Assembly: GCA_965203055.1 (NCBI GenBank)
Contig: OZ241863.1
Coordinates: forward strand, 1,984,001-2,048,000
DNA from: Spirochaetia bacterium
GTDB lineage: Bacteria > Spirochaetota > Spirochaetia > SZUA-6 > Bin103
DNA length: 64,000 nt
Direction of reading: 5' to 3'
The notes under the pieces were generated by a model that saw only the letters and a program-made list of their open reading frames with translations, was not told the origin of the DNA and searched no databases. The position numbers and the translations under genes are program-made. Below, piece after piece: positions 1 through 64,000 of this stretch. Within the stretch, counting starts at the first letter, position 1, and each line of letters starts with the position of its first letter.

Positions 1-2
1 TG

Positions 3-272
3 CGCTACGAGACGCGCAACCCGCGGCTCACCGACTGGCGCTGGAGCTGGGAGGCCGCCGCCGGGCGCTGGCCCGACCAGTATCAACGCGACCGGCTGAC
101 CCAGATCCACGGCAACCACCCCGAGCAGCAGCCGGGGCCCGATCACGGCTACTCCTCCTGGCTGCAGCAGGAGGATGGCGCCATCGTCTTCGTCGACTAC
201 ACCAACCTGGGCGACGACGGCGGCAAGAGCCACCTCGTCGGAGCGCTCATCCGCCCGGAGGAACTGGCCTAG
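3..272 (+). CDS. C-terminal fragment of a probable sialidase/BNR-type beta-propeller protein (gene starts before the window)
   Basis: Frame-3 translation ...DHGYSSWLQQEDGAIVFVDYTN...EELA*, stop TAG 270-272; resembles the last blade of sialidase-fold proteins. Confidence 0.45.
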   Translation, partial: RYETRNPRLTDWRWSWEAAAGRWPDQYQRDRLTQIHGNHPEQQPGPDHGYSSWLQQEDGAIVFVDYTNLGDDGGKSHLVGALIRPEELA

Positions 273-1539
273 TCCGCCACCTGCTGCACCAGAAGCCGCT
301 TGCCCGCCAGCGTCTGGCGCGCCCAAAACAGGTTGTGGTATTGATCGTTGCCCTCCTCCGCCAGTATTGCGTGGGCGGTCGCGCCGCTGCCCCCTCCGCC
401 CGTAATCGTAACGGCGGGCGGTGACGGGTAACCGCTCCCCCGGTTCGTGACCGTCACCGACGTGACCTGGGTTTGCAGCACCGCGCTGCCGGTTGCCGTC
501 CGGGGAGAACCACCGCCCGTCGAGGTCTGAAAGGTCACGGTCGGGGCGGACGTGTAGCCGCTCCCGGGGTTCGCGATCGTCACTCCGGTTACTTTTCGGT
601 ACGCCACCTCCACGCGGGCGGCCGCACCGCTGCCCCCTCCGCCCGAGAACGTAATGGCAGGGGGAGACGTGACGCTGTAGCCGCTCCCCCGGTCCCCCAT
701 GTCATAGGCGAAGACTCGACCGTTCTGTATAAGGATCGTTACGGTTGCCTGGGTGCCGCCTGAGCCGGCCGGCGGAGGGTCGATCGTCGCGATTGGGGGG
801 GAGGTGTAACCGCTCCCCAGGTTCGAGAAAATCGGCCTGGTTACTTCGGCTGTCATCGTCGTCGTTCCGGTCGCCGTGGTGCCGCCGGACGGCGCCGCCC
901 CGAACGTCACGGTTGGACAACACCCGGAGTAGTAATAGCCGCGTTCCGACCCCATCTGCACTCGCGCCACGCCGCCGGGCCCCACCGCGGCGCCGGTTGC
1001 CGCGGTGCCGCCTGCCGGCGGCGCCGCGATCGTCACGGTGGGAACCGAGGTGTAGCCGCTCCCCCGGTTCGTGAGCCTCACCGACTCCACGAAGCCCAGG
1101 TTTTCGGTCTGATCCGGAGCGGTGAGCACCAGCGCCACCGCGCCCGCCCGAACCTCGGCGGCAACCGTCCACTCCGCGCCGGAGATGTCGGACGCGAAGA
1201 CCGGTTTGGCGCTCGTGCTCGTGAACGGCAAATCGTGTCCGCCAATCGAAACGCTCACTTTGGCGCCGGCGGTGATCGGCTCCCACTCATACGGCGCGGA
1301 ACGGTTGGACACTTCGCCCATCAGGTCCAGTTCGTCATTACCAAAGTCGGTCGCGCCGATCGTCCAGCTCTTCTCGATCTTCTCCGCCGGCTGCGGAGTG
1401 GGCGTCGGCTCACTCGGAGGCTTCCCCCCCCCCCCCCCCGGGCGGCGGTCATGGCGGGCGGCCGCGCCGCCGGCTCGCACGCCATCAGCGCGGCGATACC
1501 GGCCGCCAGCAACAGCGACAACAACGATGCTCTACTCAC
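269..1539 (-). CDS. Surface lipoprotein with GSGY(T/S)xPTVTI-GGGGSGA repeats, frameshifted at a G16 tract
   Basis: ORF at 1539 has an RBS (GGAGG) and a lipobox-like signal MSRASLLSLLLAAGIAALMAC; the repeat body is in another frame (269..1480); the frames join at C16 1424-1439. Confidence 0.7.
1424..1439 (-). repeat. Homopolymer G16 (C16 on +), candidate slippage tract
   Basis: 16 consecutive C at 1424-1439; G14 or G17 restores the frame. Confidence 0.9.
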
Positions 1540-1672
1540 AGGTCCCCTCCTGGCCGCGGCAGGGTAGCACGCGCTCCCCGCTTTACCAACCGTCGGCGCG
1601 CGCGCGGCGCGGCGTCTTGGCCGGTTCGGCGGGACTGCTCATGCGGCGCGCGGCGCGGTATCCTTGGCCGGT

Positions 1673-2209
1673 ATGACGCTGCGCGAGTTGTTCGCGGCGG
1701 TGGACGCCGCGCGCGTGCCGCTGCTGATCGGGATGGGGGCGGTGGTGGCGCTGTCCGGCCTGCTGGGCCTGGCGCACGGCCGCGGCAACGGCGGCCGTGC
1801 GCCGTGGCGCTACCTGTACGCGGTCCTGGTGTACGCCGCCTGCGGGCCCGGCATCTTCGCCGCGGTGGCGGTGATCTACGCCCTGCTGTTCTCCGGCGAG
1901 AACCTGCTCGACCTCAACGCCGCGGTCTACGTAGCGCCGATCGCGTCGATGGTCCTGACCCTGGGACTGATGCGCCGCAACGTCGACTTCGACGAGGTGC
2001 CGGGATTCCAGCGCATTACCGGTCTGATGACCATGATCGGCGTGACCTTCGCCATCGCGCTGGTGCTGCGCAGCCTGCGCGTCTGGCTGTTCTTCAGCGC
2101 CTCGCTGGTGTGGTTCCTGGTGTTGGCCGCGGCCCTGTTCGTGCTGCTCAAGTGGGGCGGCCGGCTGCTGTTCGGGCGGCGCGGGTCACGCGGCGCGCGG
2201 AACCGGTAG
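1673..2209 (+). CDS. Integral membrane protein, unknown function
   Basis: About 5 hydrophobic segments; ATG 1673 lies 8 nt after a TATCCT -10-like box. Confidence 0.75.
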   Translation: MTLRELFAAVDAARVPLLIGMGAVVALSGLLGLAHGRGNGGRAPWRYLYAVLVYAACGPGIFAAVAVIYALLFSGENLLDLNAAVYVAPIASMVLTLGLMRRNVDFDEVPGFQRITGLMTMIGVTFAIALVLRSLRVWLFFSASLVWFLVLAAALFVLLKWGGRLLFGRRGSRGARNR

Positions 2210-2248
2210 GCTGACCGCGAACGACCAGGCCGGCCGGCGGCGCGGCGT

Positions 2249-2277
2249 TTGACGCCGCGCCGCCGCGGGTCCATGCT
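2249..2277 (+). promoter_or_regulatory. Sigma70-like promoter TTGACG-17-CATGCT, probably leaderless into ATG 2285
   Basis: Hexamers at 2249-2254 and 2272-2277, 17-nt spacer. Confidence 0.5.
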
Positions 2278-2284
2278 GCGGCGG

Positions 2285-3355
2285 ATGTCTTCAGACGCTG
2301 ACGCACTGCGGGTGGCGATGGCCGGCTGCCATCGCTCGGTGACGCCGCAACCCGGTTCCCACAACTGGGCGGCCGGGTTGGCGCAGGCGGCGGAGGCGCG
2401 GGTGGTGGCGGTGTACGACCGCGGCGCCGACACGCGCGCGCAGTTCCGCGCCGCTTGGCGGGACACCTGGGGCGAAGTCGCGGCCTACGACGACTATCAG
2501 CGGATGCTCGACGAGGCGCGCCCCGACGTCGTGTGCATCGCCACCCGCCAGACCCATCACGCCGATCAGATCATCCGCGCCGCGGCCGCGGGGGTGCGCG
2601 GCATCCTGTGCGACAAGCCATTCGCCACCACCCTGGCGGAGGCGGATGCCGCTCTCGACGCCTGCCGCCGCGCCGGGGTGGCCATCGCCTACGGCACCGA
2701 GTGGCGCTGGAGCGAGGAATACCGCTGGCTGGCGCGACAGGTGCGGGACGGAATCGTCGGCCAGGTGCAGGCGATCCTCGCCTGTGGGCTGCCCAACCTG
2801 ATCTTCCACGGCTGCCACTGGTACGACATCGCCCTGCTGCTGGCCGGCGATCCGGAACCGACGTGGGTCAGCGGCCGGGTGAATGAGGCGGACCCGCAGG
2901 AGCGTGACGAGGGGCGCCGCCTTGACCCGCCGGGCCGCGCCTGGGTGGGGCTGGACAACGGCGCCGCGCTCGCCCTGCTGCCGGAGGGCGGCGGGCGCGG
3001 CTTCACCGTCCTGGGCCGCGGCGGCCGGCTGGAGATCGTCAACGACGCCCGCCAGGCGTACCTGTGGGAGGGGCGCTCCGGCGCCCCCGGCGGCGATCAC
3101 CTGGCCGCGGCGCCGGAGGTCCTGGAGTTGCCGCGGCCGGCGGGGCCGTGGCCGCGCGGCGCGGCGCTCGTGCGCGATCTGATGCAGGCGGTGCGCGCCG
3201 GGACTCGCACCCAGTGCGACGTGCCGCAGATTCGGCGCGCCACCGAGATCGGCTTCGCAGTGCACGAGTCGAGCGCCGCCGGCGGGGCGACCGTTCCCCT
3301 GCCCGTTGCCCGCCGCACGCGGCGCATCGATCCGCGCGCGTGGGGCAACGACTGA
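2285..3355 (+). CDS. Gfo/Idh/MocA family oxidoreductase
   Basis: Rossmann-like N-terminus LRVAMAGC, PDVVCIAT, ILCDKPFA motif, HGCHWYD. Confidence 0.9.
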   Translation: MSSDADALRVAMAGCHRSVTPQPGSHNWAAGLAQAAEARVVAVYDRGADTRAQFRAAWRDTWGEVAAYDDYQRMLDEARPDVVCIATRQTHHADQIIRAAAAGVRGILCDKPFATTLAEADAALDACRRAGVAIAYGTEWRWSEEYRWLARQVRDGIVGQVQAILACGLPNLIFHGCHWYDIALLLAGDPEPTWVSGRVNEADPQERDEGRRLDPPGRAWVGLDNGAALALLPEGGGRGFTVLGRGGRLEIVNDARQAYLWEGRSGAPGGDHLAAAPEVLELPRPAGPWPRGAALVRDLMQAVRAGTRTQCDVPQIRRATEIGFAVHESSAAGGATVPLPVARRTRRIDPRAWGND

Positions 3356-3383
3356 CCTGAGGTCAGGCCGGTCCGCTCCGCGC

Positions 3384-4631
3384 GTGGCCCTCCCCTACCA
3401 CCGTGCCCTGCGGCTGGCGCTGGACGCGGCCGCCCCCCCGGACGCGGAGACGGTGCCGCTGAGCGAAGCGGTGGGGCGCGTCACCGCCCGCCCCGTGCGC
3501 AGCGCCGAGCTGTCGCCCAACGCCGACTTGGCGGCCATGGACGGCTACGCGGTGCGCGCCGCCGACCTGCGCCGCGCCGGCGCTGATGCCCTCCTCCGGC
3601 TCACCGTGGCCGGCGCCGCGGCGGCCGGCGATCCGCCGCCGGCGCAGTCGTTCGCCGCCGTGGTCGGCGCCGGCAGCGCGGTGCGAATCGCCACCGGCGC
3701 CCTGCTGCCCGCCGGCTGCGACAGCGTGGTGCCGCTGGAGGAAGTGGTCGAGGTGGAGCGCGGCGCCGCGGTCACGCTCACCGCCCCGGTAGCCGCCGGC
3801 GCCAACGTGCGCCGCGCGGGCGAGGATCACCGTCCCGGCGACCTGGCGCTGGACGCCGGGCAGCGCATCGGCCCGCCCCACGTGCTGCTGCTGGCCAACC
3901 TCGGCTGCGCCCGGCTGCAGGTGGCGCGCCGGCCGCGGGTGACGGTGCTCGCCACCGGCAGCGAGCTGGTCGCCGACCTCACGGCGCCGCTGCGCCCGGG
4001 GCAGGTGCGCAACTCCAACGCGCGCTACCTGCTGGCCGCGGCCGCGGCGCTCGGCTGCGCGCCGCACGCGGCCGCGGTGGTTCCCGATCACCCGCAGGAG
4101 CTGCGCGGCGCGCTGCGGCGGGCGCTGGACGCGGCGCCGCCGCCCGATCTGATCGTAACCATCGGCGGCATCTCGCGCGGCGCCGCCGACTTCGTCCCCG
4201 CGGCGCTGGACGCGCTCGGCGCCGACTACCTGTTCCGCGGCGTGGCGCTGCGCCCCGGCCGGCCGGTGCTGTGCGCGCGCCTGCCGGAGCGCGCGACCCC
4301 GCTGTTCGGCCTGCCCGGCAACCCGCTCGCGGTACTGGCCACGTTCCGGACGCTGGTCGCGCCCTGCCTGCGGGCGCTGCAGGGGCTGCCGCCGGCCGCG
4401 CCGGCGGAGGCGGTGCTCGGCGCCCCGGTCCTCGGGCGCCCGCCGCTGACCCGGCTGGTATTGGCGCGCGGCGCGCGCCCGCCCGGCGGCGGCCCGGAGC
4501 GGGTGGTGCCGGCGGGCGGCCAGAAGGCGTCGCAGGTCGGCGCGCTGCGCCGCGCGGATCGCTGGCTGGTGGTGCCGCCCGATGCCGCGCAGTTGCAGGA
4601 AGGGGCCGCGGTCGCCACCCTGCCCCTGTAG
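3384..4631 (+). CDS. moeA: Molybdopterin molybdenumtransferase (gephyrin-like); start uncertain
   Basis: AAMDGYAV, RIATGA, NVRRAGED, ATGSEL, RNSN, GGISRG, LRPGRP, GLPGNP motifs. Confidence 0.92.
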   Translation: MALPYHRALRLALDAAAPPDAETVPLSEAVGRVTARPVRSAELSPNADLAAMDGYAVRAADLRRAGADALLRLTVAGAAAAGDPPPAQSFAAVVGAGSAVRIATGALLPAGCDSVVPLEEVVEVERGAAVTLTAPVAAGANVRRAGEDHRPGDLALDAGQRIGPPHVLLLANLGCARLQVARRPRVTVLATGSELVADLTAPLRPGQVRNSNARYLLAAAAALGCAPHAAAVVPDHPQELRGALRRALDAAPPPDLIVTIGGISRGAADFVPAALDALGADYLFRGVALRPGRPVLCARLPERATPLFGLPGNPLAVLATFRTLVAPCLRALQGLPPAAPAEAVLGAPVLGRPPLTRLVLARGARPPGGGPERVVPAGGQKASQVGALRRADRWLVVPPDAAQLQEGAAVATLPL

Positions 4632-4665
4632 CGCGCGCGGCGCCGCGCGCCACGGGAGGAACAGA

Positions 4666-6756
4666 GTGCTGGGAACGGAAATCCGTCCGGGGCAGCCGCT
4701 GCCGGTGGCGGCGGAGGAGCGTTGCGAGCTGGGCGACGGGCTGTCGGGGACCGCCTTCCTGGTCGACTGGAACGCCGATGGCGGGCGCGACCTCCTCTAT
4801 TCGCTGCTGCCCAACATGCATGGCGGCGGCGTCTACCTGTACCGCGAGCGGCAGGACGCGGCGCGCGCCGCGGTGCCGCTCTACCACCCGCCGCAGCCGG
4901 TCGCCGGGGTGACCGGCTACCACGCCATGCCGCTCATCGACGGCCGCGGCGAGCTGTCCCTGCTCACCTACGGCAACCCCACCCGCGCGGCGCAACGGGA
5001 GCCCGATCCCGGCTGGCTCAAGCTGTACCGCAACCGCGGGCCGCGCGCCGCGCCGCGCTTCGCCGCTCCGGCGCAGCGCGTCCCGGTGGACGGCCGGGCG
5101 CTGGCCGAGGTGTTCGCCGCCGCCGACCTGTGGAACTTCAGCCCGTACCACGCCGCGGGCGTCACCCACCTGGTCATCTCCTGCCTCTACCGCTACCTGC
5201 AGGGGTACTGGCCGGATGCCCGCGGCACCGACCTGCGCGACTACCCCAACCTGGGCGCCGGGCGCGGCTACCGCCCCGACGGCGCCTGGATGGGCGCCAT
5301 GCCGACCACCCGGGTGTTCCTGCTGCGCAACACCGGCAGCAACGCGGCGCCGCGTTTCGGCCCGCCCGAGCTGCTGGCCGAATATCGGTCGTGGGACGGG
5401 CGCACCGACGCCGCGCTGGTGGACGTGGACCGCGACGGCGCCCTGGAACTGCTGGTGCGCCGCGACGTGGACCGGCTGTTCGCCCTGCGCCTGGCGCCGG
5501 CCGCCGCGCCCGGCGCGGAGCTGCCGCGCCTGCGGGCCGCGCAGGGCGCCGGCAGCGCCTGGGAGCTGCTCTGCAGCCCGCTGCGGCGCGGCTACTTCGA
5601 GACCTCGCTGTGCTGCTGCGACCTCGACGCCGACGGCGAAGAGGAGATCCTCATCACCGGCAACCCGGGGGTGGTCATCTGGCTCGACCATGCCGCCGGG
5701 GAATGGCGCGAGCGCCCGCCGTTGCAGCGGGTCGGCGGCGCCGCCCGCGTCGAGACGCTGGCGGTGCCCTGCCTGGCGCCGCTGGGGGGCGGCGGCGCGC
5801 CGGACCTGGTGGCCGGCGACTCCTCCGGCTACCTGTGGCGGTTCGCCAATCGCGCGCCGGGGCCGGGAGCGTTCGACTTCGCGGCCGGCGTCCGGCTCCG
5901 CGCCGGCGGCCGCGAGCTGCATCATCTCGCCGGAGCGACCGGCTCCATCCAGGGGCCGAACGAAGCGCGCTGGGGCTACCTGAACCCGCTGCTCACCGAT
6001 TGGGACGGCGACGGGCTGATCGACGTCATCACCAACGACATCCGCGGCCGCTACTTGTGGTACCGCAACGTGGGCCGCCGGGAGGAGCCGCGCTTCGCCG
6101 CCGCGGCAGCGCTGCGCTGCGGCGAGTCTCCGCTCACCGGCGCCTGGCGCTCGCGCCCCGCGGCGTGGGGCGACGGCGGCCTGCTGCTGCTCAACGGCGA
6201 CGGCTGCCTGCAGCTCTTCCGGCGCGCCGGGTCCGACCCCGCGCGCCTCGAGGCGGGACCGCTCCTGCGCTACCTGGACGGCAACCTGGTGCGCGGCTGC
6301 GGTCCCGGCGGCCTGTGGGGGCGCACCGCCCTGTGCGGCTGCGACTGGGACCTGGACGGCGCCCGCGACCTGGTGGCCGGAAGCTCGTGGATCAATTCGC
6401 GCGTCATCAACGGCCACTTTCCCGCGGCCGCGACCCCGTTCTGGCTGCGCAACGCCGGCAGCGACGCCGAACCGGTGTTCGAGCGGCCGCGCCTGATCAC
6501 GCAGGCGGACGGCGCGATCATCGATCTGGCGTCCCACAAGTGCGCGCCGTGGTGCCACGATCTCGACGGCGACGGCGCTCCCGACCTGATCTGCGGCGCC
6601 GAAGACGGCAAGGTGTACGCCTGGCGCCGCGCCGACCTGCGCTGGGACTGGGACCCGGCCACCCACTTCGCGGCCGAGCCGGTGACCACCACCTCCGGGT
6701 ATGGCGTGGTGATCGCGGTCGATCCCGGCCGCGGCGCCCCGCCGGCGCCCGGCTAG
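4666..6756 (+). CDS. FG-GAP/VCBS repeat beta-propeller protein
   Basis: Repeated DWNADGGRDL, DVDRDGALEL, DLDADGEEEI, DWDGDGLIDV, DWDLDGARDL, DLDGDGAPDL; RBS GGGAGG before GTG 4666. Confidence 0.85.
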   Translation: MLGTEIRPGQPLPVAAEERCELGDGLSGTAFLVDWNADGGRDLLYSLLPNMHGGGVYLYRERQDAARAAVPLYHPPQPVAGVTGYHAMPLIDGRGELSLLTYGNPTRAAQREPDPGWLKLYRNRGPRAAPRFAAPAQRVPVDGRALAEVFAAADLWNFSPYHAAGVTHLVISCLYRYLQGYWPDARGTDLRDYPNLGAGRGYRPDGAWMGAMPTTRVFLLRNTGSNAAPRFGPPELLAEYRSWDGRTDAALVDVDRDGALELLVRRDVDRLFALRLAPAAAPGAELPRLRAAQGAGSAWELLCSPLRRGYFETSLCCCDLDADGEEEILITGNPGVVIWLDHAAGEWRERPPLQRVGGAARVETLAVPCLAPLGGGGAPDLVAGDSSGYLWRFANRAPGPGAFDFAAGVRLRAGGRELHHLAGATGSIQGPNEARWGYLNPLLTDWDGDGLIDVITNDIRGRYLWYRNVGRREEPRFAAAAALRCGESPLTGAWRSRPAAWGDGGLLLLNGDGCLQLFRRAGSDPARLEAGPLLRYLDGNLVRGCGPGGLWGRTALCGCDWDLDGARDLVAGSSWINSRVINGHFPAAATPFWLRNAGSDAEPVFERPRLITQADGAIIDLASHKCAPWCHDLDGDGAPDLICGAEDGKVYAWRRADLRWDWDPATHFAAEPVTTTSGYGVVIAVDPGRGAPPAPG

Positions 6757-6865
6757 CGGCGCCCGGCGCGGCGGGCAGGCGGTTGCAGGAATCGGGCTTT
6801 TTCGCAAAGCTCAGTCGCGGCGGGCGGCGCGCCGCCCGCTACCAATACAGGGAGGCGATCAAACG

Positions 6866-7852
6866 ATGAAGCGCTTACTAGGAGCAGCAGGCATCGCCCT
6901 GCTGGCGGCCGCGGCCGGCGTGGCCCAGATCAAGCCCGCCGTGGTGTTCGACATGGGGGGCAAGTTCGACAAGTCGTTCAACGAAGGGATCTACAACGGC
7001 GTCGAGAAGTTTCGCGCGGAAACCGGAATCGGCTACGCCGAGTTCGAAGTGGCCAACGAGGCGCAGCGCGAGCAGGCGCTGCGCAACTTCGCGCGGCGCG
7101 GCTACGATCCGATCATCGCCGTGGGCTTCGGCCAGGCGCCGGCGCTGGAGAAGGTGGCCGCCGAATACCCGGACACCAGCTTCTCGATCATCGACATGGT
7201 GGTGGACCTGCCCAACGTGCAGTCGATCGTGTTCAAGGAACATGAAGGCTCGTTCCTGGTCGGCATCATCGCCGCGCTGGCCTCGGAAACCGGCCGGGTC
7301 GGCTTCGTCGGCGGCATGGACATCCCGCTGATCCGCAAGTTCGCGTGCGGCTACGAGCAGGGAGTCAAGCACGTCAACCCCGGCGCCGAGGTGTATCAGA
7401 ACATGACCGGCACCACGCCGGCGGCGTGGAACGATCCGGTGAAGGGCGCCGAGCTGGCCAAGTCGCAGTTCGACCGCGGGGCGGACGTGGTGTTCGCGGC
7501 GGCCGGCGGCACCGGCCTCGGCGTACTGCAGGCGGCCGCGGACGACGGCAAGCTGTCGATCGGGGTGGACTCCAACCAGAACTACCTGCATCCGGGATCG
7601 GTGCTGACCTCGATGCTGAAGCGCGTCGACGTGGCCGCCTACGAGGTGTACCAGACCGCCAGGGACGGCACCTGGAGCCCCGGCATCCGCAACCTGGGGC
7701 TGGCCGAGGATGGCGTCGGCTGGGCGCTGGACGAGCACAACGAGGCGCTGATCAGCTCGCAGATGGCGGAGCAGGTGGACGCCGCGCGCGCGGCGATCGT
7801 CGCCGGCGAGCTGGCGGTGCACGACTACATGGCCACCAACTCCTGTCCGTAG
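6866..7852 (+). CDS. BMP family (nucleoside/purine) ABC substrate-binding protein
   Basis: Signal peptide, DKSFNE, FKEHEGSFLVG, GVDSNQ, SMLKRVD; RBS GGAGG. Confidence 0.93.
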   Translation: MKRLLGAAGIALLAAAAGVAQIKPAVVFDMGGKFDKSFNEGIYNGVEKFRAETGIGYAEFEVANEAQREQALRNFARRGYDPIIAVGFGQAPALEKVAAEYPDTSFSIIDMVVDLPNVQSIVFKEHEGSFLVGIIAALASETGRVGFVGGMDIPLIRKFACGYEQGVKHVNPGAEVYQNMTGTTPAAWNDPVKGAELAKSQFDRGADVVFAAAGGTGLGVLQAAADDGKLSIGVDSNQNYLHPGSVLTSMLKRVDVAAYEVYQTARDGTWSPGIRNLGLAEDGVGWALDEHNEALISSQMAEQVDAARAAIVAGELAVHDYMATNSCP

Positions 7853-9456
7853 CGGGGCCTGCCGCCGCGGCCGCCGGGCCGCGCAGCGCGGTTGCGCTGC
7901 GCGGCATCGACAAGCGGTTCGGGGCGGTGCGCGCCAACCGGGAGGTGTCGCTGGAGGTGGCGAAGGGGTCGATCCACGGCATCATCGGTGAGAACGGCGC
8001 CGGCAAGTCGACCTTGATGAGCATCCTGTACGGCTTCTACCGGGCCGATTCCGGGAGCATCGAGGTGGACGGCCGCGCCGTGGAGATCACCAGTCCGGCG
8101 GCCGCCATCGCCGCCGGCATCGGCATGGTGCACCAGCACTTCATGCTGGTCGAGCCGCTCACCGTGCTGGAAAACGTGCTGCTCGGCGCCGAACAGGGGC
8201 CGCTGCTGCGCCGCGGCCTGCGCCGGGCGCGCGCCGAGCTGGAGCGCCTGGAGCGGGAGTACGGGCTGGAAGTGGAGGTGGACGCGCGGGTCGGGGAGCT
8301 GCCGGTGGGCCTGCAGCAGCGGGTGGAGATCCTCAAGGCCCTGTACCGCGGCGCCGAGACCCTGATCCTGGATGAGCCGACCGGGGTGCTGACCCCGCAG
8401 GAGGCGGACGAACTGTTTCGCATCCTGGCGGCGCTCAAGGCGCAGGGCCGGACCATGATCCTGATCACTCACAAGCTGCGCGAGATCATGGCGATCACCG
8501 ACCGCGTCACGGTGATGCGGCGCGGCGCGGTGGTGGCCAACGTCGCCACCGCCGACACCTCGCGCGAACATCTGGCGGAGCTGATGGTGGGGCGCAAGGT
8601 GTTGCTGCGGGTGCGGAAGCGGCCGGCGCGGCCGGGCGCGGTGCTGCTCCGGGCGGAGCATCTCGACTACACCGACGCCGCCGGCGTGCGCCGCGTCCGC
8701 GACCTGAGCCTGACCGTGCGCCGCGGCGAGATCGTCGGCATCGCCGGCGTGGCCGGCAACGGCCAGTCGGAGCTGCTGGCCCTGCTGGCCGGCATCGCGC
8801 GGCCCGCCGGCGGCGCGCTGACGGTGAACGGCGCGGCGCTGTACCCGCCCGCCGCCGAAGCCGCCCCCGCCGCCGAAGCGGGCGCCTCCCCCGGCCGCGG
8901 CGCGGTGGACGCGCGCCGAGTGCGCCACGCCGGCCTGGGGCACGTACCGGAAGACCGCCAGCGCATGGGGCTGGTCACCAGCTTCGCGGCCTACGAGTCG
9001 TCGATCCTGGGCTATCACGACGAGCGCGCCTACAACGGCCCGCTGCTGATGCACCGGCGCCGCATCGTCGCCTCCTCCCAACGGCAGATGAACGAATTCG
9101 ACGTGCGCCCGGCGGACCCGCTGCTGCGCTGCGCCGGCTTCTCCGGCGGCAACCAGCAGAAGATCATCGTCGCCCGCGAGCTGGACCGCGACCCGGACGT
9201 GCTGCTGATCGGCCAGCCCACGCGCGGCCTCGACATCGGCGCCATCGAGTTCATCCACCGCCGCCTGATCGCGCTGCGCGACCAGGGCAAGGGAATCCTG
9301 CTGGTGTCGGTGGAACTGGACGAGATCATGTCGCTGAGCGACCGCATCCTGGTGCTGTTCGACGGCGCGATTGCCGGCGAGGTGGCCGGCGCGGAAGCGA
9401 CGGAACAGACCCTGGGCGCGCTGATGGCCGGGGTCGGGGCAGCCGGGGCGGCCTGA
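7843..9456 (+). CDS. Nucleoside ABC transporter ATP-binding protein (double NBD); start uncertain
   Basis: GENGAGKST, LILDEPT, FSGGNQQK, QPTRGLD; domain homology starts about 7890. Confidence 0.92.
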   Translation: MSVAGPAAAAAGPRSAVALRGIDKRFGAVRANREVSLEVAKGSIHGIIGENGAGKSTLMSILYGFYRADSGSIEVDGRAVEITSPAAAIAAGIGMVHQHFMLVEPLTVLENVLLGAEQGPLLRRGLRRARAELERLEREYGLEVEVDARVGELPVGLQQRVEILKALYRGAETLILDEPTGVLTPQEADELFRILAALKAQGRTMILITHKLREIMAITDRVTVMRRGAVVANVATADTSREHLAELMVGRKVLLRVRKRPARPGAVLLRAEHLDYTDAAGVRRVRDLSLTVRRGEIVGIAGVAGNGQSELLALLAGIARPAGGALTVNGAALYPPAAEAAPAAEAGASPGRGAVDARRVRHAGLGHVPEDRQRMGLVTSFAAYESSILGYHDERAYNGPLLMHRRRIVASSQRQMNEFDVRPADPLLRCAGFSGGNQQKIIVARELDRDPDVLLIGQPTRGLDIGAIEFIHRRLIALRDQGKGILLVSVELDEIMSLSDRILVLFDGAIAGEVAGAEATEQTLGALMAGVGAAGAA

Positions 9457-9457
9457 G

Positions 9458-10606
9458 GTGGCGGCCAACGATCCCGGCTCCGGCCTGCCGCGCTGGGCCA
9501 ACGCCGCGCTGCTGCCGCTGATCAACCTGCTGGCGGCGTTCGCGGTTTCGGGGGTCGTGATCCTGGTGCTGGGCGAAAGCCCGGTGCAGGCGCTGGTGAG
9601 CCTGGTGCGCGGCGCCTTCGGCTTTCGCGAGGCGTGGGGCTACACGCTCTATTACGCCACCAACTTCATCTTTACCGCGCTGGCGGTCTCGGTGGCGCTG
9701 CATTGCGGACTGTTCAACATCGGCGGCGAGGGGCAGGGGTATATCGGCGGCCTCGGGGTCGGCCTGGTGTGCCTGTTCCTGGACGGGCTGCCGTTCCTGC
9801 TGCTGGCGCCGCTGGCGGTGCTGGGCGGCGCCCTGTGCGGGGCGCTGTGGGCCTGGGCGCCGGGGTACCTGCAGGCGAAGCGCGGCTCTCACGTGGTGAT
9901 CACCACCATCATGTTCAACTTCATCGCCGCCACCCTGATGGTCTATCTGCTGGTGAACGTATTGATCGAGCCGGGGCAGATGTCGCCGCAGAGCCGCGCC
10001 TTCGCCGACCACGCCACGCTGCCGGCGATGCACGAGCTGCTCGCCCGGATCGGGATCGACTTCCCGCGCACGCCGCTGAACCTGGCGTTCCCGTGGGCGC
10101 TGGTATGCGGCGTGCTGGTGTGGATCTTCATCTGGCATACCCGCTGGGGCTACGAGCTGCGCACGGTCGGCGCCAACCCGGAGGCCGCGGTCTACGCCGG
10201 CATCTCGCCGGCGCGCAACATCATCCGCGCGATGGCAATTTCCGGCGCGCTGGCGGGAATGATGGGGCTGAACGAGGTGATGGGGGTGAACCACCGGCTG
10301 CTGCTCAACTTCACCGCCGGCTACGGCTTCGTCGGCATCGCGGTGTCGCTGATGGGGCGCAACCATCCGGTCGGGATCCTGCTGGCCAGCGTCCTGTTCG
10401 GCGCGCTCTACCAGGGCGGCGCGGAGCTGGCGTTCGAGATGCCGCGCGTGACGCGCGACCTGGTGGTGGTGATCCAGGGCCTCGTGATCCTCTTCGTGGG
10501 CGCCCTGGAGTACCTGTTCCTGCCGGCGCTGCGGCCCTGGTTGCGGGCGCGGCGGCAGGCCGCGGGCGGGCCGCCGGCGGCGGCCGGCGCGGGGGCGGAG
10601 GGGTAG
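9458..10606 (+). CDS. Nucleoside ABC transporter permease
   Basis: GLFNIGGEGQ, VITTIMFNFIA, GYELRTVGANPEAA. Confidence 0.92.
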   Translation: MAANDPGSGLPRWANAALLPLINLLAAFAVSGVVILVLGESPVQALVSLVRGAFGFREAWGYTLYYATNFIFTALAVSVALHCGLFNIGGEGQGYIGGLGVGLVCLFLDGLPFLLLAPLAVLGGALCGALWAWAPGYLQAKRGSHVVITTIMFNFIAATLMVYLLVNVLIEPGQMSPQSRAFADHATLPAMHELLARIGIDFPRTPLNLAFPWALVCGVLVWIFIWHTRWGYELRTVGANPEAAVYAGISPARNIIRAMAISGALAGMMGLNEVMGVNHRLLLNFTAGYGFVGIAVSLMGRNHPVGILLASVLFGALYQGGAELAFEMPRVTRDLVVVIQGLVILFVGALEYLFLPALRPWLRARRQAAGGPPAAAGAGAEG

Positions 10607-10612
10607 CGCGGC

Positions 10613-11650
10613 GTGGCGGCCGTCGGCTTCTTCGTCCTGCTGCTGGACGCCGCCCTGCGGGTGTCGGTGCCGCTGGTGCTGGCCGCCCTGGCGGGGTTGT
10701 TCTCGGAGCGCTCGGGGATCGTGGACATCGGCCTGGAGGGCAAGATGCTCGGCGCCGCGTTCGCGGCCGCGGCAGCCTCCTACGTGTGCTCCGAGCGGCT
10801 CGCGGCCGCCGGGCTCACCGGCCTGCTGCCGGCCGCGGCCTGGGTCGGGCTGCTGGCCGGGGTCGGGTGGTCGATGCTGCTGGCGCTGCTCCACGGCGTG
10901 GCCTGCATTCGCTACCACGGCAACCAGATCGTCTCCGGGGTAGCGATCAACATCCTCATGTCGGGGCTCACCGTGCTGCTCGGCATCGCCTGGTTCAGTC
11001 AGGGCGGACGCACGCCGCAACTGCCGCCGGAGGGCCGCTTCCGCCCGCTGGTGTGGCCCGGCGCCGAGGCGCTGCGGGAGGTGCCGCTGGTCGGGCACCT
11101 GTACAGCGAGCTGTTGTCGGGCCACAACGTGCTGGTGTACTTGGCCTTCGCCGCGGTGCCGCTGGCGTTCTGGGTGGTCTACCGCACCCGCTTCGGCCTG
11201 CGCCTGCGCGCGGTGGGCGAAAACCCGGAGGCGGTGGACACCGCCGGCATCTCGGTGGCCGGCATGCGCTATCGGGCGGTGCTGCTGTGCGGCGCGCTGT
11301 GCGGGGTCGCCGGGGCCTACCTGTCCACCGCGCAATCGGCGGCGTTCATCAGGGACATGACCGCCGGCAAGGGATTCATCGCCCTGGCGGCGCTGGTGTT
11401 CGGAAAGTGGCGCCCGGTGCCTACATTGCTGGCCTGCCTGCTGTTCGGGTTTCTGGACGCGGTCGCCGCCCGGCTGCAGGGCGCGTTCGACCTGGAGGCC
11501 AGCTCCGGGCTGGTGCGCGAGCTGGTCGACGCGGCCCCGTTCCTCATCGAGGCCCTGCCCTACGCGCTGGTAGTGCTGCTCCTGGCCGGCTTCGTCGGCC
11601 GCGCCGTCGCCCCCAAGGCCAGCGGCCTCCCCTACCTCAAGTCGGGCTAG
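10613..11650 (+). CDS. Nucleoside ABC transporter permease
   Basis: SERSGIVDIGLEG, GLRLRAVGENP, GKGFIALAALVFGKW. Confidence 0.92.
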   Translation: MAAVGFFVLLLDAALRVSVPLVLAALAGLFSERSGIVDIGLEGKMLGAAFAAAAASYVCSERLAAAGLTGLLPAAAWVGLLAGVGWSMLLALLHGVACIRYHGNQIVSGVAINILMSGLTVLLGIAWFSQGGRTPQLPPEGRFRPLVWPGAEALREVPLVGHLYSELLSGHNVLVYLAFAAVPLAFWVVYRTRFGLRLRAVGENPEAVDTAGISVAGMRYRAVLLCGALCGVAGAYLSTAQSAAFIRDMTAGKGFIALAALVFGKWRPVPTLLACLLFGFLDAVAARLQGAFDLEASSGLVRELVDAAPFLIEALPYALVVLLLAGFVGRAVAPKASGLPYLKSG

Positions 11651-11732
11651 CCGGCGGGCCGGGCGACCGGGCGCATTTCCAAAATGCAGGTAAGCGTCAG
11701 GCCGCTTGGCGGCCAAGCCCAAGTCTCAGTGA

Positions 11733-13097
11733 TCACCGGTCTACCGGCGCCTGACGATCCTCGCCGGGGCGCCCGCATCCGGCGCCGGCGTGGCGGTAGC
11801 GATGATGGGCGGCGCACAGCAGGCGCAGATTGTTCGGCTCGGCGCCGCCGCCGCAGGCATACGGCACCACGTGATCGATCTGCAGCAGGTGTTGGGAGCC
11901 GCAGCGGCGCCCGCTGGTGCGGTCCACGTAGCGGCAGCGGCCCCGGTCGCGCCGCCACACCTCGCGCTTGACCGCCGCCGGGATGGCGCGGCCGGTCGCG
12001 CCGCCTGCCTTCGCTGCCGAAGTTTCGGTCCGCGCCGGCGGCGCAGCCCGCGCCGCGCCCGCCGGCGCAGCCTGACGGCCGGGGCGCCGCGTCTTCGGCG
12101 CCGAAGTGGTGTCGCCCGCCGGTTTCACTGCCGGTTTCACCGCCGAAGTGTCCGGGCGGCGGTTCGCCTGCAGCGGCGAAGCGGCTTGGTCTCCCGGCTG
12201 CGCCGGCGCCTGAGCCGATACCTTCGCCGCCGAAGGAGCGGCGCTGTTCGAGCCGGCCTCCTGCTTCGCTGCCGAAGCGGCGCCGCGAGTCGAGGCCGCC
12301 CGCGTCTTCGCCGCCGAAGTTTGCTCGGCGCCTTTGGCCGGCGCGCCGCGCCGCCCGCGCGGCGGCCGGGCCGGATCGTGGCGGTCGAGCCCTTCCCGCA
12401 CCAGCCGCCCCATGAGCTGCCCCATCGTCAGGTGCGGATCGACGTGGGACAGGAGGCCCTTGAGCCGCTCCAAACCGCGCCGGCACTCATCGTCGATCAC
12501 CGCCTTGAGTTCCCAGCGCCCGCCGCCCAGGGGCCGCACCCGATCCGCCGGCGCCGCCAGCTCCGGGTCCACCTCGGCCAGCAACTGCATCACCTCCCGG
12601 CTGCTCTTGCCGGACGCCTGCTCCACCAGCTCCCGCCGCGCCTCCGGGTCCAGCACCGGCGGTGGCGCCGCGCCGTCCTGCGACTGAGCGGCGGTCCCGA
12701 ACCCGGCCCCGCCCGGCGCACTACGCGCCGCCCGTTCCTTCTTGCGCTCCTGCCGGTCGAAGGCGTTCTGCAACTGCGCGGCCGCGTTCAGCGTTATCGT
12801 GCCATTCTGCAGGCGCTCGCGCACGCCCTCGACGTCCGCGCAGAGCCGCATCGCCTTGATGCGCCGCCACGCCGCGGCGTCGCTGTAACCCAACTCGCGC
12901 ACCGCGTAATCGAACAGGCTCGAGAACCCGCGGCGCAGGTACAGACGGCGCTTCTGGATCTCGCGCAGGTGGTCGATGACGACGACTTCGAGATGGTGTT
13001 CGATGCCGGAAAGTTCCTTGGTCCGCTCCAGCAAGCGGTCGTCTGAGAGGGCGGATACGGTAGTGGTGACGGCCTCGTCGGAAGCATGTTTGTGCAT
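11733..13097 (-). CDS. HNH endonuclease with N-terminal DUF222/13E12-like helical region
   Basis: C-terminal RAIPAAVKREVWRRDRGRC...CGSQHLLQIDHVVP...GG...NNLRLLCAAHH; N-terminal LYLRRGFSSLFDYAVRELGYS. Confidence 0.85.
   Translation of the reverse strand: MHKHASDEAVTTTVSALSDDRLLERTKELSGIEHHLEVVVIDHLREIQKRRLYLRRGFSSLFDYAVRELGYSDAAAWRRIKAMRLCADVEGVRERLQNGTITLNAAAQLQNAFDRQERKKERAARSAPGGAGFGTAAQSQDGAAPPPVLDPEARRELVEQASGKSSREVMQLLAEVDPELAAPADRVRPLGGGRWELKAVIDDECRRGLERLKGLLSHVDPHLTMGQLMGRLVREGLDRHDPARPPRGRRGAPAKGAEQTSAAKTRAASTRGAASAAKQEAGSNSAAPSAAKVSAQAPAQPGDQAASPLQANRRPDTSAVKPAVKPAGDTTSAPKTRRPGRQAAPAGAARAAPPARTETSAAKAGGATGRAIPAAVKREVWRRDRGRCRYVDRTSGRRCGSQHLLQIDHVVPYACGGGAEPNNLRLLCAAHHRYRHAGAGCGRPGEDRQAPVDR
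12009..12319. repeat. Intragenic array of seven 14-bp units, consensus CTTCG-N4-CGAAG (palindromic), mostly 42-nt period
   Basis: Units start at 12009, 12093, 12135 (degenerate), 12168 (degenerate), 12222, 12264, 12306; encode (T/A/P)SAAK-like peptides. Confidence 0.8.
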
Positions 13098-13103
13098 GAT
13101 ATA

Positions 13104-13132
13104 AGTATAATCATGGAAACTACTTGAGTCAA
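13104..13132 (-). promoter_or_regulatory. Near-consensus sigma70 promoter TTGACT-17-TATACT of the HNH gene (leaderless); -35 overlapped by palindrome TACTTGAGTCAAGTA
   Basis: -35 at 13127-13132, -10 at 13104-13109, ATG 6 nt downstream at 13097; palindrome at 13121-13135. Confidence 0.75.
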
Positions 13133-13261
13133 GTAATTCGGCCCGAATATGTCACCTGCTGGCGTGACTTGGCGGCGCATTTCCAAGCGGTTGGACGTTC
13201 CGTCAGATGCTACTGCCGAGACTGTCGCCGGCGTCGAGCGCATTTCCTCTATACTCGGCGC

Positions 13262-13477
13262 ATGACAGTGCGCATCGCTCTGGATGATGACTTGTTGGCT
13301 GAGCTGGACCGGCGCGCCGGGGCAGGACGCCGCAGCGCGTTCATCTCCCAGGAACGACGCTGGGATGAAATCGAAGCGTCTTTCGGCACGATTTCGGACA
13401 CCGGTCACGAGTGGGACGACGATCCGGCCGCCTGGGTCCGGCGTCAGCGCCGCGGCGACGACCGTCGCTCCGGATAA
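13262..13477 (+). CDS. Ribbon-helix-helix (CopG/VapB-like) antitoxin, orphan and possibly shortened
   Basis: MTVRIALDDDLLAELDRRAG..RRSAFI; C-terminal WDDDPAAWVRRQR; no toxin gene follows. Confidence 0.65.
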   Translation: MTVRIALDDDLLAELDRRAGAGRRSAFISQERRWDEIEASFGTISDTGHEWDDDPAAWVRRQRRGDDRRSG

Positions 13478-13480
13478 CCG

Positions 13481-14713
13481 ATGATGCGGGAGCCGGCGGG
13501 GCCGACCGGGCAGGCCGCGGTGGTCGAGGCGGCGCTGCGGCGCGGTTCCCTGCGCCGGCCGGCGGCGGCGGAAGCGTCATTCGTCGATCTGATCTGCGCC
13601 GTGCACCGCGGCGCCGGCGTCGATGCGGCGCCTACCGCGCATAGCGGCGCCGTCGCCCGGCACCTGTTCGAGCGCCGCCACCTGGTGCTGGTGCTGGTCG
13701 ACGGCATGGGCATGAGCGCGCTCGCCGACCCGGCCGCCGCCGACCTGCGGAGCCGCGTGCGGCTGGAACTGGACGCCGTGTTCCCGGCCACCACCGCCTG
13801 CGCCATGACGACCGTGGCGACCGGCATGTGGCCGGCTCAGCATGGCGTTCCCGGCTGGTGGGCGTACCTTGCCGAGCATGATCTGGCGGCCACCGTGCTG
13901 CTGTTCCGGGAACGCCACTCGGGCCGCGGCCTGCGCCGCCACGGCGTTCGCGCCGGGCACCTCTGGCCGCATCCGTCGCGGTTCGCCGAGGTAAGCCGCA
14001 GCATGGAGATGCGGGTGCCGCTGGCGTACGTGCTGAGCACCTTCAGCCGCTATCTGAGCGGCCGCTGCCGGACGCGCGGCTACTACTCGCTACGCCACGC
14101 GCAACGCCGGATCCTGCGCCGCCTGCGCAACCTGAGCCGCCGCCGGTCCGCGCCCTCCATCACCTACTGGTACATACCGGATTACGACGCCGCCTGCCAT
14201 ACCGGCGGCGTGGCCGGCGCGCAGGCGCGCAATACGCTGCAGCAGATCCAGGACCTGCTGCTGGAGCTGGCGGCGGCGGCGCCGGACGACGCCCTGATCG
14301 CCGCCACCGCCGACCACGGCCTGATCGACCTTGGCGGCGACGGCGACCGCGCGCCGCTGTTCCCCGGCGACCCGCTGCTCGCCTGTCTGCGCTGCGCGCC
14401 GACCGGCGAGGGCCGCACACCCCACTTTCACGTCCGCCCCGGCAAGGGCGCGGAGCTGGTCGAGCGCGTCGCCGACCGGGCCGGCGACCGCCTTGCGCTG
14501 CTCAGCCAGGGCGAAGCCGAGGATCTGCGCCTGTTCGGCCCGCAGCCGCTCAGCGCTCTGGCGCGGCAACGGTTCGGCGACTACATCGGCATCACGCTGG
14601 CGCCGTTCACGCTCGCCTACTACGAATCCCCCGACTCCACCTCGCTGCGCCACGTCGGCGTCCACGGCGGCATGACCCCCGCCGAAGTACGGATTCCGCT
14701 CGCCGTGCTGTGA
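13481..14713 (+). CDS. Alkaline phosphatase superfamily (nucleotide pyrophosphatase/phosphodiesterase) protein
   Basis: LVLVDGMG, VFPATTACA (Thr nucleophile), DAACH, TADHG, HGGMTPAE. Confidence 0.88.
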   Translation: MMREPAGPTGQAAVVEAALRRGSLRRPAAAEASFVDLICAVHRGAGVDAAPTAHSGAVARHLFERRHLVLVLVDGMGMSALADPAAADLRSRVRLELDAVFPATTACAMTTVATGMWPAQHGVPGWWAYLAEHDLAATVLLFRERHSGRGLRRHGVRAGHLWPHPSRFAEVSRSMEMRVPLAYVLSTFSRYLSGRCRTRGYYSLRHAQRRILRRLRNLSRRRSAPSITYWYIPDYDAACHTGGVAGAQARNTLQQIQDLLLELAAAAPDDALIAATADHGLIDLGGDGDRAPLFPGDPLLACLRCAPTGEGRTPHFHVRPGKGAELVERVADRAGDRLALLSQGEAEDLRLFGPQPLSALARQRFGDYIGITLAPFTLAYYESPDSTSLRHVGVHGGMTPAEVRIPLAVL

Positions 14714-14768
14714 GTCGCAGGCCCGCGGGTTCTCGCGGCCGGCGCGGGAATCGTGGCATGCTGGGGCC

Positions 14769-17700
14769 GTGGCTCGTCAGGCCGAGCGACAGACCGGCAC
14801 GGTTCCGCGCGCCGGCATGCTCGCGGAGGTGCGCAACCGGAGCGGCGTGGTGACCGCGGTCGAGCCGTTCGACGGCCATGAGGGGCGGCTGCACTTGGTG
14901 CACGTCGAGTACAAGGACAGCCGCGCGCCGGCCGCCGAGCGCCTGTTATGGGAGCTGGAGCAGCCCGGCGGCTCGCTGCTCGAACCGAATGCGCTGCCCG
15001 ACGCTAGCAGCGGCGACGCCATGGACCCGGCCGATTTCGACGCGCTCCTGCGCGCGGCGCGCTGGACGGCGCTCACTCCGTATCTCGACTTCGACGGCCG
15101 GGGGGCGGCGCGCCGCGAACCGCTGGCCAGCCCCTTCCACGGCGCGGTGCGGCCGGAGGATTACCAGCTCGTGCCATTGCTGAAGGCGCTCCGCATGCCC
15201 CGCGTCAGCCTGCTGATCGCCGACGACGTGGGCCTCGGCAAGACGATCGAGGCGGGCCTGATCCTTACCGAGCTGCTGCTCCGGCGCCGCATCCGGCGCG
15301 TGCTGGTGCTGGCCCCGGCGGCGCTGCGCCGACAGTGGCGCGACGAGCTGTGGGAGAAGTTCTCGCTCCGCTTCGAGGTGGTCGACCGCCACCGTACCGA
15401 GCTGGCGCGCCGCCGCCTCGGCATGGACGCCAATCCGTGGCGCTCGTTCGACCGCATCGTCGCCTCCTTCCACTACCTGCGCCAACCGGACGTGCGCGAG
15501 CAGTTTCTGGCCGCCTGCCGCGCCCCGCAGGGATCGCCGCATCTGCCGTGGGACCTGCTGATCGTCGACGAATGCCACCACCTCATGCCCGCCCCGTTCG
15601 GCGAGGACAGCGAGCTGTGCCGCACCATGCGCCTGGTGGCGCCGCGCTTCGAGCACCGGCTGTTCCTGTCCGCCACGCCGCACAACGGCCACACGCGGTC
15701 GTTCACCGGCCTGCTGGAGATGCTCGATCCGGTGCGCTTCACCCGCACCGCGGAGCTGACCCCGGCGCTGCGCGCGCGCGTCGACGACGTCGTCATTCGG
15801 CGTCTGAAGCGCGACGTCAACGCCGCCGCCGCCGCGCCCCGGTTCTGCCGCCGCCTCCCGCCGGCGGCCCTGCCGCTCGCCTTCGACCCGCGTGAGGCGG
15901 CGCTGGCCGCGGCCTTCGACGCCCTGCGCGCCGCGGTGCGCCGGCTGGTGGCCCCGCATCCCGGCCGCGCGTCCGGGCCGCGCGTGCGGGCCGGCACCTT
16001 CGCGGTCGAGATCCTGGGCAAGCGGCTGCTGTCGTGTCCCACGGCGTTCGCCGAGTCGTGGCGCCGCACCCGGCAGGGGTTGGCGGAGCCGGCCGCGGCC
16101 GGCGAACGCGAGCTGCAGGCCGCGGCCCGCGCGCTGCGCCAGGAGACCGGCGACGACCGCGAGACGCAGGCGCGCGCCGCGACCGCCGCTACCGTCGCCG
16201 GCGCCTGGCTGAAGAACTTCGGCGCCGCGCTGGCGGCCGAGATCGGCGCCATCGACGCGGCGCTGGCCGGCCTCGGCTTCGACCTCGACGGCGCGCCGCC
16301 GGTGGAGCGGACGCCGGCCGCGGACGCCCGCTTTACAGCCCTGGTCGGGTTGATCGAGCGGCTGCTGCGCGCCGGCGACCGGTTTCGCGGCGACGAACGG
16401 CTGATCGTCTTCACCGAGTACAAGACCACGCTCGACTACCTCGCGCGGCGCCTGCGGCAGCGCTATGCCGAGGAGCGGATCCTGACCCTGTTCGGGGCGG
16501 GCGGCCCGGACGGCATGAACGATCTCGACCGCGAGCAGGTCAAGGCGTCCTTCAACGATCCGGCGGCGCCGGTACGCGTGCTGGTGGCGACCGACGCGGC
16601 GTCCGAGGGCCTCAACCTGCACCGCACCGCCCGCTACGTGCTGCACTACGACTGTCCCTGGAACCCGTCCCGGCTGGAGCAGCGCAACGGCCGCCTCGAC
16701 CGCTACGGCCAGGCGCGCGACGTGACGGTGCATCACTTCGTCAGCGACACCGACCATGACCTGCGGTTCCTCGCGCACGTGGTCCGCAAGGCCGCCGAGA
16801 TCCGCGAGGACCTCGGCGCGGTCAACGAAGTGTTCGACCGCGCCGTGCACCGCCGCCTGATCCTGGGCGACGACGCGGCCGCGGTGCAGGCCGACCTGGA
16901 CCGGGGGCTGGCCGGCGCGCGCGAACGCGCCTCCTTCCCGGCCGACCCCGGCGCGGCGCCGGACAACGACGCGGTGCAGGCCGCGCTGCTCGACGCGCTG
17001 GCGGCGGAGCTCGATCTCGATGCGCCGGCGCTGGGCGCAGCCCTCGGCACCGCCATGGCGGCGACGGCCGGCGGCAAGCGCCAGCTCCGCCCGGTGGCCG
17101 AGGAACCCGGTTGCCATACCGTGGCGGACCCCGGCCTCGCCGGCTGGCGCGACGTGATCGACCAGGCGGTGCGCCGCCCTGCGCCCGGCGGCGAACCGGG
17201 ACCGATGCCGAAGCTCGCCTTCAGCACCGCGCCGTTCATCGAACGGCTGGGGGCGCTGAGCGTGTTCCGGCCGCGCCGCGACGCCGTGCTCATGCACCTG
17301 TCTCATCCGCTGATCCAGCGGGCGCTGGCGGTGCTGGCGCGGCGCCGCTACCCCGGCGAGCACCAAGTCTCGCGCTGGACCGTGCGCCGCGGCGCGGTGC
17401 CGGCGACGGCCGACGCCCTGCTCCTGCTGAGCATCGAGGAGCTGGCCGTAAACGAGCTGCGCGAAACCTTCCATCGCTGGACCCGCACGGTGGTGTTTCC
17501 GGTGCAGGACGGGGAACTGGGGCTGCCGCTCGCCCATCAGCCGCCGCAGGCACTGCGCGCCGCGCCGGCCGCGGCGTTGACGCGCGCCGAACGGCGCCGC
17601 GCCGGCGAGCTCCTGGAAGAGGTCGACCGCGACCTGAGAGACTGGCTGCGCCGGTACCGCGGCGAGCTGAGCGCGGCGCTGCGCGAGCAGCTCGCCGCCG

Positions 17701-18065
17701 ACGGCGCCGGCGCGCGCCGCCGGGAGGATGACCGCTACCGCCAACGCCAGGGCGAGTTGTCGGGGCTGATCGAGCGCTCGACGGTCGCGCGCCTCACGCG
17801 CGAGATCGACGACCTGAACGTGCGCGCCGCGCAGGGTGAGTTGTTCGACCAGGAGGGGCGCCGGGCCGCGCTGGCGCAGTCGATCGAGGAAAAGCGGGAG
17901 GAGATCGCCCGCCGCCGCCGGCACTACGAGGAGCTGCGCGCGCAGTTGCAGCAGGAACGCGCCCGCCTCCTCGAGCACCTCCTGCCCAAGCGCTTCGCCA
18001 TGGCCGGCTCCGCGCGCGTATTTCCCGTGGCGGCGGAGATTCGCCTCCCGGAGCGCCGAGGATGA
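14769..18065 (+). CDS. drmD: SNF2-family helicase, DISARM DrmD-like
   Basis: LLIADDVGLGKT, DECHH, LSATPHNG, TDAASEGLNL, PWNPSRLEQRNGRLDRYGQ; YQLVPLLKALRMPRV typical of DrmD; ATGA-coupled to a methyltransferase gene. Confidence 0.82.
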   Translation: MARQAERQTGTVPRAGMLAEVRNRSGVVTAVEPFDGHEGRLHLVHVEYKDSRAPAAERLLWELEQPGGSLLEPNALPDASSGDAMDPADFDALLRAARWTALTPYLDFDGRGAARREPLASPFHGAVRPEDYQLVPLLKALRMPRVSLLIADDVGLGKTIEAGLILTELLLRRRIRRVLVLAPAALRRQWRDELWEKFSLRFEVVDRHRTELARRRLGMDANPWRSFDRIVASFHYLRQPDVREQFLAACRAPQGSPHLPWDLLIVDECHHLMPAPFGEDSELCRTMRLVAPRFEHRLFLSATPHNGHTRSFTGLLEMLDPVRFTRTAELTPALRARVDDVVIRRLKRDVNAAAAAPRFCRRLPPAALPLAFDPREAALAAAFDALRAAVRRLVAPHPGRASGPRVRAGTFAVEILGKRLLSCPTAFAESWRRTRQGLAEPAAAGERELQAAARALRQETGDDRETQARAATAATVAGAWLKNFGAALAAEIGAIDAALAGLGFDLDGAPPVERTPAADARFTALVGLIERLLRAGDRFRGDERLIVFTEYKTTLDYLARRLRQRYAEERILTLFGAGGPDGMNDLDREQVKASFNDPAAPVRVLVATDAASEGLNLHRTARYVLHYDCPWNPSRLEQRNGRLDRYGQARDVTVHHFVSDTDHDLRFLAHVVRKAAEIREDLGAVNEVFDRAVHRRLILGDDAAAVQADLDRGLAGARERASFPADPGAAPDNDAVQAALLDALAAELDLDAPALGAALGTAMAATAGGKRQLRPVAEEPGCHTVADPGLAGWRDVIDQAVRRPAPGGEPGPMPKLAFSTAPFIERLGALSVFRPRRDAVLMHLSHPLIQRALAVLARRRYPGEHQVSRWTVRRGAVPATADALLLLSIEELAVNELRETFHRWTRTVVFPVQDGELGLPLAHQPPQALRAAPAAALTRAERRRAGELLEEVDRDLRDWLRRYRGELSAALREQLAADGAGARRREDDRYRQRQGELSGLIERSTVARLTREIDDLNVRAAQGELFDQEGRRAALAQSIEEKREEIARRRRHYEELRAQLQQERARLLEHLLPKRFAMAGSARVFPVAAEIRLPERRG

Positions 18066-21000
18066 GGGCGGCCCGGGAAGCAGGGGAAGCGGCCGGCCTG
18101 CCCGGCTGGGAGCGGCTGCGCCACGGCGGCTTGCTGTTCGACGGGACGCGGCTGGCGGAGTTGGCGGCCTTCGCGCCGCCGCCGCTCGACCCCTGGGCCG
18201 CCGGCCAGCTCCGCCAGCGCGCCACCGCATTCCTGAGCGGCGCGACCCCGGACGGCGGCGGCAGCGGCGGCGACCGGTCCGGCTTCGCCGCGTTCGTACT
18301 GGAACGAATCTGCGGCCTGGACGCCGCCGCCGGCGCGTGGACGCGCGGCAGCCGCGTGGCGCCCGCCTGGGGGCGGCGCGCCGTTACCGGCGAGATCGTC
18401 AAGCCGAACCACCTGTGGGAGGGCCGCCGCGGCGCGGCGCTGCCGGTGTTCCTGGACGGCGAGCGGCGCGTCGGCATCGGCCGCGGCCGCCGCCGCGTCA
18501 GTCAGGCGCTCGGCTGGCTGCGCGCCGGCGGCGATCACCTGGCGCTGGTGACCAACGGCCGCCAGTGGCGGCTGCTGTTCGCCGGGTTGGACTACGACGC
18601 CTGGTGCGAGTGGGACCTGGAGCTGTGGTTCGACGAGGGCGAACTGGCCCCGCAGCTCATGGCGCTGCGCACGCTGCTCAACGCCGCGCTGTGGACGCCG
18701 CCGGCCGAGGGCGCCGCGCCGCCGCTGCTGCAGGCGGTGCGCGACACGCGCAAGGGGCAGGCGGATCTCTCCGAGGTGCTCGGCGAGCGCGTCCGCGAAG
18801 CGGTCGAGATTCTGATCCGGGAGCACGGGGAGGCGCTGCGCGCGCTGGTCGTACCGCCGGCGGACTCCGGCGGCGGCGCGCCGGCGGCAGCCGCGCCGGC
18901 CGTCACGCCGGCCGAGGTGTACCGCGCCGCGTGCCGGGTGGCGATGCGGCTGGTGGTGATCCTGTTCGCCGAGTCGCGCGATCTGCTGCCGGGCGACAAC
19001 GCCGTCTACCATGACAGCTACGGGCTGGGCGGATTGCTGGAGCAGCTCGAACGCGCCGGCGGCCTGCCCGGGGACGGCTTCGCCGCCTGGCCGCGCGTGC
19101 TGGCGGCGGCTCCGCGAAGGTGGTCGGCAGCGGGGCGCAGGCGAGCTGGTCGGCCGGCCAGAACCAGCAGGCGCACCAGCGGTCCATCGCCTCTTTCAGC
19201 GACCGCCACGCCGGCGAGCCGATCAGGTCGTCCCGGTAGCGCCGGGCGCGCTCGGCGGCGTCCTGCACCGCCTGTTGCTCGATCACTGCCGCTGGGAATG
19301 GCTGTTCGGCATCGAAAACCGCGACAAGATTTTTCCAATTCACCGGAGCTACAAGTTCAATCCGATCATCGTGCAAAAGGGCGGAACCACCGAGGCGATC
19401 CGCGCCGCGTTCATGCGCCGCCGCCTCGACGACTGGGAGCACGCCGACGGCCTGGTCACCTCCTACCCGCGCGCGCAGGTGGAGCGCTTCAGTCCCAAGA
19501 GCCGCGCCATCCTCGAAATCCAGTCCCGCCGCGACCTGGAGATACTGGAGAAGATCTACGCCAACTCGGTGCTGCTCGGCGACGACGGCCCCGGCGGCTG
19601 GGGCATCCGCTACGCCACCGAGTTTCACATGACCGGCGACTCGCGTCTGTTCCCACCCCGCCCGCAGTGGGAGGCCAAAGGCTACCGCCCCGACGAATAC
19701 AGCCGCTGGCTGCTCGGCGACTGGCGTCCCATCGAGGACCTGTGGGCCGAACTGGGCATCGATCCATCCCGCCCGCAGCCACCCGAAATCGAACTCGAAG
19801 CCTGGCTGTTCGACACCTCCGCCGGCCCCGAACGCCGCGCTGCCGAAGCCCGCTTCCTCCACGGCCACCTGCTCAAACCCGGCGACGCCGCCCGCACCGA
19901 CTGGCGCCTGCGCTGCGCCCAACCGCCCTGTGACCGCCTCCCCCTCCCCCGCGCCGACCTCCCCGCCGGCATTATCCTCTCACGCGAGGGAGACGCCTGG
20001 ATTCGCGAAGAAGACATCCGCGACCTGGCGCTCCCCCTCTACGAGGGCCGCATGATCGGCCAATTCGACTTCAGCCAGAAGGGCTGGGTAAGCGGCAAAG
20101 GCCGCGGCGCCGTCTGGCGCGAAATCCCCTGGCACCAAAAGCAGATCGAACCCCAGTATCTGATGGCGTCTCTCGACTACAACTCGGCGGTCGGCTTGCC
20201 CGATCGCCCCAAGGCGCTGCATATGCGCATCGCCTCTGCCACCAACATGCGCACGGCTACCGCTTCGTTCGCCCATGGCATGCCTGCCGGCGACAAGGCT
20301 GCGGCGTTCTATACCAACAGCGTGCAACACACCCTGGTACTTACTGCCATACTGAATACCCTGGTATTCGATTTCGTCACCCGCTCACGACTCATCGGGC
20401 TGAATCTTGACTATCATGTACTGGAACAGAGTCCATTACCGATCATCGACAGTCCTCGTCTACATCAGGTCATTTCCGAAATCACCGTCCGACTCAACGC
20501 GAATCCAAGGTGGTTCGCTACCCAGCGATTCGAACTGAGTAACGGCGGCTCTCCGACCGTCGTATCGTCAGCGTCGAGCCATGCCGAGCGGGCGCGGCTG
20601 CTGGCCATGCTCAATGCGTTGGTAGCGGATCGGTATCGGATTACCAGCGGAGACATGCTTCGAGTCGTCGATAGCTGCGACCTTCCCATTGAGCGGCTAC
20701 GGAACCGGACGCAAGCGACCGGACTGGATCCCAAGGGTTTCTGGCGCGTAGATCAGGACATCGCACCGGAACTCCGCCACACGGTCCTTACGCTGATCGC
20801 CCTCCACGACCTAGAAGCTAAGATCGAAGCCGCCGGCGGAGACCGCGAGCAGGGCATCGAAGCCTTCCTCAACCAGAACGACGGTGAAGGCTGGCTGCTC
20901 CCCGAAACGCTCCGTCTCGCCGACTACGGCCTCGGCCACGATGACCGCGCCAAACACCATCAACCCGTTGCGGGCAGCCTCGGCCCCCGCTTCTACGACT

Positions 21001-21230
21001 GGCAACTCGCGCAGAGCGCGGACGAATCGCAGCGCGAATGCCGGCTTCACGCCCGCAACCTGCTCGGCGAGTTCCGCTACGAGTCGCTCCGCCGCGGCGG
21101 TCACCATCCAGCACTCGATGAGCAGCCGGAACGGCTGGTAGCCGAACGCGGCGCAAACTACGCAATCGATTCCGGCTCCGAAGAACAACCGGAACTGTTC
21201 GCCTCTGACGAAATGAGGAGGGCAACATGA
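18062..21230 (+). pseudogene. Type IIG/Eco57I-like (DrmMI-like) DNA methyltransferase, core deleted and internal piece inverted
   Basis: N-part (LVTNGRQWRL, MRLVVILFAESRDLLP) to about 19105; C-part (RWEWLFGIENRDKIFPIHRSYKF, EFHMTGDS, LPLYEGRMIGQFD) from about 19271; no DPAxGSG or NPP motif in either. Confidence 0.8.
19103..19270 (-). other. Inverted internal fragment, apparently of the same methyltransferase gene
   Basis: Minus strand reads VQDAAERARRYRDDLIGSPAWRSLKEAMDRWCACWFWPADQLACAPLPTTFAEPP, a segment typical of this MTase family. Confidence 0.7.
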
Positions 21231-21894
21231 CCTCCGCCGCTGGCAGTCGCGCGCTCGCTGAACGTCATCTCGATACCGTTGAGAACGCATCGACCGAAGC
21301 TGTCCTCCGGTGGCCCACGATCAACGCCAAGAACTGGCTTGCCGCGTTTCTCTCGCGAGCGCAACGCGATCCTAACGTAGTCATCGTCTTGCCATTGGAT
21401 CGGCAGTCAGGTCCGGCGTAGACTCCGACGATCTCGACCTGATCGCTTGCTGCCATGATGCAAGCCGCCTGCAAGAACGAGCGCCTATAGAAGTCGACCT
21501 GCGCGCGAAGAACCTGTCTGACGTGGACGAGGAAATAGCGCATGGCGGCGACCTTCTGAAATGGGCGGTGCGCTTCGGTGAGCCGCAATTGGACAAGAAC
21601 CACGCATGGGAAGCGATCGTCCGCCGTTGGGACGATCGTCTGCCGCTGCCCGATCCCGCCGTAGAGCGGAAACGTGCGGCCGCTGCCTGGCGGCACAGGG
21701 AACATATGCGCGACGTCGGCGACGAGGACGCCTTCAACGAGCTCAACGTCTCCTACCTGAGCCACTGCGCGCGCGCCCGGTTGGCGGCCGCGGGAATCCA
21801 CCCCGCGTCCCGCCCCGAACTTCCCGGCCAACTTCGAGCACTGGGTGAAACCGGTCTGGCTACCAGTCTCGAAGCCGCGCTGGCCAGGCGGTAG
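21227..21894 (+). pseudogene. Minimal nucleotidyltransferase with helical (HEPN-like) C-terminus, frameshifted about 21385
   Basis: Alternate frame gives AIGSAVRSGVDSDDLDLI (GS..DxD), continuous with ORF 21523..21894. Confidence 0.6.
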
Positions 21895-21903
21895 GGTACG
21901 TCG

Positions 21904-22946
21904 ATGTTCAACAGCGCCGCGCAGATGCTCGAACAGATTCGCGCCGCGGAGGACGGGCGCGCCGAATTCAAGGAGCTGCGCCTGAGCGGACGGCGGGTGA
22001 CCGCTCCTCATACCGAGGACTTGGCCGGCGAGTTGGTGGCGTTCGCGAATGCCGAGGGCGGCGCGGTCTTTCTTGGGGTCGACGACGCCGGAGCGGTGAT
22101 CGGCATTCCGGCCGACCGATTGGACGCCGTCGAGCAATGGCTGCTCAACATCGCGACGCACAATTGCGATCCTCCGATCCGGCCGGTGGTCCGCAAGGCG
22201 CTGCTGCCGGCGGCAAGCGGCGGCGACCGGCGCATTCTGCTGGTGGAGATTCCGCGCGGCATCTACGTCCATCGCACCTCGGGCGGGCGCTATTTCGTCC
22301 GCATCGGGTCCACGAAACGGGACCTGATCCCGGCGGAACTCGCCCGGCTCTTTCAACAGCGGGGACGCGAGTACGTGTTCGACGAGCAGCCGGTGCTCGC
22401 CGCGGCCGTGGAACACCTCAACCGCCACCGGCTCGAGGCGTTCTTCGGACGGTCGCCGACGATTCCCTGGCTCGACCTGCTGCGCAACACGCGGGTGACC
22501 GTGCGCGACGCCGACGGCGTGGACCGTCCGACCGTGGCCGGCCTGCTGGTGTTCGGGACCGAGCCGACCGACTTCCTGGCGTCGGGATCGATCGAAGCCG
22601 CCGACTACCGCGGCGCCCGGCTGTCATCCGACGACCTCATCCATGCCGAACGGATCGCCGCCTGTTCCTGTTCGCCGACCGGCTGGAGCTCTACAGCCCC
22701 GGCAAGCTGCCCAACACCATCACGCTCGACGACATGCCCTACCGCACCTTCACCCGCAACCAACTCCTGGTCAACTTCCTGTCGAGAATCCGCAGCAAGC
22801 GCACCGGCCAGGTATTCCTCGAATCGCGCGGCGAAGGCGTGCGCAAGATTCTCGACGCCGGCCACGCCCACTCCGGCCGCCGCCCGGAATACGCCCTGTT
22901 CGGCGACGAACTGCGCCTCACCCTGTGGGCGCGCGGCCCGCAATAG
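21904..22946 (+). pseudogene. AlbA_2/Schlafen-domain protein with RecG-C/HATPase-like C-terminus, internal deletion and frameshift about 22660
   Basis: EDGRAEFKE, ELVAFANAEGGAVFLGVDD; after the junction another frame reads LFADRLELYSPGKLPN..RNQLL..ESRGEGV. Confidence 0.8.
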
Positions 22947-23038
22947 CCGCCTGCCGCCGCTATACCCTGCCGTTCCCGCGGGCCGCCCGTCGTCCGTACC
23001 AGCTTGACGAACGGCGAGCAAGCACGGACGATCTCCAC

Positions 23039-23242
23039 ATGAACGCGGAAGCAATAGCGATTGTGGCCGTTGGCGTGACGCTGCCGGCGGTGCTGGTGCC
23101 GCTGCTGCTGTCGGTAAGTAGCAACGTGGCGGCGCTCCGCGCCGAAGTGCGAACGTTCCGCACGGAGGTTCGCTCCGACGCGGCGAACCTGGATCCGTTG
23201 TCGAGACTGGAGGAAGTGCGGCGATGCGAGCCGAAAGAGTGA
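23039..23242 (+). CDS. Small membrane-anchored coiled-coil protein fragment joined to an Rpn-like tail
   Basis: MNAEAIAIVAVGVTL..hydrophobic, LRAEVRTFRTEVRSD, then LDPLSRLEEVR. Confidence 0.45.
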   Translation: MNAEAIAIVAVGVTLPAVLVPLLLSVSSNVAALRAEVRTFRTEVRSDAANLDPLSRLEEVRRCEPKE

Positions 23243-24165
23243 GGGAATGGACCGCGCCGTGGGTCGCCGAAGGACGTGAGCAGGGCCTGAAGGAGGGTAT
23301 CGAACACGGTATCGAGCAGGGTCGCGCCGAAGAACGCAGGCTGCTGTGCCGCTTGGCAGCGCGGAAGTTCACGACGGAAACGGCACCGCGGTTGTCCGCC
23401 GTGTTGGATCATCTGTCCGACCCGAAGCGCCTGGCTCAGGTCGGCGACTGGATCATCGAGTGCGAGACCGAAGAAGAACTGCTCGACCGTGCGGGACGAG
23501 GTCACGTACAACAGACCCCAGGCCGGCAGCGACCGCCAATTCCGGTCACTTCGCGTCGGGCTCTGAGTTCCCGCATGCGCTCGATATTCGCGTTGGATTC
23601 GGTCGCGAGTCTGAAGCGGATGTCGGCGCTGCTGAAAGACGAGAAGATGTTGCGCGCTGCGTGGGCCGAGGAAGGCTATGAGCAGGGCGTGAAGGACGGC
23701 ATCGAGCAAGGTGTCGAGCAGGCGCGGGCCGAAGAACGCAGGCTGCTGTGCCGCATGACGGCGCGGAAGTTCACGGACACGCCGCCGCGGTTGTCCGCAC
23801 TGCTGCAGCGATTATCCGATCCGGAGCGATTGGCGCTGGTTGGCGAGTGGATCATCGAGTGCGAAACCGAGGAAGAACTGCTCGCCCGCGTAAATGACGC
23901 GGAACACCATGAGCGCGGCTTGAAGGAAGGCATCGAACAGGGCCGAGCCGAAGAACGCAAGCTGCTTTGCCGCTTGGCGGCGCGGAAATTTCGCACAAAA
24001 ACGCCGCCGCCGCTGTTGTCCGCCGTGTTGGAACATCTGTCCGATCCCGAACACTTGGCACTGGTCGGCGACTGGATCATCGAGTGCCAAACCGAAGGAG
24101 AACTGCTCAGCCAGATAGAGGACGTGCTCCCACAGAGAGGCCGCCCGCGCATCAGCGGCCGCTGA
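23224..24165 (+). CDS. Three tandem Rpn C-terminal (RpnS/DUF4351-like) modules without nuclease domain
   Basis: Three copies of EG(I)EQG..EER.LLCR.AARKF....LS..L..LSDP..LA.VG.WIIEC.TE.ELL; GGAGG upstream of ATG 23224. Confidence 0.75.
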   Translation: MRAERVREWTAPWVAEGREQGLKEGIEHGIEQGRAEERRLLCRLAARKFTTETAPRLSAVLDHLSDPKRLAQVGDWIIECETEEELLDRAGRGHVQQTPGRQRPPIPVTSRRALSSRMRSIFALDSVASLKRMSALLKDEKMLRAAWAEEGYEQGVKDGIEQGVEQARAEERRLLCRMTARKFTDTPPRLSALLQRLSDPERLALVGEWIIECETEEELLARVNDAEHHERGLKEGIEQGRAEERKLLCRLAARKFRTKTPPPLLSAVLEHLSDPEHLALVGDWIIECQTEGELLSQIEDVLPQRGRPRISGR

Positions 24166-24189
24166 CGTCAATCACGGCCCCGGCCGCCC

Positions 24190-24477
24190 TCACTCGGCGG
24201 CGCCGGCGCCGTTGTCGTCGAGCTGCTGCTTGAGGCGCCGGAAGGCGGCCTCGTCGATACCGGTCGCCGCCTCGATGGTCGACCACGGGACATCGCGGCC
24301 CAGCAATCCCTGGGCGGCTTGCAACCGACCCCTCAGTTCGCCTTCCTGGCGACCTTCCTGGCGACCTTCCTGGCGACCTTCCTGGCGGCCTTCCTGACGG
24401 CCTTGCTCGACCATCCGTTCCACGTTGACCATACCTTCCCGGCGGCCCTGCTCGACCATCCGTTCCACGTAGTTCAT
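24190..24477 (-). CDS. Intragenic small Rpn product (RpnS-type antitoxin), in-frame internal start
   Basis: GGAGGAG RBS 5 nt before the in-frame ATG at 24477 (…RGGELMNYVERM…). Confidence 0.7.
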   Translation of the reverse strand: MNYVERMVEQGRREGMVNVERMVEQGRQEGRQEGRQEGRQEGRQEGELRGRLQAAQGLLGRDVPWSTIEAATGIDEAAFRRLKQQLDDNGAGAAE

Positions 24478-25263
24478 CAGTTCTCCTCCACGGCCCGGCA
24501 CGTTGCGGCGTAGCACCTCCCCGAACGCCGGATGCCGTTCCTCCGGCTGCGCCGCCAGCACGTACTCCACGTGCAGCGCCACCGCGTCGAACCCGTCGAC
24601 GCGGTACATCCTTCCCATCAACCGCGACGCCTGTTCCAGCAACTCCTCCCACCTCTCGCGGAACGTGGCCATCATCGTGAGCTGCGCCAACCGCGTTCCC
24701 ACCGACCCCTCCACCGTCTCCGGGTTCTGCCGCGTCTGGTCGATCAGCAGGTGCTCGAACCGCGGCACCCAGCCCCAGTCCGGCTCCGCCCCCGCAACCA
24801 GCTCCGCGAACTGCCGATCATGCCGCCACGGCTCCGCTCCCTGATAGAATACCACCGGCACGATCAGCGGCAACTGCGGCTCGTTCTCGTGCTCCCGGTG
24901 CCACCTCATCCAGGCCATCAGGCAGTAGTTCAGCAACCGCAGCCGTATCCACCGGTCCGGCGTGGATTGATGTTCGAGCAGCACGTAGACGAGCACCGGC
25001 GGGCCGGAATCCTGCTGCTCGACCGAGAACAGAAGGTCGGCCTCCCGGCCGCGCCAGTCGTCGCTGACGAAGCGGCCAGGCACGTGGGTAAGGGTGGACC
25101 ACCGCAGCGTTCGGGCGATCTCCTGCGGAAGGCAGGGGCGCAACAAGCCGGCGGCGTTCCTGGTATCGGAGAACACGCTGTAGAAGTACTTGTCGTGCGG
25201 ATGGATGATCGGCGTTTCCGCCGCGGCGGACTCCGGTCGGTCCGGCGTCTGATCGTCTGCCAT
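24190..25263 (-). CDS. Rpn family recombination-promoting nuclease (PD-(D/E)XK, Transposase_31)
   Basis: HPHDKYF, EADLLFSV, YVLLEHQSTPDRW, LPLIVPVVFYQG, C-terminal EGRQ repeats. Confidence 0.92.
   Translation of the reverse strand: MADDQTPDRPESAAAETPIIHPHDKYFYSVFSDTRNAAGLLRPCLPQEIARTLRWSTLTHVPGRFVSDDWRGREADLLFSVEQQDSGPPVLVYVLLEHQSTPDRWIRLRLLNYCLMAWMRWHREHENEPQLPLIVPVVFYQGAEPWRHDRQFAELVAGAEPDWGWVPRFEHLLIDQTRQNPETVEGSVGTRLAQLTMMATFRERWEELLEQASRLMGRMYRVDGFDAVALHVEYVLAAQPEERHPAFGEVLRRNVPGRGGELMNYVERMVEQGRREGMVNVERMVEQGRQEGRQEGRQEGRQEGRQEGELRGRLQAAQGLLGRDVPWSTIEAATGIDEAAFRRLKQQLDDNGAGAAE
24341..24410. repeat. 12-nt tandem coding repeat (EGRQ)n
   Basis: ccttcctggcga repeated. Confidence 0.9.
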
Positions 25264-25277
25264 GATACCCGGCGGAG

Positions 25278-25306
25278 AACGTAGCCGCGCGATACTCCGG
25301 CGTCAA
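25278..25306 (-). promoter_or_regulatory. Sigma70-like promoter of rpn, TTGACG-17-TACGTT
   Basis: -35 at 25301-25306, -10 at 25278-25283. Confidence 0.5.
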
Positions 25307-25360
25307 GCCGGTGCCGGGCGGCGGCGAATCGCGCCGATCGTCACCCTGGCACTTCTGCGG

Positions 25361-25437
25361 CTAGCTCCGGGCCAACTCCCGGCTTACGAGCGCGAGGAAG
25401 CTCTCAAGCGAGTCGACGCCGGAAAGCCACTGGCCGA
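25361..25437 (-). pseudogene. Detached 3' end of the prokaryotic E2 family E gene
   Basis: Reads GQWLSGVDSLESFLALVSRELARS*, the natural continuation of WQRWSRHF at 32202. Confidence 0.75.
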
Positions 25438-25664
25438 TGTTCAGCGACAATCAAGATGAGAATGCAGCGACAATCAAGATGAGAACGCGCGAGTAGGGCG
25501 GCGGCCTCCGACAGAGGAGGATCGGAGGGGCCGCCGGTGGCGGCGGGAGGGCGTAGCCCGACCGTAGCCGCCGGCGCGTGGGCGGCGCTCCGCGTGGGGG
25601 CTTCGCAGTCGGTGATCGTGGCCGGCCCGGCGTTTGATAGGGTGCTCCGAGATTTCACCCGTAA

Positions 25665-28084
<2,420 letters not shown>

Positions 28085-28087
28085 CCG

Positions 28088-28375
28088 ATGGCGTTGACCA
28101 ACGCAGCACGCCAGCGCCGCTATCGCGCGCGCCGCAAGGCCGAGGCCCGCCAAGTACAGTACCGCAAGCCGCACGACCGCCGGTCGCGCCCGCAACGCTG
28201 GCAGGATGCGGTGCGCACCCTGCGCGACCTCCAGGACGAGTACCAGGCTTGGCTCGACAACCTGCCCGACCCGCTTCGGGAATCCGCGCTCGGCGCCAAG
28301 CTGGAGGCGATCTGCGAGCTTGATCTGGCTGACCTGGAGAGCATCGAGCCGCCGCTCGGCTACGGCCGCGACTGA
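28088..28375 (+). CDS. Small IS21-associated protein with basic N-terminus, putative DNA-binding
   Basis: MALTNAARQRRYRARRK...LQDEYQAWLDNLP...PPLGYGRD; a degraded second copy at 31842-31930. Confidence 0.7.
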   Translation: MALTNAARQRRYRARRKAEARQVQYRKPHDRRSRPQRWQDAVRTLRDLQDEYQAWLDNLPDPLRESALGAKLEAICELDLADLESIEPPLGYGRD

Positions 28376-28687
28376 CGGAACCGCCTGCGGCGAGCAGCGC
28401 AGCAGCAGCCGGTCAGCGGTCCGTTACGTAACGCTGCTCAATAGCCGATGGGTGTTGGATCCCACATTAAGTCGTTGGAAAGGCAAGCTATCTGCTCAGA
28501 TTGATCCGTTGACGGATCGCCTGGGATAGGGGGCGAATGCGGTCAGGATTAGCTGGCCGCAGGGCCGAGAGTCGGAGGGGGCGCCACGCCGGGTGCCTTG
28601 AGGTCCGTGGGTCGGGTATCCTTGGCCGAGACCCACCCGTAAGGAGAAAGAGGCCCGCGCGGGAAGCACCCCGCCGGGCCGTGACCG

Positions 28688-29314
28688 GTGCAACTTCGCT
28701 ACCAAACGGGCCTCACCGGTGAGCAATACGTTAGCACCGCAGCGTGGCGCGACGCAAGGCTCGACCGGTGCCCCCTTCATCCCCGCCGCGGCAGCTGCTC
28801 GCTGGCGCGCCACGGCACCTACCGGCGCAAGAAGCCGGCCGGCGCGCTGATCGCCCGCTGGTACTGTCCGCAGAGTCACACCACCTTCAGCCTGCTGCCC
28901 GACTGCCTGGCGGCGCGGCTGCCCGGAACGCTCCAGGAGCTGGAAGCGGTGGTCGCGCACGCCGAGCAGGCGGCGAGTCTGATGCAGGCCGCCGACCAGG
29001 TGCGCGGCGACGGCATCGAACTGCCCGGCGCCATGCGCTGGCTGCGCCGCCGCGTGCGCCTGGTCCGGCAGGTGCTGCGGGTGGTGATCGGCTTGCTGCC
29101 GCAGCATCTCGCCGGCTGCCGCCCCGAACTGACCGCCTGCCGCCCGCGGCTCGCCAGCAACGCGGCGCTGGTAGCGCTACGCTCGCTGGCCGCCCCGTGG
29201 CTGCCGGCGCTGCCGGCGCCGCTCGGATTCCGCCCCCAGCGCAGCGCTGCCGACCATCCCAATTGCGCCGCCCAACACCATCCGGGGCCTGTTCCTCGGG
29301 CTCCGCCGCGGTAG
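28688..29314 (+). CDS. Transposon accessory Cys/His (putative Zn-binding) protein
   Basis: CPLH..CSLARHGTYRRK...RWYCP..HTTFSLLPDCLA. Confidence 0.75.
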   Translation: MQLRYQTGLTGEQYVSTAAWRDARLDRCPLHPRRGSCSLARHGTYRRKKPAGALIARWYCPQSHTTFSLLPDCLAARLPGTLQELEAVVAHAEQAASLMQAADQVRGDGIELPGAMRWLRRRVRLVRQVLRVVIGLLPQHLAGCRPELTACRPRLASNAALVALRSLAAPWLPALPAPLGFRPQRSAADHPNCAAQHHPGPVPRAPPR

Positions 29315-29366
29315 CTTGTGCCCCATCACCGGGTCACCTGACCCCGTACCTCAAGGAGACCGATCC

Positions 29367-30710
29367 ATGCCTGATGCCGATCCCGACCTGCGCCACGAGA
29401 TAGCGCTGTTCCGCTACGGCCTGATCTTCGAAGTGGCCCAACTGCCGCTCGGCTCTCCCGGCATCGGCGCCCAGTTGCGCGCCAAGGCCGAGCAGAACCA
29501 CATCATCCCCGGCTCGCACCGTACCCGCGTGGCCGCAGAGACCCTGCGCGATTGGCTGCACCGCTATCGCCTTGGCGGCTTCGATGCCCTGTACCCCAAG
29601 CCGCGCGCCGACCGCGGCCTGCCGCGGCGGCTGCCGCCCGAAGCCGCCGAGTTGCTGCTGGCGATCAAGACCGAGCATCCCGCCTGGTCAGTGCGCCAGG
29701 TCATCAAGCACGCCACCGCCAGCGGCCAGCTCCCCGCCGGCGTGCGGCTCGCGCGCTCCACCGTGCACCGCCTGCTGCACGCCGAGGGGCTGATGCACCC
29801 GCCCGGCGCCGCCGCAGACGCCGCCGACCGCCGCCGCTTCAGCTTCCGCTACGCCGGCCAGTTGTGGATGAGCGACGTCATGCACGGCCCCTCCGTCGCC
29901 GACGGACGCCGCCGCCGCAAGAGCTACCTCATCGCCTTTCTCGACGACGCCACCCGCCTGTGTCCCTTCGCCGCCTTCGCCCATGGCGAGAACACCGCCT
30001 CCTTCCTGCCGGTGTTCAAGCAGGCACTGATCCGCCGCGGCCTGCCGCAACGCCTGTACGTCGACAACGGCGCCAACTATCGCTCCCAACAACTGGCCCT
30101 GGTCTGCGCCAAGCTCGGTATCGCCCTGCTCCACGCACGCCCCTATCAGCCGCAGGGCAAAGGCAAGATCGAACGCTTCTTCCGCACCCTGCGCGCCCAG
30201 TTGCTTGCCTCCCTCGCTCCGCCCGACACCGCCACTCTCGAGACTCTCAACCGCCGCCTGTGGGCCTACCTTGAAGGCGAATACCACCACTCCCCCCATC
30301 GCGGCCTGGACGGCAACACCCCCCTCGAACAGTGGGCGCTGAGCGCCGCTGAGGTCCGCTACCCCGAAACCGCCCTCGACCTGGATGATCTGTTCCTGTT
30401 CGAGGCCAAGCGCCGCGTCATGAACGACCGCACCGTCAGCCTCCATGGCCGCGTCTACGAAGTCGATCCGCTGCTGGTCGGCCGCACCGTCACCTTGCGC
30501 TACGATCCCGCCGCGCCGCCCAGCCGACCGCTGCAGGTGCTCCACGCCGGCGCCGCCGCCGGGCAGGCCACCATCCTCAACGCCTACGCCAACGCCTTCG
30601 TCAAGCGCGCCCGCCCCTCCCGCCACCTCGAACCCGACGCTCCCGCGCCCCAGCCGCCGCCCTCGCCGCTGGCCCTGCGCCACCTCCACCGCAACCAGGA
30701 GAACGACTGA
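29367..30710 (+). CDS. Mu-like DDE transposase/integrase (HTH, rve, Mu C-terminal)
   Basis: LWMSDVMHG, AFLDDATR, LYVDNGANY, PQGKGKIERFF; RBS AAGGAG. Confidence 0.93.
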   Translation: MPDADPDLRHEIALFRYGLIFEVAQLPLGSPGIGAQLRAKAEQNHIIPGSHRTRVAAETLRDWLHRYRLGGFDALYPKPRADRGLPRRLPPEAAELLLAIKTEHPAWSVRQVIKHATASGQLPAGVRLARSTVHRLLHAEGLMHPPGAAADAADRRRFSFRYAGQLWMSDVMHGPSVADGRRRRKSYLIAFLDDATRLCPFAAFAHGENTASFLPVFKQALIRRGLPQRLYVDNGANYRSQQLALVCAKLGIALLHARPYQPQGKGKIERFFRTLRAQLLASLAPPDTATLETLNRRLWAYLEGEYHHSPHRGLDGNTPLEQWALSAAEVRYPETALDLDDLFLFEAKRRVMNDRTVSLHGRVYEVDPLLVGRTVTLRYDPAAPPSRPLQVLHAGAAAGQATILNAYANAFVKRARPSRHLEPDAPAPQPPPSPLALRHLHRNQEND

Positions 30711-31510
30711 TGTATCTGCGCCATTTCGCCTTCACCCGCTGGCCCTTCGCCGCCAACCTTGAATCCGACCAACTGTTCGCTTCCGCCTCCCGCCAGGAAG
30801 CCGAGGCCCGCCTGCAGCATCTGCTCCACCTCCGCGGCATCGGCCTGCTCACCGGCGAGGTCGGCTGCGGCAAGACCACCGTCTGCCGCGCCGTGACCGC
30901 CTCCCTCCATCCCGGCCTGTTCCGCGTCCTCTACGTCTCGCTCACCACCGGCAACGTCATGGACATGTACAAGTCGATCGCCTGGGAACTCGGCCTGCCG
31001 GCCGAACGCTCCCGCGCCACCGCCTACCGCGCCATCCGCTCCGAGATCACCCGCCAAGTCCAGGAAGCCCGGCTCCTGCCGGTGCTCGTCGTCGACGAGG
31101 CGCAGTTCCTGCGCACCGAGGTGCTCACCGATCTGCGCCTGTTGACCAACTACACCATGGACTCCGAACACCGCCTGTGCCTGCTGCTGGTCGGCCTCAC
31201 CGAGTTGCGCCGCCGACTCTCGATGGCGGTCCACGAATCGCTCAGCCAGCGCCTGGTCGTGCGCCATCATCTCGGCGGCCTGCAACGCCCCGAACTCGAT
31301 GCCTACCTCGCCCACCGCCTGCGCTTGGCCGGCTGCGAACTGCCGCTGTTCGAGGCGCCCGCCGCAGAGGCCTTGTTCCACGCCTCCCGCGGGCTGCCGC
31401 GGCAGATCAACCGCATCGCCCATTACGCCCTGTCGGCCACCGCCCTCGCCAACTCCCACCGCGTCACTGCCGAGCACCTGCAGCACGCCCTCGACGAACT
31501 GCGCCCCTGA
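30710..31510 (+). CDS. ExeA-like AAA+ ATPase (transposition helper)
   Basis: TGEVGCGKT, VVDEAQ, SRGLPRQIN. Confidence 0.92.
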   Translation: MYLRHFAFTRWPFAANLESDQLFASASRQEAEARLQHLLHLRGIGLLTGEVGCGKTTVCRAVTASLHPGLFRVLYVSLTTGNVMDMYKSIAWELGLPAERSRATAYRAIRSEITRQVQEARLLPVLVVDEAQFLRTEVLTDLRLLTNYTMDSEHRLCLLLVGLTELRRRLSMAVHESLSQRLVVRHHLGGLQRPELDAYLAHRLRLAGCELPLFEAPAAEALFHASRGLPRQINRIAHYALSATALANSHRVTAEHLQHALDELRP

Positions 31511-32201
31511 CCGCTGCAACCGGGGACTGCCGCCACCATTTACCCAGACCTGGTCGCACTCCCCGGCGCCCGCGCCCGGACACTGCGCACCGGCGCCAAC
31601 TCCGCACCGTTCGCTACGCCAGCGCCGGCCAGCTCAAACCTGCGTTACCATGCTGCGCGTCTTGATCCTGGCTGGCCACCGGCCCGCCGGTGTCAGCACG
31701 TCACTTCGGTGACCGCGATCACCGCCGGGCTGACCCTCACTGTCCCCATTATTTCACCTGACGGAATTATCCGAGAAATCCCGAGTCTCTCGGCGCGATT
31801 TATTCTGGGATTCCAGCCGCGAGATTATGTGAGATACAACAATGGGTGCGCGCGCTGCGCGACCTCCGGGACGAGTACCAAGCTTCGCTCGACCACCTGC
31901 CCGACCCCCTCCGGGTCCGCGCTCACTGCCAGCGGGAGGCGCTTGCGAATGGCGCCGGCGACCGCCCGCCGGCAGTTGCTCCCGCGCTACCGTCCGCCGC
32001 CACCAGCCGTTCGCAAGCGCCATCACGCCCTCCCGACCGGCGCCGATCTGACCGCTCTAGCGGACCCCGACGGCGCCTCCTGCGCCGCCGCTTCTCGTGC
32101 TTGCCAACCCACGCCCGCTTGTGCCATCGTCCCGGCCGTTGCGACACCGATTTTTCTCATCTTGATTGTCGCTCGGTTCTCATCCTGATTGTCGCGCTAC
32201 A

Positions 32202-32502
32202 GGCCGGCCCGGGAAATGGCGGGACCAGCGCTGCCACGTTCTACCCAGGTAGTGCTCCGTCACCTCGGTCTGCGGAATCGGCTGCCCGTCCAGCCGTAGT
32301 ATCGGCGGATCGAACCACCACATCTCGGGCGCGACGTCCGGATAGCCCGGCGCCAACCTGAGCAGGAGATCGGACCGGGCGGGACGCAACCCGTCCGGCA
32401 GCGGAAATCATGCAGCACGAGACAGAGCATACCGTCTTCAATTGCTTCGCTGTATCTCACTTGCCGTGCTTCGAGGCACCCCCGGTCGTCACTTGGCAAC
32501 AT
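32202..32502 (-). pseudogene. Prokaryotic E2/UBC family E protein, frameshifted about 32403 and interrupted by IS21
   Basis: MLPSDDRGCLE..GMLCLVLHDF then LPDGL..SDLLLRLAPGYPDVAPEMWWFDP...RTWQRWSRHF. Confidence 0.8.
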
Positions 32503-35473
32503 GGCCGCTCCCTCCCGGCGCCGCGACGCTACGCTTGTCGTCGCGACCGGGATTGATCTGCCGCGGCGTCGTACCCTGGTCTGCCGGCGCCCCGTGGCCT
32601 TCCTTGGGATCGGCGGATACGGCCATGGCGACCTTGGAAGCTCGCCGGCGCTCGATCTCCTTGATGATGTCCTCGGCAACCTCCATCACTTCCGCCGGCG
32701 CTCGAACCTGCTCCCCCAGCTCCTTACGCAAGGCGACTACGAGAGGCCTCAACTTGGTGCACTTATCGTTGTCCATCAACAGAATATCAAGCACGTCACG
32801 TTGCTGCGCTTCAGTGGCCAATCCAATCACGACTTCCTGTATGTGAAGCATGATCATTTCACCGACAACTGAGGACCCAGTATACCCGGCGTGAAATGAG
32901 ATTATGGCAGCACGGAAGTCTCCCTGTTTGGTCAGCACCCTAGCCTTATTGAACAGAGCCACTGCTACAGGTTCCTGAATATCACACAGCTCACTCTCTC
33001 CATATCTATCGACCAGTTCGTCGTAAACGTCTATCGCATCCCTGTCCGCTCCCTGCCGCGATAGTTCAACTCCCTTGTTGAACAACGCTTTCGCGATCTG
33101 CTCACAGACTACAGATTCCTCACTTTCTCCATATCGGTCGAATAGTTCGTCGTAGACTTTAATCCCGGCCTCATGCGCACCCTGTCGCCATAGTGCAAGT
33201 CCCTTGTTCATCATTGCCATCGCCACCGACTTCTGAACTTTGGGTATGTCACTTGCTCCATATCGGTCGACCAGCTCGTCGTAGACTCTAGTCTCGGCCT
33301 TGTGGTCACCCAGCCACGATAGTTCAGATCCCTTATTTACCATCGCTTTCGCGACCACCTCCTGAACTTCAGGTCTATCACTTACTCCATATCGGTCGAC
33401 CAGCTCGTCGTAAACATTAATCCCGGCCTCACGCCCACCTTGTCTCGATAGCCCAACGCCCTTGTTGAACAACGCATTCGCGACCACCTCCTGAACCTCC
33501 GGTCTATCACTTACTCTATATCGTTCGACTAGTTCATCGTAAACCCTCATCGCAGCCTCGTGGTTACCCTGTCGCCATAGTTCAACTCCCTTGTTGAACA
33601 ACGCATTCGCGACCACCTCCTGAACCTCTGGTCTATCACTTACTCTATATCGTTCGACTAGTTCATCGTAAACCCTCATCGCAGCCTCGTGGTTACCCTG
33701 TCGCCATAGTTCAACTCCCTTGTTGAACGTCCCCTTCGCCACCACCTCCTGAACCTCTGGTATGTCACTTGCTCCATATCGTTCGACTAGTTCATCGTAA
33801 ATCCTAATCCCATCCTCGTGCTTGCCCTGCTGCCGTGATAGCTCAGCTCCCTTGTTGACCATCGCCTTCGCGATCTGTACATGAACTACAGATTCCTTAC
33901 TATCTCCATATCGTATAGCTAGCTCTTCGTAAACCTTAATCGCGGCCTCTCGCGCGCCCTGTTGCTCTAGTGTAGCTCCTTTATTGAACAGCGCCTTCGC
34001 CACCTGCTCTTGTATTTCATGCACATCACTGTCTCCATATCGTTCCACCAGTTCATCGTAGAGCTCAAGGGCGGCCGTGTTTTCCCTCCGGTTGGAATGT
34101 ATCAACGCTCTATCAAAAAGTGTCCGAACGGTGATCATGTGAGCCGATTTCGATTCTTCATCGATGCTTGGCTGTGAGAAACTGGAGAACAGTTCTGCTA
34201 TACGAGGATCTTCGGCGCCGGCACGTTCGATTCCTTCTCGAATGGATGGTTCTTGAGTTGCCTCTATGCTGACCTTATCGATCGTATCTTCCAATTCAGC
34301 TCCGCTGTAGAATGCGGTCATGAAGCGAATCAGATTTTGTATGACCGCGGCCTCGTCGCGCTGCCGGCGCAGTTTGTAGTAGATGCTGTAAAGGCGCTCC
34401 GCGGCGGCGTACCACCGCTTTCTGCCGCTTCCTTCGACGCTGATCGCTCCCCGGTTGGCGAGCCTGCCGAGCATAGCGGATACGGTTCGGACGTCCAGGC
34501 GGGATCGTGCCGTGATTTCGGCGGTGCTCGACGGCTGCCAGAGATCGATTACCGCGAGATAGACGCGGCGTTCGGTCTTGGCGATGCCCTGCAGGTGGCT
34601 GCGGAAATATTCGGTATGATCGTCGATCAACGTCACCAGCTCCTCCATCAACTGGCGCAGCGACCGGTGACGCGCGAACTCGGCCACGATGACCAGAAGG
34701 CGCGGGTTGCCGCCGGTGAGTATCTGCAGCGGCCTGATCTGGCGCTCGATCACGTCGTCGCCGCTGACCACCTGCCACAGACGCCGGCACTCTCCGGTAT
34801 CCAGCGGCTCAAGGCGGAGGGTGCGGAACAGTTCGAAGAACGGCTGCTCCGGATCGTCAAGCGCCTCGAACCGACTGGTGGCGGTGGCGAGAAGCATGAT
34901 CTGCGGTTCCGTCTGCAGCACCGCCCGCAGCTTCCATCCGAAGTCGTCATCCACGTCCCCGCAGAGGTCCTGCAGGTTCTCGACCATGAGCACGAGCTGT
35001 CGCCCCAGCCGGTCCGCCGTGTCCAGCACCGTGGATCGGGCGCGCAGATCGAGATCATCGCCTCGCCACCGAGCAGCCAGATCTTCGTGCGCCGCGCGCA
35101 ATTCCTGAGCCATGGCCGAATCGCTCTTGGAAATCTCCGCTGCAAGATGAAACAAGGCTTCGAGCCAAAAGTCGCCCGAATCCAATATCTCCTGGCTCTC
35201 TTCCATGAACCGCACCGGCAACAGCCGCTCGGCGAGCGCGCTGCGGGCGCGCAGCTCGGCGGCGACGCGCGCCAACAGCATCGTCTTGCCGCGTCCGCGC
35301 GGCGCGACGAGCAACGTGTGCTGACACGACGGCGCATCGAGATTGTCGTTCAGAACTTCGAGTACGATAGCCAGTTCGCGTTCCCGGACCACGAACTGGC
35401 TGATCACTTCCGCATCGGATTGGAACGTTCCGGGATTGAACTTGCGAATCGTCCGCTCGGATGGCTTGGTCAT
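32489..35473 (-). CDS. P-loop ATPase + winged helix + 43-aa TPR-like repeat protein (STAND-like architecture)
   Basis: APRGRGKT, LMVENLQD, LTGGNPRL; about nine ALFNKG..YDELV.RY repeats. Confidence 0.88.
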   Translation of the reverse strand: MTKPSERTIRKFNPGTFQSDAEVISQFVVRERELAIVLEVLNDNLDAPSCQHTLLVAPRGRGKTMLLARVAAELRARSALAERLLPVRFMEESQEILDSGDFWLEALFHLAAEISKSDSAMAQELRAAHEDLAARWRGDDLDLRARSTVLDTADRLGRQLVLMVENLQDLCGDVDDDFGWKLRAVLQTEPQIMLLATATSRFEALDDPEQPFFELFRTLRLEPLDTGECRRLWQVVSGDDVIERQIRPLQILTGGNPRLLVIVAEFARHRSLRQLMEELVTLIDDHTEYFRSHLQGIAKTERRVYLAVIDLWQPSSTAEITARSRLDVRTVSAMLGRLANRGAISVEGSGRKRWYAAAERLYSIYYKLRRQRDEAAVIQNLIRFMTAFYSGAELEDTIDKVSIEATQEPSIREGIERAGAEDPRIAELFSSFSQPSIDEESKSAHMITVRTLFDRALIHSNRRENTAALELYDELVERYGDSDVHEIQEQVAKALFNKGATLEQQGAREAAIKVYEELAIRYGDSKESVVHVQIAKAMVNKGAELSRQQGKHEDGIRIYDELVERYGASDIPEVQEVVAKGTFNKGVELWRQGNHEAAMRVYDELVERYRVSDRPEVQEVVANALFNKGVELWRQGNHEAAMRVYDELVERYRVSDRPEVQEVVANALFNKGVGLSRQGGREAGINVYDELVDRYGVSDRPEVQEVVAKAMVNKGSELSWLGDHKAETRVYDELVDRYGASDIPKVQKSVAMAMMNKGLALWRQGAHEAGIKVYDELFDRYGESEESVVCEQIAKALFNKGVELSRQGADRDAIDVYDELVDRYGESELCDIQEPVAVALFNKARVLTKQGDFRAAIISFHAGYTGSSVVGEMIMLHIQEVVIGLATEAQQRDVLDILLMDNDKCTKLRPLVVALRKELGEQVRAPAEVMEVAEDIIKEIERRRASKVAMAVSADPKEGHGAPADQGTTPRQINPGRDDKRSVAAPGGSGHVAK
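33461..33728. repeat. Near-perfect 129-bp tandem duplication in the TPR array
   Basis: Copies start at 33461 and 33590, one mismatch seen. Confidence 0.9.
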
Positions 35474-36711
35474 GAGCTACCCACCCCCGGCGCCAGCAGA
35501 CGTCTTTCGACCGGTACGTGGTGATCCCGGAAGCGGGCTGCCCACCAGTCCTTCAGCAACCGGGACGGGAAGCGGTAGCCGTCGGCGGAGGATTCTAGGT
35601 AACCGTCGTGAACCAGCACATCGAATGCCTCGGTCACGCAGCCCGGCGCATCGTCGACCACCTGGGCGTATATCCGTTCCAGGCAGCGTCGAGCGTCCTC
35701 CGTGAACACCCCCTGCGTGGCGGCTTCGGCGAGTATCTCCATCGCTACGCGGAAGCTGTCTTCATCCAGCCCATCCTTAAGGCGCGTCTGGTAATGCATG
35801 AGGTCGTTCTGCCCCGACGGTCCGAGCATATCGGTATGATAGACCTTATCGACATCGTCCGCCGTCACTCGGTCCTTGCCCTGCATGACAGTGAACTCGT
35901 GCAGCCTTACGAAGAACGACTGGACATGGTGAGGGATGCCAATACCGAGGGCGTCGTACACCGCATTCGCCACGCCGTCATCCACTCGGAGTCCGTAGCT
36001 CTCGGCGAGGCGCTCAAAGCACTCGATGCTGACGTTGCGATTCCACGGTCCCAGGCGAAACGGATAGAGATAGTTGATACGGTCGGACATACCGAGCCGC
36101 TGCATGAGCGGCTCGAGACCGATGCTGCCGGAGACGATCAGGACCGGCGAGCCCTGGAATCCCTGCATCACGGCACGCAGCCAGCTTAGAAACTCGTCGA
36201 CTCGACGTGCATGGCGGTCGTCGCGGAGCATCCGCTTGAGGAGTATCGGCAGCTCGTCGATGACCAGGAGCACCCGCTTGTCGTGTTTGGCACAATCGTC
36301 GATGAGCCGCTTCCCTTGGCGCCGCCACGTTCCAGGATTCAGCCCCGCTCGAAGCTTCACCCGAAAACCTCGTGCACTGAGCTCTTCCACCTGCTCGCCG
36401 AACCAGCGCTTCATGGTGGCACCCAGGCGTGAGAAGATCGGACGGATCGGATACGCCGCCGTAGCGATAGCCGCAATCGCGTCCTCCGCCGTACAGGCAG
36501 TGCCCTCGATGTCGGCAAAAAGGAACACCCAACCCTGGATCTCAAGCCGTCGGCCCAGTTCCTGGGTCACGCTGGTCTTGCCCATGCGCCGTTGGCCGGT
36601 CAGCAGCACGTGGTTGCCGTCACGGACCAGCGTTTCCAGTATCTGTAACTCCTTATCCCGGTTGAAGAAAAAGTCGTCGCCGCTGACCGGGCGGCCGGTC
36701 GATGCTTTCAT
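35470..36711 (-). CDS. AAA/archaeal-type P-loop ATPase, coupled upstream of the ATPase-TPR gene
   Basis: FFNRDKE, TGQRRMGKTS, LVIDELP, SGSIGL; ATGA overlap at 35470-35473. Confidence 0.88.
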   Translation of the reverse strand: MKASTGRPVSGDDFFFNRDKELQILETLVRDGNHVLLTGQRRMGKTSVTQELGRRLEIQGWVFLFADIEGTACTAEDAIAAIATAAYPIRPIFSRLGATMKRWFGEQVEELSARGFRVKLRAGLNPGTWRRQGKRLIDDCAKHDKRVLLVIDELPILLKRMLRDDRHARRVDEFLSWLRAVMQGFQGSPVLIVSGSIGLEPLMQRLGMSDRINYLYPFRLGPWNRNVSIECFERLAESYGLRVDDGVANAVYDALGIGIPHHVQSFFVRLHEFTVMQGKDRVTADDVDKVYHTDMLGPSGQNDLMHYQTRLKDGLDEDSFRVAMEILAEAATQGVFTEDARRCLERIYAQVVDDAPGCVTEAFDVLVHDGYLESSADGYRFPSRLLKDWWAARFRDHHVPVERRLLAPGVGSS

Positions 36712-36721
36712 CGGAGTCTCC

Positions 36722-36760
36722 TTGAGTCAACAATATAGCTGTCAATGAAAACGTTGTCAA
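36722..36760 (-). promoter_or_regulatory. Promoter TTGACA-17-TATATT overlapped by three TTGAC boxes at 15-nt period
   Basis: GTCAA at 36726, 36741, 36756 on +; -35 at 36755-36760, -10 at 36732-36737; RBS AAGGAG. Confidence 0.7.
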
Positions 36761-36858
36761 CCATTTCGCTGACTGACTATTCGCGCCTGTACCGACAACG
36801 TAGGCGGGGATAGGACGAAGGTGCCGCAGGCGGTGGTTTGGGACGCTACCGCGGCGAA

Positions 36859-37500
36859 TCAGACATTGAACGGGGATTCCCAGATGGGGGTGAGTTGCAG
36901 GACGAAGCCGGGCAGCACCGGGTCACCGGCGACTGCCGACGGATGGTCGAGGTGCTCCACGGCGCCGTCTGCGTGGTAGACGAGAAGCTGCCTGCGGTCA
37001 GGCAGAATCAGCCAGCCCAGCCGGGCGCCGTTGTTGCGGTACTCCTCCATCTTGCGTTGGAGGGCCGGCACGGAATCGGACGGCGAGGCGATCTCGACCA
37101 CGAAGTCGGGACACAGCGGCAGGAACTTCCTGCCCCACTCCGCCACGATCGGCGCGAGGCGGGAATGCGCGGCCCAGGCCGCATCCGGCGACCGTACGGC
37201 GCCGTTGGGAAGCTCGAAGCCGGCGGATGAATCGAACGCCGCACCGGAGCGATCCTGGTCCGCCCAGCGCAGCAGCTCGGCAATCAGGCGGGCGTTGCGG
37301 GCGCTCGTCTCGCCGCCGGTGGGGGCCATTATCTCAATGTCTCCTGCGTCATTACGCTCGATCGCTACATCCCGGTTCAATTGGCAGAGTTGATAGAACT
37401 GATCGCGCGTGAGGTCGATCGCCGGGCGCAAGCGCAGCACCAACCGCGCCCCGGCCGGCCGCGCAACGTCGAGCTGCTGACTGGCCATTGCCACCGCCAT
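36859..37500 (-). CDS. Uma2 family PD-(D/E)XK endonuclease (start may be 37494 or 37488)
   Basis: FDSSAGFELPNGAVRSPDAAW, PLCPDFVVEIASPSD, KMEEYRNNGARLGWLI. Confidence 0.93.
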   Translation of the reverse strand: MAVAMASQQLDVARPAGARLVLRLRPAIDLTRDQFYQLCQLNRDVAIERNDAGDIEIMAPTGGETSARNARLIAELLRWADQDRSGAAFDSSAGFELPNGAVRSPDAAWAAHSRLAPIVAEWGRKFLPLCPDFVVEIASPSDSVPALQRKMEEYRNNGARLGWLILPDRRQLLVYHADGAVEHLDHPSAVAGDPVLPGFVLQLTPIWESPFNV

Positions 37501-37622
37501 ACGCTACCTCCGGCGCCGCGCGCGGTCAAACGCGCCGAACCGACGCGCGAGTTTGACGTTGCCGCGGGCGGCGGCCACATTGACGACGGCATGAGTATCG
37601 TTGGCCGGCGAGATCGTTGGCG

Positions 37623-39206
37623 ATGACCGCGGACCGCTTCTTCTGCACCGAAGGCCCGATCAAGCCGGAGCGCCATTACCACGTCCCGCCGCTGGGACGC
37701 ATCGACCTCGACGGGGTTCTGCGCCTGATCGGCCAGTGGCGCTACTTCGTCCTGCATGCGCCGCGCCAGACCGGCAAGACCACCGCGCTGCTGGCGTTGC
37801 GCGACGCGTTGAACGACGGCGGCGAATGTCACTGCGTCTACGTGAACGTGGAGATCGGGCAGGCGGCCCGCGACGACGTGACCGCGGCGATGCGGGCGAT
37901 TCTGGACCGGCTGTCGGTGGAGGCCGAGCGCACGCTGGGAGACGGCTCGCTGGCCGGCATCTGGCCGGCGGCCCTGGCAACGGCGGGCGGCCTGGGCGCG
38001 CTGCTGAAGGCGCTCACCCTCTGGGCGGAGACCGCTCCCAAGCCTCTGGTGCTGCTGATCGACGAGGTCGACTCGCTGGTGGGAGACACGCTGATCGCGG
38101 TGCTCCGGCAACTCCGCAACGGCTACCCCGACCGGCCGCGGCGGTATCCCCAGAGTGTGATTCTGTGCGGCGTGCGCGACGTGCGCGACTATCGGATTCA
38201 ATCGACCCGGGAGCAGGCGGTCGTGACCGGCGGCAGCGCCTTCAACGTCAAGGCGGCGTCGCTGCGGCTAGGCGACTTCTCGTACGACGAAGTCCGGCTG
38301 CTGCTGGCGCAACATACCGCGGCGACCGGGCAGCCGTGGGCGGAGGAAGCGGAGCGCCGCATCTGGTCGCTTACCAACGGGCAGCCCTGGCTGGTCAACG
38401 CGCTCGCGCAGGAGGCGGTCGAGCGCCTGCCCGACTGCGCCCGCGGGCGGCCGGTGCCGGTGGCGGCGGTCGAGGAGGCGCGCGAACGGATCATCCTGCG
38501 CCGCGACACGCACCTGGACCAGCTCGCCGACAAGCTCGCCGAACCGCGCGTGCGCGGCGTCATCGAGTTGCTCCTCAGCGGCGGCCAATCCGCCGCCGAC
38601 CTGCCGCGCGACGACCTGGAATACGTCCGCGACCTGGGGCTCATCCGGATCGAAGGGGGCGTAGCGATCGCCAATCCGCTCTACCAGGAGGTGATCCCGC
38701 GCGAGCTCACCTACACCACCGAAGCGACGCTGGCCGCCGACGCGGCGTGGTACGTCGAGCGCGGCGGACGCCTGCAGGCGGACAGGCTGCTGGCGGCGTT
38801 CCAGGAGTTCTTTCGCGAGCACTCCGAGCACTGGGTCGAGCGGTTCCAGTACCGGGAGGCCGGGCCGCAGTTGCTGCTGCAGGCGTTTCTGCACCGCATC
38901 GTCAACAGCGGCGGCCGGATCGAACGCGAGTACGGCCTGGGCCGCATGCGGACCGATCTGCTGATCGTCTGGCCGGCCGGCGCCGCCGTGCAGAAGATCG
39001 TGATCGAGTGCAAGCTGCTGCACGGCAGCCTGGAACGGACGCTGGCGAGCGGGCTGACGCAGACCCGCGCCTATCTCGACCGCTGCGCCGCCGGCGAGGC
39101 CCACCTGGTCATCTTCGACCGCACCGCCGGCAAGCCCTGGTCCGCCAAGCTGTTCCGGCGCCGCGAAACCGCCGGCGGCCCGCCCGTCACCGTATGGGGA
39201 ATGTAG
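37623..39206 (+). CDS. AAA ATPase with C-terminal PD-(D/E)XK nuclease-like domain
   Basis: HAPRQTGKT, LLIDEVD, TNGQPWLVN; GGRIEREYGLGRMRTDL..VIECK. Confidence 0.88.
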   Translation: MTADRFFCTEGPIKPERHYHVPPLGRIDLDGVLRLIGQWRYFVLHAPRQTGKTTALLALRDALNDGGECHCVYVNVEIGQAARDDVTAAMRAILDRLSVEAERTLGDGSLAGIWPAALATAGGLGALLKALTLWAETAPKPLVLLIDEVDSLVGDTLIAVLRQLRNGYPDRPRRYPQSVILCGVRDVRDYRIQSTREQAVVTGGSAFNVKAASLRLGDFSYDEVRLLLAQHTAATGQPWAEEAERRIWSLTNGQPWLVNALAQEAVERLPDCARGRPVPVAAVEEARERIILRRDTHLDQLADKLAEPRVRGVIELLLSGGQSAADLPRDDLEYVRDLGLIRIEGGVAIANPLYQEVIPRELTYTTEATLAADAAWYVERGGRLQADRLLAAFQEFFREHSEHWVERFQYREAGPQLLLQAFLHRIVNSGGRIEREYGLGRMRTDLLIVWPAGAAVQKIVIECKLLHGSLERTLASGLTQTRAYLDRCAAGEAHLVIFDRTAGKPWSAKLFRRRETAGGPPVTVWGM

Positions 39207-39295
39207 CGCCCGCGCACCGGAGACCGGATAATGGCGCGTATCATCTCGGCGCGGCCGGCCACCAGGCACGAGCGGCGCCAGTTTGAATCAGGCAG

Positions 39296-40114
39296 ATGAA
39301 ACGAGAGTACGACTTTTCCAAGGGCGAGCGCGGCAAGTTCTACCATGAGGGCGCCACGCTGAACCTGCCGAGTTCCACCCGACAGCCTCCCTGGGCCCAC
39401 GACGAGAGACCGATCGTCCGCTTCATCACGGACGAAACCGGGAAGACCCTCCGGGCCTATCGCGAGCAACCGAGTCTGGTGACCGAGCACGCCAACCTCG
39501 AGCACGATACGGCTCATGGCGCCTACGCCCATCGGCAGATATTCGAGCTGGTCCAGAACGGAGCGGATGCGCTGACTCACTCGGACGGCGCGAGCATCCT
39601 GGTGCGCCTGACCGGGGAGTACCTCTACTGCGCCGACGACGGAAAGCCGATCGACGAAGCCGGCGTTCGAGCGCTCATGTTCTCCCACGTGTCGCGCAAG
39701 CGGGACACGAGCGAGATCGGACGGTTCGGACTTGGCTTCAAGTCGGTGCTGGGCGTCACGGACGCGCCCGAGTTCTACAGTCGTTCCGGTTCCTTCCGGT
39801 TCGACCGACACGATGCGGCGCGGCGCATAGCGGAAGTCGCGCCCGCGGAGCGCTATCCGGTGCTCCGATTACCCGTTGCCGTTTACGCTCACAAGGCATC
39901 GCAGGACGACGAAGACCTGCGCGAGATGATGACGTGGGCCACGAACATCATCCGCCTGCCACTCAAACCAGGCGCCCGGGAAGACTTGTCCGAGCAACTC
40001 ATGGCGTTTCCACCGGAGTTCCTGCTGTTCGTCGATCACGTCCGCCATCTGACCCTCGAAGACGGGGAGCGTTCCCGTGATTTGTCTCATGACTCGGTAG
40101 CCGCGTGCCGCTGA
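39296..40114 (+). pseudogene. Sacsin-like GHKL ATPase N-terminal fragment with antitoxin-like leader; truncated
   Basis: ELVQNGADA, ADDGKP, IGRFGLGFKSV; leader MKREYDFSKGERGKFY; stops just after the GHKL region. Confidence 0.7.
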
Positions 40115-43100
40115 ATCCGATCGCCTATACCGAGAACGTCGTGCGCAGCTTCCTGCGCTACCAGCTTACGGCGTACCCGTTCGCCGATCCGGGGCTGCAC
40201 CGGCAGATGCGGGAGCTGCTGTCGCTCGACCGGACGCGCCGCTCGCCGCTGCTCAAGGGGCCGTACGTCAGCCTGTCCCGTCCGTTCCGCGACGGCTGCG
40301 CGGTCGAGTCGCTGGTCGCCGAAGGGGTGCTCCATCCGCACCTGAGCGAGCGGATTCCGGCCGCGATCACCCATCTCCGCAGTCACCAGGAACAGGCGAT
40401 ACGCGCCATCGCCGCGGACCGGACCACGCTGATCTCCACCGGCACCGGTTCCGGCAAGACCGAGTGCTTCCTCTATCCCATCGTCAGCCAGTGTCTGAAG
40501 CTGCGCGATCAGGGGGCGCCGCCCGGCATCAGCGCCGTCATCGTCTATCCGATGAACGCGCTGGCCGAAGACCAGCTCATGCGCCTGCGCGGCCTGCTGG
40601 CCGGCACCGGCATTCCGTTCGGCATCTACGTCGGCAAGACGCCGGAAGGCGAAGCCGACGTGGCCGGCGTCCGGCTGCGGCCCGGCGCCTCGCGGGCCGA
40701 CTACGAGGCGCGGCTGCGGCGGGCGCAGCGCGAGGGCAGCGGCGAGACCGTGTATCCGGCCGAGGAAGTCTGTTCGCGGCAGATGATGCGCGCGCCGGGC
40801 CGGCAGCCGCGGGTGCTGCTCACCAACGTGAAGCAGCTCGAGTTGCTGCTCACGCGCCAGCAGGACATCCAGCTCTTCGCCGCCGCTCGCCTGGACTTCC
40901 TGGTGTTCGACGAAGCGCATACCTTCACCGGCGCCCTGGGCGCGGAGGCCGCCTGCCTGATCCGGCGGCTGCGCGCGTTCTGCGCGGCCGAGCCGGATCA
41001 CACCACCTGCGTCGCCACTTCGGCGACCATCGTCGACGACCGGGAACCGGAGGCCGCGCGCTCGTTCGCGGCGCGCTTCTTCGGCGTTCCCGCCGCCGCG
41101 GTGCGGACGGTCGGCGAGGACTACGAGGCGGAAGTATGGGCAGCGCCTCGGGTTACGCCTCCAGCGCCGCGGCAGGACGCCGCGGCCGTCCTGGACCGTT
41201 GCGTGCAAGCGGTCGACGAGGCTGACGATCGACCGGCCGCCGTGCGCGCCGCATACGCCGAACTGGCCGGTGAGGACCTGCCGCCGGGAGATTGGCCGGA
41301 CGCGCTCCACGCCGCTCTGTCGCGCAACGAAATCGTGTTCCGGTTGAACGAGGAACTCGGCGTGCCCAGAGCGCTCGCCGAGCTGCCCCCCGCCCTTGCG
41401 AGACACCTCGGGCGGCCGGTCGCCGAGGCCGAGGTTCTCGCCTGGTTGACGTTGGGCGCGGCGGCGCGCGCGAACGGCCGCCCGCTGCTGCGGCCCATCG
41501 TGCACGGCTTCGTGCGCGGCATCGGCGGCGCCGTGGCGACCTTCCCGGACGACTGCGCCGGGCCGCGCTTGTGGCTGGCCGCCGAAGACCAGCTCGCCGG
41601 CCGCGAGGGCCGCGAGCCCGGCGCCGGCCACGCGCACTTTGCCGTAACGACCTGCACGACCTGCGGGCAGCACTACTACCTCGCGTTCCTGGAAGACTTC
41701 AGCTACACCGGGGCCAAGCCCGGCGGCGGGAGAGTCGGCGCGGCCGGCTCCTGGTGGCCGGCGCTGGAGGAGGCGCAGGGCGGCAAGCGGGTCGTGCTGA
41801 TCGACCGCCTGATCGGCGCAACGGACGAGGATGCGGAAGAGCCGGCCCGCCACCCGCGGACGGCGCCGCTCCACTTCTGCCGCCGCTGCGGCGCCGCGCA
41901 CCCGGAGCCGGCGCCGCGCTGCCGGGCGTGCGGCGCCGCCGGCGGCCCGGTGACGCTGCAGGCCGTGCGCCAGCACGCCAAGAACCCCGGCCACCTGACG
42001 AGCTGTCTCTCATGCGGCGCCAGCGGCCGCCGCATGAGCGGCCGCTACCGCGAGCCGGCCCGGTCGGTGCGCGCGATCAACGTGGCCGACGTGCACGTCC
42101 TGACGCAGGACATGGTGCACCACGCCCAGCGGCAACGCCTGTTGGTGTTCTGCGACAACCGGCAGGACGCGGCGTTTCAGGCCGGATGGATGAAGGACCA
42201 TGCGCGGCGCTTCCGGCTGCGGGCGCTGATGGCCGCCGGCATCAAGGCCAGTCCGCGTTCGGTGGGCGATCTGGCCGGCTACCTGGACGATCGGCTGGAA
42301 GCCGACGAGACCTTGTCGCGGGCGCTGGTGCCGGAGGTGTGGCAGGTCGCGCGCCGCGAAAGCGGCGGCGGCCGGCATCAGCAGGAACGCCGCAAATTCC
42401 TGCGGTTTCAGGTGTTGCGCGAGGTGGCGCTGTCCTCCCGGCAGGCGCTCGGCCTGGAACCGTGGGGCCGCGTGAAGGTGGAGTACGTCGGGCTCGACGC
42501 TTCCCTGCCGTGGCTCCAGGAGCACGCTCACTCCCTCGGCATAGCGCCCGACGAGCTGCGCGAAGGCGTGGCCAGCGTCCTCGACTACCTGCGGCGCCGG
42601 CGCGCGCTGCACGACCCGGAGTACGAGATCTTCACGAAGTACTGGATGGAGGGCGACCGGGAGATTCAGCAGGGATACCTGCCCGGATTCCTGGGTCCCG
42701 CCGCCACCAAGCTGCGCCGGGAGGGAGCGGACAAGCCGGAGCTGGTCATGCAATGGCTGAGCGACCGCGGCGCTACCACGATCCGGCAGATCGCCGCGAC
42801 CTGGGGGGTTGCCGCAGGCGCGGTCGAGCCGGTGCTGGAGAGCCTGTTCGACCTGCTGGTCGAGCGGGAGCTGCTGGTGTCGGTGCGGCTCAAGGGCGCC
42901 CGCGGGCGTCCGTTGCCCAACGTGCAGGGCGTCTATCAGGTCAACGCCGACCGGTTGCGTCTGACCCCGAACCGGGGCGTGCGGCGCTGCCGGCGCTGCC
43001 GCCGCACCACCACGCGCAACCTGCCCCATCGGCGCTGCGCGGCCTGGCGCTGCGGCGGCGCGCTGGAGTGGGTGCGGGAAGACGATGACGACTACGACCT

Positions 43101-46074
43101 GCAGTTGCTCGACGGCGCCTACCTGATGCTGCGCCCGGAGGAGCATACGGCCATGGTCCCGCCCGACGAGCGCGAGCGGTTGGAGAACCTGTTCAAGGGG
43201 AGGTCGGAAGCCGTGAATTGCCTGGTCTGTACGCCGACCCTGGAGCTGGGGATCGACATCGGCCAGCTCGACTCCGTGCTGATGCGCAACGTGCCGCCGC
43301 TGCCGGCCAACTACTGGCAGCGCGCCGGCCGCGCTGGCCGCCGCCACCGCATGGCGGTCGACCTCACCTACTGCCGTCCGACGTCGCACGACCGTTCCTA
43401 CTTCCGGGAACCGCGCAAGCTGCTGGACGGCAGGATCGACCCGCCGGCGTTCAACCTGCGCAACGACGTGATGGTCGCCAAGCACGTGCGCGCAACCGTG
43501 ATCGCCGGCCTGCATCGCTGCTGCCGCGACGGTTCCCGGCCGCAGGAGGAACGGGACGCGATGCGCGCAATCCTCCAGGCCTGTCTGCCGCGGCACGTGG
43601 CGCCGTATCTGTTCGCCGGCGCCGAGGTGCGTACGGCGCCGGTCGACTTCTCCCCCTTGCGCGCGCTGGTTGCCGATCACGCCGCGGCGCTGACCGGCGA
43701 GGTGCGGCGCGTGTTCGCGCAGGGTTGGCCGGAGGCGGACGCCGAGGTGACCGCCCCGGACGAACTGCGCGCCCGGGTCGACGCGTTCGCCGATGACCTG
43801 GAGCAGGTGGTCGCCCGCCTGCGGCGCCGCTTGCGCTGGGCGCTGGATCAGATCCGCCGGCTGGACGTACGCCGCGAACGGCAGGGGACGCTCGACGCGG
43901 CCGACGAGGCGTTGTTCCGGCGTTGCGATAATCTGGTGAAGCGCCTGAAGGGCACCCGCCGGCGGCGCAGCCAGGCGGAGGGGCACGACGACTTCAACAC
44001 CTTCAACGTGCTGGCAGCCGAGGGGTTTCTGCCGGGCTACGGCCTGGAAGCGGGATCGGTGGTCGGCTGGGCGGAGATTCCGTTCTGGCGCACCGGCGCC
44101 ATGGACTTCTCCCTGCCCCGGCCGTCGGCGGCGGCGCTGCGGGAGTACGTTCCCGGCAACCTCATCTACGCCAACGGTCACCGCTTCGTGGCGCGGCGCT
44201 TCCATCGCGATATCGATGAAGAGCGGGCCGAGCTGCCCTGCTACGAGGTGGCGGTCGACCGCAAGGCGGTCCGGGAAGCCGCTCCGGGCGGCGGGTCGGC
44301 GCTCGGCGGGCGCGTGCTGCAGACGATGGCGGTCTGCGACGTCGACCTCATCCACACCGCGCACATCTCCGATGAGGAGGAGTTGCGCTTTCAGTTGGGC
44401 GTCGCCATCCACGGCCTGGAGACCGGCCAGCATAACGGCGGGACCGCGTACCGCTGGGGCCCGCAGCCGGCGCAGCTCCGGCGCGGGGTGCGCATGCGGC
44501 TGGTAAACGTGGGCGCGTCGGCCGCCATCGCCGGCGGCGAGCGGATCGGCTATCCGGTGTGCACGACATGCGGCCAGAGCATCTCTCCCCTTTCGTCCGA
44601 CCAGCAACGGCAACGGTTCGATCAGGACCACCGGCAGCGCTGCGGTCGCGCGCCGCGGTCGATCGGCTTCTACGCCGACGTGGTTGCCGACGCGCTGTCG
44701 CTGCCCGCCTGTGACAGCGCCGTAACCGCGTACAGCGTGCTGGAGGCGTTGCGGATCGGCGCCGCCAGCGTGCTGGACATGCACGGCGAAGACCTGCAGG
44801 TACTGGTCATCGGCCACGTCGACCGCGAGCAGGTCGACGGGCTGCTGTGGGACCCGATGCCGGGCGGTTCCGGACTGCTGGAACGCCTCTGCGAACGATT
44901 CTCCGAAGTCGTTGCGGCCGCCCGCGCGGTCGCCGCCGATTGCCCGGCGGCGTGCAAGTCGTCGTGCATCGACTGCCTGCAGACGTTTCGCAACGCCTAC
45001 TATCACCGCGACCTGAATCGCGCGGCGGCCTGCGACCGATTCGACGAGTGGGGCGCGCGGCTTGCGTTCGAGCATGCCATTCCGCCCCGGCAGCCGGTCG
45101 AGACACCGGGCGGGGACGCGCTGCCGGCCAACGAGGCGGAGCTCAGGCTGCGTCATCTGTTGCGCGCCGCGGGATTCGGGGAGGGCATTCGCGGCGAACA
45201 GCTTCGCTTGAGCCGCGCCTTGGGTACGACCACGCCGGACGTGATCTACCGCGCCGACGACGATGAGCCGGACGAAGGCGTCTGCATCTATCTGGACGGG
45301 CTGAGCGCGCATCTCCACGGCAATCCCGAGACTGCGGCGCGCGACCGCGAAATCCGCGATTGGCTGCGCAACGGCGGGTTCGACGTGATCGAGATCGCCG
45401 CCCACGATCTGCACGACCGGGAGGCGATGACGCGCCATTTTCGCCGGCTGGCGCAGTACCTGGGCATGCGCGCCGCCCGGCGCCGGCTGCGCGAAGACCC
45501 GTCGTGGTTCCACGGGCCGGAGCAGACGCCGGCGGCCGGCCGGCCGCCGTTGCGCCTGGTGTCGCCGGCGCCGGCCAGCCGCTACGTGACCTGCGTGCCG
45601 CTGGTCCCGCTGCAAGCCGCGGCCGGCGCGTTCGGCGGCGCCGATACGATCGCGGACGAATCGGAAGGCAAGTGGGAGTGGGTCGAGATCGACACCGGCC
45701 GTTCGCTGCGCCGCGGCATGTTCGTGGCGCGCGTCGACGGCAAGTCGATGGAGCCGCGCATACCGGACGGCTCCTATTGCCTGTTCGCCGGTCCGGTGAC
45801 CGGCACCCGCCAGGGACGCATCGTCCTCGCGCGACTGCTGAACGCCGTCGACCCGGACACCGGCCAGCGGTTCACCGTGAAGCGCTATCGGAGCGACAAG
45901 GCCGTCGACGAAGACGGCTGGCGCCACCTTTCCATCGTCCTGGAGCCGTTCAATCCCGATTACGAGCCGCTCGAACTGGCCGCCGAGGACGAGAGCCCGG
46001 TCGCCGTGATCGCCGAACTGATCGAGGTGATCGGCACCGAGGCGCCGTCCGACCGGCCCGCCGGCGAGCCCTAG
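40105..46074 (+). CDS. DEAD/DEAH helicase + DUF1998 + endonuclease-like + S24 peptidase fusion (DrmA/DrmB-like)
   Basis: TGTGSGKT, YPMNAL, DEAH, TPTLELGIDIG, QRAGRAGR; CPAACKSSCIDCL; PDVIY..YLDG..H; AAAGAF, GKSMEP, TVKRY. Confidence 0.88.
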   Translation: MPLNPIAYTENVVRSFLRYQLTAYPFADPGLHRQMRELLSLDRTRRSPLLKGPYVSLSRPFRDGCAVESLVAEGVLHPHLSERIPAAITHLRSHQEQAIRAIAADRTTLISTGTGSGKTECFLYPIVSQCLKLRDQGAPPGISAVIVYPMNALAEDQLMRLRGLLAGTGIPFGIYVGKTPEGEADVAGVRLRPGASRADYEARLRRAQREGSGETVYPAEEVCSRQMMRAPGRQPRVLLTNVKQLELLLTRQQDIQLFAAARLDFLVFDEAHTFTGALGAEAACLIRRLRAFCAAEPDHTTCVATSATIVDDREPEAARSFAARFFGVPAAAVRTVGEDYEAEVWAAPRVTPPAPRQDAAAVLDRCVQAVDEADDRPAAVRAAYAELAGEDLPPGDWPDALHAALSRNEIVFRLNEELGVPRALAELPPALARHLGRPVAEAEVLAWLTLGAAARANGRPLLRPIVHGFVRGIGGAVATFPDDCAGPRLWLAAEDQLAGREGREPGAGHAHFAVTTCTTCGQHYYLAFLEDFSYTGAKPGGGRVGAAGSWWPALEEAQGGKRVVLIDRLIGATDEDAEEPARHPRTAPLHFCRRCGAAHPEPAPRCRACGAAGGPVTLQAVRQHAKNPGHLTSCLSCGASGRRMSGRYREPARSVRAINVADVHVLTQDMVHHAQRQRLLVFCDNRQDAAFQAGWMKDHARRFRLRALMAAGIKASPRSVGDLAGYLDDRLEADETLSRALVPEVWQVARRESGGGRHQQERRKFLRFQVLREVALSSRQALGLEPWGRVKVEYVGLDASLPWLQEHAHSLGIAPDELREGVASVLDYLRRRRALHDPEYEIFTKYWMEGDREIQQGYLPGFLGPAATKLRREGADKPELVMQWLSDRGATTIRQIAATWGVAAGAVEPVLESLFDLLVERELLVSVRLKGARGRPLPNVQGVYQVNADRLRLTPNRGVRRCRRCRRTTTRNLPHRRCAAWRCGGALEWVREDDDDYDLQLLDGAYLMLRPEEHTAMVPPDERERLENLFKGRSEAVNCLVCTPTLELGIDIGQLDSVLMRNVPPLPANYWQRAGRAGRRHRMAVDLTYCRPTSHDRSYFREPRKLLDGRIDPPAFNLRNDVMVAKHVRATVIAGLHRCCRDGSRPQEERDAMRAILQACLPRHVAPYLFAGAEVRTAPVDFSPLRALVADHAAALTGEVRRVFAQGWPEADAEVTAPDELRARVDAFADDLEQVVARLRRRLRWALDQIRRLDVRRERQGTLDAADEALFRRCDNLVKRLKGTRRRRSQAEGHDDFNTFNVLAAEGFLPGYGLEAGSVVGWAEIPFWRTGAMDFSLPRPSAAALREYVPGNLIYANGHRFVARRFHRDIDEERAELPCYEVAVDRKAVREAAPGGGSALGGRVLQTMAVCDVDLIHTAHISDEEELRFQLGVAIHGLETGQHNGGTAYRWGPQPAQLRRGVRMRLVNVGASAAIAGGERIGYPVCTTCGQSISPLSSDQQRQRFDQDHRQRCGRAPRSIGFYADVVADALSLPACDSAVTAYSVLEALRIGAASVLDMHGEDLQVLVIGHVDREQVDGLLWDPMPGGSGLLERLCERFSEVVAAARAVAADCPAACKSSCIDCLQTFRNAYYHRDLNRAAACDRFDEWGARLAFEHAIPPRQPVETPGGDALPANEAELRLRHLLRAAGFGEGIRGEQLRLSRALGTTTPDVIYRADDDEPDEGVCIYLDGLSAHLHGNPETAARDREIRDWLRNGGFDVIEIAAHDLHDREAMTRHFRRLAQYLGMRAARRRLREDPSWFHGPEQTPAAGRPPLRLVSPAPASRYVTCVPLVPLQAAAGAFGGADTIADESEGKWEWVEIDTGRSLRRGMFVARVDGKSMEPRIPDGSYCLFAGPVTGTRQGRIVLARLLNAVDPDTGQRFTVKRYRSDKAVDEDGWRHLSIVLEPFNPDYEPLELAAEDESPVAVIAELIEVIGTEAPSDRPAGEP

Positions 46075-46093
46075 CTGGATCGGATCGGCGCCG

Positions 46094-49000
46094 TCAATCG
46101 CCGGCGGCGATGATGACCCGGTCGCCGGCGGTGCGGGCGAAGGTCTCCGGGGCGTACATCTCCTCCGCGGTGGCCGGCGGGACCACGAACGCGCCGGGAA
46201 TGGTAGCGCGCGTCGTGTACTGGAACTGGTAGACGCCGGCGCTCAGCAAGGACGCGAACGCCTCCGCGCGCTCGTCGCGCAGATTGTGGTGGTCGTACCA
46301 GGTCGTCCGCCACCACCGCCACTCCGGGGCATCGGCCAGGCCGATGCTCTCCAGGCCGGCCGGCAGCGGGTCGACCAGCGCCACGTGCACCCGCCGCGAC
46401 GGCACCGCCAGCGTCAACTCCACCCGCACGCGGCTGCCGGCGCGGATGCGCCACGCGCCGTCCGCGTCCCGGCGCACGTCCGCCGGATCGTCCACCGCGG
46501 CGTAGCGCCGCTCCACGCCGAAGCCGTGGGCGGCCGCTTCGTGCCGCAGGTCGGCGGGCGCGTAGCGCAGCCCCAGGCGGTAGTAGAGCCGCCCCGCGCC
46601 TTCCGCGCCGACGATCAGCGGCGCCGCCCCGCCCTCCTCCGCGCCGGCGCGGACCACCGCCAGCGGCAGGTCCAGACTGACCTGCTCCACCGAGCGGCCG
46701 CGGAACTCGCGCCCGCCGGCGTAGCGCCCGCCCAGCCATACCCCGGCCGTGAAGTCGGGCGGCCGTGACTCGAAGGTTCGGAAGTAGCGCTCCAGCGCCA
46801 GCAGCACCCACACGTTCTCCTGCGTGTTGGCCCAGCGCCCCTTGACGCGGTGGCCCAGCAGCCCGCGCACCAGCTTGGCGATCAGCCCGTCGTCGGGCCG
46901 GCCGCCGTCCGGCTGCGCGGCGATCAGCGCCTCCAGCAGGACCGCGTCCGAGCGGCGGCTGGAATGGAGCAGCAGGTAGGCGCCCTCCTCGTAGCCGGTG
47001 GCGATGGTGGCGGCGCCGGCGGTCTCCGTGACCCGGTCGTTCAGGAAGCCGGCGATCTCCCGCACCGCCGCCGCCGAGTCGGGATCGCCGGCCAGCGCCG
47101 ACAGCAGCCAGCCGATGCTCTCCGCGGAGAGGTTCTCAAGCCCGGCGCCGGCCACTAGCCGGCGCGCCGCGGCCGGGTCGCCGTCGCCGAGCAGCGCCCG
47201 CACGTACAGCGCGTAGGAGCGCAGCGCGAGGCGTTCCGAGCGGTCGTAGTCGCCGGGGATGTGGTCCTCGACGTTCCGCAGATACGCGCGCGAACGGTCG
47301 AGCGCCTCCTCCCGCACCGCGTAGCCCCGCTGCCGGGCGCGCGCCAGGGCGTGCGCGGCGTGGATGCTGTGGTACGGCCACGACCGCTCGTGCCGGTGCC
47401 AGATCGGGAAGCCGCCGTCCGCCCTCTGCAGATCCTGCAGGTTCTCCAGGTAGCGAGCCATCGCCCGCCTGATGGCGGCCGGTTCCGGCAGCCCGGTGGC
47501 GGTGAAGGCGGCCAGCACGTCGCGCAACGCGGCCACGGCGATGATGGCGGAGGCGATCTGCTCCGAGCATCCGTACGGGTAGCCCACCAGATAGAGGAAG
47601 GCATCACTGAGGCTCTGCAACAGGGTGGAAGAGAGCGTCACCTGCAGGCCGCCGTAGCCGGGGAGCACGGCCTCCGGCACGCTGATCCGGTGCCGGGCGG
47701 CAGCGCTGCGGGCGGCGGCGCTGCGGGTGGCGGCGCTGCCGGCGGCCGGTACGTCGATGTGGCCGTAGGCGGCGAATGCCTCGGCGACCGCCGGGGTGAA
47801 CACCGGCAGGTCGACGGCCGCGGCGTCGGCGAGGGCCGGCTCCGCAACCGCCGCGGCGGCGAAGCGGAAGCGGGCGGTGCCGGCGCGGGCCGCCGCCGCC
47901 GGGAAGCGCACCTCCACCCGATCGCCGGCCGGCACGGTCACCGCGTAGCCGGCGGCCTTACCGGCGCCATCCTCCGTACCGGCCACGGCGGGCGGCGAGC
48001 CGGCCGGCAAGTCGGGCGCCAGGTTGGCGTTGCGGGCGCGGGCGGCGACGTGGACCGGCAACGCCGCCTCGGTGCGGTTGTGGACCACGACCGGCAACTC
48101 GAAACGGTCGCCGAAGTTCAGGAAGCGGGGCGCCGACGGCCGCACCATCAGCGGCAGGCGGGCGGTCAGCGCGGCCTCGCCGGTGCCGAACTGCCGGGCG
48201 CCCGCCGCGGCCACGGCGATGATCCGGTAGCGGGTCAGGTTGTCCGGCAGCGTGACCGGTATCTGGGCGCCGCCTGCGGCGCCGGTGCGCACCTCCGGCT
48301 CAAACAGGGCGAGCGGGGCAAAGTCCTGCCGTACCGCGAGCGGCGGCGGCGCGCCGCGTTCCACCGCGGCGTCGGGCGCCCGCGAGAAACGGACGTCGGC
48401 TTCTTCAAGGGCGAACCCCTCCGGCCGCCCCCGGGCCGACCGGCCGGAATCCTCCCCCGCAGGCAGCGCCAGCGAAGCGCGGGTGTCATGGTCGCTGACG
48501 CCGGGCTCGCGCGGCGGGTAGAAGTCGGCGATCGGGTCCGGCGGCCGATAGCCGGCCAGCGACAGCACCGCCTCGTCGACCACCAGCACCGCAACCTCGG
48601 CGTCCGCCACCGGCGCGCCGGCGGCGTCCCGCACCGTCACGTCGATGGTGGTCCGGCCGCCGGGTTCGAGCTGCGCCGCGCGCGGCGCCACCTCTACCTG
48701 CAGGGTGCGGCTCACCGGCGGCACCGGCAGGTCGATGCTGCCGGCGGCGTAGGCGGGGCGGCCGCCGGCCGCGCCGAGCAGGTCGACCTGCACGTGCAGG
48801 TTGGGAATGAACCGCTCCGTGACCGGCACTTCCAGGGTGTGGGTCGGCCCGGCCAGCGTGAAGCGTTCGGCCGCGGCCAGTCCGTCCCGGCGCAGGGTGA
48901 GCATCCCCTCGGCCGGGAAGAAGGGCGCCTGCACCAGGATGCGCGCGCGGTCGCCGGGCAGGTAGCGGTCGCGGTCCGGTATCAGCCGCACCTCCTGCCG

Positions 49001-52000
49001 CGTCACGCCGCCGTCGTCGGGCCGGTAGCCGCCGCCGGTCGCCCAGCGCGTCAGCTCGGTCCGATTGCGCCGGCCGGCGGCGTCAATGACCTCGGCGGTG
49101 ACGCGGTAGGCGCCGCCGCGCGGCGTGGCGAAGGCGCAGGAAGCGAACGCGCCGGCGGGCGTGCGCGGGTCGGCGGCGACCTCGGCGTCAGCGGCGGTGG
49201 TGCGCAGCGCGCATTCCTGCACGTCCTGCTCGACCTCCTGCCACTCCCCGCCGCGCTGCTGCCAGTCGATCCGCGCCGCCCGCAGGGCGACCTCGTGCCC
49301 GGCGACCGCGGCGCCGTCGACGTCGGTCACGACCGCTTCCACCGCCAGCGGCTCGCCCTGCTCAACGAAGTAGCTGCCGGTACGCAGGCCCACGTAGCGG
49401 TCGGCCGGATGCACCAGCAGGTCGGCGCTGCCGCTCCAGGCCTGGCGGTTCACGTCGGCTACCGTGGCGGTCGCGTCGATGAGGACCGGAGTAGCCGCCG
49501 CGCCCGGCACGAAGTCGACGCGCAAGTGATGCGCGCCGCCGGCGCCGGTGGTGGAGCGCAACACGGCGCTTCCCAGCTCGTCGTCGTCCTGGTCCGTGCC
49601 GCCGGGGAAGCGCTGCCACCACGGCACCCAGGTGCCGAAGGCGAAGTCCGGCCAGTCCGGCGGCGCGTAGGAGGCGCGTTCGGCGTTCACCTGCCACTCC
49701 ACCCCGGCGCCCGGCAGCGGCCCGCCGGCGAAGTAGCGCGCCGTCGCCGTCAGCACCGCGTGGCCGCCGGCCACGTGCAAGCCGCCATCCGCCCCGCCGC
49801 TGACGGTCGCTTTCACCTCGAACTCGGGCCGGCGGAACTCCTGGACCTCGATGAAGTGAAGGTCGCGGTCGTTCCTCGCTTCGAGGGTGCCGCCGCCGGG
49901 CGACAGATAGATCCAGGCCGTTCCCAGGTCGATCCGTTCCGGCAGGTCGAGTTGGAAGTGAAATCCGCCCAGGCGGCTCAATGGCGCTTGCCCGGCGGCG
50001 ATGTCGTTGCGTCTCGCGTCGGTGACCCGATAGGCGACGTGGTCGGCCGCCCGCGGGCCGAACAGCTCCAGGTCGCCGGTCGGACCGCGCCGGGCGCGCC
50101 GCAGCCAGCCCTTGATGGCGGCGGTCTCACCCGGACGGTAGAGCCGGCGGTCGTCGAACACGGACATCCTCGTATCGGCACCCGGCTCGCGCCGATGCCA
50201 GACCGGCAGGAACACCGAATCGCCGCCGGCGCGGGCGATGATCACGTGGTCCTGGCCGCGGGAACGAAGCGGCAGCCGCGCCGTGCCGGCGTCGTCGGTT
50301 ACGGCGTGGCTGCCGCCGCGACTCGGCTCCACCCGGACCCCGCCGCGCGGCGCGCCGTCAGCCAGCCCGCTGACCCACACCAGCAGCTTACCGGCGTCGG
50401 CGAACGCGGTCAGCCCCAGACCGGTCACCTGCACCCAGCGTGTCTCGATATATTCGTCCTCCCAGAGCTGGTCGTCCTCCCAGAGGTCGTCTTCCTGGAG
50501 CCGGTCATGGTCCGCCGCGGCGGGTTGCAGGTGCAGGATCAGGTGACCGTAGGCGCCGTTCAGCGCCTCGGCCAAGTCGATGCCGGTATCGGTCACGGCG
50601 TCCTCCGCGCCGCGGATGCGGATCGTCCGGTCCAGCACCGGTTCGCCGAAACGGTCCGGCGGTGCGCCGGTGCGCCGTCCCTCCCAACGCAGATATTCCC
50701 CGTACCGCTCCGGCGCGACGCGAACGGCGCGCACGCGCACGCGGTCGACGTTGACCGTGCGCAGGGGAAAGACCGGTTCGCCGGACAGGAGGGTCGCCGG
50801 ATCGGCGCGCGGGATGGTCAGGTACGGTTCTGCCGGCTCTACGTCGAATCGGACCGACACGTCGTGCCGGAGCGGCTGGCCGAACGCGTCAGTCAGCCCG
50901 GCGTCGACGGTGACCGTATAAGTGGTGCGGGCGCGGGACGCGCCGTAGATCCGCATGTCATAGCCGGAGGCGGATAACTGCACGTCGGCGCCGTCCAGCT
51001 CGGGCCGGATGGCGATCAGGTCGGGATCGAACCGCTCGTCATCGAGCGAATTGTTGAAGGACAGCGTCCAGGGCATCCCGGCCCGGCAAGCGTCCCCCCG
51101 CCGCCCGCAATGGTGACCGCTAAGCTGCAGCGGCGCCGACGTATGGAAGCCAAAGCTGCGCCGGCGTTCGGTGGCGCGCGGCCCTTCGGCGGACGGCGTT
51201 CCGGCGGCGAAGGTCACGGTCACCGCGGCATCGGCCGGCAATGTCTCGACCGGGACGAACGCCAGCCAGCGGCCGGCGGGCGCCTCGTCGACCAGCCGCC
51301 GCACGGCTTCATCCGCCTCGATTTCGGCCGCCGCCGCCAGGCGCACCGGCCGGCGCTGCCCCTCGGCGGTCACGCGGACGTGCTCCAGCACCGCCGCCGG
51401 GTCGACGCGCTGGTCGAAGGCGGCGAACAGGACCGGCTGCGGGCCGGTCACGCTGTCGTCCGGATGCACGGTCCGCACGGTCGGCGCGGGCGTGCGGAAG
51501 GTCCACTCCACCGCCTCCGGCAGGAGGCCGCCGGCCGCGGAGGTGGTTCCGGCGGCGATCCGGACGCGGAACTCGGTGGCCATCGGCAGCCGGCCGGCGG
51601 CCGCCTCGAACAGGAGCGTGTCGGTCCCCACCCACCGCCAGCGGCCCGGCACCGCCGGCGACAGCGTGACCGGGTTGTCCTCCGGCGCCGGCTCGCGGGG
51701 ACTCCCAGCGCCACCAGCGGCTGGTTGAAGGTCACCCCCACGTGCGGCGCCAGGGCGACGTCGCCCCGCGGATAGGCGCGCAGCACCGCCAGCGGGCCGC
51801 CCGCGCCGGGCGCCGGCGCTGCCGGTGGTGGGTCGTCGGCCGGCGGCGGGAACGGCAGCGCGACCGCCCGACCGGGCGGGGGCGGCGGCCGGCTCCGCTC
51901 CGGCAGCCGGTACTCGACCGCGTCCCCGCCTCCCTCCGCGGCCGGCGCCAGCCGCGCCAGCCGCGCCAGCCGCGCCAGCAGCGGGCGCAGTTGCGCGTCC

Positions 52001-52173
52001 GCCAGCGGCGTCGCGGCGACGGCTGCCGGCGCCGCGGCGGCCGGCGGCTGCGCCTCGCTGAGGCGGAACGGCGGCTCTCCGGAACCCTCCAACGGCTGCC
52101 CGGCGGCGCCGGCCGCGCTACCGAGCGCCGCCGCCATGCCCATCACCCGTAATGCGCACCGAAAGGAGACCAT
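46094..52173 (-). CDS. Bacterial alpha-2-macroglobulin family protein, 1-bp frameshift about 51705
   Basis: DRRLYRPGE, VQEFRRPEF, LPDNLTRYRI, thioester YPYGCSEQ, DPLPAGLE, AEEMYAPE; N-terminus in ORF 51448..52203. Confidence 0.88.
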
Positions 52174-52264
52174 GCCATCGCATCGGACGCGGCAGCCTAT
52201 CACAGCGGGTCTGTTTGTGGACCAGACCAGACGGAACGGTTATGGTAGAGTCGAGGTCAGCGGT

Positions 52265-52813
52265 ATGAGTGCGGAGGCGGTCGTCGCCCTGGTCAGCGTA
52301 GTGGTGGTGTTGCAGGTAGCGGTTGCGGGCTTCATGTGGCGCAACTTGAGCAACCAGATTAGCGCCCTCAAGTCCGATCTGGAGAAGCAGATCGGCGCCG
52401 TCAAGTCCGACCTCGGCACCGTCAAGACCAGCCTGGAGGACCAGGCCGGCACTCTCAAGGCCGACCTGGAGAAGCAAATCGGCGCCGTCAGGACCGACCT
52501 CGGCACCGTCAAGACCAGCCTGGAGGACCAGGCCGGCACTCTCAAGACCGACCTGGAGAAGCAGATCGCCGCCGTCAAGACGGACCTGGAGAAGCAGATC
52601 GCCGACTCCGCGGCGCGCGCGGAGCAGGCGCATGCCCGGATCGAGAGCAACATCAGGGATACCGAGAATCGCTTGACGGCCCGCATCGACGGGCAGACCG
52701 AGCGCATTGACGCCTTGCACCGAGACCTGCGCGGGCTGGGCGAGCGGATCGCCAGAGTCGAGGCCGGCCAAGACGCCGAACAAGCGGTAGCTACCGGAAG
52801 CTACCCGCCGTAG
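52265..52813 (+). CDS. Membrane-anchored coiled-coil repeat protein
   Basis: N-terminal TM helix; LK.DLEKQIGAVK.DLGTVKTSLEDQAGT repeated (87-nt period from 52367). Confidence 0.75.
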   Translation: MSAEAVVALVSVVVVLQVAVAGFMWRNLSNQISALKSDLEKQIGAVKSDLGTVKTSLEDQAGTLKADLEKQIGAVRTDLGTVKTSLEDQAGTLKTDLEKQIAAVKTDLEKQIADSAARAEQAHARIESNIRDTENRLTARIDGQTERIDALHRDLRGLGERIARVEAGQDAEQAVATGSYPP

Positions 52814-52918
52814 CGCGCGCCGGGACAGACAGACGCCGCCGCGGTTGGCCGGCCGGCGGCGGCGTGCTATTCTCCGCGCCGCGGAGGCGGGGCCCTGAAC
52901 ACCTATCATCAGAAGCGC

Positions 52919-53782
52919 ATGCTGGCCGGCTACCTGTTCATCTCGCCGTGGGTGATCGGCTTCCTGGTGTTCGTGGTGGGCTCGCTGCTGGCCTCCCTGT
53001 TCCTCAGCTTCACCAACTGGAACGCCCTCTCCCGGCCGCAGTTCATCGGCCTGCGCAACTACGCCAAGCTGTTCCTGGACGACCCGCTGTTCTGGAAGTC
53101 GGTCAAGGTCACCGCGCTCTATTCGCTCAGCATCCCTCTCAACCTCGTGTTCGGGCTGCTGATCGCGGTGCTGCTCAACCAGAAGATCAAGGGACTCGGC
53201 CTGTTTCGCACCATCTACTACCTGCCGAGCGTGATCGTCGGCGTGGCGGTGTCGTTGCTGTGGGTGTGGATCTTCAACCCCCGCTTCGGCGTGTTCAACC
53301 TGTTTCTGGCGCAGGTATTCGGCATCGAAGGGCCGGCCTGGCTGGCCGACGAGACGTGGGTGATTCCGGCGCTGATAATCATGAGCCTGTGGGGCGTCGG
53401 CGGGCCGATGCTGATCTACCTGGCGGCGCTGCAGAACGTTCCCACCTCCTACTACGAGGCGGCGATCGTCGACGGCGCCAACGCCTGGCAGCGCTTTCTG
53501 CGCATCACCGTGCCGATGATCTCGCCGGTAATCCTGTTCAACCTGATCATGGGCATCATCCAGTCGTTCCAGGTGTTCACGCCGGCCTACGTGATGACCG
53601 AGGGCGGCCCCAACCACGCCAGCCTGGTGTACGTGCTGTACCTGTACCGGCACGCGTTCCAGTGGTACCGCATGGGCTACGCCGCGGCGCAGGCCTGGAT
53701 TCTGTTCGTCATCATTCTCGCCATGACCCTGATCGTGCTGCGCTCGTCGGCCGCCTGGGTGTACTACGAGTCGCGGAAGTAG
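52919..53782 (+). CDS. Carbohydrate ABC transporter permease
   Basis: GYLFISPW, FRTIYYLP, YEAAIVDGA (EAA loop); possible CTG start at 52895. Confidence 0.93.
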   Translation: MLAGYLFISPWVIGFLVFVVGSLLASLFLSFTNWNALSRPQFIGLRNYAKLFLDDPLFWKSVKVTALYSLSIPLNLVFGLLIAVLLNQKIKGLGLFRTIYYLPSVIVGVAVSLLWVWIFNPRFGVFNLFLAQVFGIEGPAWLADETWVIPALIIMSLWGVGGPMLIYLAALQNVPTSYYEAAIVDGANAWQRFLRITVPMISPVILFNLIMGIIQSFQVFTPAYVMTEGGPNHASLVYVLYLYRHAFQWYRMGYAAAQAWILFVIILAMTLIVLRSSAAWVYYESRK

Positions 53783-53787
53783 CCGGC

Positions 53788-54657
53788 ATGTCGAGCGTAA
53801 CGCTGGTCCGCTACCATGAACGACAGTCGGTGCGGCGGCGCATCACCCTGGCGTTCGTCTACTTGGCGCTGGGCGCGGGCGCCGTCGTGATCCTGGCGCC
53901 GTTCGTGTGGATGCTGTCCACCGCCCTCAAGGTGCCGGGCACCGAGTTCGTCTATCCGCCGCAGCTCTTCACCAGGCCGCTGCACTGGGCCAACTTCAGC
54001 AACGGCTGGACCGCGCTGCCGTTCACGCGCTGGTTCTTCAACACCGCGTTCATCACCCTGCTGTCGGTAGCCGGCGCCACCCTCTCGTCATCGCTGGTGG
54101 CGTACGGCTTCGCCCGCCTGGAGTTTCCGGGCCGCACCGTGCTGTTCGTGATCCTCCTGAGCACGATGATGCTGCCGTTCCACGTGCGCCTGATCCCGAT
54201 GTTCATCACCTTCCGCTACCTCGGCTGGATCGACACCTACCTGCCGCTGGTGGTGCCCTTCTTCTTCGGCGGCGTGCCGTTCTTCATCTTCCTGGTGCGG
54301 CAGTTCTTCCTGACCATTCCGCTGGAGATGGAGGACGCCGCGGCCATCGACGGCGCCGGCGTGTTCACCACCTTCCGGCGCATCATCCTGCCGCTGTCGC
54401 GGCCGGTGCTGGGGGTGGTGGGCGTCTTCGCCTTCATTCGGGTGTGGAACGACTTTCTGGAGCCGCTGATCTATCTCCACTCGATGGAGAAGATGACCCT
54501 GTCGCTCGGCCTGCGCTTCTTTCAGGATCAGGACTTCACCGACTGGACGCTGCTGATGGCGGTCTCCATCGTGGTGCTGATACCGAGTCTGGCGCTGTTC
54601 TTCGTGGCGCAGAAGTACTACATCCACGGCGTGGTCACCACCGGCATCAAGGGGTGA
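53788..54657 (+). CDS. Carbohydrate ABC transporter permease
   Basis: AYGFARLEFPGR, EDAAAIDGA, WNDFLEPL. Confidence 0.93.
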   Translation: MSSVTLVRYHERQSVRRRITLAFVYLALGAGAVVILAPFVWMLSTALKVPGTEFVYPPQLFTRPLHWANFSNGWTALPFTRWFFNTAFITLLSVAGATLSSSLVAYGFARLEFPGRTVLFVILLSTMMLPFHVRLIPMFITFRYLGWIDTYLPLVVPFFFGGVPFFIFLVRQFFLTIPLEMEDAAAIDGAGVFTTFRRIILPLSRPVLGVVGVFAFIRVWNDFLEPLIYLHSMEKMTLSLGLRFFQDQDFTDWTLLMAVSIVVLIPSLALFFVAQKYYIHGVVTTGIKG

Positions 54658-54659
54658 CG

Positions 54660-54714
54660 CGCGCACCGGCGCAGGCGGCCGCATCTCTGCGCAGGCCGCC
54701 CCGCGCCGGCGCGC
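54660..54714. terminator. GC-rich imperfect hairpin between convergent genes
   Basis: ccggcgc..ggcggcc / ggccgcc..gcgccgg arms; no clear U-tract. Confidence 0.35.
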
Positions 54715-54744
54715 TGTACCTTGCCTTAGCCTACCTGAAAAGCC

Positions 54745-56079
54745 CTAAAAGCCTTCCAGGATGTCGTTGGCCTGCTTCACGGTGTCGGCGATGGCCTGGT
54801 CCACGCTCTTGGCGCCGCGCACCGCGTTCTCCACCTCGGTGTCCATCACGTCATACGCGATGCGGTATGCGTTCGCTTGGCGCGGCACCAGCGGCGTGAT
54901 CGCCTTTTCGCCGAGCATCACGTCCAGGATCATGTCCACGTCGACGTAGCTCCACAGCTCGCGGAAGGTCGGCGAGTTGATCACGTCGATGTTGGGCGGC
55001 AGGCGGAACGGCAGGCCCAGATCGAAGCGCACCTGCCACGACTCCTCATCCACCAGGGAGGTGACGAAATCCCACGCCAGCAGTCGGTCGGGAGCGGTGA
55101 CCGAGATTCCGAGGCTGTTGCCGTCGGCCCACGCGGCGTGGCCGGCGGGACCGGCGGGAAACGGTACGATGCCCCACTCCCAACCTTCTTCCCAACGGAT
55201 GTGCCGCAGCATGATGGTGGCGGCGCTCTGGCGGCCGATCGCCACCTTGCCGGTATTGAACGAGATGCCGATGTCGCCCGCCTGCATCTCCGGCGGCGGC
55301 GCCACGTGGTGGACGCGCACCAGGTCGACCAGCAACTGCAGCGCCTCACGGGTTTCGGGGCTGTCCAAGGTGATTTCGGTGAAGTCCTCGTTGAACAGGC
55401 GCCCGCCGTGCGCCCACACGGTGGTCAATATCGGCACCGGGTTGTCGCCCATGTCCACCATGCCGTATTGATCGGGCGTGCCGTCGCCGTCTTCGTCGAC
55501 GGTCAGCGCCTTGGCTACCTCGATGGCGTTGGACCAGGTCCAGGCGCCGCGGTTGTACATCTCGATCGGCGTTTCCATTCCCGCTTCGTCGAACATCGTC
55601 TTGTTGTAGACGAGGATGTGGGCCGTGGCGTTGTAGGGAACGCCGGTGAGTTGGCCGTCGAAAATGAACTGCTTGTGCTGCGGGTAGTCGTCGATGTTGA
55701 AGTCGACGTCGCCCTGCACCAGTTCGTTCAGGGCGATGATGCGCTCGTTGGCCCACAGATTGGCGAACGGCGTCGGCCAACCGAAGATGATGTCGGGCGA
55801 CTGGCCGCCCGCTACCATGGTGTCCAGCTTCTCCTTGAACTGCGGAAACGGCACGATCAGCGGCTCGATGGTGTCGCCGGGATTGCGATCCTCCCAGCGC
55901 GCGATCAACGCTTCTTCCTGGGTGATGTCGTCAGCGCCGCCGAAGCGCAGGTAGGTCATGGTGATCGGTCCGCGCGCGTCAGCGGCGCCCTCCTCGGTAC
56001 CGGTGGCGTAGGCGGTGCCGGCGAGCAACCCGAACAGCAGCGCCGCGCCCAGCGCGGTCCGCATACTTGGTCGAAACAT
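54745..56079 (-). CDS. Sugar ABC extracellular solute-binding protein
   Basis: Signal peptide, RBS AAGGAGG, YNKTMFDEAG, SFNTGKVA, WGIVPFPAGP. Confidence 0.92.
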   Translation of the reverse strand: MFRPSMRTALGAALLFGLLAGTAYATGTEEGAADARGPITMTYLRFGGADDITQEEALIARWEDRNPGDTIEPLIVPFPQFKEKLDTMVAGGQSPDIIFGWPTPFANLWANERIIALNELVQGDVDFNIDDYPQHKQFIFDGQLTGVPYNATAHILVYNKTMFDEAGMETPIEMYNRGAWTWSNAIEVAKALTVDEDGDGTPDQYGMVDMGDNPVPILTTVWAHGGRLFNEDFTEITLDSPETREALQLLVDLVRVHHVAPPPEMQAGDIGISFNTGKVAIGRQSAATIMLRHIRWEEGWEWGIVPFPAGPAGHAAWADGNSLGISVTAPDRLLAWDFVTSLVDEESWQVRFDLGLPFRLPPNIDVINSPTFRELWSYVDVDMILDVMLGEKAITPLVPRQANAYRIAYDVMDTEVENAVRGAKSVDQAIADTVKQANDILEGF

Positions 56080-56227
56080 AGGTGATCCTCCTTGGGACGT
56101 AGCAATCGGGATTCTTGCGAACGCGAGCCAGTATTGGCGCGCCGGCGCGCCGGCGTCAACGAAGCGCGGCGGAGGATGGCGCCGGGCGGCGGGCGCGGCC
56201 GGCAGCGCTTTGCTATACTCGACGCCG

Positions 56228-58156
56228 ATGAGCGAATCACGCACCGCCGGACGACCCAACATCCTCTGGATTTCGGTCGAAGACATCAATCCGCTGCTCG
56301 GCTGCTACGGCGACCGCTACGCCAAGACGCCCAACCTCGACGCCCTGGCCGCGGCCGGGATTCGCTACGCAAACGCCCATTCGATGGCGCCGGTCTGTTC
56401 CGCCTCCCGCTCCGCGATCATCACCGGGGTCGCCGCCGCGGCGCTCGGCACGCACCATCACCGCTCCACCGTCGCCGCCCCGCCGCACCTGCGGCTGCTG
56501 CCCGCCTACCTGCGCGAGGCCGGCTACTTTACCTCCAACTGCGTCAAGACCGACTACAACCTGGCCGGCACCGGGTCGCCGCGCACCGACGCGGCGGCGC
56601 CGCTCAGCGCCGCCGCCTGGGACGCCTGGAGCGGCGCCGCGCATTGGCGGCAGCGACGGCCCGGGCAGCCGTTCTTCGCGGTGTTCAACTACACCGAGTG
56701 CCATTCGTTCGTGACCAAGGATCCAGACGAGACGGTCGTCGCCGAACGCCTGACGCTGCTGCAGCCGAACGACTTTCACGACCCGAAGAAGGCGCCGCTG
56801 CCGCCCTATCACCCCGACCTGCCCGAGTTCCGCAAAGCCTGGTCGCGCTACTACGACGCGGTGACCCAGATCGACTACCACGTGGGGCGTCACGTCGCCG
56901 AGCTGCAGGCCGACGGGCTATGGGACGACACCATCGTCGTGTTCTGGGCCGACCACGGCACCGGCATGCTGCGCGCCAAGCACTGGCTGTGGGAGCAGGG
57001 CGATCACGTGCCGCTGATCGTCCGCTTTCCGCAGCGCTGGCAACACCTGGCCCCGGCGGCGCCCGGCGCGGTGGTGGAGGAGCCGGTCACCACGCTCGAT
57101 CTCACCGCCTCCACCCTGGCGCTGGCCGGCCTGCCGGTGCCGGATCACCTGCACAGCCGGCCGGTGCTGCGCGCCGGCGCCCGCCACCGCCCGTACGTGG
57201 TGACCGGCCGCGACCGCCTCGACACCCGCTTCGAGCTGGTGCGCGCGGTGCGCGCCCGCCGCTTCCGCTACCAGCGCAACTTCTTCCCGCACCTGCCCTA
57301 CTTTCCGTATGAGAACTCGATCTACTGGTCGGGCTATATCCGGGCCTGGGACCGTCTGGCGCGGCGCGGCGGGTTGCGCGGCCCGCAGCGCCAGATCGCC
57401 GCCCGCCGCAAGCCGTTCGAGGAACTCTACGACGGCGCCGCCGATACCTGGTTCGTGCGCGATCTGGTGCCCGCCGGCGAACACGACGAAGTGGTGGCGC
57501 GCATGCGCCGGCAGCTCTACGACTGGATGATCGAACACCGCGACCTGGGGTTGATCGACGAGCCGGAACTGCATGAACGCGCGGCCGGCGCGCCGCTGTG
57601 GCTGGTCGGCCAGCGCTGCGACGACTACGAACGGATTCTCGACACCGCCGATCTGAGCCGGCGCGGGCCGGAGCAGCGCGGCGAGTTGCTGCGCCGGAGG
57701 GCGGATCCCGACTCCGCGGCGCGCTTCTGGGCAATCACCGGACTGGTGATTCTGGAGTGCGCCGATCAGGCCGCGGTGGATGCGTTCGACGCGGCGCTGC
57801 AGGACCCCGCGGTGAGCGTGCGGATTGCTGCGGCTGACGGGCTGCTCCGGCTGCGCCGCTACGGCGCGGCCCTGCCGGCGCTGATCGCCGCGCTCGAACA
57901 CCCGCTGCCGGTGGCGCGCGGGCGCGCCGCCAACGTGCTCGACTCGCAGCCGCCCTCCGCCGCGGTCCACCTGCGCCCGGCGCTGGAACCGTTGCGCCGC
58001 GCCGCCGCTGCATTGGGCGGCGGCCTGCATGACGTGCAGTACCGGTTCCCGATGGAGCGCGCGGTGGCCGCCATCGAGGGCTCGACCGCCTACTACCGGT
58101 GGCCGGAGGCCGGCGCCGGCGGCGCGGAAGGAGGCCTGGCGGGCGCGGCGCGATGA
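56228..58156 (+). CDS. Sulfatase with C-terminal HEAT-like repeats
   Basis: RPNILWISVED, CSASRSAIITG (CxAxR variant), WADHG, EELYD; helical repeats at the C-terminus. Confidence 0.9.
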   Translation: MSESRTAGRPNILWISVEDINPLLGCYGDRYAKTPNLDALAAAGIRYANAHSMAPVCSASRSAIITGVAAAALGTHHHRSTVAAPPHLRLLPAYLREAGYFTSNCVKTDYNLAGTGSPRTDAAAPLSAAAWDAWSGAAHWRQRRPGQPFFAVFNYTECHSFVTKDPDETVVAERLTLLQPNDFHDPKKAPLPPYHPDLPEFRKAWSRYYDAVTQIDYHVGRHVAELQADGLWDDTIVVFWADHGTGMLRAKHWLWEQGDHVPLIVRFPQRWQHLAPAAPGAVVEEPVTTLDLTASTLALAGLPVPDHLHSRPVLRAGARHRPYVVTGRDRLDTRFELVRAVRARRFRYQRNFFPHLPYFPYENSIYWSGYIRAWDRLARRGGLRGPQRQIAARRKPFEELYDGAADTWFVRDLVPAGEHDEVVARMRRQLYDWMIEHRDLGLIDEPELHERAAGAPLWLVGQRCDDYERILDTADLSRRGPEQRGELLRRRADPDSAARFWAITGLVILECADQAAVDAFDAALQDPAVSVRIAAADGLLRLRRYGAALPALIAALEHPLPVARGRAANVLDSQPPSAAVHLRPALEPLRRAAAALGGGLHDVQYRFPMERAVAAIEGSTAYYRWPEAGAGGAEGGLAGAAR

Positions 58157-58983
58157 AGCTGGCCCTGGTAGCCGACATTCACGCCAACCTGCCGGCCCTG
58201 CAGGCGGTGCTCGCCGACGTCGACCGCTGGCGTCCGGAGCAGGTGGTGGTGCTGGGCGACACGATCAACCGCGGGCCGCATCCCCGCCAGTGCTACGAGC
58301 TGATCCGCGCCCGCGCGGCCTCACCGGCGTGGCACGTGCTGGCCGGCAACCACGAGGATTACGTACTGCACGTGCACCGCCGGCCGCTGGCCGGGAACGA
58401 GCTGGCGGTACACCAGCATACCCACTGGACCGCGGCCCAACTCGCCGGCGCGGTGGCGCAGCTCGCGGCCCTGCCGGACCACCTCCACCTGGACCTGCCG
58501 CTCCCCGCCGGGCGGGCGGCGTTTACCCACGGCTCGCTACTCGGCAACCGCAACGGCATCTACCCCGACACCGAACCCGCCGAGCTGGCCGACAAGGTCG
58601 ACTCCCGCGCGGCGCTGTTCGGCGTCGGTCACACCCACCGCCCGTTGATCCGCAGCCACGGCGCCACCCTGGTGGTGAACGCCGGCTCGGTAGGGCTGCC
58701 GTTCGACGGCGACCGCCGCGCCGGCTACGCCCAGGCCACCGCGCGGCGCTCCGGGTGGCAGGTGGAGATCATTCGCCTCACCTACGACTGGAGCGCGGCG
58801 CGGCGCGCCTACGTGGCCGAGGGGTTCGTTACCGGCAGCGGCCCGCTGGCGCGGGTGATCGGCCGGGAACTGGAGACCGCGCGGCCGCTGCTGGCCGAAT
58901 GGACCAGGCGCTACCAGCGCCGGGTGCTGGAGGGCGAGCTGGCCATGGATCAGGCGGTCAACCAGTTTCTCGAAGCGTCATGA
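58153..58983 (+). CDS. Calcineurin-like metallophosphoesterase
   Basis: DIHAN, GDTINRG, GNHE, HGS, GHTH, NAGSVG. Confidence 0.92.
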   Translation: MKLALVADIHANLPALQAVLADVDRWRPEQVVVLGDTINRGPHPRQCYELIRARAASPAWHVLAGNHEDYVLHVHRRPLAGNELAVHQHTHWTAAQLAGAVAQLAALPDHLHLDLPLPAGRAAFTHGSLLGNRNGIYPDTEPAELADKVDSRAALFGVGHTHRPLIRSHGATLVVNAGSVGLPFDGDRRAGYAQATARRSGWQVEIIRLTYDWSAARRAYVAEGFVTGSGPLARVIGRELETARPLLAEWTRRYQRRVLEGELAMDQAVNQFLEAS

Positions 58984-59901
58984 GGCGGTCGGACGCGGGC
59001 GCCCGACCACGGCGACCGCGGCCGCCGGCAACCAGGCCCGGCGGCCGTCGGCCAACGCCACGTGGAACCAGTCATTGCGCTCCTCGATCACCAGCAACTC
59101 GGTGCCGGCGTGGAGCGGGCCGGCGAAGCTCGGTTCGTAACCCGCGCCGTCGCCGCGCCGCGCCGTGACCTCGGCGGCGACGATAACCGCCGCCTCGGGG
59201 GCGGGGCGCAACAACTCCACGGCGGTCGAAGCGCCGGCCGCGGCCGCCGCCAGGCCGGCGCCGGCCAGCACCGCCGCCGCGGCCCCGCGTCTGAGCCGCG
59301 CTCCCGGCCGCGCACCGGGCGCACTGGATTTCGCGGCCTGCTCGGAGCGGCCCAGCAGGCCGCGCAACGCCGGCGCCAGCGCCAGCAGCCAGAGGACGTT
59401 GACCGCTACCAGAAACAACGTGACCCGGACCCGCAGCGGCCACGCGTAGTGCCAGAAGAACACCAGCCGCAGCACGCTTCCTGAGGCCGCCGGGCTGATC
59501 CGGTCGCGGCGCAGGGCGCGCGCGTGGCGCAGGCTCTGCTGCAGATTGGGGTCGGCCGGAATGAGGCGCTGCGCCTCGCGGTAGTGGAGCACGGCGCGCC
59601 CCAGGTCGCCGAGGCGCAGGTAGGTGTTGCCGATGTTGTACAGCAGGAAGCCGTTGCCGCGGCCGAGCGCTGCCGCGGCGCGCTCGTAGCGCAGCAGCGC
59701 GGCGCGAAACCGCTCCTCGGCCGCCGCGGCGCGGCCCGCGCCGGCCAGCCCGATGGCGGCCGCGAAGTGCTGCTCCGCTTCGGCCAGCCACGCCGCCGGC
59801 GCCGATTCCGGCGCCGGCGCGGCGGCTGATTGCGCCGCGGCGGGCGCCGCCAGCCAGGCTCCCAGCAGCACCACCGGAAGCAGGCGTACGGCGCGGGTCA
59901 T
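58978..59901 (-). CDS. batE: BatE-like TPR + SH3 protein
   Basis: LYNIGNTY..GRAVLHY; C-terminal LHAGTEL..W..GWLP-like SH3b; bat operon context. Confidence 0.7.
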   Translation of the reverse strand: MTRAVRLLPVVLLGAWLAAPAAAQSAAAPAPESAPAAWLAEAEQHFAAAIGLAGAGRAAAAEERFRAALLRYERAAAALGRGNGFLLYNIGNTYLRLGDLGRAVLHYREAQRLIPADPNLQQSLRHARALRRDRISPAASGSVLRLVFFWHYAWPLRVRVTLFLVAVNVLWLLALAPALRGLLGRSEQAAKSSAPGARPGARLRRGAAAAVLAGAGLAAAAAGASTAVELLRPAPEAAVIVAAEVTARRGDGAGYEPSFAGPLHAGTELLVIEERNDWFHVALADGRRAWLPAAAVAVVGRPRPTAS

Positions 59902-61730
59902 CGGCGCGCGCTCCGTTCCGCCCGCTCCGCCCAGGCAGCCAGCCGTGCGCCGAGGCGGTCGGTCTCGGCGGCTGCCGCCGCGCCGTAACGGGCGGCCTCC
60001 AGCGCGGCGAACAGGGCGCGCAACTCCTCCAGCGCCGCCTCCTCCACGCCCCGCGCGCGCAGCAGGCGCGCGGCGCCGGCGAAGTCGTGGACCGCGCGCG
60101 CCGGCTGCAGGGAGTCGTTGAGGTAGGCGCGCAGCGCGGCGAGCAGGGCCGGCGGCGGCGCCTCGCTTCCCGCCGCGGCCAGGCTGCGGCGCAGCGCCGC
60201 CAGGGCCGCGCCGGGCCGGCGCGGGCGGGAGCGGCGCAGGAGCAGCGCCAGCCGCGCCGCGGCCAGCGCCAGCGGCGCGGCGAACAGCGCCAGCAGCCCG
60301 CCGGGGGAGGCGGCGAACGAGCGCACCGCGAAGCGCTGGTCGACCAGCAGCATCGGGCCGGCGTAGTTGTGCGCGATGCCCTCCCGGCGGCTCGCTACCG
60401 GCGCGCTCGGAGCCTGATCCGCGGCCGCCCCCTCCACGTCGCGCAGAGTGACCTCCCGGGTGGGGTGCACGGTGATCGGAATCGGCGCGCTGGCCAGCTC
60501 GGCGTAGCGCCCGAGCTCGGCGTCGAATACGTTGATGCGCACCGGCGGGATCGCCGTCACCTCCGGGTGCAGCGCGCGCAAAGTATGGCGCAGCGCGGCC
60601 CGCTGCGCGGTCAGGGCGGGCAGCGCGTCGGCGCTGACGCGAAACTCGCCAAAGCCGTCCATGGCGGTCAGGTCGGGCGCCCGCAGGCGGCGCAGGTCGC
60701 CGCGCCCGGCGATGGTCACCGTGAACTCCAACGGGTCGCCCACCTTCACCTCCAGCGGCGCCGCCTCGGCGGTCAGCTCGAAGCTCCCCACCAGGCCGCT
60801 GAACTCCGCCGGGCGCCCCGCCTCCGGCAGCGCCTTGACGGTGAGCGTCAGCTCGTTGGACGGCACGACGAAGCGCTGCCGCACCGGCTGGCGCACCGTG
60901 CGCCCGAAGAAGTCGCGTACGCGGCGGTAGCCGGAGACGCCGTCGAACACGACCGTGGCCGGCGCCACGCGGAGCGGTCCGGGGCGCTCGGGGAGCAGCG
61001 CCGCGGCAAAGCTCAACGTAGTGAACGGCTGCCCGTCGATGCGCGTCCGGCCCCAGTGCCAGCGCACGTCGCGCCCCGCTACCGGCAGCGACACCGGATC
61101 CTCCCGGCCGGCGGCGGGCGCCTGCGGCTCGTAGTCGAGGCCGTGCGCCGCGGCGTCATCCAGCAGCGGATGGCTGAGGCCGTGCACCCGCTCCGGCTCC
61201 AGCTCCGAGTTCCACATCCAGGTGGTGGTCAGCAGCACCGGCTCGCCGACCCACACCTGCTGGCGCTCCAGGCTGAGGCGCAGTCGATAGTCCGCGGTCT
61301 CCTGCGGCGCCCGCACTCGAATCGGTAGCGCCCTGGTGCGCTGCGGCTGCCCCGCAACCTGCAGGGTGAGCGCGGGAATGGTCAGGTCGCCGGCTTCGGT
61401 CGGGGTAAACTGGTAGTTGAGCACGTACCCCCTGGTCACCTCGCGCGTGGTGCGGCCGTTGATGGTGGTGATGATCTCGCTGTTGTTCGGGCCGCTGCCC
61501 AACGCGCGCACCGAGAAGCCGGCGATGACGCCGGGGTCCGGCGCGCTGACCTGATCGCTGCCCGCGACCACGATCCGCACGTGAAGCGGCTCGCCCACGT
61601 ACCCTTCGCTGCGCTCCACCTCGGCCTGCACGGTGACCTCCTGGGCACCGGCGGCCGCCGCCGCGGCGCAGGCCAACAGCACCCCCAGGAGGAGGCGCGG
61701 CGGAGCGGGCGCCGGGCGCCGGGCAAGCAT
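59898..61730 (-). CDS. batD: BatD family protein
   Basis: SEIITTING, LTVKALPEAGRPAEFSGLVGSF, VKVGDPL. Confidence 0.82.
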   Translation of the reverse strand: MLARRPAPAPPRLLLGVLLACAAAAAAGAQEVTVQAEVERSEGYVGEPLHVRIVVAGSDQVSAPDPGVIAGFSVRALGSGPNNSEIITTINGRTTREVTRGYVLNYQFTPTEAGDLTIPALTLQVAGQPQRTRALPIRVRAPQETADYRLRLSLERQQVWVGEPVLLTTTWMWNSELEPERVHGLSHPLLDDAAAHGLDYEPQAPAAGREDPVSLPVAGRDVRWHWGRTRIDGQPFTTLSFAAALLPERPGPLRVAPATVVFDGVSGYRRVRDFFGRTVRQPVRQRFVVPSNELTLTVKALPEAGRPAEFSGLVGSFELTAEAAPLEVKVGDPLEFTVTIAGRGDLRRLRAPDLTAMDGFGEFRVSADALPALTAQRAALRHTLRALHPEVTAIPPVRINVFDAELGRYAELASAPIPITVHPTREVTLRDVEGAAADQAPSAPVASRREGIAHNYAGPMLLVDQRFAVRSFAASPGGLLALFAAPLALAAARLALLLRRSRPRRPGAALAALRRSLAAAGSEAPPPALLAALRAYLNDSLQPARAVHDFAGAARLLRARGVEEAALEELRALFAALEAARYGAAAAAETDRLGARLAAWAERAERSARR

Positions 61731-61734
61731 GCGC

Positions 61735-62625
61735 CTACCAGTCCCGCGGCACCGGCTGCAGCCGGCTCTGCCGCTCCCGGCGCCGCGCGGCGTTGGCCTC
61801 TTCGGCGGCGATGATCTGCCGGGCGAGCTGCTCGGGCGACTGCTCGGGCGGCGCGGCGCCGCCCTCCTGCCCGGCCCCGGACGGCGGCGCCGGCTGCTCT
61901 TCCGCGGCGCCGGGCGCCGGCGGCGGCGCGCCCGCGCCCTCCCCGGTGTCGTCGTCATCCGCGCTGTTCGCGGCGGCCGGCGCGTCCTCCGGCTGCCCCG
62001 GCGGCGGCTGCTCCTGCCCGCCGGACTCCTGCTGCTGTTGTTGTTGCTGTTGCTGCTGCTGGGGCGGCGGCTGGCGGCGCAGCAGGTCGAGCTGCATGCG
62101 CGCCAGTTCCAGGTTGCGGGCCGCCGCCGGGTGGCCGGGAACCACCCGCAGGGCGCGTTCGAAGCTGGCGCTGGCGCCTTCCAGGGTCTGCAGCGCGGCG
62201 CCGGTGTCGGCGGGCTGCTGTTGCAGCAGGCGCTCGGCTTCCATCATCTCGGTGTTGCCCAACGCCAGATGGCCGGCCGCGGCCAGCTCCGGCCGGGCGG
62301 CGTAGTTGACGGCCTGCTGCAAGCTGGCGCGCGCGGCCTCATAGTCACCGTCCTGATAGGCCGAGATGCCGGCGTTGTAGAGCAGCGCCGGCTCCTCGGG
62401 ACGCTGCTCCGCGGCGGCGCCGAACACCTCCGCCGCGGCCGCGAAATCGCCGGCCCGATATGCCGTCAGCCCGTCACCCACGCCGGCCGCCCCCAGCGGT
62501 CCGGCGCCGAGCCAACACAGCGCGGCCAGCAACAACCCGCGGCGGCTCCTGCGCGGCGTGCGGCCGCGCCCCGCGTACCGGAAGGCGCACCCCGCGCGCC
62601 GGAGGGCGCGCCGGCGGCGCGTCAC
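61735..62625 (-). CDS. batC: BatC-like TPR protein with Gln-rich linker (start uncertain)
   Basis: YNAGISAY, AARNLELA, poly-Q, C-terminal VPRDW. Confidence 0.72.
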   Translation of the reverse strand: MTRRRRALRRAGCAFRYAGRGRTPRRSRRGLLLAALCWLGAGPLGAAGVGDGLTAYRAGDFAAAAEVFGAAAEQRPEEPALLYNAGISAYQDGDYEAARASLQQAVNYAARPELAAAGHLALGNTEMMEAERLLQQQPADTGAALQTLEGASASFERALRVVPGHPAAARNLELARMQLDLLRRQPPPQQQQQQQQQQQESGGQEQPPPGQPEDAPAAANSADDDDTGEGAGAPPPAPGAAEEQPAPPSGAGQEGGAAPPEQSPEQLARQIIAAEEANAARRRERQSRLQPVPRDW

Positions 62626-63824
62626 GGCGCGCCCTCCCGATCTCCGTCCCGGAGCGCCGGCGCTTGCGCGGGGCGAGCACCCTCCCGGGCGCCTTCCCGA
62701 AGCGCCGGCGCGGGCTCGGGGCGAGTACTCGGCCGCGCGGCGGCCGCGCGGGAGCCGCCGCCGCGCAACCGCAATCGCGGCAGCGCCAGCCGCGGCAGGG
62801 CCAGCCGCTCCGGCAGCACCAGGGCGGCGGCCAGGAACAGCAGCGCGAGCGCGACGAAGGTCTGGAACCGTTCCCGTACCAGCTCCACCGCCGCGGTATC
62901 CAGGAGCCGGCCCGGGGCGGAGGCGACCAGCTCCAGGTAGAGCCGCCCGAGATCGACGTTGCCGGTCGCGACGTGAATGTAGCGCCCGCCGGGAGTGGCG
63001 CCGGCCATGGCGCGCAGCAGGTCCGCATCCAGCTTGCTGAGGACCAGCTCCCCGTCATGTTCGACGAACGCCGGCTCCGCGCCCGGCGCGGCCGGCGCCA
63101 GGGGAATCGGCTGGCCGATGCCGTCGTCTCCCAACCCGACGGCCAGCAGGCGCACGCCGCGCTGGCCGAGGTCCTCCGCCGCGGCCACCGGGAGGCTGTC
63201 GTGATCACCGCCGTCGGTAATCAGCAACAGGTCCTTGAAGTCGGCGGTCCGGTCGTCGAATACCTGATCGCGGACCGCCCGCAGGGCATCCCCGATCAGC
63301 GAGCCGCCGCGCGCCACGCTGGTGACGGACAGTTGCTGCACCGCGAGGCGGAAGAACCCGTAGTCGAAGGTAAGCGGGCACTTGACCACCGCGCTGCCGG
63401 CGAACGCCACCAGCGCCACGCGGTCGCCGGACAGTTGCTCGAGCGTATCGAGAATCGCGAACTTGGCGCGTTCCAGGCGATTGGGGGCCAGATCCTCTGC
63501 CAACATGCTGCGCGACACGTCGACCACGAACACCACGTCGCGCCCGCGGCGCTGCACCGCGGTGGTCTGCGACTCCCACCCCGGGCGCGCGGCGGCCACC
63601 ACCGCGGCCGCGAACCCCAGCAGCGTGAGCGCCGCCAGCAGCGGCCGCAGGTTGGCGGCGGAGTCGGCCGCGGCCGGGGTGGCGCAAAAGCGCCGCGCGG
63701 CGCGGCGGCGCGCGCGCCCGGCCAGCAGCCACGCCGCCGCCGCCGGCAGCAGCAGCCACAGCAACAGGAACGCCTCCGGATGGACGAAGCGGAGGCCGAT
63801 CTCTCCCGGAACCGCCGGCATCAC
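62622..63824 (-). CDS. batB: BatB-like VWA protein
   Basis: DVSRSMLAEDLAPNRL (MIDAS), CPLTFDY, ITDGGD. Confidence 0.82.
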   Translation of the reverse strand: MMPAVPGEIGLRFVHPEAFLLLWLLLPAAAAWLLAGRARRRAARRFCATPAAADSAANLRPLLAALTLLGFAAAVVAAARPGWESQTTAVQRRGRDVVFVVDVSRSMLAEDLAPNRLERAKFAILDTLEQLSGDRVALVAFAGSAVVKCPLTFDYGFFRLAVQQLSVTSVARGGSLIGDALRAVRDQVFDDRTADFKDLLLITDGGDHDSLPVAAAEDLGQRGVRLLAVGLGDDGIGQPIPLAPAAPGAEPAFVEHDGELVLSKLDADLLRAMAGATPGGRYIHVATGNVDLGRLYLELVASAPGRLLDTAAVELVRERFQTFVALALLFLAAALVLPERLALPRLALPRLRLRGGGSRAAAARPSTRPEPAPALREGAREGARPAQAPALRDGDREGAP

Positions 63825-64000
63825 GGACTGCGCCGCAACAGGGTGGCGTTGAGCAGCGCGGCGCCCGCAATCGCCAGCGCCGCGGCCAACGCCAGCGGGA
63901 CGAATCGCTCGCGATAGCTCAGGTAGCGCACCGCCCCGATCTCGCTGCGTTCCAGTTGATCTATTTCTCGGTAGACGGCGCGCAACGCCGCGGCGTCGCC
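63821..64000 (-). CDS. batA: C-terminus of a BatA-like VWA protein (partial)
   Basis: LRAVYREIDQLERSEI..YRERF..LLNATLLRRSP*. Confidence 0.75.
   Translation of the reverse strand, partial: GDAAALRAVYREIDQLERSEIGAVRYLSYRERFVPLALAAALAIAGAALLNATLLRRSP

Follow-up and report, generated by a model that had tools for sequence, protein, structure and literature searches.

Our analysis of the HNH nuclease gene in this 64-kb window (the whole stretch of Spirochaetia DNA under study) indicates that the short palindromic units inside the gene very probably belong to a coding repeat linker and not to a CRISPR-like array. Each unit is held as nucleic acid and not as the peptide that it encodes, a conclusion in which the codon, per-position and allele evidence gives us good confidence. 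The units are the constant points of a tandem repeat which stays in frame and builds a disordered linker from the helical region to the HNH domain, and the array grows and shrinks by in-frame duplication and deletion of modules of 10–28 codons.

The gene is read from the minus strand and consists of the following parts:

11733..13097, minus strand: ORF P0001 (454 aa), with a helical N-terminal region, a disordered linker and a C-terminal HNH nuclease domain
11994..12374, minus strand: linker coding sequence (residues 242–368), an in-frame repeat region with disorder in AlphaFold2
11787..11990, minus strand: HNH nuclease domain (residues 370–437), from Pfam and the AlphaFold2 model

The earlier note had correctly read this gene as an HNH gene: residues 398–436 match Pfam HNH (PF01844) with 26.5 bits against a gathering cut-off of 21.4, and PF01844 is matched by all 14 aligned family members. 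In the AlphaFold2 model, helices span residues 18–239, residues 242–368 lack secondary structure (pLDDT 30–38), and residues 370–437 reach a pLDDT of ∼80. D408, H409, C388 and C399 are invariant in the 14 sequences, and N423, C428, H431, H432 and H436 are at least 90% conserved; we take these residues (D-H ... N ... H, with flanking Cys) to have catalytic or metal-binding roles. Structural comparison with VIA-align 2 matched the HNH fold to McrA (Z 6.2), the GVE2 HNH (Z 5.9) and the IscB HNH (Z 5.7). A PDB search with the family profile gave matches confined to the HNH domain, the best being to a group II intron maturase (En domain, E 1.2e-4).

For the N-terminal region, Foldseek returned no match at E ≤ 0.001, and the helical matches obtained with VIA-align (KorB/ParB, TraM and MCM, Z 4.4–5.3) lie below the level that is meaningful for helical models. 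The alignment of residues ∼59–180 to KorB/ParB DNA-binding domains (Z 4.4–4.7) falls under the same limit and is a weak lead. Pfam DUF222 (PF02720) matched this region in 0 of 14 members at E ≤ 1; an Atlas feature search pointed to a neighbouring cluster in which 12% of the members carry DUF222, which is a lead only. An overlapping gene in the linker was considered and rejected: the +2 sense frame (N-F-G-A-E-G, with good GC3) is open in just 10 of 28 in-frame linkers, the +1 frame in 4 and the antisense frames in 6–12.

The palindromic units fall within the predicted disordered linker, residues 242–368, in agreement with their proposed location between the helical and HNH domains:

12306..12319, minus strand: unit 1, ACT TCG GCG GCG AAG = TSAAK, perfect 5+5 arms
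12264..12277, minus strand: unit 2, GCT TCG GCA GCG AAG = ASAAK, perfect arms in the window copy
12222..12235, minus strand: unit 3, CCT TCG GCG GCG AAG = PSAAK, perfect arms
12168..12181, minus strand: half unit, GCT TCG CCG CTG CAG = ASPLQ, 5′ arm only; forward strand CTGCA-GCGG-CGAAG
12135..12148, minus strand: degenerate unit, ACT TCG GCG GTG AAA = TSAVK, two arm mismatches; forward strand TTTCA-CCGC-CGAAG
12093..12106, minus strand: ACT TCG GCG CCG AAG = TSAPK, perfect 14-nt palindrome
12009..12022, minus strand: last unit, ACT TCG GCA GCG AAG = TSAAK, perfect arms
12222..12319, no strand: 42-nt tandem repeat (TRF, 2.3 copies, 77% matches), spanning units 1–3 and their spacers

Exact matches to CTTCG-N4-CGAAG occur five times in the window, at 12009, 12093, 12222, 12264 and 12306, all of them inside the interval 12009..12319, against a shuffle expectation of 0.10 (0 of 100 shuffles reach five). 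With the two degenerate units, each of which has two arm mismatches from the consensus, this confirms the seven units that had been claimed and their periods of 84, 42, 33, 54, 42 and 42 nt. The description of five of them as fully palindromic holds for the 5+5 arms; over the whole 14 nt only the unit at 12093, with its loop GCGC, is a perfect palindrome, and the other exact units are symmetric in their arms only. The symmetry does not extend beyond 5+5 either, as the preceding A is found in 110 of 147 units and the matching following T in just 24. The spacers had been called unrelated, which is not true of all of them, given the 42-nt period over 12222–12319. On the coding strand NCT-TCG is present in 7/7 units as claimed (ACT four times, GCT twice, CCT once), and NCT is indeed rare: in 2058 high-GC3 ORFs of the genome, ACT, GCT and CCT account for 4.0%, 4.0% and 4.3%, respectively, of the codons for their amino acids. 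At unit 2, GCC-TCG or GCC-CCG is found in most paralogues, which breaks one or two pairs. The segment that hosts the half unit is found in 4 of 35 paralogues, and the place of the degenerate unit is taken by a perfect TSAAK form in other paralogues.

From its ends and copies, the HNH gene is apparently carried by a non-autonomous, IS-derived transposon that occupies ∼60 loci of the genome. In the window copy, the following features were recognised:

11669..13240, minus strand: 1.57-kb repeat unit, an HNH-gene transposon copy without left terminal repeat, delimited by blastn against its own genome
13104..13132, minus strand: promoter-like site (TTGACT, 17 nt, TATACT), kept in paralogues; 1 found against 0.0 in shuffles
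13174..13186, minus strand: 13-nt core of the terminal repeat, TTGGAAATGCGCC, as a direct copy inside the element
11670..11682, minus strand: right terminal repeat core TTGGAAATGCGCC, the element end; a 1.52-kb IS at other places of the genome has the same end
11700..11714, minus strand: 3′ hairpin GGCCGC-CAA-GCGGCC, conserved, after the stop codon and before the right end, as seen in the sequence itself

The hairpin at 11700..11714 is not called by the terminator scan because it has no T run. Comparison of the window with its own genome by blastn detects 60 loci, 35 of them near full length, with 77–92% nucleotide identity, and similarity among the copies stops at 11669 and 13240. The terminal inverted repeat of the HNH unit is ∼24 bp long, consists of GGGCGCAYTTCCAA followed by TGTAGGTA-like letters, and is shared with the IS of 1.52 kb, which encodes a UPF0236 (PF06782) protein. 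Both the left and the right ends of the HNH element match those of the IS, which is represented by seven inverted word pairs spaced 1.24–1.51 kb apart. Presumably, this partner IS with its UPF0236 protein belongs to the ISLre2 family. One table in PMC7648426 pairs a UPF0236 protein with an ‘ISLre2 transposase’ hit. By inspection, the flanks of one IS copy contain a direct repeat of ∼10 bp.

The left end is kept in only 10 of the 35 near-full copies; the window copy has the right end only, and no inverted left word was found upstream of it. Downstream, the 35 copies have no sequence similarity in common, and upstream any similarity is confined to the left part of the element itself. A homing endonuclease gene at one conserved target was rejected, as the flanks of the copies lack a common sequence, and upstream DNA of up to 2 kb common to a few copies proved to be an unrelated repeat-lipoprotein gene family outside the element. 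Seventeen ORFs in the genome are open all the way between the conserved N-terminal motif and the conserved C-terminus; one of these has lost a large internal part, and another is frame-scrambled in its linker.

Genome-wide, the palindromic motif has 254 matches, of which 215 lie inside HNH loci (reversed-pattern control, 5). The 39 matches outside these loci have unrelated loops and frames, and a general genomic use of the motif was therefore rejected. Two genomes of another family contain 43 and 54 general motif matches, just 1–5 of which have HNH-type loops. At E ≤ 1e-10, with a stricter first look, the HNH family was detected in 20 of the 23 genomes that belong to the same bacterial family (2–74 matches each, 20–74 in many of them) and in 0 of 17 that belong to the order's other families. 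The 21 positive genomes together account for about 740 matches.

The nucleotide-level constraint that the earlier note had suspected is strongly supported by the homologues, which do not vary freely at synonymous positions of the unit, the outcome that the note had named as a refutation. In homologues that are just 50–60% identical, the rare T-ending codon is kept in 40 of 43 canonical units ([TAP]S[AP][AP]K, xCT) and TCG in 43 of 43; elsewhere in these linkers, a wobble T is present in 140/1176 (11.9%) and TCG in 84 of the 211 Ser codons. In the conserved domains of these genes, synonymous sites are saturated: identical amino acids share their codon in just 57–70% of columns, and only 7 of 45 wobble Ts are kept. 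All these loci were chosen as the top-scoring matches of 21 genomes and are not a random sample. Among the 35 paralogues, the low-diversity island is a block of 15 nt and not every third base, and the amino-acid changes (T/P/A, A/P) sit on letters outside the arms. Departures from the consensus affect 1.6–1.7% of arm sites versus 6.0–6.4% of spacer sites, whether the copies are intact or broken. When only this genome is considered, the synonymous signal is modest (0.039 vs 0.091, permutation p = 0.02).

These data bear on the possibility that only a peptide motif, T-S-A-A/P-K, is selected, for example as a DNA-contacting or modified sequence, and that descent, codon-pair bias or gene conversion has kept its codons fixed. 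In line with such an explanation, the unit is always in the same frame, and the loop codons nearly always encode Ala or Pro, the third letter of the loop being a purine in all but 1 of 147 units, which indicates that some peptide-level or centre-of-site constraint acts as well. Moreover, ACT rises from 4% to 15% genome-wide when the next codon is TCG (GCT to 11% and CCT to 10% in the same 2058 ORFs); this general codon-pair bias was rejected as the cause since, though present, it is far too weak. However, selection on the peptide alone does not fit the wobble T of the distant units, the saturation of the domains, or a first residue that varies among T, P and A with the last two letters of its codon constant. 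It also fits poorly with a variant allele, described below, that swaps both Ser and Lys, and with the presence of only four unit-type peptides, none of them palindromic, in ∼1.02 million other codons of the genome. On the codon, domain and allele data, the peptide-only explanation thus appears largely refuted and is improbable.

The 62 linkers contain 224 perfect 5+4+5 palindromes compared with 71.7 ± 8.0 in shuffles; 147 of these are of the CTTCG and 17 of the CTCCG type, and 60 of the 62 linkers have at least one palindrome of either type. The second allele, CTCCG-N4-CGGAG, is a palindrome-preserving double change of CTTCG-N4-CGAAG. This allele encodes T-P-T-A/P-E (TSAAK to TPTAE), i.e., it replaces Ser by Pro and Lys by Glu and retains both xCT and the symmetry, and a quick tree indicates at least two origins. 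The unit consensus over both alleles is (A/C/G)-CTYCG-N4-CGRAG. Mixed sites (20 CTCCG..CGAAG and 12 CTTCG..CGGAG) are as common as the 17 double variants CTCCG..CGGAG, and the third arm position may therefore be merely degenerate (Y/R) and not co-varying; the odds ratio of ∼10 for the arm-to-arm association of alleles is inflated by shared ancestry. Six linkers carry both alleles together, which is awkward for a strictly clade-specific protein–site pair. The cheapest compensatory routes, at pair 2 (synonymous plus Lys to Arg) and at pair 5 (synonymous plus Ala to Gly), were not seen in the 62 linkers.

Because the ten palindromic letters appear to be kept as DNA or RNA and not as protein, they are probably a recognition site. 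We tentatively propose, at somewhat less than an even chance, that the ten arm letters form a symmetric site for a dimeric factor, with two symmetric half-sites read in a sequence-specific manner on double-stranded DNA or possibly on a folded transcript. A point against a site is that unit 2 is imperfect in most paralogues. Alternatively, the units might be RNA or single-stranded DNA hairpins with a 5-bp stem and a 4-nt loop that act by their shape, in ribosome pausing, mRNA stability or as processing marks. The recurrent palindrome-preserving T-A to C-G change agrees with hairpins, as do a second clade rich in CTTCG..CGGAG, which in the sense RNA is a U.G wobble and thus a classic intermediate, and the folding of some units in the minimum-energy structure of the linker RNA (z −2.49, 2 of 100 shuffles as good). 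Yet the commonest variant, CTCCG..CGAAG, is a C.A mismatch in the sense RNA and persists in a 13-member clade, whereas G.U-type variants make up just 17 of 85 single-change neighbours, and compensatory changes at the other pairs are unseen despite the two cheap routes. In addition, stems are invariant and loops variable, which is the reverse of most protein-read hairpins, and a 5-bp stem is weak in a transcript of ∼72% GC whose shuffles already reach −198 kcal/mol. We consider hairpins acting by shape rather unlikely; invariant arms, a variable centre and the unused compensatory routes would favour a site over a generic hairpin, a preference we hold only tentatively.

In 16 intact paralogues, diversity at codon positions 1/2/3 is 0.13/0.114/0.105 in the linker versus 0.042/0.026/0.094 in the domains; the spacers between units drift neutrally at all three codon positions. 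They are homologous across ∼35 paralogues, among which they align with in-frame indels. Unit spacings are all multiples of 3 save in frameshifted copies, and the frame through the array is kept in the 17 read-through copies, counting the internally deleted and the scrambled one, and in homologues of other genomes. With its modules in multiples of 3 nt, their variable number and the predicted disorder, the region is an in-frame tandem-repeat disordered linker. The spacers are in part diverged tandem copies of each other, an outcome that the earlier note had named as counting against its reading: besides the 42-nt repeat of the window, periods of 42, 81 or 84 nt are seen in ∼10 of 62 linkers, and G007 has an intact 696-codon open frame with an array of 27-aa modules.

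A CRISPR-like mini-array with spacers that are acquired or guide the HNH nuclease, as put forward in the earlier note, is accordingly hard to reconcile with the linker. It would account for short palindromic repeats that alternate with dissimilar sequences at semi-regular spacing, and the HNH domain does resemble those of IscB and Cas9 at the domain level. However, the repeat measures 14–15 nt compared with roughly 23–50 nt for CRISPR direct repeats, the array is translated inside one 454-codon ORF with unit spacings in whole codons, and the spacers are partly tandem-derived. They show no sign of acquisition or of a guide role, the same sequences recurring in ∼35 paralogues. With its failure on repeat length, coding status and spacer behaviour, this explanation is extremely improbable. 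An IscB-type RNA-guided nuclease was rejected separately, as its match to NCBIfam NF040563 reaches 22.1 bits, where the cut-off is 175, and covers the HNH stretch only; Pfam scans of family members found no RuvC family. Slippage or recombination could also be the whole explanation: identical 14–15-nt direct repeats, continually renewed by in-frame duplication, would let the linker expand and contract, and nothing would read the palindrome. The units would in that case be alike because they are young and turn over, or because a linker of variable length is selected for. One large deletion in the paralogues indeed extends between units and another of 30 nt is found in three copies, the tandem periods and the much longer array of G007 point the same way, and linkers range from 109 to 240 aa with 0–6 perfect CTTCG units each. 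But the units are old, because their arms are intact while the inter-unit spacers have become unalignable in most linkers; turnover would homogenise whole modules and not just ten letters, and the palindromic nature of the word, and again of the variant allele, is left unexplained. Slippage without a reader is thus unlikely.

If the units are recognition sites in a coding repeat linker, as we prefer, the likeliest reader would be the element's own protein, although we regard this particular assignment as doubtful. Copies of the element could then sense one another, which might damp expression of the nuclease or direct it to sister copies, and such mutual recognition could lead to copy-number-dependent self-repression or to nuclease-driven gene conversion between copies. 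The switch from CTTCG to CTCCG would in this case mean that the proteins of one clade changed their specificity together with the site. The complete picture, a selfish nuclease gene whose coding sequence contains, co-written with a peptide repeat, the sites that its own product recognises, and whose ∼60 copies recognise one another, is speculative and on balance unlikely; should the element's own nuclease prove to be the reader, transposon copies would recognise each other in a novel way. More generally, the units would represent a natural second code over a protein code, in which ten fixed letters impose rare codons and even a Lys to Glu swap, and which is overlaid on genes that, throughout one bacterial family, have been amplified to dozens of copies in a genome. 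They also caution that ‘disordered linker repeats’ in genes of mobile elements may conceal regulatory DNA or RNA sites.

The gene layout resembles that of the REP13E12 or ‘13E12 repeat’ DUF222-HNH genes of Mycobacterium tuberculosis, which are ∼1.4–1.6 kb long, encode a helical N-terminus and a C-terminal HNH domain and are present in many dispersed copies. To our knowledge, DUF222/HNH-type repeat genes have been without a known mechanism or function for decades, and a conserved cis site inside such a gene would offer a concrete handle on mechanism. ‘REP13E12/HNH endonuclease/DUF222’ is listed as a repeat class in PMC10589994, which cites Gordon et al. 1999. Both families are dispersed multicopy genes of this size and domain order; in contrast to REP13E12, the spirochaete family has no DUF222 match (0/14), shares its terminal inverted repeats with an IS and reaches a far higher copy number. 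The linker of the spirochaete family carries the palindromic units. In the parts of the literature on REP13E12/HNH, DUF222/HNH endonuclease and ISLre2/UPF0236 that we covered, a scope that does not include in-frame palindromic repeats in general, we found no palindromes inside such genes.

With non-autonomous transposons and mobile insertion cassettes, which are moved in trans by an IS transposase, the element has its IS-shared ends of ∼24 bp in common. Unlike in these cassettes, the passenger is a nuclease gene and not a resistance or metabolic gene, and few near-full copies retain the left end (10 of 35, the window copy not among them). CRISPR arrays likewise have short dyad-symmetric repeats between dissimilar sequences and differ in repeat length, coding status and spacers. 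Rickettsia palindromic elements are mobile, 100–150 bp long and inserted in frame in many unrelated protein genes; they too are palindromic DNA translated within proteins, whereas the unit described here has 14 nt and is confined to one gene family (215 of 254 genome matches). KorB operators and ParB parS are palindromic sites for dimeric helix-turn-helix proteins, and dimeric restriction and homing nucleases read interrupted palindromes. The candidate site has the same two invariant inverted 5-bp half-sites around a variable 4-bp centre, several per short stretch; in contrast to KorB and ParB sites, it lies inside a coding sequence and is co-written with a peptide repeat, and the likeness of the protein to these factors is weak at the level of the fold (Z 4.4–4.7).

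The HNH protein (454 aa) is encoded on the minus strand at 11733–13097, and the interval 12009–12319, read on the plus strand, is antisense to this open reading frame. All five exact matches to CTTCG-N4-CGAAG in the 64-kb window fall into this interval, whereas shuffling the window gives an expectation of 0.10 and none of 100 shuffles contained five, which confirms both the existence and the placement of the palindromic units described in an earlier note. Two units are degenerate:

12135, coding strand −, two arm positions off consensus
12168, coding strand −, two arm positions off consensus

In coding orientation, all seven units are ACT/GCT/CCT-TCG-GCx-xCG-AAG or near variants; they encode TSAAK, ASAAK, PSAAK, ASPLQ, TSAVK, TSAPK, and TSAAK. 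As the earlier note stated, an NCT codon is followed by TCG in every unit (7/7), and its unit periods are correct on the window sequence. The five units it called fully palindromic do have exact CTTCG/CGAAG arms, but the full 14-nt palindrome is found at 12093 only. The spacers are not unrelated either, as units 1–3, spacers included, make up a tandem repeat of 42-nt period (77% matches). Among the paralogues, i.e., the copies of the gene in the window's genome, the fourth loop letter is either G (Ala) or C (Pro) in two of six units (12093–12106 and homologous units; diversity 0.33–0.49). It is the sole highly polymorphic position of a 15-nt island, and a C here creates a perfect 14-nt palindrome.

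When 35 paralogues are aligned, each copy carries the same spacer sequences, which vary through point changes and indels that keep the frame. One large deletion stretches from one unit to another, and a deletion of 30 nt is seen in three copies. In 16 intact copies, diversity at codon positions 1/2/3 is 0.13/0.114/0.105 in the spacers and 0.042/0.026/0.094 in the domains. Since spacer diversity is equal at the three positions, the spacers drift without constraint except for the frame. Of 62 distinct linkers taken from 21 genomes, ∼10 show tandem periods (42, 81 or 84 nt) by TRF. In L090, an HNH copy of another genome (G007:C39:79800–82700), the linker of an intact 696-codon open frame has expanded into a long array of 27-aa modules. 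An xCT-TCG...AAG unit anchors every module, and the array also has an 81-aa higher-order repeat. Judging from these sequences, array growth is in-frame tandem duplication. The CRISPR-like array of the earlier note is therefore rejected: its spacers are shared by the paralogues, neutral apart from keeping the frame, and partly diverged tandem copies of each other.

Constraint at the nucleotide level, which had also been proposed, was confirmed and sharpened. In the canonical [TAP]S[AP][AP]K units of distant homologues that are only 50–60% identical in protein, the first codon ends with T in 40 of 43 cases and serine is encoded by TCG in 43 of 43, compared to a wobble T in 140 of 1176 codons and TCG in 84 of 211 Ser codons in the remainder of the same linkers; free synonymous variation was thus not seen. 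Genome-wide, these T-ending codons make up ∼4% of the codons for their amino acids, and 10–15% before TCG. Where the amino acid is identical in the conserved domains, the codon is also identical in only 57–70% of columns, and wobble T is kept in 7 of 45 cases. The conserved island, 15 consecutive letters minus the fourth loop letter, has the shape of the arms and no every-third-base pattern, and the residue changes (Thr, Pro or Ala for the first codon; Ala or Pro for the loop) fall precisely on letters outside the arms. Divergence from consensus affects 1.6–1.7% of arm sites and 6.0–6.4% of spacer sites; a comparison restricted to the window's genome gives a modest synonymous signal (0.039 vs. 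0.091, p = 0.02). An overlapping reading frame cannot account for this conservation, as the alternative frames are closed for the most part. The constraint very probably acts at the nucleic-acid level.

Perfect 5+4+5 palindromes of any sequence number 224 in the 62 linkers, compared to 71.7 ± 8.0 in shuffles, with CTTCG (147) and CTCCG (17) as the leading arms and the next commonest arm at 8; 60 of the 62 linkers carry at least one palindrome of these two types. In CTCCG-N4-CGGAG, the third pair is changed from T-A to C-G.

Units by left and right arm
CTTCG left, CGAAG right: 147 units
CTCCG left, CGAAG right: 20 units
CTTCG left, CGGAG right: 12 units
CTCCG left, CGGAG right: 17 units

The N-terminal regions (61 rows) were placed in a quick maximum-likelihood tree. 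There, a clade of 13 members (SH-aLRT 100) is made up of the C-G type, which recurs once in a second clade rich in the T..G form, so that at least two origins are needed. As the mixed forms (20 and 12) are as frequent as the double variant (17), the third arm position may simply tolerate Y/R, and the association of the arm alleles is inflated by the relatedness of the copies. In the same frame, CTCCG-N4-CGGAG encodes T-P-T-A/P-E, replacing Ser by Pro and Lys by Glu, yet it retains the xCT codon and the symmetry. This allele argues strongly against a purely peptide constraint, and a role of the units in the peptide only appears very unlikely.

RNA or single-stranded DNA hairpins, the reading of the earlier note, would be in line with a linker RNA fold mildly better than that of shuffles (z = −2.49). 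However, only part of the units form their own hairpins in this fold, G·U-type pairs are not enriched among single-change neighbors (17 of 85), and no other compensatory pairs were seen in the 62 linkers, though two would be cheap to reach: at pair 2 by a synonymous change with Lys to Arg, and at pair 5 by one with Ala to Gly. We consider hairpins unlikely, and slippage modules, to which the tandem growth of the arrays might point, quite improbable. Invariant arms around a variable centre are better explained by a pair of sequence-specific half-sites than by a stem of generic sequence, and together with the lack of other compensatory pairs and an RNA fold only mildly better than that of shuffles they favor a symmetric site. 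Our best guess, held tentatively, is that the units represent a putative recognition site for a dimeric factor. Because the motif is confined to the gene family and the allele tracks the protein clade, the most economical candidate reader would be the element's own protein, a doubtful assignment.

The whole 1.57-kb stretch 11669–13240 is repeated across the window's own genome (4.56 Mb, 68.75% GC) at 60 loci, 35 of them near full length. Seventeen ORFs stay open between the conserved motif near the N-terminus and the conserved C-terminal end, including one with a large internal deletion and one frame-scrambled in the linker. Genome-wide, 215 of 254 CTTCG-N4-CGAAG matches are inside HNH-element loci and the other 39 have unrelated loops; the reversed pattern, as a control, occurs five times. 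Features of the element and of a 1.52-kb IS in the same genome (G000:C1) are:

TTGACT-17-TATACT, promoter-like site conserved in the HNH element
3′ hairpin conserved in the HNH element
11670–11682, 13-nt word TTGGAAATGCGCC, right end of the window copy
13174–13186, second direct copy of TTGGAAATGCGCC, internal, upstream of the promoter, window copy
G000:C1 273724–275244, 1.52-kb IS with inverted end pairs, outside the window
G000:C1 313015, 396960, 859829, 2807102, 3352098, 4373830, six further pairs of this IS

An inverted TTGGAAATGCGCC is located farther upstream in 10 of the 35 near-full copies; the window copy lacks this left-end copy and is thus truncated on the left. The HNH element and the IS share a terminal inverted repeat of ∼24 bp, and the open frame of the IS (∼478 codons; 467 aa from the first Met) matches Pfam UPF0236 (E = 2.3e-10). 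Given these common ends, the IS is the likely source of the transposase moving the HNH element. Overall, the HNH element behaves as a non-autonomous transposon that derives from an IS and carries a nuclease gene.

Within the bacterial family of the window's genome, 20 of 23 genomes contain the HNH family (2–74 matches each). Seventeen genomes representing other families of the order gave no match at E≤1e-10, in a search whose more stringent initial pass can miss weak matches. HNH copies of G011, a genome placed in another genus (L001–L010, L017, L038), reach up to 90–91% protein identity to those of the window's genome, while copies from other genomes of the window's own genus reach only ∼52–59%; this suggests element transfer between lineages or an imprecise genus assignment. 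G027 and G034, from another family of the order, have 43 and 54 CTTCG-N4-CGAAG matches vs. 7–8 for the reversed control, only 1–5 with HNH-type loops, and no HNH relatives were found in them. HNH copies near G000:C1 ∼945000, 2467000, 3069000, 1283000, and 1939000 adjoin repeat-lipoprotein genes with PSGGTTATG-type repeats, and the upstream similarity of up to 2 kb there belongs to that gene family rather than to the HNH element. Two genes from the window copy, a 1098-aa ORF (14769–18065, +) looks like a large SNF2/DEAD-type helicase.

In the 454-aa protein, Pfam recognizes the HNH domain alone (residues 398–436). The AlphaFold2 model, based on an alignment of 14 family members, comprises:

Residues 18–239, helical region
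Residues 242–368, unstructured stretch, pLDDT 30–38
Residues 370–437, HNH domain, confident

Accordingly, the units are predicted to sit in a disordered linker. The closest folds of the HNH domain are those of McrA, phage GVE2, and IscB HNH (Z 5.7–6.2), and its closest sequence match is the En domain of a group II intron maturase. The protein is not an IscB, as it scores 22.1 bits with the NCBIfam IscB model (cut-off 175), and this over the HNH stretch only. Residues ∼59–180 resemble KorB/ParB DNA-binding domains at Z 4.4–4.7, too weak to count. Within the sources covered by a narrow literature search, no description of codon-frozen palindromes inside such HNH genes was found. The DUF222 profile matched 0 of 14 family members, and we therefore do not assign the family to the mycobacterial REP13E12/DUF222-HNH repeat genes, which it resembles in gene architecture and multicopy state.
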